Positions 1 to 52,963 of a stretch of 52,963 nt of DNA are shown here, in pieces; the stretch's first letter is position 1, and each line of letters starts with the position of its first letter. The notes under the pieces were generated by a model. It searched no databases and was not told the DNA's origin. It saw only the letters and a list, made by a program, of their open reading frames with translations. The stretch is from an uncultured Oscillospiraceae bacterium (GTDB taxonomy: Bacteria > Bacillota > Clostridia > Oscillospirales > Oscillospiraceae), in assembly GCA_947631805.1 (NCBI GenBank), contig CANRNA010000262.1, forward strand, positions 1 to 52,963. The letters are read 5' to 3'. Made by a program: the position numbers and the translations under genes.

Positions 1-11
1 CGTTCGCTCTG

Positions 12-1283
12 TTACAGGATGTAGTCCGTGATGCAGTCGTACCAATGGATATATGTCACGCCGTTGATGGTGAGCCTGTCGTTTTCCGGCAGCTGTTCGC
101 TCCATTTTTTCTGATAGCGGTCTATGGCCCAGTCGTCGCGGTTGTATCTCCGCCACAGGATCGTCCTGCCGTTTTTGTCCAAAAACTGCTCGGATACCAC
201 GCCGCTGTTATAGGTCTCGATGTCCATCACGCACACCGTGTCATAGCGCTTGCCGCCGATGGTGACCGTATATCTGCCTACGATATCCAAAAGGAAATCC
301 TTGTCCGCGCTCGTGACCTCGCTGCCGACGCGCCGGATATCGCCCTTCGCCGCCAGATCGGTCTCGTTTCCGCAATTATCTATGCCAAATCCCCAGTTGG
401 ACATGAATTCATCGCCGTCAAGAAAGGTGATATAATTGCGGACGCCGCCGTCGTTTCTGATCGTCGCCAGATAGCGGCAATGGGTATCTGTGAGCTGCGC
501 CACAAAGGTCCGGCTGATCACATCCTTCTTATCCGAGTACGGCGCCTCCCTCGCGGTGAGCTCTACGCCTTCTATGCCGTGGACCCTGGCTTTTCCCGTG
601 ACGAGCATATCATAGATATGGCTGCATTTCCGGGAGGGCATATCATACATGCCCCAGGACAGCTTTTCACCCAGTTTAGGGACCAGGAACCAGCCCATGA
701 GCTCCTCCCATTTCACGGAGAACGGGGCCTTGTCGCTTGCTTCTATCTTGTATGCGGGGATAAATTCTGGCAGTTTTTTCATCGTATATTCTCCTTTCAA
801 CGCCTCGCTGTGATATGGATATTTCCTTTTGAATTTCTGCTTCGCCGTGTGCAGCCTGCTCTTGACCGTTCCGACAGGGATGTTCAGCCGTCTGGCGATA
901 TCGGCCTGGGGAAGCGCTTTCCAATAATAGAGATACAGTATCTGCTTGTCTTTATCACCGAGCAGATCCAACGTCTCTCTTACTGTGGAAACGACCGAAA
1001 CGCCATACCTGCTGTCGGCCAATTCCCCCTCGGTCATTTCGTCGATCGGTATCTCGTACTGCTCCGCCTTCCCGCGAAAATAGTCGTTGCATTTATTTCT
1101 TGCGATGCTGATGAGCCACGGCTTGAACGCGTCCTTGTTTTTTAACTGATGGAACTTTTGACAGGCGGCAAGGTAAACCTCCTGTAAAACGTCGTCCGCG
1201 TCCGCCCTCGCGCTCAGGCGAAACCGCACGAAACGCTCCACAGGCACCCGCTCCGCCTCCAAGAGCTTTTCAAATTCATCCAT
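12..1283 (-). CDS. ECF-type sigma-70 family RNA polymerase sigma factor with ~250-aa C-terminal extension
   Basis: ORF 12..1409. Start moved to ATG 1283 (MDEFEKLL), preceded by RBS AAAGGAGGTGAGGAT. N-terminal ~170 aa has sigma region 2 (DDVLQEVYLAA, PWLISIARN) and region 4 HTH (LPQADIARRLNIPVGTVKSRLHTAKQKF). The C-terminal part has no TM segment. Confidence 0.75.
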   Translation of the reverse strand: MDEFEKLLEAERVPVERFVRFRLSARADADDVLQEVYLAACQKFHQLKNKDAFKPWLISIARNKCNDYFRGKAEQYEIPIDEMTEGELADSRYGVSVVSTVRETLDLLGDKDKQILYLYYWKALPQADIARRLNIPVGTVKSRLHTAKQKFKRKYPYHSEALKGEYTMKKLPEFIPAYKIEASDKAPFSVKWEELMGWFLVPKLGEKLSWGMYDMPSRKCSHIYDMLVTGKARVHGIEGVELTAREAPYSDKKDVISRTFVAQLTDTHCRYLATIRNDGGVRNYITFLDGDEFMSNWGFGIDNCGNETDLAAKGDIRRVGSEVTSADKDFLLDIVGRYTVTIGGKRYDTVCVMDIETYNSGVVSEQFLDKNGRTILWRRYNRDDWAIDRYQKKWSEQLPENDRLTINGVTYIHWYDCITDYIL

Positions 1284-1446
1284 ATCCTCACCTCCTTTTG
1301 TCTGTAGCTGAAAACCGGTTTCACTTATATAGACGGGTGTCGGCCCCAAAAGGTTCATTATATTTGCTTTATCCTGCCCAAAAAAATCGAAGGGAGAGGA
1401 CTTCCTCATGAAGCCTCTCCCTTTTGGGAGGAGATCGTGTTTTTCT

Positions 1447-2184
1447 CTACTCCAGATAAAACCCTTCCAGCTTTGCGATCTGGTCGGGGCCGACGCCCAT
1501 GGTCATCTCCAGATAGTTTTCCACGGAGCCGTATTCCATCTGGATGCAGTCGAAATAATACAGGGCGTTTTTCTCGAACACCTGGAACACCTCGCTCATG
1601 AGGGCGAGCTCCTCCTCGCTGGCCCGTGCCAGGCGCATGGCCTCCAGCTGTCCGGCGGCGAACTGGTTGGTGCGCATATACTCCTCAATGACCGCCTCCC
1701 GGTCAAAGCCCAGGGCGCTCATGAGCAGCATGGCTCCCACGCCGGTCCTGTCCTTGCCCTGGGTGCAGTGCCACAGCACGGGCTTCCCCTCGCTGTCCAG
1801 CAGCAGCCGGAAAAAGCGCTCATAGGCCTGAATGGCCGCCGGATGGAGGCTCAGCAGCCGGTAGAACTCGTGGAACACCTCCCGGACCTCCCGGGGGACC
1901 GTGCTCTTGATGGGGATGAACGCCTCCAGGTCCTCCACCGGCGGACACCACACGTTTTCCGCTCCGGACACGGCCCTGTCCGGATGGCGCTCCCGCTCCC
2001 GACGGTCCCGCATGTCGATGACCAGGCTCACGCCCCAGTCCGCCAGCCGGGCCGTATCCTCCGCCGAGGCCCCGCCCAGGTGGCCGGAGCGGATGAGCGT
2101 CCGCTCCCGTATCCGGGCCCCGTCCGCCCTTGTCAGGCCCCCCAGGTCCCGGACGTTCTCTATGCCGTCAAATCGATAAAACAT
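1447..2184 (-). CDS. protein-tyrosine phosphatase family protein
   Basis: 245-aa ORF with CX5R P-loop HCTQGKDRTG and N-terminal NVRDLGG motif. Confidence 0.8.
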   Translation of the reverse strand: MFYRFDGIENVRDLGGLTRADGARIRERTLIRSGHLGGASAEDTARLADWGVSLVIDMRDRRERERHPDRAVSGAENVWCPPVEDLEAFIPIKSTVPREVREVFHEFYRLLSLHPAAIQAYERFFRLLLDSEGKPVLWHCTQGKDRTGVGAMLLMSALGFDREAVIEEYMRTNQFAAGQLEAMRLARASEEELALMSEVFQVFEKNALYYFDCIQMEYGSVENYLEMTMGVGPDQIAKLEGFYLE

Positions 2185-2829
2185 CTATGTATTCCCCTTC
2201 TCATAGGTCTGGCACCAGGCGCGCACGCAGCACTGTTCGCATTTGGGTGCCCTGGCCGAGCACACCGCCCGGCCGTGGTACACGATCCGGTGGCAGAAGT
2301 CGGAGCACTCCTCCGGCGGCAAAATGGCCCGCAGGGCCGATTCGATCTTGGGCGGGTCCTTCATGTCGTCCACCAGCCCCATCCGGTTGGAAAGGCGGAT
2401 GCAGTGGGTGTCCACCACCACGCTGCCCGGCACCCGGTACACGTCCCCCAGGATAAGGTTGGCGCTCTTGCGTCCCACGCCGGGGAGCTTCAGAAGGTCG
2501 TCCATATTGTCCGGCACTACGCCGCCGAAGTCCTCCACCAGCATCCTGGCCGCGCCCACGATATCCCGGGCCTTGCCGTGATAAAAACCGCAGGAGCGGA
2601 TATAGGGCTCCACATCCTCCGGCTCCGCCGCCGCCATGGTCCGGGCGTCCGGGAACCGGGCAAACAGCGCCGGGGATATCATATTCACCCGCTCGTCGGT
2701 GCACTGGGCCGCCAGGCGCACCTGCACCAGCAGCTCCCATGCCCCGTTATGGTCCAATGTGCAATCCGCCAGGGGATACTCCTCTGCCAGCGCCCGCACG
2801 ATATGCTCCACCTGTTCCGGCGTTCTCAT
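2185..2829 (-). CDS. nth: endonuclease III (DNA glycosylase/AP lyase)
   Basis: 214-aa ORF with HhH-GPD motif LPGVGRKSANLILGD and a C-terminal 4-Cys Fe-S cluster loop (CSARAPKCEQCCVRAWC). Confidence 0.9.
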   Translation of the reverse strand: MRTPEQVEHIVRALAEEYPLADCTLDHNGAWELLVQVRLAAQCTDERVNMISPALFARFPDARTMAAAEPEDVEPYIRSCGFYHGKARDIVGAARMLVEDFGGVVPDNMDDLLKLPGVGRKSANLILGDVYRVPGSVVVDTHCIRLSNRMGLVDDMKDPPKIESALRAILPPEECSDFCHRIVYHGRAVCSARAPKCEQCCVRAWCQTYEKGNT

Positions 2830-2937
2830 ATCTCCACCGCCTCTCTTTTATCTACAAGAAATCTTAACACGCCCTGTTGCAAAATGAAAGAGGTTTATTT
2901 ATAATTTGTATATCATAATAAAAAAGGACCTGACCCT

Positions 2938-4203
2938 ATGTACCGCCCATTTGCAGATGAATTCCGTCCCCAGGAGCTTGCCGACGTGTTTGGGCAGGCC
3001 CATATCCTGGGGGAGAACGGCATGCTCCGGCGCATCGCCGAGAGCGGGCACATCCCCTGCATGATCTTCTACGGCCCCTCCGGCACGGGGAAGACCACCG
3101 TCGCCCGCATCATCGCCCGCCGGACGAACCGGCCTCTGCGCCGTCTGAACGCCACCACGGCGGGACTGGCGGACATCAAGGCCATCATCGACGAGCTGGA
3201 CACCCTTCTCGCCCCGGAGGGGGTGCTGCTGTATTTGGACGAGATACAGTACTTCAACAAAAAGCAGCAGCAGTCCCTGCTGGAGTTCATCGAAAACGGG
3301 AAGATAACCCTCATCGCCTCCACCACGGAAAACCCCTATTTCTGCGTGTTCAACGCCATTTTGTCCCGGAGCACCGTGTTTGAGTTCCGCCAGCTCACCC
3401 CCGAGGACGTGAAAAAGGCCATGGAGCGGGTACTCGGCCTGCTGCGGGAGCGGGACGGGGCCGATATCGTCCTGGAGGACGGGGTGCTGGATTACATTGC
3501 CTCCGCCTGCGGCGGGGACGCCCGGAAGAGCCTGAACACCCTGGAGCTGCTTTACACCACCGCCCGGCCGGGGAAAAACGGCCTGACCTTCACCCTGGCC
3601 GACGCCCGCGCCGTGACCCAACGCAGCGCCATGCGCTACGACCGGGACGGGGACGAGCATTACGACATCCTGTCCGCCCTGATGAAGTCCATGCGGGGCT
3701 CCGACCCGGACGCGGCGCTGCACTATCTCGCCCGATTTTTGGAGACCGGGGACCTGCTGGGGGCATGCCGCCGCATTTTGTGCTCCGCCAGCGAGGACAT
3801 CGGCCTTGCCTATCCCATGGCGGTTCCCATCGTGAAGGCATGCGTGGACTCCGCCCTCCAGCTGGGGTTGCCGGAGGCCCGGCTCCCCCTGGCGGAGGCG
3901 GTCATCTTCCTGGCCACCTGCCCCAAGTCCAACACCGGGTGCCTGGCCATTGACGCGGCCATCGCGGACGTGAAGGCGGGCAAGTCCGGCCACATCCCCC
4001 GCCAGCTGCAAAATGTCCACGCCGACGGCACGGGCTTTGAGCGGGAGCAGGGATATCTGTACCCCCACGACTTCCCCAACCGCTGGGTCCGCCAGCAGTA
4101 TCTGCCCGACACCCTGAAGGACGCCCGCTATTACCAGTACGGGGACAACAAGACCGAACAGGCGGCCAAAAAGTACTGGGACCTGATAAAGGGCGGCGCC
4201 TAG
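2938..4203 (+). CDS. rarA: replication-associated recombination protein A (AAA ATPase)
   Basis: 421-aa ORF with Walker A GPSGTGKTT and Walker B LLYLDEIQYFNK. MgsA-type C-terminal domain (HYDILSALMKSMRGSDPDAALHYLARF). Confidence 0.9.
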   Translation: MYRPFADEFRPQELADVFGQAHILGENGMLRRIAESGHIPCMIFYGPSGTGKTTVARIIARRTNRPLRRLNATTAGLADIKAIIDELDTLLAPEGVLLYLDEIQYFNKKQQQSLLEFIENGKITLIASTTENPYFCVFNAILSRSTVFEFRQLTPEDVKKAMERVLGLLRERDGADIVLEDGVLDYIASACGGDARKSLNTLELLYTTARPGKNGLTFTLADARAVTQRSAMRYDRDGDEHYDILSALMKSMRGSDPDAALHYLARFLETGDLLGACRRILCSASEDIGLAYPMAVPIVKACVDSALQLGLPEARLPLAEAVIFLATCPKSNTGCLAIDAAIADVKAGKSGHIPRQLQNVHADGTGFEREQGYLYPHDFPNRWVRQQYLPDTLKDARYYQYGDNKTEQAAKKYWDLIKGGA

Positions 4204-4544
4204 ATCACCCGGCCCTTCACCGTGGCGATTATCTCCCTGGCCCGAAGGACCTGGTCCGCCCGGACGTTGATGGTCAGCCGCGCCTGCCCGGCGGAGGCGG
4301 CGCTGCGCTCCATCACGGCCCGGGAGCCCAGCACGGCGGCGTAGACCTCCCCCGGCAGTACCCCGTCCGACAGCCGGGGACCGGAGGCCGCGCCCATGCT
4401 CAGCAGGGGCATCTCGCTTTTGACCCTCCGGTCCGGCGCCCGCATCTCCGTGATGGAATACTCAATACCGTTGCGCCGCAGGCGCATGAGGGCCAGGTCC
4501 GCCCCGTCTCTGTCGTCAAATACCGCAGTAAGCTGCGTTGTCAT
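4200..4544 (-). CDS. hypothetical protein
   Basis: 114-aa ORF filling the gap between convergent/divergent neighbours. No recognisable motif. Confidence 0.45.
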   Translation of the reverse strand: MTTQLTAVFDDRDGADLALMRLRRNGIEYSITEMRAPDRRVKSEMPLLSMGAASGPRLSDGVLPGEVYAAVLGSRAVMERSAASAGQARLTINVRADQVLRAREIIATVKGRVI

Positions 4545-4596
4545 GCTGCCACCCCTTTCAGATGGTAGCGTGCCCCATATACAGGAGGTTCATACC

Positions 4597-5481
4597 ATGC
4601 GCTACGAAGGGGATATCTACCGCCCGCCAGGGGAGTGGAAAAGCTATCTGCTCCAATGCACCGTGGGCTGCTCCAACAACACCTGCACCTTCTGCTCCAT
4701 GTACAAGGCCAAGCGCTACCACATCCGGCCCCTGGAGGACGTGCTGGAGGACATCCAAATGGCGAAGAACACCTTTTACCGGTCCACGGAGACGGTGTTT
4801 CTTTGCGACGGGGACGCCATCGACCTGCCGGTGGAATACCTGCTGGCCGTGCTGCGGGCCCTTTACGACGCCTTTCCCAATCTGCGCCGGGTGACCACCT
4901 ACGCCGGGCCCCTGTCCACCCTGCGCAAGACGCCGGAGGAGCTGCGGACCATCCGCCAGGCGGGCCTGCAGCGGGCCTATCTGGGGGTGGAGACCGGGGA
5001 CGACGCGCTGCTGCGCCATGTGAAAAAGGGCGTGGGCGCGGATGGCATGCTCCGGGCCGGACAAAATCTGGTGGCGGCGGGATTCGACCTGTGGGCCATC
5101 GTGATCACCGGCCTGGAGGGCGGCGGCCGGGAGGCTTTGGAGCGGAACGCCGCTCTCACGGCCCGGATGGTCAACGAGATGGTCCCCAAGCACCTGTCCT
5201 CCATGACCCTCATGCCCGTGGAGGGCACCCCGCTGTACGAAGAGGTCCGCCGGGGGGAGCTCACCCTGCAGACCCCCTTTGAGAGCCTGTTGGAGACGAG
5301 GGAGCTGGTGCGCCAGATAGAGCTGGAGGACCTGCATTATACCTCCAACCACGCGTCCAATTACCTGCCCATCAAGGGCACCCTGACCAGGGACAGGGAC
5401 AAGATCATCGCCATGCTGGACGACGTCATCGCCCGGCAGGACGCCTCCCGTCTGCGGGACGATATCTACAGGGGCCTGTGA
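4597..5481 (+). CDS. radical SAM protein
   Basis: In-frame ATG 4597 (MRYEGDIY) after RBS ACAGGAGG. Cys cluster CSNNTCTFC near the N-terminus and a TIM-barrel-like remainder. Confidence 0.8.
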   Translation: MRYEGDIYRPPGEWKSYLLQCTVGCSNNTCTFCSMYKAKRYHIRPLEDVLEDIQMAKNTFYRSTETVFLCDGDAIDLPVEYLLAVLRALYDAFPNLRRVTTYAGPLSTLRKTPEELRTIRQAGLQRAYLGVETGDDALLRHVKKGVGADGMLRAGQNLVAAGFDLWAIVITGLEGGGREALERNAALTARMVNEMVPKHLSSMTLMPVEGTPLYEEVRRGELTLQTPFESLLETRELVRQIELEDLHYTSNHASNYLPIKGTLTRDRDKIIAMLDDVIARQDASRLRDDIYRGL

Positions 5482-5491
5482 GAGAACAAAT

Positions 5492-5535
5492 AAGGACCGG
5501 CGCCGGGGCCTCCTCCGGCGCCGGTCCTTGTTTCA
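5492..5535 (+). terminator. rho-independent terminator
   Basis: 15-bp perfect stem AAGGACCGGCGCCGG / CCGGCGCCGGTCCTT with an 8-nt loop, followed by GTTTC. Confidence 0.6.
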
Positions 5536-5546
5536 CCAAAAAATTA

Positions 5547-5575
5547 TTGACAAACAATAATTTTCGCGCTATACT
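5547..5575 (+). promoter_or_regulatory. sigma-A type promoter
   Basis: TTGACA (5547-5552), 17-nt spacer, TATACT (5570-5575), about 45 nt upstream of ATG 5619. Confidence 0.5.
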
Positions 5576-5618
5576 GCCCTCAGAACTTAAATAAAACAAT
5601 AATTCGGAGGGATGGATC

Positions 5619-6572
5619 ATGGGGCGCAGACGTGCTTTGATATGGCTGGGCGCGGAGGGAGCGGTGTGTCTGGCGCTGGCGCTGACCTGGCAGCCGGACG
5701 GGACGGTCATGGCCGGGCTCCTGCGCTTTCCCTTTGCCCCTCTGGGGCGGGCGCTGCGGGGGCTGAGCCTCTCCGGCCCGGCGGGCAACGGCCTGGCCCT
5801 GGCGCTGTACGCCCTGGTGTGCCTGCTGCCCATGGGGTATCTGACGGCGCGGCTCATCCGGCGGCGGGCACGGGCGGAGGACGGGCTGCTGGCGGCCATG
5901 AGCGGCGTGGCCTTCGCCGTGGTGTACTGGGGCGTGAACCCCTCGCTCATGCCCACGGCCATAGCCCCCATGGGCACGGCCCTGGGCGGGGGCGTGTTCT
6001 GGTCCCTGGCGGCGGCGTACCTGGTGCTGCGGGCCCTTCGGGGGTGCATGGGGGCGGATGAAGCCCATCTTTGCCGCTGCGCAAGGCTCATGCTGTGGGC
6101 GCTGGCGGCTGTGAGCGTGTTCGGGGCCTGCGGGGCCTCTCCCCTGGGGCTGATAAACGGCATCCGCCAGCTCCGGGCCGCCAACCCCGGTTTTACGTCC
6201 ACCCTGGGAGCCACCTATCTGCTGCTGGGCTGCCGTGGGGCCGTCAGCGCCGGGGCATACCTGCTGGACACGGCGGTGGTACTGGGGGCGCTGGACCTGC
6301 TGACGGTCTGGGAGCGCGCCCCCTATTCCGGGGAGGCGGTGGACGCGGCGGGGAAGCTGTCCCGCCGGTGCGCCCAGGCCCTCGTCTTCTCGGCCCTGTC
6401 CGGCGCGGCGCTGGCCCTGGCCCAGTTCCTTCTGGCCGGAAGGCTGAACGATGTGTCGGTGTCGGTGACCGTGCCGCTGCTGCCCATGGGTCTTGTCCTG
6501 GCCGCCCTGCTGCTGGCCCAATACATCCGGGCGGGCAAGCGGCTCAAGGACGACAACGACCTGTTCATCTGA
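5619..6572 (+). CDS. multi-pass membrane protein (DUF2975-like context)
   Basis: 317-aa hydrophobic ORF with several predicted TM helices. It is directly followed by a small YozG-type HTH gene, a recurrent pairing. Confidence 0.65.
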   Translation: MGRRRALIWLGAEGAVCLALALTWQPDGTVMAGLLRFPFAPLGRALRGLSLSGPAGNGLALALYALVCLLPMGYLTARLIRRRARAEDGLLAAMSGVAFAVVYWGVNPSLMPTAIAPMGTALGGGVFWSLAAAYLVLRALRGCMGADEAHLCRCARLMLWALAAVSVFGACGASPLGLINGIRQLRAANPGFTSTLGATYLLLGCRGAVSAGAYLLDTAVVLGALDLLTVWERAPYSGEAVDAAGKLSRRCAQALVFSALSGAALALAQFLLAGRLNDVSVSVTVPLLPMGLVLAALLLAQYIRAGKRLKDDNDLFI

Positions 6573-6581
6573 GGGCGCGCC

Positions 6582-6815
6582 ATGGCAATACGAGTGTATC
6601 TGGACGAGCTGCTCCGTGCCAGGGGCATGACAGCCAGGGAGCTGTGCGCCAAGGTGGGCATCACGGAGGCGAATCTGTCCATTCTCCGCAGCGGCAAGGC
6701 CAAAGGCGTGCGTTTCGGCACGGTCAACCGCATCTGTTACTACCTGGACTGCGACGTAGGGGATATACTGAAGTTCGACGGACGATTGGAGGAGGATGAC
6801 GATGAAGGGACATAA
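6582..6815 (+). CDS. helix-turn-helix transcriptional regulator (Cro/C1, YozG-like)
   Basis: 77-aa ORF with HTH MTARELCAKVGITEANLSILRSGK. Confidence 0.8.
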   Translation: MAIRVYLDELLRARGMTARELCAKVGITEANLSILRSGKAKGVRFGTVNRICYYLDCDVGDILKFDGRLEEDDDEGT

Positions 6816-7815
6816 ATGGGCCCTCTGCGCGGCCGTGGGGGCGTTGCTGCTCTGCGCCGGGTGCCAGCTGGCCAAGCCCGAGGCGGACCAGGCTCCGGAG
6901 CCGGACCAGCTCATCGGGGTATACGTGACACGGGAGTATTTGGATACCCTGGACCTGGAGGGGTATCTGAACGACCATCCCGACCTGCTCAACAGAGGCG
7001 GGATAGAGCTCTCCCCCGGCCAGACCGCCCCCTATGAAAAGCGTATAACCGCCCAAAGGGCGGGGGATGAATACGTGTTCGAGGGGTTGGAGGGCATGGC
7101 CCTGTTCGCCCCCCTGTGTGAGGTGGAATCCGCCCGCCCCACGGTAAACCCCACGCTGGAGGAGGACGGCGGCGGGCTTTACAGCCATTCCTCCGATGTC
7201 TATCGGGCGACCCGGGCGGATGACGGGATCGTCACCGACGGCATGCACCTGACCTATACGGACGACGAGGACCGGATAGAGCTGACCGGGACGATATATG
7301 TCATATCCGGCTCGTCTCCGGAATTTTACTGCAACCCGGTCTATCAGACGGCGGCGGGGGATGTGTATCTCACCGGCGGCAGCGGCATAAGCTCCAACGG
7401 CCAGACGGAGGGCGAGACCTTCTCCCAAACGGTGGACAGCTCTGTCACGGTGACGGAAAACGGCCAGACGCGGACGCGAAGCTGCAAGGCGACCATGCGC
7501 TTTGAGGTCGTCTATGAGCCCGTGAACATCACCATTATCCAAATGGACCGGGCCAGCCAGGTGCTCCGCCGGGAGAGCTTTGCCCCCGACCAGGTGCCCG
7601 AGCGCCTCGCGCTGGAGCCGGGCTGCGCCTATATCGTCGCGGAGACCGAGCGCCTCTCCCCCGCGGGGGAGACGGTCCTCTCCCGCCAGCTGGCAGACGC
7701 AGCCCCCGCGGAGGACGGAGAGCCCGCCGAGCTTCTCACCTTCCGCCCCCGGGAGGATGGGATATGCCTCCAGCAGCGGACGGCGCTCATCCCGTCGGAG
7801 GAGGACGTCCCATGA
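6796..7815 (+). CDS. lipoprotein, function unknown
   Basis: 339-aa ORF with a signal peptide and lipobox (ALLLCAGC). Confidence 0.7.
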   Translation: MTMKGHKWALCAAVGALLLCAGCQLAKPEADQAPEPDQLIGVYVTREYLDTLDLEGYLNDHPDLLNRGGIELSPGQTAPYEKRITAQRAGDEYVFEGLEGMALFAPLCEVESARPTVNPTLEEDGGGLYSHSSDVYRATRADDGIVTDGMHLTYTDDEDRIELTGTIYVISGSSPEFYCNPVYQTAAGDVYLTGGSGISSNGQTEGETFSQTVDSSVTVTENGQTRTRSCKATMRFEVVYEPVNITIIQMDRASQVLRRESFAPDQVPERLALEPGCAYIVAETERLSPAGETVLSRQLADAAPAEDGEPAELLTFRPREDGICLQQRTALIPSEEDVP

Positions 7816-8471
7816 CAGACGCTGTGAGAGAGGACCTGCAGACCCTGTGGGATTGGATGGGCATGGGCATGACCCCCGGCCCGGCGGACGTGATCGCCGC
7901 CTATGGCTGCTATGACGAGCAGATACCCCTCCGGGCAGCGGAGCTGCACCGGGCGGGCTATGCCCCCTGGGTAGTCTTCTCCGGGGGCCTTGGCCGGAAC
8001 ACGGAGGGCATCTTTCGCTCCTCTGAGGCGGAGCGCTTCGCCGCCATCGCCGTGAAGGCGGGGCTGCCGGAGGCCAGCCTTATCTTAGAGGATAAATCGA
8101 CCAACTCCGCGGAAAACCTGCTGTTCACCCAGGCCCTGCTGGCGGAGCGGGGCATCCCCGCCCGGCATGTTCTGGCGGTGCACAAGCCCTATATGGAGCG
8201 GCGGCTGTACGCGGCGGCAGCGGTGTATTGGCCCCAGGCCCGCTTCACCGTCACCTCCCCCCAGGTGACCGTCGAAGAGCATATCCGCGCCGCCCAGGCC
8301 GTGGGCATGACCGAGCGGGGCGTGATAGAGACGGTGGTGGGCGACATCCAGCGGATGGACCTGTACGCCCAAAAGGGCTACCAGATACCCCAGCCCGCCC
8401 CGCCCCCTGTCCTCGCCGCCTACGCCCGCCTTATCGCGGCGGGCTACACAGGCCAGATGGTGAAAGCATAA
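7812..8471 (+). CDS. YdcF/DUF218 family protein
   Basis: ATG 7812 overlaps the upstream stop (ATGA). MTDAVREDLQTLWDWM start, and VVFSGG plus SxNSAENL-type motifs typical of DUF218. Confidence 0.75.
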   Translation: MTDAVREDLQTLWDWMGMGMTPGPADVIAAYGCYDEQIPLRAAELHRAGYAPWVVFSGGLGRNTEGIFRSSEAERFAAIAVKAGLPEASLILEDKSTNSAENLLFTQALLAERGIPARHVLAVHKPYMERRLYAAAAVYWPQARFTVTSPQVTVEEHIRAAQAVGMTERGVIETVVGDIQRMDLYAQKGYQIPQPAPPPVLAAYARLIAAGYTGQMVKA

Positions 8472-8475
8472 AAAC

Positions 8476-8498
8476 GCGCCAGGCTCCCCGCCTGGCGC
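8476..8498. terminator. hairpin between convergent genes (bidirectional terminator candidate)
   Basis: GCGCCAGGC-TCCCC-GCCTGGCGC, flanked by AAAAA on one side and a T-rich stretch on the other. Confidence 0.5.
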
Positions 8499-8517
8499 TT
8501 CCTTATAGATCCCGCTC

Positions 8518-9639
8518 TCAGAGCTTTCGCCCGCCGGTCAAAACACCGTACAGCCTGGGAAGAAAACGCTCCAAAAGCATACTGAAAACGATGCAGAGGG
8601 TGATGATGACCGCCGGGATGCCAAAATACGCCAGTGCCTGAAAAAGCGCGTCCGTGGGCAGAAGTCTCGTCACAAGTCTCTTCAAAATGGTCAGATTCAG
8701 TTCGTGGAACAAATAAACAGGCAGGCTGTATTTTGCCAGAAACAACAGCCATTTCCGCCATATCACGCCTTTGACACGGGTCGTGAAGCGGGCAAAGAAC
8801 GCAAAGCCCAGCACGATCGAGCAGACGTGGACAAGATGCTGCCCCGGCCGGTCCCGCAGCACACAGTCCAAAACGACGCTGACGAGGTATGCCCCCGACA
8901 GAAGCCGCGGGTCGAGCCTATCCACGTCGGAGAAATGAAGATCGCATCTGATAAAACAATACCCCAGGCAGAAGAAGACCAGCGCGTCCCTGTGCAGACA
9001 GAAAATATGGAAGTCCACATTGAGCGCCATCGCCGCCGCCATAAGGACAAACACCGTCTTCGGCAGCCGGTCAACGGCATATTTTATCGCCGTCGCCAGC
9101 AGGTTGAGAGTCATCAGGTCACGCATGAACCAAAGCGGATACAAAAATGGATAGCTCCCTTCTCCACGTCCAATGCCGGTATACGCCCCCAGCCACTCCC
9201 GCCAGGTCCAGGACGCCACGATGTTCTCCTGTTGTGAAAAATACACGCTCACCGCTTGGATGTGCCGGGCCGCATAGTAAAAGGCTATCCAGAACGTATT
9301 CAAAATGAGGTAAGGAACGAGCAGCGTCTTTACCTTTTTGCGCATATTGTCTTTCCATGTAAACGGCCGCCGGTACAAAAACAGCCCGGAGAGAAAGAAA
9401 AAACCTGGCACCGCGCACCGGGATATGACCTGCGAGACGCAGTATTTCATCCAATTCAGCCACGCCGGGACTTGCAGCACCACGTCGCCGCCTGTGAAGT
9501 GCACCTCTTCCGTGTATGAGTGGATAAACACCACCATGACCGTGAGCCATATTTTCAAAATACGTATCCGTTCCGATTCCTCGCCGGTAATGGTATATTC
9601 CCCGGTCGCGCGGGCAGCTTGTTTGACCATAATCAGCAT
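8518..9639 (-). CDS. acyltransferase family 3 membrane protein
   Basis: 373-aa ORF with ~10 hydrophobic helices. N-terminal IRILKIWLTVMVVFIHS motif is typical of Acyl_transf_3. Confidence 0.8.
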   Translation of the reverse strand: MLIMVKQAARATGEYTITGEESERIRILKIWLTVMVVFIHSYTEEVHFTGGDVVLQVPAWLNWMKYCVSQVISRCAVPGFFFLSGLFLYRRPFTWKDNMRKKVKTLLVPYLILNTFWIAFYYAARHIQAVSVYFSQQENIVASWTWREWLGAYTGIGRGEGSYPFLYPLWFMRDLMTLNLLATAIKYAVDRLPKTVFVLMAAAMALNVDFHIFCLHRDALVFFCLGYCFIRCDLHFSDVDRLDPRLLSGAYLVSVVLDCVLRDRPGQHLVHVCSIVLGFAFFARFTTRVKGVIWRKWLLFLAKYSLPVYLFHELNLTILKRLVTRLLPTDALFQALAYFGIPAVIITLCIVFSMLLERFLPRLYGVLTGGRKL

Positions 9640-9692
9640 CGTCCCCCTGTTTTCCTATAAATAGGAACTATTCTTCCTTTTATTATGCTGTA

Positions 9693-9726
9693 ATAGTTCC
9701 CATTTGTCAAGCAAAATGGGAACTAT
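9693..9726. promoter_or_regulatory. operator-like inverted repeat
   Basis: Perfect 13-bp arms ATAGTTCCCATTT / AAATGGGAACTAT with an 8-nt spacer. A third GGAACTAT copy lies at ~9664. TATAAT at 9724-9729. The site sits between divergent genes. Confidence 0.4.
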
Positions 9727-9759
9727 AATTCCTGTGAGGCCATCACAGGAGGAAGACAG

Positions 9760-10092
9760 ATGCTTTTATTTGATTTTCGCGCCATTGGGAATAAGCTGTT
9801 CGCTATACGCAAGCGGGCGGGGCTCACCCAGCTGGAGGTCGCGGAGGCCGCCGGGTTGTCAGACCGCACTTACGCGGATTTCGAGCGCGGTACTGTGAAT
9901 ATGCGCATCGAGACCATCCTCCGTATCTGCCGGGTCCTGCATATCACCCCCGACGAAATACTGACCACAGACGAGGAGGACACCAGCAGCCGGGAGGCGG
10001 AAATACTGGCCCGTCTTCATGCCTGTTCCCCCAAAAACCAGGAGACAGCCCTGCGCCTTTTGCATGTGTATTTACAATCGCTGGATAAATGA
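9760..10092 (+). CDS. XRE-family HTH transcriptional regulator
   Basis: 110-aa ORF with HTH LTQLEVAEAAGLSDRTYADFERG. Confidence 0.8.
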   Translation: MLLFDFRAIGNKLFAIRKRAGLTQLEVAEAAGLSDRTYADFERGTVNMRIETILRICRVLHITPDEILTTDEEDTSSREAEILARLHACSPKNQETALRLLHVYLQSLDK

Positions 10093-10102
10093 CACAAAAT
10101 AT

Positions 10103-10128
10103 CCGCCGCTCCCGGCTGGGAGCGGCGG
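10103..10128. terminator. hairpin between convergent genes
   Basis: CCGCCGCTCCC-GGCT-GGGAGCGGCGG, an 11-bp stem. Confidence 0.5.
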
Positions 10129-10140
10129 TGCTCATTCGGT

Positions 10141-10617
10141 TCAGCGGATGACCTCTATCACCTCGCCCACGAACATGGTGTGGGGCGGTTCGGTGGCATA
10201 ATAGGCCTCGGCCACATCGGCGGGAACGGCGGCCACATCCATGGTGTGGGTATACATCTTCCTGCACAGCAGCGTCACAGACGCCTCGGCAAATGTGACG
10301 GCCTTGTCCAGATACACCGGCGTCAGGCCGGAGGCGGCCACCTTGTCCCCGTCCCGGCCGGAGTGGGACCCCAGATAGCCCAGGGCCTTCTTATACGCCG
10401 GGGGGAAGAAGCTGACGGTGAAATAGTCGTTTTTCTCCATGAAGCCGTGGGTGTACCGGTTCTTTTTCACGTAGACCGTGGCCGCCGGGCGGCTCCACAG
10501 CGTGCCCAGTCCGCCCCAGCCGATGGTCATGGTGTTGAAATCGCCCTCGGTCCCGGCGGTCACCAGGGCCCAGCTGTCCGAAAACGCCTTGAAGGCGTCC
10601 ACATTGAATCCTTCCAT
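10141..10617 (-). CDS. flavin reductase-like (FMN-binding split-barrel) protein
   Basis: 158-aa ORF. The pattern WALVTAG....NTMTIGWGGLGTLW is typical of flavin reductase-like domain proteins. Confidence 0.7.
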   Translation of the reverse strand: MEGFNVDAFKAFSDSWALVTAGTEGDFNTMTIGWGGLGTLWSRPAATVYVKKNRYTHGFMEKNDYFTVSFFPPAYKKALGYLGSHSGRDGDKVAASGLTPVYLDKAVTFAEASVTLLCRKMYTHTMDVAAVPADVAEAYYATEPPHTMFVGEVIEVIR

Positions 10618-10632
10618 TATATATCCTCCTTG

Positions 10633-11142
10633 TTAATATGGGCTTATTTCCATGGACTCGTCGTCCACGCCTTTTTCAATGGCTCGTATCTGGGCCCAAT
10701 AGCCGCCGCTCTCCCCCACGGGGACGAACACCCGCTCCCCGGCCTTGTGGCCAAGGACGGCCTTGCCCACGGGAGACTCCTTACTGATGAGCCCCTTCAT
10801 GGGATTTTGCCGCAGGGTGGTCACCAGGGTGATGGTCTCCTCCTCGTTCTCGTCCTCCATGAACAGCGTCACCCGGTCGAAAAGCCCCGCCTCGTCGGCG
10901 GCGGACTTGTCCTCTATCACCACGGCGGAGGCGATCATCCGCTTCAGATAGCGGATGCGGCTCTCGTTTTTGTTCTTCGCCTGCTTGGCGGCCTTGTACT
11001 CAAAGTTCTCCGACAGGTCCCCGAACCCCCTGGCCGCCTGCACGTCCTCGATGAGCTTGGGCCGCAGCTCCATCTCCCGGTAATCTATCTCCTCCTGCAT
11101 CTTGCGGATATCCACCGCCGTCAGTTCGTCGTGCATCGTCAT
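10633..11142 (-). CDS. greA: transcription elongation factor GreA
   Basis: 169-aa ORF with the conserved GDLSENFEYKAAKQ acidic-tip coiled-coil motif and a C-terminal FKBP-like domain. Confidence 0.9.
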   Translation of the reverse strand: MTMHDELTAVDIRKMQEEIDYREMELRPKLIEDVQAARGFGDLSENFEYKAAKQAKNKNESRIRYLKRMIASAVVIEDKSAADEAGLFDRVTLFMEDENEEETITLVTTLRQNPMKGLISKESPVGKAVLGHKAGERVFVPVGESGGYWAQIRAIEKGVDDESMEISPY

Positions 11143-11205
11143 CCCTCCGGATATACATTATAATAATACTCTACCCCACCGGCTGGAAAAAGTCAATCGG
11201 AGAAT

Positions 11206-12480
11206 ATGGGGGTTTCCCCCGTGGAAAGGATATGGTATACTGTTGCCATGAACGACAGCTTTTTGCAGTTTTATACGGACACGCCCAAGTATACCCACGC
11301 CCCCGGTCTGGAGGTGATGGAGCGGCTCTGTGCCCGGCTGGGCGACCCCCAGCGGGGACTGCGCTGCGTCCACATCGCCGGGACCAACGGGAAGGGCTCC
11401 TGCGCCGCCATGACCGCCGCCATGCTGCGGGCCGCGGGCTTTCGCACGGGGCTGTATACCTCCCCGGACCTGACCGGCCCCTGGGAGCGTATCAAGGTAG
11501 ATAAAGTTGACATAAATATGTCCGCCTTCGCCGATGTGACTGCCCGGGTGAAGGCGGCGTGCGCTGGTCTGCCGGAGCCATCCTTTTTTGAAAAGCTCAC
11601 CGCCGCGGCTTTTTTATACTTCGCCGAGATACAGTGCGACTATGTGGTGCTGGAGACCGGCCTCGGCGGTCGGCTGGACGCGACGAACGTCATTGAAAAG
11701 CCTGCGGTGTCTGTGATCATGCCTATCGGCATGGACCACACCGCCCAGCTCGGGAACACCCTGGCCGCCATTGCCGGGGAGAAGGCGGGCATCATAAAAC
11801 CCAGTTGCCCGGTGGTGTGCGCCCCCCAGCCGCCGGAGGCGGAAGCGGTCATCCGCGCCCGCTGCGAGGCCGTGGGAGCGCCCGCGCATTTTGTTGACAT
11901 AACTAAAATCCATCCCCTCTCCCATTCCCTCGCGGGCCAGCGCTTTTCCTATGGCTCGCTGGAGGATATGGCTCTGTCTCTGCTGGGCGGTCACCAGACG
12001 GAGAACGCCTGTGCCGCCATAGAGGCGGCCCGGGTGCTGGGTCTGGGAGAGGCATCCATACGGGCCGGTCTGGCCGGTGCCCGGTGGCCCTGCCGGTTCG
12101 AGCTCATACCGGGCGAGCCGCCCTTTCTGCTGGACGGGGCCCACAATCCCCACGGGGCGGCTGCCCTGGCGGCGGGGTTGCGGGAGTACTTCCCCGGCCA
12201 GCGCTTCACCTTCCTCATGGGCGTGATGGCCGACAAGGACTGGCGGGGGATATTGGACACGCTGGAGCCCCTGGCGGCCCGGTTCGTGTGCATCGCGCCG
12301 GAGGGGCCCCGAGCCTTACCGGCGGCGGAGCTGGCCGGGGCGATATCCACTGTCCCGGCAGTGACGGCGGACAGCCTGACGGAGGCAGCCGCCCTGTGCC
12401 GGGCGGGAAAAGAGCCCGTGTGCGCCTGCGGCTCGTTGTATTACATCGGCCACCTGCGGGCCATTTTGAAGGAGGAGTGA
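11206..12480 (+). CDS. folC: bifunctional folylpolyglutamate synthase / dihydrofolate synthase
   Basis: Mur ligase P-loop HIAGTNGKGS and the C-terminal DGAHNPHG motif. The start is uncertain; an alternative ATG lies at 11248 (MNDSFLQF). Confidence 0.85.
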   Translation: MGVSPVERIWYTVAMNDSFLQFYTDTPKYTHAPGLEVMERLCARLGDPQRGLRCVHIAGTNGKGSCAAMTAAMLRAAGFRTGLYTSPDLTGPWERIKVDKVDINMSAFADVTARVKAACAGLPEPSFFEKLTAAAFLYFAEIQCDYVVLETGLGGRLDATNVIEKPAVSVIMPIGMDHTAQLGNTLAAIAGEKAGIIKPSCPVVCAPQPPEAEAVIRARCEAVGAPAHFVDITKIHPLSHSLAGQRFSYGSLEDMALSLLGGHQTENACAAIEAARVLGLGEASIRAGLAGARWPCRFELIPGEPPFLLDGAHNPHGAAALAAGLREYFPGQRFTFLMGVMADKDWRGILDTLEPLAARFVCIAPEGPRALPAAELAGAISTVPAVTADSLTEAAALCRAGKEPVCACGSLYYIGHLRAILKEE

Positions 12481-12488
12481 CCGTGGAA

Positions 12489-13100
12489 ATGCGCGATATG
12501 TCTCTTGCCGATTTCGCCGGAGCACTGGGTTCCAAGGCCGCCGTCCCCGGCGGCGGCGGTGCCTCCGCCCTGGTGGGTGCGCTGGGCGCTGCATTGGGCG
12601 CCATGGTGGGAGAGCTCACCGTGGGCAAGCCAAAATATGCCGCCGTGGAGGAGCAAATGCGCGACCTGACCGACCGGGCCAAAGACCTGTCGGCGGCGCT
12701 GCTGGCCCTGGTGGACGAGGACGCGGAGGCGTTCAAACCCCTCAGCCGCGCTTATGGCATCCCCAAGGATGATCCGGGCCGGGCGGATGAGCTGGAGCGG
12801 TGTCTGCGCGTGGCGGCGGAGCCGCCGCTGAAAATGGTCCGGCTCTGCTGCCAGGCCATCGGCCTCATGGAGGGCTTCGCCGCCATGGGCAGCGTGCTGG
12901 CCGTGTCCGACGCCGCCACCGGCGCGGCGCTCTGCCGGGGCGCTATGTACGGCGCGGCGGTGAATGTGAAGGTGAACACCAATGCCATGGCCGACCGGGC
13001 TTATGCCGGGGCCATAGACAGCGAGGTGGACCGGCTGCTGGACGAGTACCATGTCCGGGCAGACCGGGTCTATGAGGACGTATACGGGAGGTATTGCTGA
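12489..13100 (+). CDS. fchA: cyclodeaminase/cyclohydrolase family protein (methenyl-THF cyclohydrolase-like)
   Basis: In-frame ATG 12489 after GGAGGAG. The motif PGGGGASALVGALGAALGAMVGELTVGK is typical of the FTCD C-terminal family. The gene lies between folC and folD. Confidence 0.8.
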   Translation: MRDMSLADFAGALGSKAAVPGGGGASALVGALGAALGAMVGELTVGKPKYAAVEEQMRDLTDRAKDLSAALLALVDEDAEAFKPLSRAYGIPKDDPGRADELERCLRVAAEPPLKMVRLCCQAIGLMEGFAAMGSVLAVSDAATGAALCRGAMYGAAVNVKVNTNAMADRAYAGAIDSEVDRLLDEYHVRADRVYEDVYGRYC

Positions 13101-13963
13101 TGGCTGATCTATTGAAGGGCGCGCCTGTGGCCCAGGCACTTGCGGACCAGACGGCCGGTATCGCGGCCGGGCTGGCGGCTCGGGGCGTCATCCCCACCCT
13201 GGCCATTTTGCGGGTGGGCGAGAGGCCCGAGGATATGAGCTATGAGCGCGGCGCCGTCAAACGCTGCACCGCCGCCGGAGTGGCCGTGCGCTCTGTTGTC
13301 CTGCCCCCGGATGTGGGGCAAGCTAAGCTCATGTCGGCCATCGCCCAGCTCAACGCTGACAGCGCCGTCCACGGCATATTGCTCATGCGCCCCCTGCCCG
13401 CGCCTCTGGATAATGAGGCCGCCCGCCGGGCCATCGACCCGGCCAAGGATGTGGACGGGGTCACGGACGGCTCCCTGGCCGGGGTCTTCACCGGCTCCGG
13501 GGAGGGCTTTGCCCCCTGCACCGCCCAGGCGGTGGTGGAGCTTTTGAAGTTTTACGGCGTGCCCCTGCGGGGCGCTCACGCCGTTGTGGCCGGGCGCAGT
13601 CTGGTGGTGGGACGCCCCGCCGCCATGCTCCTGATGGCAGAGGGCGCCACCGTCACCCTCTGCCACAGCGCCACCGCCAATCTGGCCGCCCAGACCCGGC
13701 AGGGGGATATCGTTGTTGCCGCCATTGGCCGCATGGGCTTTTTTGGCCGCTCCCACTTTTCCCACAGCGCGGTAGTGGTGGACGTGGGCATCCACGCCGA
13801 CCCTGACACCGGAAAGCTCCGGGGCGACGTGCTCTTCGACGAAGCAGAGCCCCTGGTCAGGGCTATCACGCCCGTCCCCGGCGGCCTGGGCGCAGTGACC
13901 ACCGCCGTGCTGGTAAAGCATGTGGCCGAGGCCGCCCGCCGTGCCTGTTGCCAAGGGATTTGA
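13100..13963 (+). CDS. folD: bifunctional methylene-THF dehydrogenase / methenyl-THF cyclohydrolase
   Basis: ATG 13100 overlaps the upstream TGA, with RBS GGGAGG 8 nt upstream. FolD motifs are present (LAILRVGERPEDMSY, PVPGGLGAVTTAVL). Confidence 0.9.
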   Translation: MADLLKGAPVAQALADQTAGIAAGLAARGVIPTLAILRVGERPEDMSYERGAVKRCTAAGVAVRSVVLPPDVGQAKLMSAIAQLNADSAVHGILLMRPLPAPLDNEAARRAIDPAKDVDGVTDGSLAGVFTGSGEGFAPCTAQAVVELLKFYGVPLRGAHAVVAGRSLVVGRPAAMLLMAEGATVTLCHSATANLAAQTRQGDIVVAAIGRMGFFGRSHFSHSAVVVDVGIHADPDTGKLRGDVLFDEAEPLVRAITPVPGGLGAVTTAVLVKHVAEAARRACCQGI

Positions 13964-13996
13964 TGACGCTAAACCGCCCGACGCGGGAAATTTCCC

Positions 13997-14025
13997 TTGA
14001 CTTTAGCCTCGGACTTGAGTATAAT
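13997..14025 (+). promoter_or_regulatory. promoter of the tRNA-Ser gene
   Basis: TTGACT (13997-14002), 17-nt spacer, TATAAT (14020-14025), about 20 nt before the tRNA 5' end. Confidence 0.55.
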
Positions 14026-14044
14026 ATATAAGTCCGACAGGCAT

Positions 14045-14137
14045 GGAGAAGTCGCGTAGCTTGGTCGAGCGCGCACGATTGGAAATCGTGTATACCCCAA
14101 AAGGGTATCGAGGGTTCGAATCCCTCCTTCTCCGCCA
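14045..14137 (+). tRNA. tRNA-Ser (anticodon GGA)
   Basis: Manual cloverleaf. Acceptor GGAGAAG/CTTCTCC. Anticodon stem CACGA/TCGTG with loop TTGGAAA (GGA at 14081-14083). Long variable arm. T arm GAGGG-TTCGAAT-CCCTC. Discriminator G plus an encoded CCA. Confidence 0.9.
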
Positions 14138-14205
14138 CTCAAAGCCTTGCAGCCCTAGAGTTGCAAGGCTTTGACATTTCTCCGACGGACCACATTTCGC
14201 CCTTC
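14075..14205 (+). repeat. attL core repeat (3' part of tRNA-Ser plus 68 bp downstream)
   Basis: 131 bp, identical to 48945-49074 except for one C indel (AGCCCTAGAG vs AGCCTAGAG). It starts inside the anticodon stem. Confidence 0.9.
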
Positions 14206-14220
14206 TCGCCCGGAGCAAAT

Positions 14221-14250
14221 GGGACTAAAAAGGACTAAAAGGGACTACTT
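14221..14250 (+). repeat. three tandem GGACTA(A/C) repeats
   Basis: GGGACTAAAAA GGACTAAAAG GGACTACTTTT, just inside attL. Candidate protein-binding sites. Confidence 0.3.
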
Positions 14251-14263
14251 TTACCCCTAGTGT

Positions 14264-14283
14264 GTAGTCAAAATGTAGTCAAG
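14264..14283 (+). repeat. arm-type-like tandem motif GTAGTCAAAATGTAGTCAAG
   Basis: Two 11-bp-phased TGT(A/G)GTCAA units. Near-identical copies at 48890-48908 and 49123-49142. Confidence 0.5.
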
Positions 14284-14319
14284 TTGCGTAAAATCAAAAA
14301 CCCGATTTTTCAGAGCTAT

Positions 14320-14343
14320 CCCCGGCGCTTATGGGCGCCGGGG
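14320..14343 (-). terminator. hairpin downstream of the last prophage gene
   Basis: CCCCGGCGC-TTATGG-GCGCCGGGG, a 9-bp GC stem. The T tract is not immediately adjacent. Confidence 0.35.
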
Positions 14344-14349
14344 ATGGCA

Positions 14350-14865
14350 TTATCTGCTGAACCTTGTTTTTTTCGTCGGTTTATAATCCTCTGGCGGCTC
14401 TTTCCCGCACCGCCTGGCCTCAGCTGCCCGCTGCCTTTGCCGCTTGCGCTCTAATTTGCAATCCGGGTTGTCACACGTGATTGTCGCGGTCTTAGCCGTA
14501 ATGAGCGCCCCGCAAATAATGCAATATCGCTTTTCCCTTCGCTTTTCGTTTTTCTCCCGGTAGTACGTTTCTTTGTGGCCTTGGTTCCAAGCTATAGATT
14601 GCGCCCTATCTATTTTCCGCACGGCTTCGTGGGCACAGTCTGGGCAATATTTTTGCCGCGCGGAATTCACGATATATTCTTTCCCGCACACCGCGCACCT
14701 GTCTACGCTTCCCAGCGGCCTGTCAGCGCGGCCCTTCTTTTTGTGCTTTCTGTTGGCTCCCCTCTTGCGTTCCTCCCTGCACGCCGGGCAATACCACGCA
14801 CGGGGGCCGCCGGGGAATGATTTGCCGCACTGGCGGCATATCCTCTCTTTAACGACTACTGCCAT
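14350..14865 (-). CDS. multi-zinc-ribbon protein, function unknown
   Basis: 171-aa ORF with four CxxC...CxxC pairs (CRQCG..CPAC, CAVCG..CPDC, CIICG..CDNPDC) and basic linkers. Confidence 0.65.
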   Translation of the reverse strand: MAVVVKERICRQCGKSFPGGPRAWYCPACREERKRGANRKHKKKGRADRPLGSVDRCAVCGKEYIVNSARQKYCPDCAHEAVRKIDRAQSIAWNQGHKETYYREKNEKRREKRYCIICGALITAKTATITCDNPDCKLERKRQRQRAAEARRCGKEPPEDYKPTKKTRFSR

Positions 14866-14866
14866 A

Positions 14867-15196
14867 TTACAACAGCTTTCTGGGGTCTACGCCCAGGGCG
14901 TCGGCCATGTTAAGCAAGTTGCGTGCCGTCAGGTTTTCGGCTTTGTACTCGCCGCCCTCTACTTTTTGGACCAGGCGGATGTTTACCCCGGCCATATCCG
15001 CAAGTTCTTTTTGCGTGAGCCCCTTCCCGCGTCTGTACCACTCCAGGCGCGTGATCGGGCTGTCGTGACAGTCCCGGTCATATTTGACCAGGGGGCAGGC
15101 GGCACAGTTGCCGTCTGCCCTCTGGCAATCGCCGTATTTCCGTCTTAATCCGCTCAATCCTTCCACCCCCAGATGTCTATCCAGGATGTGGGGCAA
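14867..15196 (-). CDS. XRE-family HTH protein with Cys-rich N-terminus
   Basis: The C-terminal half has HTH LTQKELADMAGVNIRLVQKVEGG. The start is uncertain because the ORF overlaps the upstream gene by 43 nt. Confidence 0.6.
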   Translation of the reverse strand: MPHILDRHLGVEGLSGLRRKYGDCQRADGNCAACPLVKYDRDCHDSPITRLEWYRRGKGLTQKELADMAGVNIRLVQKVEGGEYKAENLTARNLLNMADALGVDPRKLL

Positions 15197-15396
15197 TAAA
15201 TCCTGTAGGTGTAATCGCCCGCCAGAAGCAGCCGCTCCCCGACTACAGGGTACTCATCACCCTCGACAATGGCATCCAGTTCCGGGATGAGCTCCCCGGA
15301 CTTGCACCACACGCCCGAGCCCTCGCGGGTGACCGGGTGACGGATAAAGTCCATGTCGTACTTCTCAGCGATTTTGATAAGTTCAGCTTTTTTCAT
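15154..15396 (-). CDS. hypothetical protein
   Basis: 80-aa ORF. RBS AAGGAGG lies 7 nt upstream of ATG 15396, and it is the first gene after the consensus promoter. Confidence 0.6.
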   Translation of the reverse strand: MKKAELIKIAEKYDMDFIRHPVTREGSGVWCKSGELIPELDAIVEGDEYPVVGERLLLAGDYTYRIYCPTSWIDIWGWKD

Positions 15397-15437
15397 TGTT
15401 TTTCCTCCTTGGGCCTCGCCCTTTATCTTATGGCCCT

Positions 15438-15466
15438 ATTATACGCCTATTTAGGCGTATTGTCAA
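15438..15466 (-). promoter_or_regulatory. consensus sigma-A promoter with palindromic operator in the spacer
   Basis: Minus strand TTGACA (15466-15461), 17 nt, TATAAT (15443-15438). The spacer holds the perfect palindrome ATACGCCTA-TT-TAGGCGTAT (15441-15460). Confidence 0.65.
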
Positions 15467-15496
15467 GAGGGAAATGCGAGGGTCCGTAAAAATTTT

Positions 15497-16009
15497 TTAT
15501 ATTTGTTTGATGTCAACTAACTCAATGGGATATACCCCCAGCGCCCCCGCGAGGGCTATCAATGTCTTCGCCGTGATGTTCGCGGATTTGATTTTGCCAT
15601 ATTCAATCCGCTGTATTTGGGACACGGTCACGCCCGCCGCCCGCGAAAGCTCTTCCTGTGTCATCTTCGCCCGCGTGCGGTAAATATATAATAGGCTCAT
15701 ATCAGGCGTGCCATATTGGTCCACGTTCCTCCGCTTAATTCCGGGGGCGTCTTCGATGCTGTAATTGCCCTTAGCCCACTCCCCGGCGATCACGCCCGCA
15801 AGCGCTCTCGCGTCTCCCAAAGACAGGCAGTTGTAAACCATCCCGCCCTTCGTCAGTATCCAGGCATTCCCGTCCAGAGTGCAGATGTCCAGCCAGTCGT
15901 CTTCAGCGCTATAGCGCTCTTTTACGGTGCGCTCACTGTCTCCAAGCGCTTGCTCTTTCATTTTGGCAAAATCCTCAGAAAACTTTGTTCTCAAATCAGG
16001 ATGTGACAT
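15497..16009 (-). CDS. protein with unknown N-terminal domain and C-terminal XRE HTH
   Basis: 170-aa ORF with a C-terminal HTH (MTQEELSRAAGVTVSQIQRIEYGK). Confidence 0.65.
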   Translation of the reverse strand: MSHPDLRTKFSEDFAKMKEQALGDSERTVKERYSAEDDWLDICTLDGNAWILTKGGMVYNCLSLGDARALAGVIAGEWAKGNYSIEDAPGIKRRNVDQYGTPDMSLLYIYRTRAKMTQEELSRAAGVTVSQIQRIEYGKIKSANITAKTLIALAGALGVYPIELVDIKQI

Positions 16010-16010
16010 T

Positions 16011-16343
16011 TTATATTTCCTCCATTTCTTCTGCGGTCTTTTTGATGAGCTTCGCCATTTCCGGGCACACGCGGAAAACGGAAATGATTTGGTCTATCCC
16101 GCTTTTGTAATTATCCTTGCAGCGAGGAACATCACGAAAATTTTGAATCACGTCCCCGGCGTAGTCGATGCTCTCGATGGCCCGCCGGATGACCTTAAGG
16201 CAACTTCTGTGCTCTGCGATCTGCGCAGCGGTGGCCGCCGGTAAATCCTTTTCGGCGTTTTCGTCGCTCATTGTGATGTAGTAAAAAAGGCGGTCTTCAA
16301 TGTCCTTCGCCCATGCGATCTGCTTTTCGGTCCCTCTCAGCAT
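16011..16343 (-). CDS. hypothetical protein
   Basis: 110-aa ORF with a GGAGG RBS. It is the first gene after the consensus promoter at 16374-16402. Confidence 0.6.
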   Translation of the reverse strand: MLRGTEKQIAWAKDIEDRLFYYITMSDENAEKDLPAATAAQIAEHRSCLKVIRRAIESIDYAGDVIQNFRDVPRCKDNYKSGIDQIISVFRVCPEMAKLIKKTAEEMEEI

Positions 16344-16373
16344 TTTTGTGTCCTCCTGTCTTTTGATGGCTTA

Positions 16374-16402
16374 ATTATACATCAATATTGGTGTGTTGTC
16401 AA
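16374..16402 (-). promoter_or_regulatory. consensus sigma-A promoter
   Basis: Minus strand TTGACA (16402-16397), 17 nt, TATAAT (16379-16374). It is flanked or overlapped by the direct repeats ATCAATATTGGTGT (16381-16394) and ATCAAAATTGGTGT (16413-16426). Confidence 0.65.
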
Positions 16403-16445
16403 GCTTTTTTACATCAAAATTGGTGTTTTTTCAATGTTGTATTGC

Positions 16446-16490
16446 ACAAAAAATACGCCCTAGACTTGTGCGCATTGCACAGTCTAGGGC
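16446..16490 (-). terminator. rho-independent terminator ending the lysis operon
   Basis: 14-bp stem with one bulge (GCCCTAGAC.TGTGC / GCACA.GTCTAGGGC, 16457-16490), followed on the minus strand by GTATTTTTT. Confidence 0.65.
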
Positions 16491-16518
16491 GAATATTGGT
16501 TATTGAGGGGTGGCGTGA

Positions 16519-16797
16519 TTATACCCGGCGGCCATTGTGTCCAAAATGGACACCGGGGGACGGGCGCGGTTGCGCCAGTTTGTAAGCCTGGAGGGCTTGC
16601 ACACGCGCCAGGGCGTCATATAAGTCGCTTATGCGCTCCACTATACCATCCGCCAGGTTGCCCAGCTCAGCCGGGCCCAGGGCCGTCCAGTTGGGCGGGA
16701 GCATGGTCTGCCGGGGCGCGTCAATGGCCAGGAAGGTCCAGTAGCAGCATATTGCCACGATGACGGCCAGGGCTATGATTTTGGACGCCGCCCGCAT
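16519..16797 (-). CDS. small membrane-anchored protein downstream of the endolysin
   Basis: Internal ATG 16797 (MRAASKIIALAVIVAICCYW) lies 3 nt after the endolysin stop. It has one N-terminal TM helix. Confidence 0.55.
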   Translation of the reverse strand: MRAASKIIALAVIVAICCYWTFLAIDAPRQTMLPPNWTALGPAELGNLADGIVERISDLYDALARVQALQAYKLAQPRPSPGVHFGHNGRRV

Positions 16798-16799
16798 GG

Positions 16800-17699
16800 T
16801 CACACCAATGCGGTGAGCATGGCGGCCCAGGTTTTGGGCCCGACCGCCCCGTCCCACTGAGAGGGGTCGCCGGGGAAAAGCTGCCGCTGGATTTTAACCA
16901 CGGCGGCCTTGGTATTGGCGCCGTACTCACCATCGGCGGTTATGGGCTTACCGTCCGCGCCAGTGGCCCCCCGGGAGAAACATATCCGCTGCACGGTCTT
17001 TACTTCCGCCCCGGTGGAGCCCACCTGCAGGGCGTGGAGGGTGACGGTGCATTCCTCGCCCACGACGGGCGACGGGGCCGGGGCGGGCTCGCCGCCCGTG
17101 CCGCCGGTGGACGTCCCGGCGGTGTCGTACTTGGGATGACCGTACCCGGCGATGTAGGTGCTGGACTTGTTGTACACGTTGCGCTGCACCCTATCGGAGG
17201 CATTGCCCTCCACCACAGTCACCTGGTTGGCGCTCACCGCTACCACAATGCCCGTATGGACCAGTTCGCCGCCCTGCTGGAAAAAGACCTGGTCGCCCTC
17301 CTGGGGCTCCCGGTCATAGCGGCCCTGTGCCTTGTAGTAGCTGGCGCTGTACGGGCAGGCCGCTCCCAGCGTCCCTGTCTGGCACTCCACCAGCTGGCCC
17401 TCCGTCTTCCCGAAAGCCTTGAAGAAGCACCAGTCAACGAACACGTCACACCAGGCGTAGCCGTTTTTGTTGCCGTTGTAATACCCGGCGGCGTAGAGGT
17501 CCCGGGCGTACTTGGTCCAGTTGCCGCTCCCGGCGTTGGCCGTGGCAAGGTCCAGGTCCTTGTTGCTGGCCTTCTCCCGGTAGCCCACCTCCGCCAGCGC
17601 TATAGCGACCACCTTTGCCGCCAGCGCCGGGGACACTGCTACAATGGATGCTACCTCATCCGCGACGGCCTGCACCGCCGCCTTTGCCTCATCCGGCAT
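16800..17699 (-). CDS. endolysin: CHAP/NlpC-P60-type peptidase plus peptidoglycan-binding domain
   Basis: 299-aa ORF. Catalytic-type Cys context (NGYAWCDVFVDW) and His (LVHTGIVV). The C-terminal PG_binding_1-like repeat reads GSTGAEVKTVQ...DGEYGANTKAAVVKIQ. Confidence 0.8.
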   Translation of the reverse strand: MPDEAKAAVQAVADEVASIVAVSPALAAKVVAIALAEVGYREKASNKDLDLATANAGSGNWTKYARDLYAAGYYNGNKNGYAWCDVFVDWCFFKAFGKTEGQLVECQTGTLGAACPYSASYYKAQGRYDREPQEGDQVFFQQGGELVHTGIVVAVSANQVTVVEGNASDRVQRNVYNKSSTYIAGYGHPKYDTAGTSTGGTGGEPAPAPSPVVGEECTVTLHALQVGSTGAEVKTVQRICFSRGATGADGKPITADGEYGANTKAAVVKIQRQLFPGDPSQWDGAVGPKTWAAMLTALV

Positions 17700-17786
17700 A
17701 ATTATCCCTCCATTTCTTTAAGCCCGCACGGCTTGAGACCGTGCGGGCGCATAATTGATCTCGGTTAAACCTTGGTTAGACCTTGG

Positions 17787-18227
17787 TTAACCCTGGGTGA
17801 GCTGCTTGATAGCCTGGTGCAAACCGGTGGCCGCCAGGCCGCTGATAACACCACTCGCCAGGGCGTATATCAGGTTAGAGCCCTGGAAGCTGGGCATTAC
17901 ATAAAAGGCCGCAATCCCAACGGCGCCGCCCGCTGCCCCCACTATCACGGGGATGTATTTATTATCCAGGGGGCTTACTTTTACGGCCAAACCTACCAGC
18001 AGGCACAGGATGACGATTTCCGGGACCGTCTGCACGCCCATAAAGCTTTCTATCCCGCCGCCCTCATCCTCGGGGGCCGGGACGGTCTCAGCCGGTACGG
18101 TAGCAGCGGGGGTGTCGGTGGCCCCGGCGTCTTCCGGGCCCTCTTCCGCCCACACGGTGACGGACAAGGCACCGGCAAACGTGACGGCCAGGGCCAAAAT
18201 CATAAGCGCGATGATGATCTTTTTCAT
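17787..18227 (-). CDS. holin-like membrane protein with cleavable-looking signal peptide and acidic Pro/Ala-rich linker
   Basis: ATG 18227 (MKKIIIALMILALAV). The C-terminal half has two TM helices and a GLAATGLHQAIKQ motif resembling phiLC3-type holins. Confidence 0.55.
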   Translation of the reverse strand: MKKIIIALMILALAVTFAGALSVTVWAEEGPEDAGATDTPAATVPAETVPAPEDEGGGIESFMGVQTVPEIVILCLLVGLAVKVSPLDNKYIPVIVGAAGGAVGIAAFYVMPSFQGSNLIYALASGVISGLAATGLHQAIKQLTQG

Positions 18228-18255
18228 GGTTTTCTTTCCTTTCTGTTGTGTAAAA

Positions 18256-18693
18256 TTATTTGTCTTCGCCGTCTTTACCGGCGGCATTTGTTGTCAGGAT
18301 GTCTATGGCCTTTGTTATGGCCGCCGGGAGGGGCAGGCCCATTAACCCGGCGTTCTCCGTGATGCTTATGACCTCATTGGCCGTAAAGCCGATTATCACC
18401 CCATCCCGGATATAACTGGAGCCTATTGCCATATCCAGCCGGGCGGCGATGAGCACTATCAAGAGGGTCATGCCCTTGCGGCAAAGCCCCTTCCACCCGG
18501 CCCGGCTCTCCAGGGCCCCGTTGGCGCTCTTTTTCGAGGCGTGGAACACCCCGGCCACGATGAAGCCGGATATGTAATCCACGGCCATACAGATGAGCAG
18601 CGTCCCGGTGGCGGCATCCCATCCGCCGAACAGGGAGGCAATAAAGCCCCCTATGGCCCCGGCGGCGGTGCATACAGCGGTTTTTATCTCCAT
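18256..18693 (-). CDS. phage holin (LL-H / TcdE-like family)
   Basis: 145-aa ORF with 3-4 TM helices. Motifs MAVDYISGFIVAG and ENAGLMGLPLP are typical of Phage_holin_4_1. Confidence 0.75.
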   Translation of the reverse strand: MEIKTAVCTAAGAIGGFIASLFGGWDAATGTLLICMAVDYISGFIVAGVFHASKKSANGALESRAGWKGLCRKGMTLLIVLIAARLDMAIGSSYIRDGVIIGFTANEVISITENAGLMGLPLPAAITKAIDILTTNAAGKDGEDK

Positions 18694-18704
18694 GCTCTCT
18701 CCTC

Positions 18705-18932
18705 CTATCCCTTTACGCCTTGCGCCCCTGCCCCCTGGGTGGGGGCACGGGGCGTGTACGGCCTAATCCCGTCATGCAGCCGGGCGGCCTCGCGGATATC
18801 CCGCACGCACGGGAGCTTATCCGCCTCCGCCACCGTGACGGCCTGGGCCAGGGCTTTATAGAGCTCTGTTATCGCCCGGGCCTGCAGCCGGATTATCTCC
18901 TCCTGGAGCTCCAATATCTCCAGGGCCGTCAT
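18705..18932 (-). CDS. hypothetical phage protein
   Basis: 75-aa ORF. Its start overlaps the upstream stop (ATGA). Confidence 0.5.
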   Translation of the reverse strand: MTALEILELQEEIIRLQARAITELYKALAQAVTVAEADKLPCVRDIREAARLHDGIRPYTPRAPTQGAGAQGVKG

Positions 18933-19024
18933 AAAAGGGCCTCCACGGCGGCCCGGTACTTTTCCGGCACCTGGGCCAGGGTCAGGCGGCCCAGCCGCAC
19001 CTGCACCGCGTAAAATACTGCCAT
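18929..19024 (-). CDS. XkdX-like small phage protein (31 aa, not in the ORF track)
   Basis: Hand translation gives MAVFYAVQVRLGRLTLAQVPEKYRAAVEALL. It fills the gap exactly and is translationally coupled on both sides. Confidence 0.45.
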   Translation of the reverse strand: MAVFYAVQVRLGRLTLAQVPEKYRAAVEALL

Positions 19025-19025
19025 A

Positions 19026-19370
19026 TCAGCTCACCCCCAAATCGCCGTACATCGTCCCGGCTATCTCCAGCATGGCCGCCTCCAAGCCCTCCACCCTCTC
19101 CAGGATGGTAGGGGCCGGGTAGACCGGCGGGGGCACGGGCGGGTCGTCAAAGAGCTCGTCAAAGCGCTCAGATACTTCCCCGGCGGTGATGGCCGCCCGG
19201 AAATACACCTCATCCGCCGCCCAGACGGTCTCCGTCTCTCCCTCGGGGCCGCCCTGCTGCTCCACCTGCCGGATATTGCGCCTCAGCCACACGTCAGCCT
19301 CGGGCCTCCCCGGGAGCTGCATATATGTGACCGCTTGGGGCCTCGCGTTGTAATATGCCTCTGTTGTCAT
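19026..19370 (-). CDS. hypothetical phage protein
   Basis: 114-aa acidic ORF with RBS GGGAGG upstream of ATG 19370. Confidence 0.6.
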   Translation of the reverse strand: MTTEAYYNARPQAVTYMQLPGRPEADVWLRRNIRQVEQQGGPEGETETVWAADEVYFRAAITAGEVSERFDELFDDPPVPPPVYPAPTILERVEGLEAAMLEIAGTMYGDLGVS

Positions 19371-20608
19371 TGTGCTTACCTCCCTTTTTTGCCGCCTCAG
19401 ATATCACGGCGGCGCATTTTGCCCACACGGGTCCCATCCAGCGGATGACCCGGCGGGAGTCTGTGTGTCTGTACCGGCCTGCCCGGGCCGCTGCCCGGTG
19501 CTTTTGGCCCGGCGTGAAATAGCCCTTGTATGCCATTACCCGGCCCGCCAGTCCCGGCGATACCGGGCCGCGGGCCGCCCGCCTTGTTGCCCGGCGGGCG
19601 CGGAGAAATATCCTGGGCCGCACCGTCATGCGGCCGCTGTCGTGGATGACGTATCCCATGGTGTCAAGGGGCGTATCCTCCCATCTGTGGATGTGCCAGC
19701 CCTCTTTGACCTCCAGGCACAGCGTGTCGCCTATGTACCGGATGAGCATCCGCGCCGCCCTGAGCACGTCCCGCCGGTTGAAGCCGGTCAGGATGATGTC
19801 ATCCATGTGCGTGACGCAGCACGTCACCAGCGGCACGGGCTTGCCCCGGCGGGCCTTATGGAGGCCCGTCACATAGCGCCAGGCGAAGGACATAAGGTAC
19901 TGGCACGCCCTCTCGGATACCAGCGCCCCGATCAGCAGCCCCTTATTGCCGTCCACCCGGTGGCTGGCAAGCAAGGTCTCCCACAGCCACAAAATATCTG
20001 TGTTGCCACAGTCCCGGCGGAAAAGCTCCAAAAAGACCTCAAGCCGGGTCGAGCCGAAAGCACTGGCGGATATCCAGCTTTACATGGTACCGCATCCGCT
20101 TGGAGTACCGCTGTCCATGGGCGGCCGCCCACCGGGCCGCCCGGTTGTCCGCCTGCTTTTTGTCTCTGAGATAGTGGGCCCCGGCCACCGTGCCGTAGCC
20201 CTTGCGGCTGGAAAACTGTTGGTCAACTATCCGCCGCCTCCATATCTCCCCACACGACTTGTCCGCGATATGGTCATAGACCTGCTGCATGGCGCTCTCC
20301 CGGCCTATCTTGCGCAGTTTGCCGCTTGAGCCGTCCACGCGCTCTTTTATCCGGGGGCGGCTCAGTCTCAGGTCCCGGCGGGAGATACCCTGCGTGGCCG
20401 CTATGGCTATGCGCATGGAGGGCCCGTCGAAGGGCTCGTCCAGGTTCTCCCGCATGGCCCGGTAGTATTCCGCCGGGTCCATCCCGCCCACGTTGATAAG
20501 CAGGCGGCGGAAGTCGTCCCTCTCTTTGTGCCGGTCTATGCACTCGCGGACCCAGGGATACACCGTTTTCGGGTCCCTTATGTTGATATGCTTACAGCTT
20601 CTTCTCAT
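19294..20608 (-). pseudogene. DGR-type reverse transcriptase, reading frame interrupted by a +1 shift near 20041-20079
   Basis: ORF 20039..20608 carries RT motifs 1-3 (GKLRKIGRESAMQQVYDHI, SSRKGYGTVAG, YHVKLDIRQCF). ORF 19294..20031 carries motifs 4-7 (LLIGALVSERACQYLMS, HMDDIILTG, LEVKEGW, MGYVIH). The second frame is open from 20079, so the two halves overlap. Confidence 0.75.
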
Positions 20609-20786
20609 TGCTGTTACTCCCTTTCTGGATAGCGCGGGACGTTCGTGCCCTCAGGACCTACCAGCCCCGCCGTGTTGCTATGCAATTTCGCCCGCAGGCC
20701 AGGGACGGCCCCAAACGGGGCCGCCTGCCGCTGTTTTCCGCGGCCGCCGTATAGCCCAATAAAAAATGATATCGCTTTATCCAGAT

Positions 20787-20892
20787 AGCCGCCGCAGGAT
20801 GTTCCAGTTCCCGTTCCCGAGGCCGTTGTTCACGTTGCCGCACGAGAGGCCCGCGTTCGTCACGCCGTTGTTCAGGTTCCCGAAGGCAAGGA
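20787..20892 (-). repeat. DGR template repeat (TR)
   Basis: 106 nt homologous to VR. It carries A (coding strand) at all 10 mismatch positions and nine AAC codons. Confidence 0.85.
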
Positions 20893-20948
20893 CGGAAAAG
20901 TTCCCGCGCTGGGCTATACGACCCTGTATCATGTTTGTAAGGTACTCA

Positions 20949-20986
20949 GGGGGCGCTGCCCCCTCTTGGCCGCTTTACGCGGCCAA
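20949..20986 (-). promoter_or_regulatory. two GC-rich hairpins just 3' of VR (target-recognition / terminator candidates)
   Basis: TTGGCCGC-5 nt-GCGGCCAA (20966-20986, with the stop codon in the loop) and GGGGGC-3 nt-GCCCCC (20949-20963). Confidence 0.4.
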
Positions 20987-22693
20987 TTCACCCCGGTTTC
21001 CGTTCGGCGAAAGCCGCCGCAGGATGCCCCAGTACCCGTTCCCGAGGCCGCCGTTCACGTTGCCGCACGAGAGGCCCGCGATCGGCACGCCGCTGCCCAG
21101 GTTCCCGAAGGCAAGGAACTCCCGCTCCGCCCGGGCCGCCCCCGCGCTCTGGTAGAGCGCGTCACGGGTCAGGGTGGTGGAGGAGCCGCCCACCATAACG
21201 GGGAACGTCACGCCCTGACGGTATCCCATCCGCTTGATATACTTCCATCCGGCGGCGCCGTCTTGCGGGCAGGCCACGCCGGACGCCTTGTATTTTGCGG
21301 TGATGGCGGTGGATTGATCTGCCGTCCGCGTCACGACCCAGGGCTCATAGGTGTACCCGGCGGCATCTGAGCCGGACAGGAGGATAATGGCGTCCCCCAA
21401 TACCTCATAGCCGCCCATCATGTACTCTATGCCCTGTAGCCTCGCCGGGTACTTGCCCGACGTGCAATTTACCGGGCTGCCGTCGTTTCCCTTTACCCCG
21501 TCCGTGGAGCCCGTAGGCCAGTGGAAAGAGCTTATCACGGTCACACCCTGGGTGGTCGTCGCCGTCCCGGCGGTGGTGTCAAAGGTATCCGCCGTGTCCA
21601 CGTATACGGCCGTATATTGGGTATTAGAAACGGTCACGGTCTCCACCTTGGTCACGATGGCCCCGGCCTGTGTGGTGATGGAGTACATGGCGGCCTGGCC
21701 GCGGTCCGCGTTGCCCGCGCTGTTGCCTATGAGCACGCCCATCCCCGGCGAGATGTTGGCCCCCTGGGCGGTTGTCACCAGCACCCGGCGCACGCCCGTC
21801 TCCCCCACCGCCGCCGGGTACTGCCAGTTGTTGGCGCTGCATCCGGCTATGAGGGTGTCCATGGTAAGAGAGGCGTATTTAATCCGCATCATGAGCTGGA
21901 GCCAGGTCAGGTCTACAACGGACATACCGCTATATTGTGCTCCATTCTTTTTGATGACACTTTGCGAGGTGTTGTGGCTCTGCCAGGCGGTGGGGATTAC
22001 CCCGGCGCAGGACGTGGCCTTGCCGTCCGCCGCGGTCCCGCTGGCGTACTTCGCCGCCAGCCGCCAGGGCCGGTGGCCGCCGCCGGGCCGGGCCGTCCCC
22101 CCCTCCATCTCAAGGGACGCGATAGGGGCGCCCGCGTGGGTGCAATAGCCCCACGTCTCCGTGGTGGCCGTCTCCGCGACATACATATAGCCGCCCATCT
22201 GCATGACGCCCACCAGCTTTGCAGGGTTGTGTCGCTCAAAGCCCGGCGTGATGCCGCATATCTGCGTTATGACCGGCTCCAGGGTGTCCCCGTCCACCTC
22301 CCAGTTGACATCCGTGGGGGCAAAAAACGGGCTGCCCGCATAGTCGTCCCGGTTCGCGGCGGTGTCGGTGCTGGGCGTACACTCCAGCTCCGCGTTGTCC
22401 CCGCCCTTTGTGCCGGTGGATACCTCAGACGTGGCCGGGAGGTAAAACTCGCTCCACCCGTGCCAGTCCGGCCGGGTGAGCTCATACCACTTATCACACA
22501 GGGCGGTGAGCTGCTTTGCATCCGCCTCCAGGGCCCCGTTGTCAACAAACCAGTCGTGCATAACACGCCGGTAGGTCTTCTCCGTCCCGTCCAGTTGGTA
22601 CAGCTCCCGGCCCATGGCCCCCCGTATCCCCTTCACCGCCGCCGTAAGCTCATCCATTTGCGCGGCGTTGGGTAAAATATTTCCGATGCTCAT
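20975..22693 (-). CDS. tail fibre / receptor-binding-like protein, DGR target
   Basis: 572-aa ORF with RBS AAGGAGGG. It sits after the BppU-like protein. The C-terminal ~35 codons form the VR, with the G/N/W-rich pattern of DGR variable regions. Confidence 0.8.
   Translation of the reverse strand: MSIGNILPNAAQMDELTAAVKGIRGAMGRELYQLDGTEKTYRRVMHDWFVDNGALEADAKQLTALCDKWYELTRPDWHGWSEFYLPATSEVSTGTKGGDNAELECTPSTDTAANRDDYAGSPFFAPTDVNWEVDGDTLEPVITQICGITPGFERHNPAKLVGVMQMGGYMYVAETATTETWGYCTHAGAPIASLEMEGGTARPGGGHRPWRLAAKYASGTAADGKATSCAGVIPTAWQSHNTSQSVIKKNGAQYSGMSVVDLTWLQLMMRIKYASLTMDTLIAGCSANNWQYPAAVGETGVRRVLVTTAQGANISPGMGVLIGNSAGNADRGQAAMYSITTQAGAIVTKVETVTVSNTQYTAVYVDTADTFDTTAGTATTTQGVTVISSFHWPTGSTDGVKGNDGSPVNCTSGKYPARLQGIEYMMGGYEVLGDAIILLSGSDAAGYTYEPWVVTRTADQSTAITAKYKASGVACPQDGAAGWKYIKRMGYRQGVTFPVMVGGSSTTLTRDALYQSAGAARAEREFLAFGNLGSGVPIAGLSCGNVNGGLGNGYWGILRRLSPNGNRGELAA
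21012..21117 (-). repeat. DGR variable repeat (VR)
   Basis: 106 nt inside the 3' end of the target CDS. The 10 differences from TR are all at TR adenines. Confidence 0.85.
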
Positions 22694-22705
22694 ACAAACC
22701 CTCCT

Positions 22706-23539
22706 TTAGGTCGTTTTTTCGTCGGACACCAGGACTAGGTGCCCAGAACGTATATACATCTTGGTGGCCCATTTTTTGCGGTCGTCATCATCCGTGATGA
22801 TAAGCGTTTCCATGCCACCCTCTACGGCCTCAGCGGCGGTATTGGCTCGGGTCGCCGCCTTATCAGCCGTCCCGGCGGCCGCGGTCGCCGCGCTGGCCGC
22901 CGTATTTGCGGCCCCGGTGGCCGTCTGGGCGTCCTTTATGGCCTTTGCCGTATCAGTCGCCCGCTTTTGTTCTGCACTCTCCCGGGCCGTTTCCGCGGTC
23001 ACTCGGGCCGCCTCAGCGGTCCCGCGCTGCTTTTCTGCGTTCGCCCGGGCGGTTTCTGCGGCGGCCCGCTCGCTCTCCGCCTTGTTCGCGGCCACAGTCG
23101 CCTCATTTGCCGCCTCTGTCGCCTCCCGGGCCTTTGCCGTGGCCTCCAGCATGGTGCCCAGCTCGTCAGAGCTGGCAAGCCCATCCCCCACCGGGGCGGC
23201 CTCCACATATAAGTCGAAAACGGCGTTAGACAGCACCGCGCTGCCCTTTGCCAGATACACGTCCGCCTGGCAGCGGCCCGGCCAGGCCACCGCCTGGGCG
23301 CTCAGCGGGGCTGTAATGGTCCCGTCCTTTTCGATGGTCACAGGATAGTCAACGCTGTGGCCGTCGCCCTTTTTGACCCGGAGGGCGGCAACAGCGCCGC
23401 TCTCCGGGGTGAGCTTGACGCCAGAGGCGGTCAGCGTGATCTTAAGCACCCGGGCGGTGTCGCCCTGCTTTGCAAAGACGGTCACCCGCTTGCCTCTATC
23501 GTTGTACACATCCAGCGTGATGCTCTTGCTGTATTCCAT
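22706..23539 (-). CDS. BppU-N-like baseplate/fibre protein with coiled-coil
   Basis: ATG 23539 (MEYSKSITLDVY) lies 7 nt after GGAGG. The N-terminal domain resembles BppU_N. The centre is an Ala/Glu-rich coiled coil (EATEAANEATVAANKAESERAAAETARANAEKQ). Confidence 0.65.
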   Translation of the reverse strand: MEYSKSITLDVYNDRGKRVTVFAKQGDTARVLKITLTASGVKLTPESGAVAALRVKKGDGHSVDYPVTIEKDGTITAPLSAQAVAWPGRCQADVYLAKGSAVLSNAVFDLYVEAAPVGDGLASSDELGTMLEATAKAREATEAANEATVAANKAESERAAAETARANAEKQRGTAEAARVTAETARESAEQKRATDTAKAIKDAQTATGAANTAASAATAAAGTADKAATRANTAAEAVEGGMETLIITDDDDRKKWATKMYIRSGHLVLVSDEKTT

Positions 23540-23577
23540 GGGGGTCACCTCCTCTATCCGCCTGGGCCCCGGCAGGC

Positions 23578-23805
23578 TCAGTAAAGGTCGTAGAGCTTAG
23601 GGCCGCCGATGGCGCCCACATACCACACACCGCCCTCAGGGTCGTAGACGGCGGGGACGCCGTAGAAATCCCGTAAGCCCTGGCCCAGCTCTCTGTTCTC
23701 CCGCTCCATATCCTCCCGGGATTCTTGGTCATTATGCCAGGCGGCGGAGTTTGCCTTCATTTCGTGCACAATGATGGCCACTCGCAAAAGGTTATAAATT
23801 TCCAT
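23578..23805 (-). CDS. hypothetical phage protein
   Basis: 75-aa ORF with a GGAGG RBS, preceded by an AT-rich intergenic region. Confidence 0.5.
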   Translation of the reverse strand: MEIYNLLRVAIIVHEMKANSAAWHNDQESREDMERENRELGQGLRDFYGVPAVYDPEGGVWYVGAIGGPKLYDLY

Positions 23806-23876
23806 TTTTATGCCTCCAAAAATTAAAAATTTATTTCGCGTTTATCTCTTGAAATCGAAACGATTTTCGCGGGATA

Positions 23877-26006
23877 TTATCCGCTCCCCTTATTGGCCAG
23901 CACCCAATATCCGCTAATGTATACCCAGTCACAGTCCGTCAAATTATAAAAATATCCGTTTTGGAGCTTGACGCGGAGGTCGGACATTGAGGCGGCGCCA
24001 TGAAATGACACCTCTTTATAGACGTCAGCCGGGATGTCCGGGGTCGGTGTCGGGATATCAATATCAAGCCCTGACACATCGGCCCCGGAAAAGTCCCAGT
24101 TGCCCCGGGGGTATGTCGTCTTCCCGGCCTCGTTGATGTACAGCGGGTCCCCCTGCAAAAATACATTTGTGGCGGCCTCGTTACCAAACCATATCTGCCC
24201 GCCATTATTGAGGATAGCTCGGCTGTTTCCGACAAATAAACCACCACCAACATTGACATTTCCTTCTGCGGAGATATTTCCATGCCCGTCACCTGGCTCC
24301 GCCTCTTTGACATTAAGGGCTCCTAATATCTCAAAGCTATGCCTAACCATATTCCAGGAATAAAGGTTGGTTACCTGGCCACGCATGCCTTCGCTCGTCA
24401 CGAGGATGTACGGCGGGTTTGCGCGGCCTGTGTTATCAACTCCATTGCCATAGACCACAATACCCTTTGTGGTCACACCATTGGGCAGTAGCCCGTATCC
24501 CTCCATGATGCCGCATATCGTTCCGGCCAATTTGAGCTTTTTAAGGTCGATCATGCCGGTCTTTATCCAGTCAGCATTAAGGCCCTCAGTCTCGATAATG
24601 TGCATTATCGTCTCGCCGTCAATGGTAAAGCCATAGGGATAGGTCGCGCCGCCGTCGGTAGAAAAGCCGATTGCCTCCGCCGTGAGTTTCATGACCAGAG
24701 TGGAGTCCTCCATGGTCTTTTTGTCGTGCAGGTAGTAAATAACGGATTCGTCGGGCTGTGGCTCGCGGGTGCAGTAGAAACCAGGCGCTTGCGAGATGGC
24801 GTCGCTAAAGTGTTTGGACGCCGCCCGGACGGCGGATTGGGTCCTTTGCTCCGCTGCCACCTGAGCCGCCCGAAATTGGGCTGTAAATTTGGCAGAGGTG
24901 GTGTTGAGGTTGATGGTGGTGGAGGCTGGGTCCAGGATATTGGGCGACATCTCCAACAGAGGGTAGGCGGCGGAAATGCCATGGGGGGCGCTCTCCACGC
25001 GGACGTACTGCCCCACCCGGAAATGAGGGGTCACGCCGTCCACGCCATGGAGATCGCAAGCCCGGACGCTGATAGATTCCGGGAGAATGACGCCCGAGGT
25101 CAGTTGGGTGGCGGCTTTTGTCTGGAGGTTTTTGGCCAGGGTCACATCGTCCCACGTGGTCACGCGGGTGATGCGGCTCCCGTACCTCGCCTCAGCCGCC
25201 GGGTCAAAGATGATTTTCCCGGCCTTCTGCAGGCCCCCCTCCAGGGGGCCGTCTGGCAGCTCTGCCAGGGTCAGGCCGTCCGCGCCCACGGGGAGGATGG
25301 CGGTATAGAGGTCTTCCCCCGTGCCTTTGATGACGATATCCAGCAGATTTTCGGCAAATCGGACCCGCTGCGCATTTGTGCGCGGCAGCTCCGCCAGATA
25401 GTCCAAGTAGTTGCCGTCATCCTCATAGCGCATAATCAGATAGCCGCCCAGGGCAGAGCCCACCAGCTTGTCGCTGATGGTCTCCCAAGTGCTGCTATAG
25501 TTGCTGTTTTCGCGGGTGATGTAGTTGTTGGGGTCTTTGACCGTGACGGTCCCTAGCCTGATATGATGGTCGGGTGATACCTGGGCGTTATGCTTATCCA
25601 GCAGCCGGGCCAGCCACCAGGCCACCAGGTTGCCGGATGGGTCAGCGGCAGCCTGATAGCCGGGCAGGGCGGTGAAATCGTCGGGGAACGCATACGGGTC
25701 CACTATGCTGTCGTTGAGATAGGCCAGGGCCCCTTCGGCGGTGTATTTTTTGGCCCCGTAAAATGTGGCCTCATCATTGAGGATGCGGCCACGGAAAATG
25801 GTGCCGTTGTCATCCTCCAGCACCAGGGTACCGCGCATACGGGTGATTTTCCCGGCCAGGGGGTGGTTGGGATAAATGGAAAACGACACAGACCCGGCGG
25901 AATTGACGGCCAGGGTGACCGCCGGGTCGGCTATGATGAGTTTGTCGGTCTCATTGGTCCCCCGGGGGTCATAGACGGGCTGGCCGTCAAAGCTGAGCTT
26001 ATACAT
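23877..26006 (-). CDS. tail-associated protein (Tal, prophage tail endopeptidase-like)
   Basis: 709-aa ORF directly after Dit, with a one-base TAATG overlap. The N-terminus (MYKLSFDGQPVYDPRG..) is typical of siphovirus Tal proteins. Confidence 0.75.
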   Translation of the reverse strand: MYKLSFDGQPVYDPRGTNETDKLIIADPAVTLAVNSAGSVSFSIYPNHPLAGKITRMRGTLVLEDDNGTIFRGRILNDEATFYGAKKYTAEGALAYLNDSIVDPYAFPDDFTALPGYQAAADPSGNLVAWWLARLLDKHNAQVSPDHHIRLGTVTVKDPNNYITRENSNYSSTWETISDKLVGSALGGYLIMRYEDDGNYLDYLAELPRTNAQRVRFAENLLDIVIKGTGEDLYTAILPVGADGLTLAELPDGPLEGGLQKAGKIIFDPAAEARYGSRITRVTTWDDVTLAKNLQTKAATQLTSGVILPESISVRACDLHGVDGVTPHFRVGQYVRVESAPHGISAAYPLLEMSPNILDPASTTINLNTTSAKFTAQFRAAQVAAEQRTQSAVRAASKHFSDAISQAPGFYCTREPQPDESVIYYLHDKKTMEDSTLVMKLTAEAIGFSTDGGATYPYGFTIDGETIMHIIETEGLNADWIKTGMIDLKKLKLAGTICGIMEGYGLLPNGVTTKGIVVYGNGVDNTGRANPPYILVTSEGMRGQVTNLYSWNMVRHSFEILGALNVKEAEPGDGHGNISAEGNVNVGGGLFVGNSRAILNNGGQIWFGNEAATNVFLQGDPLYINEAGKTTYPRGNWDFSGADVSGLDIDIPTPTPDIPADVYKEVSFHGAASMSDLRVKLQNGYFYNLTDCDWVYISGYWVLANKGSG

Positions 26007-26674
26007 TACAGTCGTGCCTCTTGGTAGGTAATAGTGATTTGCCCCGTCCCGGCGGCCGCCAGGGCGGCCTCGACGGTGTTTTCCCCCGGCTCCAGCCGGA
26101 TGTCCAAGTCGCGGAAAGTCTGGCCGGGCTGGAGGGTGTAAACCTTTTCCCGCCAGCGTACACGGGTCGTGGCGGTGACGGTGATGGTGGGTACTACGCG
26201 GCGGCGCTCGTTCTCCAGGTACAGGGCCGTGAAGTCTGTGCCGTTCAGGGTAGCCTCCACGGTGGTGGGCTCGTTTTTGTAGCGCCAGGGGTCGGCCGTG
26301 GGCATGGAAAAAGGGATACGCCCGCGGGCGTCGTCGGAAAGCTCCCCTATTTGGAGCACCCCGCTATAATGGTGAAAAACGTCGGAGGGAAGTCCAAGCG
26401 TCACGCGCTGGCCGTGGTACATATCCGCCAGCATGGCCCTCAGATATTCCACGGACCGGGGCCCGGCTCGCCGGAAAAGCGTGCCGGACACGGACCTGGT
26501 ATCATAGACGGGCTCGCCGGTCAACGTTTCGCTGAGGTCCAGCACCCCGTCCATACCGGGGACCGGCACAAGGTTTTCTTTTCGGGCGGGCGGCGTCTCC
26601 ACAAGGTCAGACAACAGGATAAGGCCCCATTGCTCCAGCGTGTCCACGCCGTTGATGGTGATGCCGTATAGCAT
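26006..26674 (-). CDS. distal tail protein (Dit)
   Basis: 222-aa ORF between the tape measure protein (TMP) and Tal. N-terminus MLYGITINGVDTLEQWGL is typical of the Sipho_tail family. Confidence 0.75.
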   Translation of the reverse strand: MLYGITINGVDTLEQWGLILLSDLVETPPARKENLVPVPGMDGVLDLSETLTGEPVYDTRSVSGTLFRRAGPRSVEYLRAMLADMYHGQRVTLGLPSDVFHHYSGVLQIGELSDDARGRIPFSMPTADPWRYKNEPTTVEATLNGTDFTALYLENERRRVVPTITVTATTRVRWREKVYTLQPGQTFRDLDIRLEPGENTVEAALAAAGTGQITITYQEARL

Positions 26675-28761
26675 TAAGCCATCCCCCTTTCCTCCATGGC
26701 GCTCCTGGCGCCCATGGCCTCGTTAAGCGGCTCCAGCAGAGCACCCACAAGTTCGCCCGTACTAAGGACTATTTGCAGCCGATTCAGCCTGTCGGAGATA
26801 GTCAGCAGCGCCTGCAGTATTTGGGCCAGCACCGTGGCGGTGCCGCCGCCGATGTCACCGGAAACAGGGCCGGTCACGGCGGTGGGCGCAATCGAGGCGG
26901 TCTCTCTGGCAGCGCCGATGACGGCCCCGCGGAGGCCGCTGCTGTCCAGTCCAAACCCCACGTCAGCCACCCGCGACGCCATGCGCTCAGTAGCCGCCAC
27001 CGCTCGGTCGGCGTTGTCGTCGATGCCACCAGCCAGGCCACGGGCAAGCATCTCACCGGCCCAAGCCATTTCTGTAGACGGGCTGTGGATGCCGAAGAAG
27101 TTTTTTATCCCGCTCCAGATCCCGGATATCCACCCGCTCACCTTATTCCAGAGCCAGGTCGCCAGGCTCTGGATGCCTTGCCACAGGCCTTTTACAAGGT
27201 TTGCGCCTACCTGGGCAAGCTGAGAGACGCCCTGGCTGAGCGCGTTGACGATACCCCGGATGATTTGGGGCATAGACGCCACTATGGTGGATATGATGGT
27301 GGGCAGGTTTTTGATGAGCGCCACCAAGAGCTGGACGCCCGCCTGTATGATAAGCGGGGTATTACTGGCCAGCGCGTTGACGATGCTGCTGACTATCTGC
27401 GGGATGGCGGGGAGTATAGTCTGGATAATCTGGGGCAGCGCCTGGATAAGGGCCACCAGGAGCTGGATGCCAGCCTGCACGAGCTGAGGGATGGAGCCTA
27501 TCACGGCACTTACTATCCCGTTGATTATTTGGGGGATCGCCTCCACTATGGCCTGGATGATTTGAGGCAGCGCGTCCACCAGCGAGGTCAACAGGTCGAT
27601 ACCCGCCTGGATTATCTCGGGGATGCTGTTAAGCAGCGCAGTGACCAGGGATGTGATGATTTGCGGGACGGCGGCGATGAGCACGGGGATGGCCGCCAGA
27701 AGGCCGTCCACCAGGCCCTGTATGAGAGCCAGGGCGGCAGTGATAAGTGCCGGGATGTTATCCAGCAGTCCGGTGATAATGGAGGTGACTGCCTGGGCTG
27801 CCATGGGTATAAGCGTAGGCAGGGCAGCCGCCAGGCCGTTACACAGGGACTGTATAGCCTGCATACCGGCGTCAATGAGAGACGGGCCCAGGGCAACAAC
27901 CAGCTCCACCAGCACGGGGAGGGCGGCGCCCAGAACGTTGACCAGGGCGGGCAGAAGGTTGCCGCTAACAAAAGTGATGACCGTGGTTTTCAACGCCTCC
28001 AGACTGGGCGCCATATCATTGCCCAGGGCGAGGTTCCCCAGGACGTCCTTAAATGCAGATTTGACCGCGCCCATGGAGCCGGACAAGGTCTCAGCAGACT
28101 CCCTCGCAAAGTTTCCGGCGTACTGTTCAGTGCGCTCAAAAAACATTTGCATCGCCAGCTCTGCCTTCGCGGCGTTGTCGGCGGTCTTCCATTCAAAGTT
28201 GATGCCCTTTTCCAGGGCGTAGGCTTCTAGGGTCGTGGCGTTCATGGACACGCCTAGGTTGTCCATCATCGTAAAGTTGCCCTTTGCCGCGCCCGCGATG
28301 CTCTCCATGGCGGCGGTGGTATCCAGGCCCATGACGGATGCCACGTCGGCAGCTCGCTGCATAGCCTGGGTGTTCAGGTCCAACGCCCTCTGTTGGTCCA
28401 GTCCGCTCCCCTGGAACAGGGAGCCCATCTTATTGGCCGTGGCCATGTACTCCGAGGCGGACATACCCATGTTTTTATAAGCCTCGGTGGCTTTGCTCTG
28501 GACGCTATCCGCAAACTCGCCGAAGACAGCCTCGACGCCGCCCAGGTTCTGCTGCAATTCCATGCCCTCAGAAAAGGCGGATTTAATGGCCATGCCGATA
28601 CCCGCCGTGGCTATCGCCTTTTTGATGGCGCCGCCGATTTTGGCACCGGTGCTCTGTCCGATGGGTTCGCCGGTGTCGCCCAGCTCTTTTTCGATTGCTC
28701 CCTTTATGCCCTTTGCGGATGGCACAAGCTGTATATAAGCGGTTGCCAGGTCAGTGGCCAC
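26674..28761 (-). CDS. tape measure protein
   Basis: About 695 aa. GTG 28761 follows GGGGGGAG. The central region has degenerate LPQIIQ.IV.AIPQI repeats and is hydrophobic and Gly/Ala-rich. Confidence 0.85.
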   Translation of the reverse strand: MATDLATAYIQLVPSAKGIKGAIEKELGDTGEPIGQSTGAKIGGAIKKAIATAGIGMAIKSAFSEGMELQQNLGGVEAVFGEFADSVQSKATEAYKNMGMSASEYMATANKMGSLFQGSGLDQQRALDLNTQAMQRAADVASVMGLDTTAAMESIAGAAKGNFTMMDNLGVSMNATTLEAYALEKGINFEWKTADNAAKAELAMQMFFERTEQYAGNFARESAETLSGSMGAVKSAFKDVLGNLALGNDMAPSLEALKTTVITFVSGNLLPALVNVLGAALPVLVELVVALGPSLIDAGMQAIQSLCNGLAAALPTLIPMAAQAVTSIITGLLDNIPALITAALALIQGLVDGLLAAIPVLIAAVPQIITSLVTALLNSIPEIIQAGIDLLTSLVDALPQIIQAIVEAIPQIINGIVSAVIGSIPQLVQAGIQLLVALIQALPQIIQTILPAIPQIVSSIVNALASNTPLIIQAGVQLLVALIKNLPTIISTIVASMPQIIRGIVNALSQGVSQLAQVGANLVKGLWQGIQSLATWLWNKVSGWISGIWSGIKNFFGIHSPSTEMAWAGEMLARGLAGGIDDNADRAVAATERMASRVADVGFGLDSSGLRGAVIGAARETASIAPTAVTGPVSGDIGGGTATVLAQILQALLTISDRLNRLQIVLSTGELVGALLEPLNEAMGARSAMEERGMA

Positions 28762-29134
28762 TATTGCTCCCCCCTTCCAGCGCCCGGCGTCGGGCTGCCT
28801 CAAAAGCCTCGGGCGTGTTGTATGCCTCTTGGTTGCCGCCTTGGTCCCCCGTCTGTTTTGTCAGCAGGTCGACCAGCATCTGAGGCCGGTTGCGCCCCTT
28901 CTGGGCGTCTTTTGTCTGCCCCCATACCAGGTAGCTCAGCCGGTCAATCATGGCGGCCTGCATGATCTCGGTGGTGGACGCCGGGGCCCCGGATAGCTGC
29001 ATCTTGATGCGACTATCTCGGGGCAGACCGCAAGCGAGAGCTGCCACCGTATGCACGGGGAGCTCTCGCCAGTCCATTATGTGGTAAACCTCAGCGAGGT
29101 CACACACCAGGGCGTCCCCATCGGTTGCAAGCAT
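28751..29134 (-). CDS. tail assembly chaperone, downstream (frameshift-extension) ORF
   Basis: 127-aa ORF in the -1 frame relative to 29149..29523. It can be reached through an A7 slippery run. Confidence 0.6.
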   Translation of the reverse strand: MLATDGDALVCDLAEVYHIMDWRELPVHTVAALACGLPRDSRIKMQLSGAPASTTEIMQAAMIDRLSYLVWGQTKDAQKGRNRPQMLVDLLTKQTGDQGGNQEAYNTPEAFEAARRRALEGGSNSGH

Positions 29135-29148
29135 ACCGGCGAGGGCTA

Positions 29149-29523
29149 TTATTTTTTTGCGTCGCCCTCCTGGGCGCTGATAAGCGCCATAATCTCGTTA
29201 GATATGGCCTCAATGGGCACCCGCCCGTCGGGGGTCCTTAAATGGTCGTAAAGGGCCTGCTTTTGCTCAGGCGTGAGAATCTTGGATATCACACGCGGGA
29301 CGGCCAGGCCAGCGGTCACGTCGTCGCCGCTGGACATCTCGACAAAGAGGTCAAGCACCTCCATGTCATCCCATACGGTGGGGCTTATATCCACTTCAAA
29401 GCCGCTCGGGGTCTTGTAGTGGACGGGGGCCAGGGCCTTCGGCTGGGCCCCCTGTTTGGCGGGCGCACGGGGTGTCGCCGTCTTTTTCGCCGGTACTTTG
29501 CCGGTGGTCGTAGCCGCTCCCAT
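29149..29523 (-). CDS. tail assembly chaperone
   Basis: 124-aa ORF between the major tail protein and the TMP. It ends in the slippery run. Confidence 0.65.
   Translation of the reverse strand: MGAATTTGKVPAKKTATPRAPAKQGAQPKALAPVHYKTPSGFEVDISPTVWDDMEVLDLFVEMSSGDDVTAGLAVPRVISKILTPEQKQALYDHLRTPDGRVPIEAISNEIMALISAQEGDAKK
29152..29158 (-). other. candidate -1 programmed ribosomal frameshift site (A AAA AAA)
   Basis: The minus strand reads GCA AAA AAA TAA. The -1 frame then continues KKIIALAGMLATDGD... into ORF 28751..29134 with no stop. Confidence 0.55.
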
Positions 29524-29535
29524 TTCTGCCCTCCA

Positions 29536-30096
29536 TTACGCGGCAGCGCCGCCGATATACTCATAGTGAGTATTACCGTTGGCATCGGGTTCGGCGTTGA
29601 TGGTTATCTCATAGCCAACAACGTCACTGTCGATATACGTTATCTCGGACACCTCCGTGATAGTGCCGGACGGGATGACCACCCTCTTGGGGATATCTCC
29701 GCGCAACACCATGTCAAACACCCACGCCATGGCGGGGTTCTCGCTGCTGTTTGCCTTAACGGTGATACCGGCGGCAACGCTCTCCCCGGTGACGTTTTTG
29801 GAGCCGTAGACAGCCTTGAGCACCTTCGGGTTGAGTGCCTCGATGAGGCGGCAGGTAAAGGTGTCAGGCTTGCCGGTGTGGGGAGTGGCAACGATGTCGC
29901 CGCCCCACGCTTTTATGTCTTCATGCTCCGGGCTGTTGTTGTTGACAACGCCATCCTCGCTGATATAACCCAAACCGTTAAACGCCTCATTGAGGTCCGT
30001 CTTAGCGTCGGTCGGCAGGGAGGTCTCGACAGGGGCGGTAAAAGCCGCGCCGCCTACCTTGGGTTTTGCGGTAGTAACATTTTTTACGTCACTCAT
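29536..30096 (-). CDS. major tail (tube) protein
   Basis: ATG 30096 (MSDVKNVTTAKPKVGG) follows GAGGAGGAG. Size and position fit a siphovirus tail tube protein. Confidence 0.7.
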   Translation of the reverse strand: MSDVKNVTTAKPKVGGAAFTAPVETSLPTDAKTDLNEAFNGLGYISEDGVVNNNSPEHEDIKAWGGDIVATPHTGKPDTFTCRLIEALNPKVLKAVYGSKNVTGESVAAGITVKANSSENPAMAWVFDMVLRGDIPKRVVIPSGTITEVSEITYIDSDVVGYEITINAEPDANGNTHYEYIGGAAA

Positions 30097-30460
30097 TTGG
30101 CTCCTCCTCGTTGTAGTAGATGAGATCAAAAACCGCCTGGTAGCGCCTTTGTTTTCTGGCGGTATCTGTATAGGTGTAGTCCCCGTTGAGCGCGGCCCGG
30201 GATATGACCGGCAGGACGGTGATGGCGTCCATGGCCTCTTTCACCCTCTCGTTGAGGGCGGCCGCGGCGGCCAGGGTGGGGGCGTTGGACTTGACGGCCA
30301 CGGTGGCCGTGTCTATCAATCCGGCGCTGCCAGGTACGTAGCCGCTGCCTATCTTTTCGACCGTGATGTACTCATCCGGGGTGTTGTCATTGGCGGGTTC
30401 CTCCCCGTATGCGGGGGCCACCGCCTCTGTCAGGTAGTCGATTATGATTTTTTCGATCAT
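30089..30460 (-). CDS. tail terminator / tail completion protein
   Basis: 123-aa ORF, assigned by position immediately upstream of the tail tube gene. Confidence 0.55.
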   Translation of the reverse strand: MIEKIIIDYLTEAVAPAYGEEPANDNTPDEYITVEKIGSGYVPGSAGLIDTATVAVKSNAPTLAAAAALNERVKEAMDAITVLPVISRAALNGDYTYTDTARKQRRYQAVFDLIYYNEEEPNE

Positions 30461-30714
30461 TTTTGCCCCAGCGCTTTTAACAGCGTGTTGTTCTGCAGGT
30501 TGTCTTTACGGGTTTCCGGGGTGACGGCGGCGATGCTCACGTTTACGCGGGTCTTGCCCCGGTAGGTGCTCACCCTGTAGCCGTCTGCGTCTGGCAGTCT
30601 AGCCAGTACATCCGTTGCCGCGCCCTCACAGATGGATGCCACGGCGTCAGACTGCAGCAACTCTCTGACGCCGGGACTATTAAGCTTGATTTTGACGGTC
30701 GCTTTTTTTGCCAT
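30457..30714 (-). CDS. head-tail joining protein (small)
   Basis: 85-aa ORF in the neck module, translationally coupled to its neighbour. Confidence 0.5.
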   Translation of the reverse strand: MAKKATVKIKLNSPGVRELLQSDAVASICEGAATDVLARLPDADGYRVSTYRGKTRVNVSIAAVTPETRKDNLQNNTLLKALGQK

Positions 30715-31051
30715 GGATGCCCTCCACTAACACGATGGTGTTCCAGGGGCCCGGAATGAGGCTGTCAATGCCCCGGGTTGGGGTGCCGATTACCTCCCAC
30801 GTCTGGCCCCAAAAACGGACACGCTGCCCGGCCCAGACGTGGGTGTCCGTCTTGGGTATGGCCAGCTTATATTCGGCCTTGCGGCCGTCCAAGTTGAGGG
30901 TGTCCACAATTTCCGCGCCGCCGGATTGGACCGGGGCGATGAGCACGTTGGCCACGTCCACCGCCGTCTCTCTGACGATTGGGCGGTTGAAAGCATCGAC
31001 TTTCTCGGTGTCAACCGCCTCCAGCAGGGTCACAGTCTCGCCCTTTAGCAT
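30680..31051 (-). CDS. head-tail adaptor / head closure protein
   Basis: ATG 31051 (MLKGETVTLL). Assigned by position and size. TTG 31060 is an alternative start. Confidence 0.55.
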   Translation of the reverse strand: MLKGETVTLLEAVDTEKVDAFNRPIVRETAVDVANVLIAPVQSGGAEIVDTLNLDGRKAEYKLAIPKTDTHVWAGQRVRFWGQTWEVIGTPTRGIDSLIPGPWNTIVLVEGIHGKKSDRQNQA

Positions 31052-31451
31052 ATAGGTCAATCACTCCTATCCGTTGCCGCCGTAGGCCCAGGCGGCGCAG
31101 TTCCGTGTCTTTGATAAAGATGCCACCACCGGGGACCAGGAACGTCCCGCTCATGGTGTAGCCCAGGGCGCTTTGCGAAAATTGGGACATTGGTCCCATG
31201 TCGCCGCCGTCGGTGGGGGTCATCATCACACGGGCAACGATGTCCACAGTCACCGCTGAGGCCACAGATTTAAGCACCTTGCCGGTCTCGATGAGCACGT
31301 CCAGGTCCTTGCCTACGTTCGCGGCCTCCTGGCGCAAGCTGTCGGAGATTATCGGCAGCAGGGTGCTCACCCGCTCTCGCTCCGCCATGGACAGGTTCCG
31401 CCACTGAGCGGCCACTTGCTCGACGGTCGCGTAAGGGACGCCCGGCGTCAC
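31011..31451 (-). CDS. head-tail connector protein (Gp19/Gp15-like)
   Basis: 146-aa ORF after the capsid gene. The N-terminus YATVEQVAAQWRNLSMAERERVSTLL is typical of connector proteins. Confidence 0.55.
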   Translation of the reverse strand: MTPGVPYATVEQVAAQWRNLSMAERERVSTLLPIISDSLRQEAANVGKDLDVLIETGKVLKSVASAVTVDIVARVMMTPTDGGDMGPMSQFSQSALGYTMSGTFLVPGGGIFIKDTELRRLGLRRQRIGVIDLYAKGRDCDPAGGG

Positions 31452-31693
31452 TTTTTCGCGCCGCTCTTGCTGGCGGACTTTTTGGCCGGGGCCTTTTTTG
31501 CAGGCTTTTTGGCCGGGGCCTTTTTAGGGGGAGCGCTGGCAGTATTGGCAGCAGCCTCAACGGGGAGGCTGGCGGGAGCGGCGGCCACCGCCGGGGCGGC
31601 GGTGGGAGCCTGGACGGGTTCCCACTCGCCGCCGCTGACGGGATAGGTGGTTTCGATCATGGCGCCGGTCCTGGTGTTGCGATATTTAGCCAT
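31448..31693 (-). CDS. hypothetical head-module protein with Ala/Pro/Lys-rich tail
   Basis: 81-aa ORF ending in KKAPAKKPAKKAPAKKSASKSGAKK. Confidence 0.55.
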   Translation of the reverse strand: MAKYRNTRTGAMIETTYPVSGGEWEPVQAPTAAPAVAAAPASLPVEAAANTASAPPKKAPAKKPAKKAPAKKSASKSGAKK

Positions 31694-31708
31694 TTCCGCG
31701 CCCCCTTG

Positions 31709-32623
31709 TCATTCGCCCGCTTTTTCGTCCACGCGGGCAAAGCTGGCGGAGTCAAGGATGGCCCAGCCCAGGTAGGCCTCAGAGCGGAGCAGCACCTGGT
31801 TGCAGCCCTTGAGGTCCCCGGCTTCCTCGTCGTTGTCGGGGTTGCCGTACTCAATGACTTCCAGGGATACGGCGCGGGCATAGCCCCAACGGAAGGACTT
31901 GGCAAAGTCGCCCACCAGAGCCAGGATTTTGGACTGATTGAACGCCAGGGTGGGGTTGGACTGGACGGGCAGGCCGTTAATGGCGCCCGGGGTGTTGCCC
32001 CAGCCCAGCTCGGGGAACAGGCGGCGGCCCTGGGTGTCGGTCAGCTTGGCCAGCTTAGCCCGGTAGCTGGGCGCCATGACCATACCGGTCACCTCGTTCT
32101 CCGCACCCTGTACCAGTGCGATAGCGTCCTCGACGGCGGTGTCCGGGTTGCCGCTCTCGGTGTCGAACTCCACCTTCTGGGTAATCTGCTTTTCAAAGCA
32201 GTTGTCGCCGATAACGTCAGAGGCGGTAGCCTTGCGGGGGTTGACGCCGTGGAAGGCCATAAGGTCAATACCCCGGGCCAGTTTAGCGGCAAAGCCCTCG
32301 TTGAAAGCCTGCAAATAATCCAGGCGGACGCTCTCGGAGGCGTACTTAAACTCATCGGAGATGCGGGCGCTGTACTCCACCTTGAGGGGCTTGATGATGC
32401 GCGGTGTGGTGGTAAAGCCGCCCGCGCTCTTTTTGCCGCTCTCTGCTACCACGTCGATTTCCTTGTCCATAGTGAAGGTAAAATCCTGGGCCCCGTTGAA
32501 GGGGATGGGACGTGCCGCGCAGAGCGCTGCGAGAGAGGACCGGCCCTTAGTCTTGTTCACCAAGTCGGTGACAAGCTCAGGCGGGAAAAGGGCGACGGCC
32601 CCCTTTTTGGTTTCCTGTGCCAT
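31709..32623 (-). CDS. major capsid protein (HK97 fold)
   Basis: 304-aa ORF following the scaffold gene. Its sequence pattern is typical of the Phage_capsid family. Confidence 0.8.
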   Translation of the reverse strand: MAQETKKGAVALFPPELVTDLVNKTKGRSSLAALCAARPIPFNGAQDFTFTMDKEIDVVAESGKKSAGGFTTTPRIIKPLKVEYSARISDEFKYASESVRLDYLQAFNEGFAAKLARGIDLMAFHGVNPRKATASDVIGDNCFEKQITQKVEFDTESGNPDTAVEDAIALVQGAENEVTGMVMAPSYRAKLAKLTDTQGRRLFPELGWGNTPGAINGLPVQSNPTLAFNQSKILALVGDFAKSFRWGYARAVSLEVIEYGNPDNDEEAGDLKGCNQVLLRSEAYLGWAILDSASFARVDEKAGE

Positions 32624-32636
32624 TGTTAAAATCCTC

Positions 32637-33077
32637 CTACATGTTCAGTCTGTTGGCGAGATCCTGGAGATGGCCCTCCAGGCCGCCGGGTCTTTTCATC
32701 TCAGGGTCGGCCAGCGGGGGCGCGGGCTCATGTGTGGCGCCGATGATTTTGACAAGGCGGTCGGCGTCGGCAGAAATTTCTTCTTCTGTCTCCCCCGCCA
32801 GACGGTCTGCCATTTCGTAGGGCAGGCCCTTGTCATGCGCGATTCGCGTTTTTACCGAGGCGGTCTCGTAGCGCTTGATTTTCCCGTTGGCGTCCGCGAG
32901 CTGGGCCGCCAGGTTGTCCTTGTCGGTCCTGAGGGTGTCCCGCTCGCGCTTGATGTCGTCATAGTCCGCATAGGGCTTGATGGCGGTGGCTCGCTCACGC
33001 TGGAGCCTGGGCGCGCTGGCGGCGTCGAACGCCTCCTGGGTGGTGATGGGCGTAAATTCTTTGCTTTCGTCTGGCAT
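32637..33077 (-). CDS. scaffolding protein
   Basis: ATG 33077 (MPDESKEF) lies 10 nt after GGAGG. The protein is charged and coiled-coil rich (DNLAAQLADANGKIKRYE). Confidence 0.7.
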   Translation of the reverse strand: MPDESKEFTPITTQEAFDAASAPRLQRERATAIKPYADYDDIKRERDTLRTDKDNLAAQLADANGKIKRYETASVKTRIAHDKGLPYEMADRLAGETEEEISADADRLVKIIGATHEPAPPLADPEMKRPGGLEGHLQDLANRLNM

Positions 33078-33166
33078 GGTGTTAAATCCTCCCACTTTTT
33101 GCCCCGTGGTATGGGGATGTGTTTTGTCAATAAAATTGTCTCATAACAAGCCCTGCGCCCGCCACC

Positions 33167-33228
33167 AAAAAGGCGCCCCGTTTTGGGCGCCCAGAGGCGA
33201 AAAAAGGCGCCCCGTTTTCCGGGGCGCC
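33167..33228 (-). terminator. two tandem rho-independent terminators after the terminase gene
   Basis: Minus strand GGCGCCCCG-GAAAA-CGGGGCGCC + TTTTTT (33200-33228), and GGCGCCC-loop-GGGCGCC + TTTTT (33167-33191). Confidence 0.6.
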
Positions 33229-33231
33229 GAA

Positions 33232-34716
33232 TCAATAGCCGATATGCTGTTTTTTAGTCTTGCCGGTGTCGCTCTTTGCAGCCCAGTACGCGAGTATCAC
33301 GGCGTCCATCAAAGAGATGTCAGCGCCGTCCTTTATGGAGCGATAGCCGTAGCCGCCGGAACTGCCAATGCGCCGCCGCTCGCAGTTGGTCACCGCCTGG
33401 GTCAGGGAGGGCTGGTCCATGTGGGTGATGCCGTGGGTGTCGATGGCCTCGGTAAACGTGGCATTCGCCGCAATGATTTGCTTGACGGTGGGGAGCAAGG
33501 GCTTGTGGAGCTTTTCGGCCCTCATCTGGCTGGCCAGCAGCTCTTGCCCATTGGCCCCGTCTATCACCACCGTTTTGGCGCCAGCTCCCAGGGTGGTCAA
33601 AAACTGGATTATCCACCGGCTGCCCGCGCGGGTGCTGCGACAGTCGATGGCCTCCACAAATATCACGCCAGGCGTGTAGGTCTTGACCGCCACCGCCATG
33701 CTCACGGTGTCTGCGTCGTGGTTGTACTTGATGCCCACAAAGAGACGGCCCCGGATGTTGGGCGGCTCTTTGCATTTCAGCCCTTCCCATTCTGCCTGGG
33801 TGATGGCGGAGTGCTGGTTGCTCAGCACCCAAAAGCCCAGACGCTGGATGTTAAAATCAAGGGCGTCCGACGTTATCTCATCCAGCACCGCCCGCTCGGT
33901 CAGCTTGAGGCCCAGGGACGGGTTGGCGGCGTACCAGGCATCCCGGTCTTTTGGGTCCGTCTCTTTCGCGGTGCTCCACTCTGCCCACCCGGCATTCTCC
34001 CGGCCGCCAGACAGCACGTCAGCCCGGAACGCGGGGAACACGGTGCCGGTGCTGGTAGTGGTGGGCGGTGTGCCTATAAAGATGGTTTGCGGGTTGTCGC
34101 TGTCGGTGACCACGTATTTCAGCGCGGATTCTTGGTCGGTCTGGTACTCCTGGGCCTCATCTATCACCATAAGGTCAAAGCCCTCGCCCAGGCCCCCCTT
34201 GCTGGTGCGGGTCCTAAACTCAATGATGCCGCCGGTCTGTACCTCGATCAGTTCCCGGCCCATGGCCTGGTATGACCTTGTGATGATGATGCCCGCCCTT
34301 GTCAGCGCCCTGTATAGCCGCTCATAGGCCTTATGCGTGGTATGGGTCCTGTGGGCGGTGTGCAATACGTGGCGGCCGTCCTGGAGGGAGAGCATCTCCA
34401 CCATAAGCACCACCTCGTTTTTGCCGTTTCGCCGGGGTACGCTGAGGCCGTATTGCGTATGTACCCATAAGCCTGCATCGTTGACGGCCAGGATGTCATA
34501 GACCTGCTGGGCCTGCCAGGGGTATGCCTCGTTGCCGGTGGCGCTGTAGAGCTCCAAGGCCTCAGCGCCCCGGCTCTTGGTATACGGCAGCACTACGGCC
34601 CTGGTGGGGGTCTGAGAGCCGATGCGCTGCACATTTTCCGGGGGCTCAGGCGGCGATTTTCGCCGGGGCCTTTTTGCGGTTTTGCTTGGTGCTGTTTTTG
34701 CCTTGCGTGGCGCCAC
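33232..34716 (-). CDS. terminase large subunit
   Basis: 494-aa ORF with a Walker A-like PRRNGKN, Walker B LMVIDEAQEY, a C-terminal nuclease-like domain and a basic N-terminal extension. Confidence 0.8.
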   Translation of the reverse strand: MAPRKAKTAPSKTAKRPRRKSPPEPPENVQRIGSQTPTRAVVLPYTKSRGAEALELYSATGNEAYPWQAQQVYDILAVNDAGLWVHTQYGLSVPRRNGKNEVVLMVEMLSLQDGRHVLHTAHRTHTTHKAYERLYRALTRAGIIITRSYQAMGRELIEVQTGGIIEFRTRTSKGGLGEGFDLMVIDEAQEYQTDQESALKYVVTDSDNPQTIFIGTPPTTTSTGTVFPAFRADVLSGGRENAGWAEWSTAKETDPKDRDAWYAANPSLGLKLTERAVLDEITSDALDFNIQRLGFWVLSNQHSAITQAEWEGLKCKEPPNIRGRLFVGIKYNHDADTVSMAVAVKTYTPGVIFVEAIDCRSTRAGSRWIIQFLTTLGAGAKTVVIDGANGQELLASQMRAEKLHKPLLPTVKQIIAANATFTEAIDTHGITHMDQPSLTQAVTNCERRRIGSSGGYGYRSIKDGADISLMDAVILAYWAAKSDTGKTKKQHIGY

Positions 34717-34732
34717 GCCGGGGCCACCCCCT

Positions 34733-35497
34733 TTATTGCTCTAATCCTATCGTTTTGCGGGCCTCGATTTTGGCGGCCTCAGCGGGGTCTACCCACCGCT
34801 TTGTCCAAACATTTTGGAGGCCCCAAGTATTGCCCTTTTTGACCGTGGCGGTGACCAGACATTTACACCGCTCATGGCGGCGGTATATGCCGTACTCATA
34901 AGCGTCGGCGGCGTCGTACTGGCCTACAAGACCCGCGCACCACGGGCAGCAGTCAGCCGCAGCCGTCCGGGTGACGGTGGGCTGCAGCCCGGCGGCCGCC
35001 TGGAACTCCACGTTCTGGCGGATAAAGTCGTCCGCATAGCTCTGCGTGATGTTCTTCACTGGGGCGTCCAGGGTCCAGCTCACATCCTCAAATTTTTCGG
35101 CGTTGGCGGCCTTGCTGATGAGGTCATCAACGCGCCATTTGTTGGGGACCGGGACCACGGGCTTGAGGCCGATTCCGGCGGCCTTATATAGCGCCGTTTG
35201 GACCTGCGAGGCGGTCCCGTTCACCTTCTCCCGGGCGTCGTCCAGCACCGCCCGGATAATGCGGTCCGCGATGTTGTAGTACAGCCGCCCATCCGGCAGG
35301 CCTTCGGCGGTGATGTATTTTTGCAGCGCGGCGGAGGCATGGCCACCGATAATGCGGGAAAAGATTTGCGTCTCCGCGTGGGTGGCCTCGCCGCCGTCTA
35401 TGGCCTGAGCAATGCGGGTCAGCTCTGTGTCATCTGCTATAAGCTGCTTAAAATAGGCCATGATTTTGAGCAGCAGCCCAGGTGCTATGTCTGTCAT
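34733..35497 (-). CDS. minor capsid / head morphogenesis protein (Mu F / SPP1 gp7-like)
   Basis: 254-aa ORF after the portal gene, with the conserved C-terminal CCPWC...HERCKC motif. Confidence 0.7.
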   Translation of the reverse strand: MTDIAPGLLLKIMAYFKQLIADDTELTRIAQAIDGGEATHAETQIFSRIIGGHASAALQKYITAEGLPDGRLYYNIADRIIRAVLDDAREKVNGTASQVQTALYKAAGIGLKPVVPVPNKWRVDDLISKAANAEKFEDVSWTLDAPVKNITQSYADDFIRQNVEFQAAAGLQPTVTRTAAADCCPWCAGLVGQYDAADAYEYGIYRRHERCKCLVTATVKKGNTWGLQNVWTKRWVDPAEAAKIEARKTIGLEQ

Positions 35498-36732
35498 GTG
35501 CTACCCCCCGGCGCTATGCCCGTCAGGTCGTGGATGGTCTCGGACGTTATGTAGCCGGGGACCGCCTGGTTGATTTTGGTGGTGGCGTCACCTATGGCGC
35601 CGATACCGGCGGTGTCGGGCTCAAATACAGGGCCCCACGCCGCCGTGGTGTTCACCACCTGCTGGCGGAGAAACGGGTACCTGTCTCGGAGGCAGGCAGC
35701 CAAATAGCCCGCATTTCTGAGGCCCACGGTAAAACACCGCTGCGCCTTTCTGGCGGTCAGGCGCAGGCCTTCGTGGGCGGCTTTGATTGCGTCGTATGAG
35801 CTGGGGTTGTCGGAGGCAAAGCCCAGGTCGTCCAGGGTCAACCCCGTCTCGCCAGAAAAGGCGGCGGCGAACATCCTAAGGTGCTCGACGTGGGGTGACA
35901 TGGAGCCCGCTGTAAACTGGCCCAGGGTAGGCCTCTCCCCTTCTTCGTCCTTGGTAAAGGTCAGCAGCGCGGACATGGATGCCCGCCAGCGGTCCAAGTC
36001 TACCTCGGAGTCCTCAGAGATGCCGGATGCGTACCGCTGTGGGTAGCTGTAAAATTCGGCGGAGATTTCGGAGCGCTTGAGGGTGCGGATGGCGGATGTC
36101 ATGATGTCCATGCAGGCCCTGGTTATGCGGCTATGGCCAAAAGGCCGGTCAGAGGTGGGCCGGTATATCACGGGGACAAGCAGAGGATAGGGGACTGGGT
36201 GGTTGACGGTCTGGATAATTTTATTTCCGCGGTAGTACCGGGTCCTATAGGGCTCGAAATAAGCCTCCATTTTCGCCGCCCCCACATCATCCCGCTCCAG
36301 CACGGCATATCCCTCTGTCAAGAGCTGGGTGATGGGGTCGATGACGCCGGTGGCGTTACGGCAGTCCAGCACCTGGAGCCGGGGAAAGCCGTCATCATCA
36401 GGGGAAATGTAGATAAAATCACATGAGCCGATAAGCGCCCCGGTCACCGCCTGGTCGTAGATGACGTCGGGGTTATTGGCAGCGTAGATTCCGGCAAAGT
36501 CAAACGGGTCGTTTCTCCACTCGCGGAAGGTGAGGCGGTCTGCCACGCTGTCAACGGCCTTGCCGCACCAGCCCAGGACGGGCATAAAGTGGGTCAATCC
36601 GGGCGGCGTGGATATGTTCAGGTCCCGGGCTAAAATCTTCATGTCGTAAAACAGGTAGCGGATTTGCGCGCGGGTCTGCTTGCGCTGTAGTTCTTGCCGC
36701 AAATACGCCATGCCTTTTTGTGTGGTAGCCAT
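35494..36732 (-). CDS. portal protein (SPP1 Gp6-like)
   Basis: ATG 36732 (MATTQKGMAYLRQ) lies 7 nt after GGAGG. It is about 412 aa and is followed by the Mu F-like gene. Confidence 0.75.
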   Translation of the reverse strand: MATTQKGMAYLRQELQRKQTRAQIRYLFYDMKILARDLNISTPPGLTHFMPVLGWCGKAVDSVADRLTFREWRNDPFDFAGIYAANNPDVIYDQAVTGALIGSCDFIYISPDDDGFPRLQVLDCRNATGVIDPITQLLTEGYAVLERDDVGAAKMEAYFEPYRTRYYRGNKIIQTVNHPVPYPLLVPVIYRPTSDRPFGHSRITRACMDIMTSAIRTLKRSEISAEFYSYPQRYASGISEDSEVDLDRWRASMSALLTFTKDEEGERPTLGQFTAGSMSPHVEHLRMFAAAFSGETGLTLDDLGFASDNPSSYDAIKAAHEGLRLTARKAQRCFTVGLRNAGYLAACLRDRYPFLRQQVVNTTAAWGPVFEPDTAGIGAIGDATTKINQAVPGYITSETIHDLTGIAPGGST

Positions 36733-36781
36733 GCAAAATCCTCCAATGCGTGTGTTTTTTTGTGTAGTGGACGGCGTGAAG

Positions 36782-37177
36782 TCACGAAGAGGCCGGGGCG
36801 GGGTCCCCCTCCCCCCCTCTTCCTGGGGAATTACCGGGCCGATAATGGGCCCAGTCAAGGGTCTGGGGGAGCAACCGGTTGGATATGGTCTCTTCCACGA
36901 ACTGCGCCCTTGTTTTCGGGCCGGAAATTTTATCTGATTTTTGGCGGTTGCAACACCAATGAGCGAGCTGCAAGTTGCTGCGATCAGACGGATGACCGCC
37001 GCGACTGATTGGGACGATATGGTCGATACAGGGCGCCAGAGGGTCAGGGGGTTTTAGCGTCTTATCCACGGGCTTGCCGCATATCCCGCAGACTGTTTCG
37101 GACGCCATCACCCTCTTGCGGTTCTTTTCGTAAGCCGTGCGGTGCGGGCCCTGTTGGTCGGGGCGTCTCTCTGCCAT
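36782..37177 (-). CDS. HNH endonuclease
   Basis: 131-aa ORF with CGICGK...DHIVPISRGGH...NLQLAHWCCNRQKSD. Confidence 0.85.
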   Translation of the reverse strand: MAERRPDQQGPHRTAYEKNRKRVMASETVCGICGKPVDKTLKPPDPLAPCIDHIVPISRGGHPSDRSNLQLAHWCCNRQKSDKISGPKTRAQFVEETISNRLLPQTLDWAHYRPGNSPGRGGEGDPAPASS

Positions 37178-37188
37178 GGGGGTGCCTC

Positions 37189-37530
37189 CTATACCTGCCT
37201 CCCACTCCCGGCGTCTGGCCGGGGGGGTGGGGGTATTTTTTGGAGGGCTACCAATTTGCGGTCCAATATGGCGTAAAAGCTAGCCCGGCGCAGGTGGAAT
37301 GTGTCACGATTGCAGGGGATACGCTCAGCCCGCAAGGCGCGCCAGGGGTAGTCCGTGCTGGTGACATGCTTGATGAGGTAGTCGGCCAGGGCGTCCGGGG
37401 CCGCCTCGTGGGCGGCGGCCTCTACTATGTCCCTGTCCAAGCCGTCAGACTGCAAACAAAACTCCCTGAGTTCTCGGACTCGCTCAACTGGCAACTTGAG
37501 GGCGGCCAGCTTTGCCTGGTAATTTCTCAT
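37189..37530 (-). CDS. putative late-gene regulator (region-4-like HTH), function uncertain
   Basis: ATG 37530 (MRNYQAKL) overlaps the upstream stop. The C-terminal IPCNRDTFHLRRASFYAILDRKL resembles RinA/ArpU-type HTH. A small terminase role is not excluded. Confidence 0.4.
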   Translation of the reverse strand: MRNYQAKLAALKLPVERVRELREFCLQSDGLDRDIVEAAAHEAAPDALADYLIKHVTSTDYPWRALRAERIPCNRDTFHLRRASFYAILDRKLVALQKIPPPPRPDAGSGRQV

Positions 37531-37688
37531 GTGCTTACCCCTCCAATACACCGCGCCACAAAAACAAAAAGCAGCCCAAGGGCCAGATATGCGACGTCCT
37601 GGCGCTCTCTTTTGCTGGCCTCACCGACGGCCGCCAGGATGCAAAGAAGCCCAAAAATGTGGAGCGCAATAGAGACCGCTTTAATCAT
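37527..37688 (-). CDS. small two-TM membrane protein (53 aa)
   Basis: Internal ATG 37688 (MIKAVSIALHIFGLLCILAAV) lies 8 nt after GGAGG. The upstream part of track ORF 37527..37922 is Arg/Pro shadow sequence. Confidence 0.5.
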   Translation of the reverse strand: MIKAVSIALHIFGLLCILAAVGEASKRERQDVAYLALGLLFVFVARCIGGVST

Positions 37689-37768
37689 CGGTAGTGCCTC
37701 CGTCAGCCGTGTCCTGGATGAGCTTGATGGTGACGGTCTGGCCGCCGACGCTTTTGAACGTGATCGTG

Positions 37769-38047
37769 TCAGTCTCGTCCTCCTTGGCCGCCGTCGATGT
37801 CTTCCAGGGCGGTGGCCAGCCTTTCTAGGATGCCGTTGATCAGCGTGGCGAGGCTCTCTCCAAGCTCCTGGAAACTCTGAGGGCCTATTTTCCAGTTTGC
37901 GGGGATGTTTCCAGGACCGCATACGCCGTCAACGTCAAAGAACGGGCAGCAGTCGGTGCCGCTGGAGCAGTTTGCACGGCCCTTACAGAGCCTTTTTACC
38001 TCTCCGAGGGTGTATTCCTCCAGGGCCTTTTTGGTTGTGTCATCCAT
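37769..38047 (-). CDS. hypothetical Cys-rich phage protein
   Basis: ATG 38047 (MDDTTKKALEEY) lies 9 nt after GGAGG. Confidence 0.5.
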   Translation of the reverse strand: MDDTTKKALEEYTLGEVKRLCKGRANCSSGTDCCPFFDVDGVCGPGNIPANWKIGPQSFQELGESLATLINGILERLATALEDIDGGQGGRD

Positions 38048-38128
38048 GTTTATCATCCTCCGTTCTAAAGTTATACATTGCCCCAAGGTCAAAAATATGT
38101 GCCGTTATAATCGCCGCCGGGGCGGTTT

Positions 38129-38854
38129 TTACCGCTCAGGAAGCAGATATTTCAAATAGGTATACCTCCCAAAATAATTGTCGTCTGCATAGTGTTCCAG
38201 CACAAAAGCGCCGGGCGGGGGCTGTATCGTGCGGGATTCCGCTACAAGCTCCGAGGTGGTTTCTGGCTTAGTCAGGTTTCGGGATGGTGTCCAGGCTCGC
38301 TCCCCCTTTTTTAGGCCATGCGTTTCTGGGTGCCTCTCTTTGACCATGTACCGGGCACGGGGCTCATAACTGTCAAACTCGCCGTCCAGCAGCGGTTCTG
38401 TGTGGGCCTGGCCTCCATGCCATAGAGATTTGACTATTTCCGCGTCGTATGGGCTCAGTATTATGTGGTGATGGAGACGGCGGGCCCCGGCGGGTGCATC
38501 TGGGACGGACTCGGTATTATATATGTACTTGAGCTCCCAGCCCCGGCGGCGATATTGGTCACGGAGACGCCGCAAAAATTTATTGATCTCTTTTTTTGCG
38601 GCGGCCCGGTCTGGCGGCAGGTGTTTGTCGTCATAGGTCAGCGTGGCCCAACAGTCCGACGGGGAGAAATTCGCCGCCAGAAGCAGCTCCAGGCGCTGCC
38701 ACGCGGCCCGAAAATTGAGCTTTTGGCGGGCGGCTGAGCTGGCCCGCTTTTTGGCTGCCCGTTCTGTCGGTGTGTCCCCCTGCATAGGCTGCGAATAGCA
38801 TATTCCATAGACCAGGCGCCCGGCGGTGACTGTTTTTATACGGTTTTTCCCCAT
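38129..38854 (-). CDS. HUH-superfamily rolling-circle Rep-like protein
   Basis: 241-aa ORF with ordered motifs ATLTYDD (motif 1), RLHHHIILS (HUH) and ARYMVKE (Tyr motif). Confidence 0.45.
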   Translation of the reverse strand: MGKNRIKTVTAGRLVYGICYSQPMQGDTPTERAAKKRASSAARQKLNFRAAWQRLELLLAANFSPSDCWATLTYDDKHLPPDRAAAKKEINKFLRRLRDQYRRRGWELKYIYNTESVPDAPAGARRLHHHIILSPYDAEIVKSLWHGGQAHTEPLLDGEFDSYEPRARYMVKERHPETHGLKKGERAWTPSRNLTKPETTSELVAESRTIQPPPGAFVLEHYADDNYFGRYTYLKYLLPER

Positions 38855-39675
38855 ATTTTCCCCCCCTGCTCAAGGTGCCCAGCGGCCATTGTGTCCAAAA
38901 TGGACACCTGGGCTTGAGCCCGGTCAAGCCGGGCCCGGGCTGTGGCAAAAATCGGGTCCATGATTTCACAGCCTATAAAATCATGCCCCTCCATTATGGC
39001 GGCTTCGCCGGTGCTCCCGCTCCCCATAAAAGGGTCAAACACCACACCCTCCCCGTGAGGCAGCACAGCCATAAGGGCACGCATAAGGGCCAGCGGCTTC
39101 TCGGTCTGGTGGAGGCGGCGGGCGGAGGGCACGGACGGGACGTTATAGCATCCCGGGACGGCCTGGAGGCCGGGGCCAGCGATAGGGCGCGGCCCATTTG
39201 TGCCCCATACAAGGTACTCACAGTCAGCGCGGTAGCGGCCTGGCTGGTTACGGGTGACGCCCTTGTTCCATACGACGATGCCGCGCCACACAAGCCCTCC
39301 CATCTGGATGGCGTCCGTCATAGCCGGTAGGTTGCGCCAGTCGCAAAAGGCCCCGGCGATGGCCCCGGACCTCATCTTGGGGCGGCAGCGGGCGAAAAGC
39401 TCCCGCATAAAAGCGGTGAAGCTCCGCTGGTCCATGTTGTCTCCGGAAAAGTCGTCCAGGTCATAAGCGCCGTGAAATTTGTTGTCTGCGTACTTTACCC
39501 CGGTGCTCTGTTTTCGGTCCCCGGCGAAAAGGCCGCCGGATGAGTAGGGCGGGTCGGTCAAGATGAGGTCAATGGTCCCATCCTCCAGCGCGGGGATAAA
39601 GTCCAGGCAGTCCCCCTTATACAGCTTTATTTCTATCGCTCTCACCCCCGCGCCGCCGACGTCCAATTTGGACAC
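38836..39675 (-). CDS. site-specific DNA methyltransferase (N6-A or N4-C, beta class)
   Basis: 279-aa ORF. DPPY catalytic motif (LILTDPPYSSGG) precedes the SAM-binding motif (VFDPFMGSGSTGEAA). Confidence 0.85.
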   Translation of the reverse strand: MSKLDVGGAGVRAIEIKLYKGDCLDFIPALEDGTIDLILTDPPYSSGGLFAGDRKQSTGVKYADNKFHGAYDLDDFSGDNMDQRSFTAFMRELFARCRPKMRSGAIAGAFCDWRNLPAMTDAIQMGGLVWRGIVVWNKGVTRNQPGRYRADCEYLVWGTNGPRPIAGPGLQAVPGCYNVPSVPSARRLHQTEKPLALMRALMAVLPHGEGVVFDPFMGSGSTGEAAIMEGHDFIGCEIMDPIFATARARLDRAQAQVSILDTMAAGHLEQGGKIWGKTV

Positions 39676-39858
39676 GCCTGGTGGCCTGATTTAGGTATGG
39701 CAAGGCCGCGGCGCACAGCCGCGGCCTCCCTTTTCACTTGTCGGGCCCATGGGCCCCTCTCCGTTTTACCAATAAAGCACAGCCTTTGTCAATGCGGGGC
39801 AGAAAACGGGGCGCCTTTTTGGTGGCGGGCGTTAATCCTTAACAACGCCCCTGCGTAT

Positions 39859-40089
39859 TTATCTCCCCTCAGATGTTGCAGTCTCCCGGCGGTCCAGCCA
39901 CATTTCGGCCAGGCAGTCAACTGTCAGCTCATCCATCCAGCATGGTGAGCCGTCCGGGCAAGGGCCATTTTTCTGGCCGCACTCCTTGCAAAGCGGGGCG
40001 GTGAAGATGTCGAACAGTTCCCGGCGCTGGGCCTCCAGCTCCACCAGGATGGATACAACCTCGCCCCTTATATAGGTCGTTTTAGACAT
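39859..40089 (-). CDS. hypothetical phage protein
   Basis: 76-aa ORF with several Cys residues. Confidence 0.5.
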   Translation of the reverse strand: MSKTTYIRGEVVSILVELEAQRRELFDIFTAPLCKECGQKNGPCPDGSPCWMDELTVDCLAEMWLDRRETATSEGR

Positions 40090-40104
40090 TCTCTTTATCC
40101 CCTT

Positions 40105-40422
40105 TCATGTTGTTTTGAGTGTTATCCCCCCCCGGCGCATAGCGTCCATGTCAACAACAACCACACCCTGGGCGGCGCGGAGTTTATCAGCCAGGTCACG
40201 TCCCTTGTCTGACATGGTGCTACGGAGACCGGCCGCAAAGCTCTCCATCGTGGCCACCAATAGGGGCCAGTCGCCCCTGTCATAATAATTGGCCAAATCA
40301 TGCAGCGGGACGGCCATTTTCTGCGTCTCGCGCTGGAGATAGTCCCGCGCGGCGGGATAATTGCGTATGCCCATAAAGGTCAGCAACACGGACCTGGGTG
40401 CCTTATTCGGCATTATGGTCAC
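40105..40422 (-). CDS. hypothetical phage protein
   Basis: 105-aa ORF overlapping the ParB-like stop. Confidence 0.5.
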   Translation of the reverse strand: MTIMPNKAPRSVLLTFMGIRNYPAARDYLQRETQKMAVPLHDLANYYDRGDWPLLVATMESFAAGLRSTMSDKGRDLADKLRAAQGVVVVDMDAMRRGGITLKTT

Positions 40423-41875
40423 CCCCTTGATCTTCCGGCTGCGCCTGGGCCTCGTTTGCCCCGGGCGGTGGATTCACCGCCGCCCACCAGGCATACTCAT
40501 CGGGCCAGGCTTTGATGTAACGAGTTATTGCAGCGGGGGGCGGCGTCCGCAAGCCTCTGGAGCCCCAAAAAATCGTCATTTCCTCGTCTCTCGGGGGTGT
40601 CTCCGCTGTCAGGTGCCATGTTATCCCCTCCCCTCGCGGCGTCGGGGGCTCACGGCCTACCAGCACGTCCAGGGACACACCAAAGAGGTCCGCATAATAT
40701 TTCATCGTGACGAGGGCCGTGTAATTGTCCGGGAAAACTATGTCGTTCACCTGAGGGTCGCGGCGCTCTTTTTGGTCATAGTCCAACATCCCGGGATAGA
40801 TGCACAGCCGCGGGTCATCCGCGGGGATGTCGGCGGCCTCGCGGAGGGCTTTCAACCGCGCCCAGCAGATATCGGCGGCAGCCTTCTTTTCCTCTTTCTT
40901 ACGACGCTGTATTATGGCCTGTGCCTTCGCTTTGATGGCGTCGCCCTTTTTGCGCTTCTCTTCCGCGTCATCCTTGCACAGCGGGCAGCTATCTTCGCAG
41001 GTGGTGAGCTTGGCACAGTGGGCGCAGCAGCCCACACATTCGCACTCCCAATTCCAGCTATACTTCATTCCGCGGTCATGGATAAACATGGCCGTCTCGT
41101 TTTGGCAGGTCCCGCCGTGGGGACATTCGCGGCTTCTTATGGTCTCGCTGGCATATCGGGCCAGGCTCTGGACCTGTTCAAGTGTCTTTTTTTTGATGTC
41201 GCCGGGCTCACCTGCAACGAGCTCTTGACGGTCCGGCGGCAGTTTGGCCAGCTCATAGGATATTGACTCGTTGAGCTGCCCAGCGTCAAACATAGCCAAA
41301 TACTGGGGGGCAAGGTCAGCGCGGATTTTTTTAAGCCTGGCAAGTTTGGATTCGCTCAACTGCATGGCTTCGGACACGGCGGTCCTTATCCGGCCGGGTA
41401 TCTCCACCCCGGATTCCTTAAGGGCCACCAAGAGTTCCTGCAGGCGTTCCGCCTGTTTGGAGAGCTCTGCGTCTGTCAATTTGCGGCTCTGTCGGTTTGC
41501 TTCGATCAGCGCCAGCTCTTCCAGCACCGCGTTGACGGGCGTACGGATGATGGCCGGTATTTTGGCCCACCTCTTTTTATCCTCATCGCTGCCACTCTCA
41601 TGCAGGATGCCGGTGGCCCAGTACCGGCGCTCCCCGTCCGTGATAACATAGCCGCCGCCGTCAGCGGGGCGGACAATAATGGGGTGTATCAGGCCGGTGA
41701 GCTGGATGGACGTGGCCAGGGCGTCCAGGTCGGTCATGGTATAAAAATTGGCCTCGTTGGGCGTTATCTGCTCGCGTGGTATCTCTACCACCTGGCCAGC
41801 TATCTCCATTGGCTTGTCGCCCACGGCCTGGCGCACGGCGGCAGCCAGGGAAAAGGCGCGGTCACTGCTCGCCAT
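40403..41875 (-). CDS. ParB-N-domain protein with Cys-rich central region
   Basis: 490-aa ORF. The ParB/Srx box is [25 protein letters not shown]. The Cys cluster is CPHGGTC...[23 protein letters not shown]. Confidence 0.75.
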
Positions 41876-42638
41876 TGCTATCCCTCCCCAAATACTCAGT
41901 AACCCATGCGCGATAGTCCCGCCCGGCGGAACTGGTTGGGCTCCATACGTTCAGCGGCTGGCGCATATAAGTGGATTCGTCTACTCGGTCAGAGCGGCGG
42001 ATGTACTGACGGAAAACGTGGTCGCCGTAGCGCTCCAAAAAGGCAGCGGCGCCCTGTTTTACTACCTCGACATTGTGGTACATGGTAATGAGGCAGGCAT
42101 ACCCCAGGCGCGGGCGCAGCTCTGTCAATGTCTCGATCTGGGCCTGCAGCTCTGCCACGCCGTCAGCGGAAAAGCCGTCCAGCTTGACGGGGATTATAAC
42201 CTCGTTGCTGCAATAGATAGCCGCCACGCTGGAGGCGGAAAAACTGGGCGGGCAGTCGATGATGACATAATCGGCGCCCTCTGCGTCCATGTGCTCCACA
42301 GCGTCCGCCATACGGTTGAGCGTGGATAGCCCGCGCCCGTTTAACAGGGCCGCCAGGTCTTCCATGGCAAGCTTTATGCTGCAAGGCACAACATGGACAT
42401 TCGCCAGGCCAGTCTCGTGGATGATTTGTTCCGGGGTGGCCTCCCCCCGCATAAGCTCATCCAGGCCGGGCAGGCCCACGTCTTTACAGCCAAAAAACGC
42501 GCTGAGATTGGCCTGGGGGTCAGCGTCCACCAGCACCACCCTCTTGCGGTGCTCCCTCGCCAGGATGGCCGCCATATTGATGGCGGTGGTGGTTTTCCCT
42601 ACACCTCCCTTTAGGTTAATCACTGATATGACCTTCAT
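41862..42638 (-). CDS. parA: ParA/Soj-family ATPase
   Basis: 258-aa ORF with the deviant Walker [17 protein letters not shown] and DADPQANLS. Confidence 0.85.
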
Positions 42639-42990
42639 TCTTTCCGTCCTTTCTGGCCCTTCGGGCCGGTTTATATTCCGTGCAATGCGTCGCCGGGCAT
42701 GGCCGTCTGTGGCCGGTCAGCAGGGCATAGGCGCAATAGCGGGTATGGTATGCGCTGCCAGTACTATAATTGAGCAACCTCCAATAATAGCAGCCCTCGC
42801 ACCCCTTGTTTGCTGGCGTACAATACCGCCGCTGGCCCCGGGGTATTGGGGGGGTGTCCAGAGCCTGGTGGACCGTCCAGCCGTTACTCAGGCGGCTCTT
42901 AATGGTCCATTTGCTGAGGCCGGTTATTTCGGCCCACTCTTCTATGGTGTGGACCTGGCCGTGGTGCTCAATTCTTCGCTTTCGGTCCAT
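42616..42990 (-). CDS. DNA-binding-like phage protein with Cys-rich C-terminus
   Basis: Internal ATG 42990 ([34 protein letters not shown]), with an HTH-like segment. Confidence 0.5.
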
Positions 42991-43165
42991 TTCCGCCCCT
43001 CCGATTGGGGAAATAGTAGGATTCCCGCACTTTGTGGCCACCTAGGTCAAACTCCACCACATAAAACCGCCGGGCCGGATGGATATATACCACGGTGCCA
43101 GTCTTCGTGACGCCGTTGTCCTGGCCCATGTGTAAGACCTCGGTTTTTTTGTCCCCTACCTGCAT
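42968..43165 (-). CDS. hypothetical phage protein
   Basis: 65-aa ORF. Confidence 0.45.
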   Translation of the reverse strand: MQVGDKKTEVLHMGQDNGVTKTGTVVYIHPARRFYVVEFDLGGHKVRESYYFPNRRGGNGPKAKN

Positions 43166-43178
43166 GTTTTTGCTCCTC

Positions 43179-44495
43179 CTATTCCCACCCCTCTGGCAAT
43201 TTTAATTGCTCGTTATCGTCCATCTCCCTAAACGGTACGCGGGCGGGCTGATTCTCTATTATCATGTCAAAGCGCTGGTGCTCGCCGTCAAACTCAAAAC
43301 GCCGCCCAAAACCGGCCGGGCCGTCTTTGTTCTTTTCGATTTTGATAAAACGGGGGCTTTTGCGGTTTTTGGGGTCTGTGAGGTACATGAGCATGATGGT
43401 GTCAGCATCTTGCTCAAATTGCCCTGATTCTTTTAGGTCTGCCATGGTGGGGGCCTTATTTTCAGAGCCCGCCGCCGGGCGCCGTAGCTGAGCCAGGGCA
43501 ATGATGACCAGGCCGGTGAGCTGGGCCAGGGCCCTGAGCTGGATAGACACGTCCTGCATCTGTTCCTGGCGGTCCCCTTTTGTGGTGGGGCGTATAAGTT
43601 GGACGTAATCAATAATTATGACTTCGTGCCGCCGGGCCATGGCCACGCTCTTGATCTCGGGGACGGACATGGACGCGCCCGTGATAAAGTCAAATTTGCG
43701 GGCGGTAATGTCATCCCGGCCCATGGCCTCCGCTATAGACTGCATATACTCGGGGGTTACGCGGTGGGCCTTGATATCCGGCAGCCGTACCGGCAGGGTA
43801 CTGGCCGCTATGCGGTCCCCGGCGGTTTCCGGGCCCGTCTCCAGGCTAAAAAAGCCGACCCGCTTTGTTTTTGCGATATTGAGTCCCACCTGCAGGGCCA
43901 GGGCTGTCTTGCCGGTGGACGGCCGGGCGCCGATGAGCACATAATGACCGGGGGCTGTGTGGAGGGCGCCATCCATCATCTCCAGCCCCCATTTGATATA
44001 ATCCGGGGCCGGGGCCCCCATCCGGGTCATAAAATCCGCCATAAGCTCCGTTATCGACATTACTGAGACGCCGGGGCGGGCGGTTATGATGGTTTCGGCG
44101 GCAGACACGGCGTCGGCGGCCTCCTCCATGGACTGGGCCCCATACAGGGCGGCAGCGGGCCTCTTGAGCCTGTCCAGCGCGGCCTGCTCGCGGAGAATGC
44201 TGCAATATCGCAGCACATTGACGGTGGTGGGGGTAAGCTCCATGCAATCAACGGCCAGGGCGCGGAGGTCCGGGCCAGCCTTGTCCACGATGGTCACCAC
44301 ATCCACGGGAGCGCCAGCGGAAAACAGGGCTCGGGCCGCCTCAAATATGCGCCGGTACTTGGTGTCGGGGAAATCCTCGTCCCTCACGGCGGTCATCACG
44401 TCGCCCAGACAGGCGGCATCAATGAGGATGGACCCGATTACAGCCTGCTCCGCCGTCTCTAGGACGCTGATAGCGGCGGTTTTCTTCTCATCCAT
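43179..44495 (-). CDS. dnaB: replicative DNA helicase (DnaB family)
   Basis: ATG 44495 (MDEKKTAAISVLE) lies 8 nt after GGAGG. Walker A is GARPSTGKTALALQ, Walker B is VIIIDYVQL, and the N-terminal domain is AEQAVIGSIL. Confidence 0.9.
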   Translation of the reverse strand: MDEKKTAAISVLETAEQAVIGSILIDAACLGDVMTAVRDEDFPDTKYRRIFEAARALFSAGAPVDVVTIVDKAGPDLRALAVDCMELTPTTVNVLRYCSILREQAALDRLKRPAAALYGAQSMEEAADAVSAAETIITARPGVSVMSITELMADFMTRMGAPAPDYIKWGLEMMDGALHTAPGHYVLIGARPSTGKTALALQVGLNIAKTKRVGFFSLETGPETAGDRIAASTLPVRLPDIKAHRVTPEYMQSIAEAMGRDDITARKFDFITGASMSVPEIKSVAMARRHEVIIIDYVQLIRPTTKGDRQEQMQDVSIQLRALAQLTGLVIIALAQLRRPAAGSENKAPTMADLKESGQFEQDADTIMLMYLTDPKNRKSPRFIKIEKNKDGPAGFGRRFEFDGEHQRFDMIIENQPARVPFREMDDNEQLKLPEGWE

Positions 44496-45273
44496 TCCGC
44501 CCGCCTCCGTCATCCGGCTGCCACAGGGACACGTCCGGGGCCTCCACTACCGGGGCGGCGGCCTGGGCCCCGCCCTTCGGCGGGTAGACCGTAAGCCAGC
44601 CGTGCTCTATGGCGTCGTCCAAGAGTTGGAGCATGGTGTTCCGGTCCCCGCCGCTGAGCTTTTTTAGCTTATTAAGCAGCAGCTTGGCCTGCTGGGCCGT
44701 TTTATACGGGTTTTTCTTTGCGGCTCGCACCTTGGCCAGCTCCGCCAGCTTGGAGAGCAGTGCCCGGTCATCACCTGCCCAGGCGGTGAACACGCCAGCC
44801 GCCTCTTTTGTAATCACTCTCTCCCTCGCGCCTGCGCGTATATTTATATATTTTTTATTTTCACTTTTATAAGGTGTCGGCCGGGGGGTCTCGCCATCTT
44901 TGTCTATATGGGTCTCGCCACCTATGTCTATACCCCCCTGGGGGGTCTCGCCATGGGTGTCTATACCCCCCTGGCTCGGTGATAACCCTGCGTATATATG
45001 GCGCTCCACCCCGTTGCGGTTGGAGCTCATTTCCACGTGGATAAGCCCGGCGGTCTCCAGGTCATGGATGGCCCTGGAGACCGTGCGCGGAGAACACCCC
45101 ACCCGCTCCGCCAGGTACTTATCCCGGGCCCAGCAGTAACCGTGCGGCCCGATCATGCGGGAGATTTCGGCATAAATCAATTTAGCCTTGTCACCCAGGG
45201 TCGGGCTGGCCAGCACGTCCGCTGGCATTATGGCCCAATAGGCCGGGTGCGGGGCATGGTCATCCATCTGCAT
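44488..45273 (-). CDS. replication organizer / initiator with winged-helix N-terminus
   Basis: 261-aa ORF with HTH RVGCSPRTVSRAIHDLETAGLI. DNA iterons are embedded in its centre, and it is followed by DnaB. Confidence 0.7.
   Translation of the reverse strand: MQMDDHAPHPAYWAIMPADVLASPTLGDKAKLIYAEISRMIGPHGYCWARDKYLAERVGCSPRTVSRAIHDLETAGLIHVEMSSNRNGVERHIYAGLSPSQGGIDTHGETPQGGIDIGGETHIDKDGETPRPTPYKSENKKYINIRAGARERVITKEAAGVFTAWAGDDRALLSKLAELAKVRAAKKNPYKTAQQAKLLLNKLKKLSGGDRNTMLQLLDDAIEHGWLTVYPPKGGAQAAAPVVEAPDVSLWQPDDGGGRNG
44887..44965. repeat. three iterons GGTCTCGCCA-N6-TCTATA (candidate phage ori)
   Basis: Copies at 44887-44908, 44911-44932 and 44944-44965, inside the organizer gene. They encode the GETxxxxID peptide repeat. 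Confidence 0.6.
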
Positions 45274-45532
45274 TGCTCTTGCCTCCCGCCCTGTTTTGTG
45301 CTATAATAGGAATGTCACTGATATGACCACGCCCCGGCTGGATGCCGGTGGCGGACAGGGCGCTCCCGTTGGCCTTAACGGGGGCGCTTTGTTTTTCGGC
45401 GTAATCCGGGCAGCTATATACAGCACAATCCCGCTCTCCGCCCGGGCAGGTTTGGCCGCAAATTGCAGGCATGAGCCTCATGGTGCATTTCCGGGCAGCC
45501 GCACAATAATGGCATAAGCACAGCACAGTCAT
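45260..45532 (-). CDS. hypothetical Cys-rich protein
   Basis: 90-aa ORF. Confidence 0.45.
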   Translation of the reverse strand: MTVLCLCHYCAAARKCTMRLMPAICGQTCPGGERDCAVYSCPDYAEKQSAPVKANGSALSATGIQPGRGHISDIPIIAQNRAGGKSNADG

Positions 45533-45541
45533 ACCGCCCTC

Positions 45542-45745
45542 CTATGCCAGATAGCTGGCGAGGCGCACCAGAGGCACCACCCACTTGCCCCGGATTTTTA
45601 TTTTTGGAAATTTATTATCCCGCTGCAAGGTTTTATAGCAACAGCCCAGCACGTCAGCAGCCTCCGCCAGCTCTATGGCCTCGCGGCCAGGGAAACGCTC
45701 GGAGAGCCGGTCCAGCTCATCCCTAAAGTGCTCTTTCTCCCTCAT
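45542..45745 (-). CDS. small HTH (excisionase/MerR-like) DNA-binding protein
   Basis: 67-aa ORF with IELAEAADVLGCCYKTLQRDNKFPKIKIRGKWVV. Confidence 0.55.
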   Translation of the reverse strand: MREKEHFRDELDRLSERFPGREAIELAEAADVLGCCYKTLQRDNKFPKIKIRGKWVVPLVRLASYLA

Positions 45746-46154
45746 CGTTTACCTCCTTTTTGTGATACCGTAACTGCTCTACTGCCTGCCTCACGCCGTC
45801 CAGCTTTGAGAGTACAAAAGAGTAGTGCGCAGCCTCTGTCATGTCGATTATCCCATCTGACGCCATGGCCAGCAGCTTGCTGGCTACGTGCTGTCGCTCC
45901 AGCTCTTCGAGGGCGTTGAGCAGGTTTACCACGGCCTGGGATAATGTCACCTCTTTGACAGACGGCATGAGCTCGTCCGCAATGTGGTATTTACCTTTTA
46001 GGTGCTCATAGACCAGGATTGGGCACTTCACCCGCTCCGCCAGCTCCAGCATGATGGCGTCAGGTGTGGGGTCTTCCCCGGATTCGTAGCGGCGTAGCGT
46101 TCGCACGTCCACGCCCAAAACCTCCGCCATAGCATCCTGGGTCAGGCCGGTCAT
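45723..46154 (-). CDS. XRE HTH protein with C-terminal helical domain
   Basis: ATG 46154 (MTGLTQDAMAEVLGVDVRTLRRYESGE). Confidence 0.65.
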   Translation of the reverse strand: MTGLTQDAMAEVLGVDVRTLRRYESGEDPTPDAIMLELAERVKCPILVYEHLKGKYHIADELMPSVKEVTLSQAVVNLLNALEELERQHVASKLLAMASDGIIDMTEAAHYSFVLSKLDGVRQAVEQLRYHKKEVNDEGERAL

Positions 46155-46167
46155 AATGCGCCCTTTT

Positions 46168-46437
46168 TTAATGGGCAATAGGGCTTCCTCCGCCCTGGTT
46201 TCCGGGTCTGGGCTGGTATATACTGCCTCCATAAGCATCCACCCCCTCTCCAGTGATGGCGTCCACCAGCGTTTCCAGGCTCACGTGATAAAGATCAGCC
46301 ATGGGCTTGAGCTTATCAATGGTGGGCCGGGCCTCTCCCCGCTCCCATGCGCCCAGGCTGGGCTGGGAGACACCCAGGCTGGCAGCAGCCTGCGCCTGGG
46401 ACATCATCAACGACATCCTCATATCTCTCAGCGTCAA
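46168..46437 (-). CDS. Cro-like XRE HTH regulator
   Basis: HTH MSQAQAAASLGVSQPSLGAWERGE. TTG 46437 lies 8 nt after GGAGG, and ATG 46422 is an alternative start. The upstream part of track ORF 46168..46551 looks non-coding. Confidence 0.6.
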   Translation of the reverse strand: MTLRDMRMSLMMSQAQAAASLGVSQPSLGAWERGEARPTIDKLKPMADLYHVSLETLVDAITGEGVDAYGGSIYQPRPGNQGGGSPIAH

Positions 46438-46609
46438 CGGTCTCACCTCCCTCTTCGCGTGATGTTTCCCGCCTGGCGGCCGGAACGGGCCCGGGTTGGG
46501 GTCCCGGGCCCGCCAGCCTGTCCAGCGGGTGAGAAAACAGCGGCGGCACACTGATAGGAGCCCCGCCGGGTGCTGAAACTAAAGCAAACCGGTGGTAAGT
46601 CCCCATAAT

Positions 46610-46764
46610 CGGGAAAAAGTCAATGACTTTTTCCCGCCCGTGTGTTATTACGCCCCTTACATACAAGTAATAACACACGGAAGTAACGATATCCGTTACA
46701 GGCAACCCCATAATATCACGGAATCCGATAAAGTCAACGCCTTTATTGCCTTTATGTAACGGAT
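46610..46764. promoter_or_regulatory. lysogeny switch: palindromes, operator half-sites and leftward promoter
   Basis: 13-bp IR CGGGAAAAAGTCA/TGACTTTTTCCCG (46610-46636). 13-bp IR CGTGTGTTATTAC/GTAATAACACACG (46639-46679). GTAACG-ATATC-CGTTAC (46683-46699). GTAACGGAT (46756-46764). Minus-strand promoter TTGACT-16 nt-TATTAT (46737-46710). Confidence 0.5.
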
Positions 46765-46837
46765 TTAGTTATTTTGCACAAATACGGCGTTATTAGCTGT
46801 ATAATGCAACCAACATACTAAAATATGGTGGGTTGCC

Positions 46838-47146
46838 ATGAACAGGCTGAAAGAATTGCGGGAGGACCGGGACATGAGCCAGGAGGAAGTTGGGAAAATC
46901 CTGGGTGTGTCCAAAATGACGATATCCCGGTATGAGCGAGACGGTGCCACCATTCCGCTTGATTCGCTCCGCCGGTTTTGCGAGCTCTATAATGTTACGT
47001 CTGACTATGCCCTGGGCTTTTCGCCGGTCCCGTTCCCCGCTGTGTCAGAGGCAGAGGCGGCGATCCTGGCCGCGTATCATGCAGCATCAGACGACTTGCG
47101 GGCTGTCGTTAATTTTGCGCTGAGCATAGGAGGTCGAAAAAAATGA
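46838..47146 (+). CDS. CI-like XRE HTH repressor
   Basis: 102-aa ORF with HTH MSQEEVGKILGVSKMTISRYERDG. It is divergent from the cro-like gene, and TATAAT lies at 46800-46805. Confidence 0.75.
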   Translation: MNRLKELREDRDMSQEEVGKILGVSKMTISRYERDGATIPLDSLRRFCELYNVTSDYALGFSPVPFPAVSEAEAAILAAYHAASDDLRAVVNFALSIGGRKK

Positions 47147-47664
47147 GAAAAGTACCCCCCCCCCGCCGGGCTACGCCGTGGTGGCTCGTCATCCTGGCTA
47201 TTTGCTTTTGGCCTGTTACTCTGATTTATTGGCTTTGCTCCCGGCGGCGTAATTCTGGGCAGCAGCGCGGGTCTCCTGGTCGGTCAGCGGGCCGCATTAT
47301 AGCCGCAGAGCCTGTCACCTACCCAGACACCATACCAGGGCACGCCCTAGCCTACGACTACGACGACGTGGAAATATATGCCCCCTGGGACTATCTCTCC
47401 AGGCTGGATTTGCGGGCGGTCTCCGCTTCCCCCGCGCTGGCATTGCGGCCTGAACCCGACAACGATTATGACCCCTACGCCGTCGCCTTGGACTGGGCAG
47501 GGAGACCATTTGGTTATCTGCACCGAAACCGCCTGCAAGATATGGCCAATAAATGGATGCAGCGAGGCTGGCCAGTTTATGCAAATTTTGAGCGCGGCGA
47601 AAAAGCTGGCGACGATTCAAATATTTATATTTCTATCGCATTTTACAAGCCAAATTCTCAATAA
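47143..47664 (+). CDS. membrane-anchored HIRAN-domain protein
   Basis: Start overlaps the repressor stop (ATGA). N-terminal TM segment WWLVILAICFWPVTLIYWL. HIRAN-like core LRPEPDNDYDPYAVALDWAGRPFGYLHRNRLQDMA. Confidence 0.6.
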   Translation: MRKVPPPRRATPWWLVILAICFWPVTLIYWLCSRRRNSGQQRGSPGRSAGRIIAAEPVTYPDTIPGHALAYDYDDVEIYAPWDYLSRLDLRAVSASPALALRPEPDNDYDPYAVALDWAGRPFGYLHRNRLQDMANKWMQRGWPVYANFERGEKAGDDSNIYISIAFYKPNSQ

Positions 47665-47693
47665 ATATTAAATATTTCAGGGGCAAATTCAAA

Positions 47694-47725
47694 AGCCCCG
47701 GCAAAAGCCGGGGCTATTATTTTTC
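47694..47725 (+). terminator. rho-independent terminator
   Basis: AGCCCCGGC-AAAA-GCCGGGGCT followed by ATTATTTTT. Confidence 0.65.
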
Positions 47726-47749
47726 TACTCTTTTTCAGGGGGTGATAAC

Positions 47750-48847
47750 GTGGGCAGGGCAAAAAAACGGCACGATGGCCGCTACGTCGAAACGGTGACC
47801 GCTATACTACCCGGTGGCCGGAAAAAGAGAAAATTTTTTTATGGGGACACCGCTGCGGAGGCGCGGCGGAAAATGTTGGAGTACACAGGGGAGCTCAAGC
47901 GCGGCCGCCTGTTTGCCGTTGTGGCTGATGAGTGGTGGGAAAAGCACCAAAAAGCCGTAAAATACAATACTGTAGAGAGCTACCGGGCTCCGCTCAGAGA
48001 TGTCAAGGCACATTTTGGCGACTGGGCTATAGATGCAATCTTGCCTGCAGATATACAGGGTTTTATTTATGACTATGGCCTTCATGGCGCTGGGCTCAAG
48101 CCGCGGGCCCGCCACACTGTGGAGCTCAGGGTCAACGTGCTCTCCCTGATATTTAAGTATGCCCTAACTACCAGAGACGTCATCGTTTCCCCTGTGCAAG
48201 AAATAGAAATACCAGCAGAGTGTACCAGGGCCGTCAGGCTCCCGCCAGATAAAAGCATCATGGCAGCCATAGAGCAAAACGCTGGCGATAATTTTACTCT
48301 CTATCCCGCTGTACTGCTATTTACGGGGATGCGCCGGTGTGAGGCACTTGGGCTTACTTGGGAGGATATTGACTGGGACGGCCGCCGGATTTATATGCGG
48401 CGGATGATAGAGTTTCACGGTAATGCGCCGGTGGTCCGTGAGTATTCGGCCAAATCCGCCGCCGGGGTGCGGTCTGTCCCGCTCATGCGAAAATTGCTCA
48501 AGATCATGGCCCCCCGCCGTGGGACTGGGCTAATATTCCCCGGCAAAAATGGGGTTATGACTAAGGGCGAGTACTGCGAGGCGTGGAGACGGCTAAATTT
48601 GGGCGTCACCGCCCACCAGCTCCGCCACGCCTATGCAGGGAAGATGCACGACGCCGGGCTGGACGTCCTATCCTCCAAAGTCATCCTGGGCGTCAGCAGC
48701 ACCAGCGTGGCACAAGATATTTACACCCACATTGACGAGAGCCGTGCCGGGGATGAGGCCCGCGGGAAGCTGGATGCTGCTGAGACCCCTAAAAAGACGC
48801 GAGTGCGCATTAGTGGACACTATCGCGGTAGGCGTGGGCCCTTATAA
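47750..48847 (+). CDS. int: tyrosine-type site-specific integrase
   Basis: 365-aa ORF with a GTG start after GGGGG. Catalytic-domain motifs are GMRRCEALGL, HQLRHAYAG and VAQDIYTHI. It is adjacent to the right att repeat. Confidence 0.9.
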   Translation: MGRAKKRHDGRYVETVTAILPGGRKKRKFFYGDTAAEARRKMLEYTGELKRGRLFAVVADEWWEKHQKAVKYNTVESYRAPLRDVKAHFGDWAIDAILPADIQGFIYDYGLHGAGLKPRARHTVELRVNVLSLIFKYALTTRDVIVSPVQEIEIPAECTRAVRLPPDKSIMAAIEQNAGDNFTLYPAVLLFTGMRRCEALGLTWEDIDWDGRRIYMRRMIEFHGNAPVVREYSAKSAAGVRSVPLMRKLLKIMAPRRGTGLIFPGKNGVMTKGEYCEAWRRLNLGVTAHQLRHAYAGKMHDAGLDVLSSKVILGVSSTSVAQDIYTHIDESRAGDEARGKLDAAETPKKTRVRISGHYRGRRGPL

Positions 48848-48889
48848 TCAAAAAATAGCGAAAATGATAATAACGGCCCGTGACCGGGT

Positions 48890-48908
48890 GTAGTCAAAAT
48901 GTGGTCAA
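48890..48908 (+). repeat. arm-type-like tandem motif GTAGTCAAAATGTGGTCAA
   Basis: Lies between int and the attR core. Same motif as 14264-14283 and 49123-49142. Confidence 0.5.
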
Positions 48909-48944
48909 ACACGGCTCAAACTGTTGGCATCAGCGGATTTTTAT

Positions 48945-49074
48945 ACGATTGGAAATCGTGTATACCCCAAAAGGGTATCGAGGGTTCGAATCCCTCCTTC
49001 TCCGCCACTCAAAGCCTTGCAGCCTAGAGTTGCAAGGCTTTGACATTTCTCCGACGGACCACATTTCGCCCTTC
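48945..49074 (+). repeat. attR core repeat (partial 3' tRNA-Ser copy plus downstream hairpin)
   Basis: 130 bp matching 14075-14205. It lacks the tRNA 5' half. Confidence 0.9.
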
Positions 49075-49122
49075 AACTAGGTGCTGAAAATGGCGCAACA
49101 CAGGCCGTTTTGGCCTATACAT

Positions 49123-49142
49123 GTGGTCAAAATGTAGTCAAG
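49123..49142 (+). repeat. third copy of the arm-type-like motif, outside the prophage
   Basis: GTGGTCAAAATGTAGTCAAG, 49 bp right of attR. The left copy lies 59 bp right of the attL core. Confidence 0.5.
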
Positions 49143-49218
49143 AGCCCTGCGGCATTTTGGCCGCAAGGCTTTTGAACTCATCTCTCTTATATCAGCTGCT
49201 ATTTCTGCATACCCGCGA

Positions 49219-49437
49219 TCACGCAAGCTGCGCAAGACTGCCCTCCGCGAAGGCGCTGCAAAAATCTGATATGGGTACCTGCTTAACATTGAGTGCCGCC
49301 ACCATTCGCTCCGCATCCTCCCGCGTCCGGAGAAACGGTGACACGGCGGCGCTGTGCCGCTCGCTCTGATCTACGGCAACGATGCCATACTTCTTATCAA
49401 AGCTGGGGCCGGTGACGGAGTAGCGGATCTCACTCAT
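49219..49437 (-). CDS. hypothetical protein (possibly a degraded mobile-element gene)
   Basis: 72-aa ORF whose start overlaps the upstream stop. It overlaps alternative ORF 49077..49316, and only one of the two can be real. Confidence 0.35.
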   Translation of the reverse strand: MSEIRYSVTGPSFDKKYGIVAVDQSERHSAAVSPFLRTREDAERMVAALNVKQVPISDFCSAFAEGSLAQLA

Positions 49438-49765
49438 ATATCTTTTGATTGTACCGCAGCTGCGTTGCCACCGCGTAAATGAACTCGTGGGGCGTGGGCT
49501 TTCCGTGCGCCCAGCTGTTGCAGTATTGCTCGATCACATCGCGCTCGCCATAGGACCACAGATCGTCGATAGCGCGGGACAAGGACTTTGACACCGCGCT
49601 CCAGCTCTTATCCACCCGGTGGCAGACCTCCGCGCAGACCAGCTTCATCTGCGGTCGCTCGGACAGATACATCAGTTCGATCTCAATCGCCAAGTTGAGA
49701 TCACGATAGCAGCCCAAAAACTGGCGGCCGCCAAAGGTTGAAACTACTTCTTCAATGTTGCTCAT
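49430..49765 (-). CDS. Spo0A C-terminal-domain-like DNA-binding protein
   Basis: 111-aa ORF. SAVSKSLSRAIDDLWSYG and GKPTPHEFIYAVATQL parallel the Spo0A effector-domain segments ERAIRHAIEVAW and KPTNSEFIAMVADKL (compared from memory). Confidence 0.55.
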   Translation of the reverse strand: MSNIEEVVSTFGGRQFLGCYRDLNLAIEIELMYLSERPQMKLVCAEVCHRVDKSWSAVSKSLSRAIDDLWSYGERDVIEQYCNSWAHGKPTPHEFIYAVATQLRYNQKIYE

Positions 49766-50088
49766 GGAACTTCCTCCTTAAAAAAATGTTAGATTAGTTC
49801 CTAGAGTACAAATAACTGCCGAATCATACAATATCTGTGACAAACATTGACATTATTTGACACAATTAGACGCCATTCCCGCACATTTCCCCGTCTTAAG
49901 GGGCTCCTGTACCATAAAAAATGGACACCGTTCCAGGAAACACAATGTCCGGAACAATGCAACACTCAGTTTATCTTGACTTTCGTACTGCCGCCTGTTA
50001 TAATCATAAATGTAAAAAGTGCTGCCGGTTCCGGTCAGCCTAACTCATAGTAGCGAAATGATCGCCGCTCGTGCTAGGAGCCCGGCGG

Positions 50089-50175
50089 TCATTTCTTTTT
50101 GCTCATCTGTACGAACAGACTGCAAATACCCACGATCAGAATGCCGATCTGGATAAGATCGGAATATGTAACCAT
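50089..50175 (-). CDS. 28-aa holin-like / type I toxin-like hydrophobic peptide (not in the ORF track)
   Basis: Hand translation gives MVTYSDLIQIGILIVGICSLFVQMSKKK. RBS GGGAGGG lies 6 nt upstream. It has one TM helix with a Lys tail. Confidence 0.5.
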   Translation of the reverse strand: MVTYSDLIQIGILIVGICSLFVQMSKKK

Positions 50176-50361
50176 AGGCAACCCTCCCTTCTGGAGGGCA
50201 AGGTCCCTCCGTCATTCCATGGAACAACGTCAGGCTGACCTTCGCCAGCAGCACCAATGACAGGATAGCATACTATTGCCAGAAATGCAACAATAGCCCT
50301 TCGTTTACGTCGGAATTTGTATTCCGTCTATGCAGAAGCGCTATGTTATTCCGCAGCCAAC

Positions 50362-50389
50362 AAAAAATGCCCCCGGCGGAGCCGGGGGC
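50362..50389 (-). terminator. rho-independent terminator of the surface-protein gene
   Basis: Minus strand GCCCCCGGC-TCC-GCCGGGGGC followed by ATTTTTT, about 35 nt after the stop at 50422. Confidence 0.7.
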
Positions 50390-50421
50390 AAAAGGTTTAT
50401 TGGGGTTTCAGGAAATCTAGC

Positions 50422-52963
50422 TTACAGATTGCCCCACTCGGTGGTGTAGGTGCACTCACCGAAGTGGCCGTTATGCTTGGTCTGGAACCAACCCCAGTTG
50501 GTCTGGCCCCCACGGGTCTCGCCGATGACGATCCAACCACTCTGAGCAGCACCAACAGTAGCACCGCCGGGGGTGAAGTAGAAGTACTTCGCGCCGACCT
50601 TCTGGAAGCCAGTGTACATCACACCGTCAGCACCCAGATAGTACCACAGGCCCTTCGCGGACATGACCCACTGGCTGGTGAGCATGGTGCCATTCTGATA
50701 GTAGTACCAGTTAGGACCACTGTGTACCCAGCCGGAACCGCCAGCAGGAGCGCCAGGGCCCTGAGGCTTGGTCTCAACAGTCAGAGCATTCAGAGCAGCC
50801 TGCAGAGCATCAGCAGCAGCCTTAACCTCGGACTTGAGAGCGCCCTTCTTGTTCAGGACTTCCTTAGCCTTAGCGGCGGCAGCCTCAACAGCGGCCTTGG
50901 ACTCCGCAGTGAAGTTATCCTTCGCCAGAGCAGCGGGGACAGAGTCAACCAAAGCCTTCAGAGCGGAGGTGTCAGGAGCCACAGCGGCAAGGTCCTTGAT
51001 AGCATCGCGGATAGCCTTCGCAGCGTCAGCAATAGCCTTTGCATCAGCCTTACTGTCGGTGACAGCAGACTTCTTGACCAGCTTGCCAGCAGCAACAGCG
51101 GCCTCAAGATCAGCCCAGCTAGCAGCAGTGTAGTCGTCCTCAACCAGAGCCGCAGCCTCAGCAATAGCGGCATCAAGGTCAGACTGATCAGCGGCAGAAG
51201 TCAGCAGAGCCAGAGCGGCAGTCAAATTCTTCAGAGCATCGTCTACCTTCTTCTGGTTCGCGGTAGTGTTGGGAGTAGTAGCAGAAGCGGCAACAATGGC
51301 GTTGGCAACCTTCAGGTTGTTGGCAACGATCTGGCGAGCATCAGCAGTGCTGTGCGCCTTAGGATCCGCAGAGACAAGGTTCTCATAGCCGTCGGCAGCG
51401 TCAACGGCCTCCAGCAGGCAATCGTAGCCAGCGGTGCCATAGGGGTGAGCCTTATCGACTTCGCTAGTGGCAACATCGATATAGGTCTCAATGGACTTGA
51501 CCTCGATAGTCACAGTCTGACGCTCTTTCCACTCAAGGACATTGGCAGGAGTCTTTTCCCTGACAGACAGCTTCACAGTGTAGGTACCGACCTGAACAGT
51601 AGATTCGGTCCAGGAAGTAGTCAGTGCGGTGGTACTGAGAGAAACTGTGTGCTTCGTACCGTCGGGACGGGTTACCTCGACCCGTGCAGCGGTGTAGCCA
51701 TCAGAGGGCAATTTGTTAAGAGTGACATAGAACTGACCCTCATCTACGATTGCCGGACCATTATAATTGGTATTGATGGTGACGGTGATAGTATCGATGA
51801 CCTTCCCATTATTGTCATCATACAGCGTAAACGTGATCTGATCCCCATTCTTGAACGCACTGCTCTGGTCAAGCAAAGTGGAAGACTGAACAGTAATCTC
51901 AGTGCCAGCCGTAGAATAATCAACAGACGATGCTACGATTTCAGCAGTCCCACCGTTCAGAGATGCCTTTACCTTATAAGCATGAGCTTCATCAGGCTTA
52001 CCACTCGCGGTAACCGTAACCGTCACAGACTTATAATCAGCAGCAATCTTATAAGAGGTAAACTTGAAGCTGTAGACATTTTCCTTAGCGGCAGCAGTGG
52101 CAGCCTTCAGGCGGTCAATCAAGCTATTAACCTGCGTAAGAGTAGCAGTGTTTGTGAGACCATTAGCCTGCAGGGGGTCATAGTAATTATCCTCTGCCTC
52201 AGCAATACGATCCTTAAGCTCCTGTTTGTACTCATTGACTGTCTTAGCAAGCGCGGCCTTAGCGGCGGCGACAGCAGCATCCAAACGGTCCTTATCGGCA
52301 GAAGTGGGCTTTTGGTTGGGCTGCAGAACATCACCCGGGGCAGGAGTAAGCCACTTAGCCTCGAGGGCATCATAAGCCTCGATAGCAGCAATGACACTCA
52401 CATACTTATAGCCGCCATTGTAAGCAGCGAGGAACTGATCTACCAGCGCGGCAACATCAGTCACATAACCAGGCTGATACTGTTTCTGATTTTCAGGAAG
52501 AGCAGCATCACCCTTCAGGCTGTTATACTTACCCTCAATAAAGGTCTTGAAGCTGGCGTCAGTAGCTACGTCCGCGATGCCATTGCGTGCATAAGTCAGA
52601 GCTTCAGCAACAGTAGCCGGATCAGTCTCACCATCCCAGTAGCCGCCATTGATGCTGGCCATCAAATCAGTTGCAGCCTTGAGAGCTTTAAGGAAGGAGT
52701 TGACCTGCGTATCAGGATCACCGTCACGCCACTTTGTGAGCGTATAGGCTCCACCAACATACTTGCCAGCCTTGACGTCAGCCTCAATAAGCTGATTCTT
52801 GGTGATGGCAGCCTGCAGGTCTGCAACCTTACCTTTGTCAGGTGCGGCCGCAATCTCGACGGGCTCGTCAGCCGCAACGGGCGCTACCTCGGCCTCGGGT
52901 TCCGTTGCGACAGCTTCGACTTCGTTCACTTCCGCGGCAGGCTCTTGCTCGTTGTCGTCAGCC
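50422..52963 (-). CDS. large surface protein with C-terminal cell-wall-binding repeats (5' end outside the window)
   Basis: The frame stays open to the window edge upstream of M at 52929. The N-terminal region is Ala/Lys/Asp-rich and helical. The centre is beta-rich. The C-terminus has GW/YY repeats (WVHSGPNWYYYQNG, GLWYYLGADGVMYTGF, AKYFYFTPGG). Confidence 0.8.
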   Translation of the reverse strand, partial: ADDNEQEPAAEVNEVEAVATEPEAEVAPVAADEPVEIAAAPDKGKVADLQAAITKNQLIEADVKAGKYVGGAYTLTKWRDGDPDTQVNSFLKALKAATDLMASINGGYWDGETDPATVAEALTYARNGIADVATDASFKTFIEGKYNSLKGDAALPENQKQYQPGYVTDVAALVDQFLAAYNGGYKYVSVIAAIEAYDALEAKWLTPAPGDVLQPNQKPTSADKDRLDAAVAAAKAALAKTVNEYKQELKDRIAEAEDNYYDPLQANGLTNTATLTQVNSLIDRLKAATAAAKENVYSFKFTSYKIAADYKSVTVTVTASGKPDEAHAYKVKASLNGGTAEIVASSVDYSTAGTEITVQSSTLLDQSSAFKNGDQITFTLYDDNNGKVIDTITVTINTNYNGPAIVDEGQFYVTLNKLPSDGYTAARVEVTRPDGTKHTVSLSTTALTTSWTESTVQVGTYTVKLSVREKTPANVLEWKERQTVTIEVKSIETYIDVATSEVDKAHPYGTAGYDCLLEAVDAADGYENLVSADPKAHSTADARQIVANNLKVANAIVAASATTPNTTANQKKVDDALKNLTAALALLTSAADQSDLDAAIAEAAALVEDDYTAASWADLEAAVAAGKLVKKSAVTDSKADAKAIADAAKAIRDAIKDLAAVAPDTSALKALVDSVPAALAKDNFTAESKAAVEAAAAKAKEVLNKKGALKSEVKAAADALQAALNALTVETKPQGPGAPAGGSGWVHSGPNWYYYQNGTMLTSQWVMSAKGLWYYLGADGVMYTGFQKVGAKYFYFTPGGATVGAAQSGWIVIGETRGGQTNWGWFQTKHNGHFGECTYTTEWGNL

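Follow-up and report, generated by a model that had tools for sequence, protein, structure and literature searches.

Diversity-generating retroelements (DGRs) have already been described in prophages of high-GC gut Clostridia (PMC11792537), as have DGRs that carry no accessory gene (PMC5758913). In the survey of Wu et al. 2018 (PMC5758913) the 'Architecture A1' layout, consisting of a TR-RT core (template region, TR; reverse transcriptase, RT), accounts for 29% of 372 DGRs; Avd-independent retrohoming was proposed in the same work, which includes an avd-lacking Lineage 3. The Faecalibacterium prophages Lagaffe, Mushu, Roos, Pioen and Lelie carry DGRs, and some Faecalibacterium phage DGR copies have no detectable activity (PMC11792537). 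The DGR of BPP-1 has the order mtd-VR (variable region, VR), avd, TR and brt. Here we describe a DGR found in the window, by which we mean the whole 52,963-nucleotide stretch of DNA analysed. The locus is a genuine, compact, accessory-gene-free DGR and has probably been inactivated recently.

The host is an uncultured high-GC gut Clostridia genome, and the DGR is carried by a 35-kb siphovirus-type prophage integrated at tRNA-Ser. The element is temperate: it has att repeats and an integrase, it is flanked by host genes (MgsA, FolD and a Mur ligase) and its tail is sheathless, no sheath gene being present among the prophage proteins scanned. Major head, tail terminator, major tail, tape measure, Dit and Tal genes were recognised. 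This tail module, the integrase and ends at tRNA-Ser, and relatives of the DGR locus in Clostridia MAGs support the temperate siphovirus of Clostridia proposed in an earlier note on this DNA. The features discussed below are as follows.

14075-14205 and 48945-49074: att direct repeat, 131 nt, overlapping tRNA-Ser
47750-48847: tyrosine integrase
20975-22693, minus strand: open reading frame of the DGR target, a 572-aa tail-fibre / receptor-binding-type protein (PHROG 17147, E = 6e-120)
21009-21117, minus strand: VR, 109 nt, in frame and with no stop codon
20966-20986, minus strand: candidate target-recognition hairpin TTGGCCGC-GTAAA-GCGGCCAA, lying 22 nt beyond VR and carrying the stop codon in its loop
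20948-20964, minus strand: second hairpin AGGGGGC-AGC-GCCCCCT, a terminator-like stem without a U tract
20911-20924, minus strand: 5′ strand of helix P1 (GGGTCGTATAGCCC), which closes TR
20784-20892, minus strand: TR, 109 nt, from the repeat alignment
20746-20757, minus strand: 3′ strand of helix P1 (GGGCTATACGGC)
20727-20744, minus strand: helix 2, spacer hairpin GCCGC-GGAAAACA-GCGGC, directly after P1
20704-20725, minus strand: helix 3, spacer hairpin GGCGGCCCC-GTTT-GGGGCCGTC
20621-20705, minus strand: conserved, RT-17-like spacer RNA core upstream of RT, with invariant CTGCGG..AAAAT, GGG..GTAG and GAAAG columns
20039-20608, minus strand: 5′ part of the RT gene, 189 aa, covering the N-terminal helical extension and the fingers and cut off by a premature TGA
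20057-20059, minus strand: frameshift lesion, TTT where the frame needs TT (TGC TTT CGG in place of TGC TTC GGC TCG)
19294-20031, minus strand: 3′ part of the RT gene, 245 aa, in the +1 frame (IGALVSE motif, palm, thumb and C-terminal helix)
19798-19809, minus strand: catalytic box HMDD, in the RT 3′ part

The direct repeat on the minus strand, with an offset of 225, was reproduced by alignment. The earlier note had described a 106-nt core (TR 20787-20892, VR 21012-21117), and this indeed holds exactly ten mismatches, at the plus-strand positions given there (20802, 20803, 20809, 20826, 20827, 20856, 20860, 20868, 20871 and 20872). All ten are A in TR, nine within AAC codons and one in an ACG codon; the remaining 12 adenines and all 84 non-adenine positions are identical, and both of the note's translations of TR and VR are correct. 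The homology reaches 3 nt past this core, to TR 20784 and VR 21009, and takes in an eleventh difference, an A-to-T change (TR 20786 / VR 21011) that is synonymous (CTA to CTT). Over 109 nt, all 11 differences fall at TR adenines (P = 3.5e-9), nine of them within AAC codons; the core alone, with 10/10 mismatches on 22 A of 106 bases, gives P = 2e-8. TR contains 23 adenines, 20 of which sit in ten AAC codons; its theoretical repertoire is about 9e12 peptides, with no stop codon reachable. As VR departs from TR at 11 adenines, diversification ran in this strain in the past. There is no second VR or remote target within the window.

VR encodes residues 526-562 of the target. The protein has no Pfam domain match and its profile has no match among PDB sequences. 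The AF2 model has a pLDDT of 92, and comparison of this model of the whole protein with the PDB gave as its only significant fold matches TaqVP, a C-type-lectin-fold DGR variable protein (5vf4, E = 1.6e-5, prob 1.0); a C-type-lectin fold had been expected. The BFVD matches are gut-phage 'tail collar fiber' proteins, and the target gene comes directly after BppU_N and Tal genes. The adenine-only TR/VR differences, the bRT-like RT, the TaqVP-like fold and the tail-module context bear out the proposal that this is a DGR cassette directed at the C-terminal end of a tail-fibre-type prophage protein.

The cassette runs from the target gene with VR through TR and a structured spacer RNA to RT. Neither the 116-nt gap between VR and TR nor the gap of about 175 nt between TR and RT holds an open reading frame. 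No avd gene (PF05635, which we take to be the Pfam Avd family) adjoins TR or occurs among the flanking genes, nor did Pfam find one among 22 small prophage open reading frames. Having no avd next to TR, the window is not a member of the canonical Avd-dependent DGRs (BPP-1 type, Architecture B).

The hairpin past VR has counterparts of 7-10 bp, 21-27 nt past VR, in 11 of the 31 family loci examined; their stems differ, with compensatory changes. It is analogous to a hairpin/cruciform element of the BPP-1 DGR. An AGGGG..CCCCT hairpin similar to the second one recurs 40-56 nt past VR in many family loci. In P1, each of the eight aligned pairs has changed on both sides. Pairing reaches 90% in helix 2 and 87% in helix 3, where 4/5 and 6/9 pairs respectively carry compensatory changes, and helices 4 and 5 of the spacer core are 98-100% paired. 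The whole named RNA structure is 92% paired, compared with 35-44% in slid controls, and compensatory changes are seen in 23 of 31 pairs, a level reached by none of 500 shuffles. Rfam RF03020 (RT-17) matches the spacer core over its full length at 24.5 bits (E = 0.01), below the gathering score of 40.4, and the window is not counted as an RT-17 member at the curated threshold; none of 13 relatives reached the gathering score. A scan of the coding strand around TR found no consensus promoter or terminator. One promoter-like match seen by eye, TTACAA-N16-TATAGC, was discounted because transcription would start inside P1. A priming adenosine 3 nt before the P1 3′ strand, as in BPP-1, was inconsistent across relatives and was dropped.

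Neither RT piece, nor the conceptually fused protein, matches Pfam RVT_1, and NCBIfam gives only a weak group II RT match (E = 0.04); the identity of the RT was therefore taken from PHROGs, homologues and structure. The fused-frame protein matches PHROG 1423 "Reverse transcriptase" (E = 6e-33, residues 8-391), spanning the junction, and the RT is recognisable only once both frames are fused. The RT homology previously claimed for 19294-20608 thus holds for PHROG 1423 after frame fusion and fails for an RVT_1 profile search, and what had been read as a single gene is in fact two open reading frames in different frames. We found 76 RT homologues; most of those listed are single proteins between about 350 and 520 aa long, and nearly all have RVT_1, which is matched by intact homologues of about 410 aa. 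The best PDB sequence match of the RT family profile is bRT (8ub7_A, E = 3e-10), which outranks group II and retron RTs. When the closest intact homologue (P0001) was modelled, the best fold match of the model was again 8ub7_A (TM 0.78). The RT belongs to the DGR clade. The first residue of its catalytic box is His, compared with Phe (34), Tyr (25) or Gln (2) in 61 homologues. The I/LGxxxSQ motif of the family ends in Gln in 48 homologues and in Glu in 13; the window copy reads IGALVSE.

The order VR, TR, RT is shared by no fewer than 70 related loci from gut phages and Clostridia, in which the TR/VR mismatches lie at adenines without exception or nearly so; in 31 of the family loci, VR and TR are separated by 59-344 nt. 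In the six loci of group g3 the TR is identical and a 300-nt flank does not vary, and 21 of their 23 variable VR columns are at TR adenines; in group g4 the figure is 22 of 22. This variation comes from relatives with intact RTs. The target's own protein cluster contains no VR variants, and four assemblies of the window's strain have one identical VR. The family, with at least 346 matches in IMG/VR, is abundant in animal-gut Clostridia phages and is without Avd. With the cassette as query, blastn matched nothing among GenBank phages, and tblastn of the target and P0001 against them found unannotated uncultured faecal phages only, at no more than 32% identity.

The alignment with homologues crosses the junction of the two RT open reading frames exactly at one extra T. 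This insertion cuts the RT short ahead of the palm domain, and the window copy has no intact expressible RT reading frame, a finding that concerns current activity and not ancestry. The same split is present in three further assemblies of the strain (L001-L003) and in none of 105 other loci. The RT is otherwise conserved: it departs at 6 of 83 highly conserved columns, all conservatively (intact P0001 departs at 8 of 85), and both halves are without further stops.

By analogy with canonical DGRs, and supported by the comparison of relatives, RNA covering TR and the spacer would fold so that helix P1 closes off TR. The RT would bind the conserved spacer, self-prime and copy TR into cDNA, misreading adenines. 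This cDNA would then replace VR, the GC-rich 3′ end and the post-VR hairpin marking the target, so that up to 12 residues (ten AAC codons, one ACG and one ATC) could be rewritten in the C-type-lectin-like tip of the receptor-binding protein. Because the one-base insertion truncates the RT before the palm, the most likely present state, and one we consider probable, is a DGR that was inactivated recently and whose VR is frozen; to be rescued it would need either +1 slippage, as a rare event, or an RT provided in trans. The strain-specific split, the unusual HMDD box and the single VR in four assemblies were counted towards inactivation, and the earlier suggestion that the DGR would diversify the fibre tip now is not supported for this strain. 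The identical VR is weak evidence, since the four assemblies may share a cohort or host lineage. Judged from sequence, some points may also count against inactivation: an RT healthy apart from the insertion would fit very recent loss and equally continued use, the UUU-C would let tRNA-Phe re-pair perfectly after a +1 slip, and two homologues appear to tolerate Gln at the Tyr/Phe position of the catalytic box.

These points bear on a fully active DGR, as assumed in the earlier note, in which either +1 ribosomal frameshifting at UUU-C (20057-20059) would restore the RT, perhaps to keep mutagenesis in check, or the additional T would be a shared sequence error. The RT halves are otherwise intact and conserved, the slip site suits tRNA-Phe and the cis elements (P1, spacer core and VR hairpin) are all intact. 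However, as the shift occurs in none of the 105 relatives, UUU-C is not a conserved recoding site, and programmed frameshifting was rejected for the family as a whole. The slip site is followed by CGG, the most frequent of the Arg codons, which leaves no slow A-site codon to signal a pause, and reading the upstream sequence by eye revealed no Shine-Dalgarno-like stimulator. As to sequence error, a three-T run is not error-prone in short reads, and it is present in four separate assemblies that differ elsewhere. VR is moreover invariant across the four copies, and we consider continued full activity unlikely.

An equally unlikely arrangement is that another prophage in the same genome encodes an intact RT of this family, which still acts in trans on the TR RNA and VR. 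One MAG (Lapin-032__bin131) does carry two RT loci of the family, L006 and L011, and the spacer core, the expected recognition site of such an RT, shows strong conservation throughout the family. Against this, the 53 kb of genome at hand holds no second RT or VR, canonical DGRs have an RT that closely fits the spacer RNA of its own element (10.1101/2023.10.23.563531), and VR is the same in all four assemblies. A chance or duplication repeat beside an unrelated RT pseudogene, for example of a group II intron or retron, could draw on the missing RVT_1 match and the weak NCBIfam group II match (E = 0.04), but this reading has next to no probability, being already refuted by the adenine-only mismatches (P of about 4e-9), the at least 70 loci that repeat the architecture with adenine-biased mismatches and the variation of relatives' VRs at TR adenines, and is further opposed by bRT as best RT match in both sequence and fold and by a target fold matching a DGR variable protein.

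For this locus the main result is a corrected annotation: the receptor-binding tip was once diversified by a DGR. On the preferred reading of recent inactivation the DGR engine no longer works, so it would be wrong to presume that this strain's phage has a plastic host range. The RNA architecture of the family is conserved and well supported, and is missed by Rfam at its curated threshold. More tentatively, the window may belong to a large uncharacterised Avd-free lineage of gut-phage DGRs, with no cultured representative, in which two parts of the RT (a conserved four-helix extension at the N-terminus and an extra helix at the C-terminus) replace Avd together with the RT-17-like RNA and the TR-closing helix. 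If true, this would be a minimal two-part (RT + RNA) mutagenesis machine and the frameshifted window copy a natural 'off' allele. An intact member such as L004 would be well suited to studies of Avd-independent mutagenic retrohoming or to the building of a smaller DGR-based mutagenesis tool.

With the BPP-1 DGR the window shares adenine-specific TR-to-VR transfer, a receptor-binding C-terminal tip, AAC-rich coding and a hairpin shortly after VR, and the BPP-1 RT is the best sequence and fold match of the family. P1 also resembles the cPRT-Stop duplex of the BPP-1 DGR RNA (bioRxiv 10.1101/2023.10.23.563531). Unlike BPP-1, the window cassette has no avd and its RT is frameshifted; this RT is about 90-110 aa longer than bRT, at about 15% identity, with the four-helix N-terminal extension and the extra C-terminal helix. 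The N-terminal extension was considered as Avd-like, but its profile has no meaningful match among PDB sequences (best E = 0.73, an unrelated protein) and a fused Avd is therefore without support. The target is only a weak fold match to BPP-1 Mtd (rank 16, not significant). It is closer to TaqVP of Thermus aquaticus (PDB 5vf4; PMC6328139), with which it shares the fold match and a C-terminal VR, at 12% identity and a TM of 0.46 on TaqVP length; the window target is 190 aa longer and phage-borne. The Faecalibacterium DGRs are likewise found in temperate gut Clostridia phages, where their TR, VR and RT act on proteins of the tail or surface. Their targets are reported to be DUF6273, Ig-like or Mtd-like (PMC11792537), whereas that of the window has no Pfam domain, and tblastn of the target and P0001 against GenBank phages found no cultured Faecalibacterium phage. 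The spacer core shares the CCU-GCC..GGC-AAA, CUGGUAG and CGAA elements of Rfam RF03020 RT-17. In its order of target/VR, TR and RT, its lack of an accessory gene and its Firmicutes host, the window resembles the accessory-gene-free DGRs of Wu et al.

The signature of a DGR is present at the locus. TR and VR are direct repeats near the 3′ end of the target gene (20975-22693, minus strand), with the RT gene beyond them.

Elements of the retroelement (forward-strand coordinates)
21009-21117, minus strand, VR, residues 526-562 of the target
20966-20986, minus strand, post-VR hairpin of 8 bp, 22 nt past the VR, stop codon in its loop
20948-20964, minus strand, second hairpin, AGGGGGC-AGC-GCCCCCT, just past the post-VR hairpin, without a U tract
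20911-20924 with 20746-20757, minus strand, TR-closing helix (P1), GGGTCGTATAGCCC paired with GGGCTATACGGC
20784-20892, minus strand, TR, direct repeat with the VR at an offset of 225
20039-20608, minus strand, RT 5′ ORF, 189 aa
20057-20059, minus strand, frameshift lesion, one extra T
19294-20031, minus strand, RT 3′ ORF, 245 aa

The earlier note had counted ten mismatches in a 106-nt core of the repeat, and exactly ten are found, at the positions it listed. Each is an A in the TR, while 12 other A and 84 non-A bases are unchanged, as had been claimed; AAC codons hold nine of the mismatches and an ACG codon the tenth, and the translations offered for TR and VR are both right. The homology extends 3 nt past this core and takes in an eleventh, synonymous difference (A at TR 20786, T at VR 21011). 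The probability of 11 out of 11 mismatches landing on the 23 A among 109 bases is 3.5e-9. The TR contains ten AAC codons together with ACG and ATC, giving a coding capacity of about 9e12 peptides from which a stop codon is unreachable. Besides the VR, no further TR copy is present in the window.

The RT region (19294-20608) had been taken for a single gene; it is in fact two ORFs in different frames. Neither piece nor their conceptual fusion matches Pfam RVT_1. PHROG 1423 “Reverse transcriptase”, however, recognises the fused protein (E = 6e-33) in an alignment of residues 8-391 that spans the junction. The search yielded 76 RT homologues; among those listed, most are single proteins with lengths of about 350-520 aa, and nearly all have RVT_1. 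The best PDB sequence match of the RT family profile is the Bordetella phage DGR RT (8ub7_A, E = 3e-10), with group II intron and retron RTs ranking behind. The same chain is the best fold match (TM 0.78) of the AF2 model of P0001, the closest intact RT homologue (pLDDT 93.5). The RT is of DGR-type ancestry.

The RT gene is disrupted in the strain of the window. At the junction the window has KLDIRQCF and GSTRLEVF on either side of the break, aligned with KLDIKKCYASLRVDRF in the closest relative; the DNA reads TGC TTT CGG CTC where the frame needs TGC TTC GGC TCG. The same strain is represented by three ENA contigs (L001-L003) that come from separate samples; apart from a 31-nt deletion in L002, their identity with the window is 99.97%. 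Their RT is split in the identical way, although other single positions set them apart from the window. Among 109 loci searched by tblastn, these three alone have the RT split over two frames; 105 others give a single one-frame match and one gives no match. With the lesion in three separate assemblies and an unsplit RT in 105 other loci, it is real and strain-specific, and does not mark a site of conserved recoding. As a less likely alternative to inactivation, the ribosome may slip +1 at UUU-C at a low level. CGG, the next codon, is used for Arg more often than any other in the prophage and so offers no pause signal. The catalytic box reads HMDD (His codon CAC, 19807-19809); its first position is F in 34, Y in 25 and Q in 2 of 61 homologues. 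Otherwise the RT deviates at just 6 of 83 highly conserved columns, not more than the intact P0001, which suggests that the damage is recent.

The target, of 572 aa, has no Pfam domain, and its profile finds no sequence match in the PDB. All significant solved-structure matches of its AF2 model (pLDDT 92) are chains of TaqVP (E = 1.6e-5, probability 1.0), a C-type-lectin-fold variable protein of a DGR. Mtd ranks 16th, below significance, and many gut-phage “tail collar fiber” proteins match among predicted viral structures. The target is thus predicted to have a variable-protein fold. We note that L002 (ENA ERZ27249596) has its 31-nt deletion in the target gene (window 22025-22056; L002:795), leaving ORFs of 221 and 316 aa. 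This is either further prophage decay in the population or an assembly error at low coverage (~2x).

The cis RNA elements are conserved on comparison with relatives. The post-VR hairpin matches the target-site hairpin of BPP-1 and recurs, equally far from the VR, in many relatives whose stem sequences differ; an AGGGG..CCCCT hairpin lies 40-56 nt past the VR in many family loci. Directly 3′ of P1 are two hairpins, then a spacer core with invariant CTGCGG..AAAAT, GGG..GTAG and GAAAG. Pairing of the named structure amounts to 92.4% across 17 sequences, compared with 35-44% once the partners are slid, and 23 of its 31 pairs show two-sided changes, matched by none of 500 shuffles. The P1 duplex and adjacent stem-loop resemble the BPP-1 DGR RNA's “cPRT Stop”, an element reported to be predicted for 207 DGRs that contain Avd (10.1101/2023.10.23.563531). 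The spacer core matches Rfam RT-17 over its full length below threshold (24.5 bits vs 40.4), and none of 13 relatives reaches that threshold. A weak match to M23 RNA (RF03006; 20704-20749, minus strand; 18 bits vs a gathering score of 41.2, E = 0.39) overlaps both spacer hairpins and is probably due to chance.

The window is a bacterial contig, with host genes for MgsA, FolD and a Mur ligase, in which a 131-nt att repeat (99.2% identity) spanning the 3′ half of a tRNA gene and a downstream hairpin bounds a prophage of about 35 kb.

Prophage features
14045-14137, tRNA-Ser(GGA)
14075-14205 and 48945-49074, attL and attR, direct repeat
16800-17699, minus strand, endolysin, CHAP + PG_binding, next to the holin pair
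17787-18287, minus strand, Phage_holin_5_2, in tandem with a second, different holin
18256-18693, minus strand, Phage_holin_4_1, the second holin
19026-19370, minus strand, 114-aa acidic ORF, PHROG 37768, function unknown, 77-nt overlap with the RT C-terminal tail
47750-48847, tyrosine integrase, adjoining attR

A siphovirus-like structural module (major head, tail terminator, 197-aa major tail protein, tape measure, Dit, Tal, BppU_N) is followed by the DGR, the two holins and the CHAP endolysin. Together with the att repeat and integrase, the GC content of 59.7% and the MAGs of relatives (Clostridia, Oscillospiraceae, Lachnospiraceae, Christensenellales), this module upholds the earlier description of a temperate siphovirus of a high-GC Clostridia host. 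The 114-aa ORF has no Pfam match and is not Avd-like; L004, an intact relative, likewise has a 113-aa ORF after its RT. Outside the prophage, an ORF of >880 aa (50317-52963, plus strand) continues past the right end of the contig.

RT relatives are encoded in 25 genome loci and 346 IMG/VR stretches. Of the loci fetched, at least 70 have VR, TR and RT in that order according to a simple detector, and adenines account for all or almost all of their mismatches. Gaps between VR and TR measure 59-344 nt across 31 examined loci, too short to hold avd, and no Avd domain was found in flanking genes or 22 small prophage ORFs. In two groups of near-identical IMG/VR phages, a shared TR goes with differing VRs, and nearly all of the variation lies at TR-adenine columns. 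In g3 (L087, L089, L090, L091, L092, L101) the six loci have an identical TR and an invariant 300-nt upstream flank; their four distinct VRs vary at 23 columns, and 21 of these are TR-adenine positions. In g4 (L081-L107) all 22 of the 22 variable VR columns are such positions. Judged from these patterns, relatives with intact RTs are visibly and actively diversifying.

In this family the TR RNA would be reverse-transcribed in a self-primed, adenine-mutagenic manner, and the VR then replaced without Avd. In the window's strain the process is inferred to have run in the past, leaving the 11 A-derived differences. From its sequence the DGR of this strain is most likely off now, since the RT is truncated ahead of the palm domain. 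An RT supplied in trans is a less likely rival to this reading: two separate family RT loci (L006 and L011) co-occur in one genome bin, MAG Lapin-032__bin131, so several such DGR prophages can co-reside and trans-complementation is possible. For practical purposes a non-DGR origin can be dismissed.

Tail-protein DGRs in prophages of high-GC gut Clostridia are documented, including copies without detectable activity (PMC11792537). Accessory-gene-free DGRs are also known; of 372 DGRs, 29% have Architecture A, and avd is missing from one lineage (PMC5758913). The window element is a DGR of this documented sort, and probably a defunct one. What is modestly new lies at the level of the family, not the window. 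The family is without any cultured representative; its RT has a conserved N-terminal four-helix extension, with no sequence similarity to Avd; and its Avd-less lineage has a covariation-supported RNA architecture. The g3 and g4 phages are a ready data set of live diversification in such an Avd-less family.
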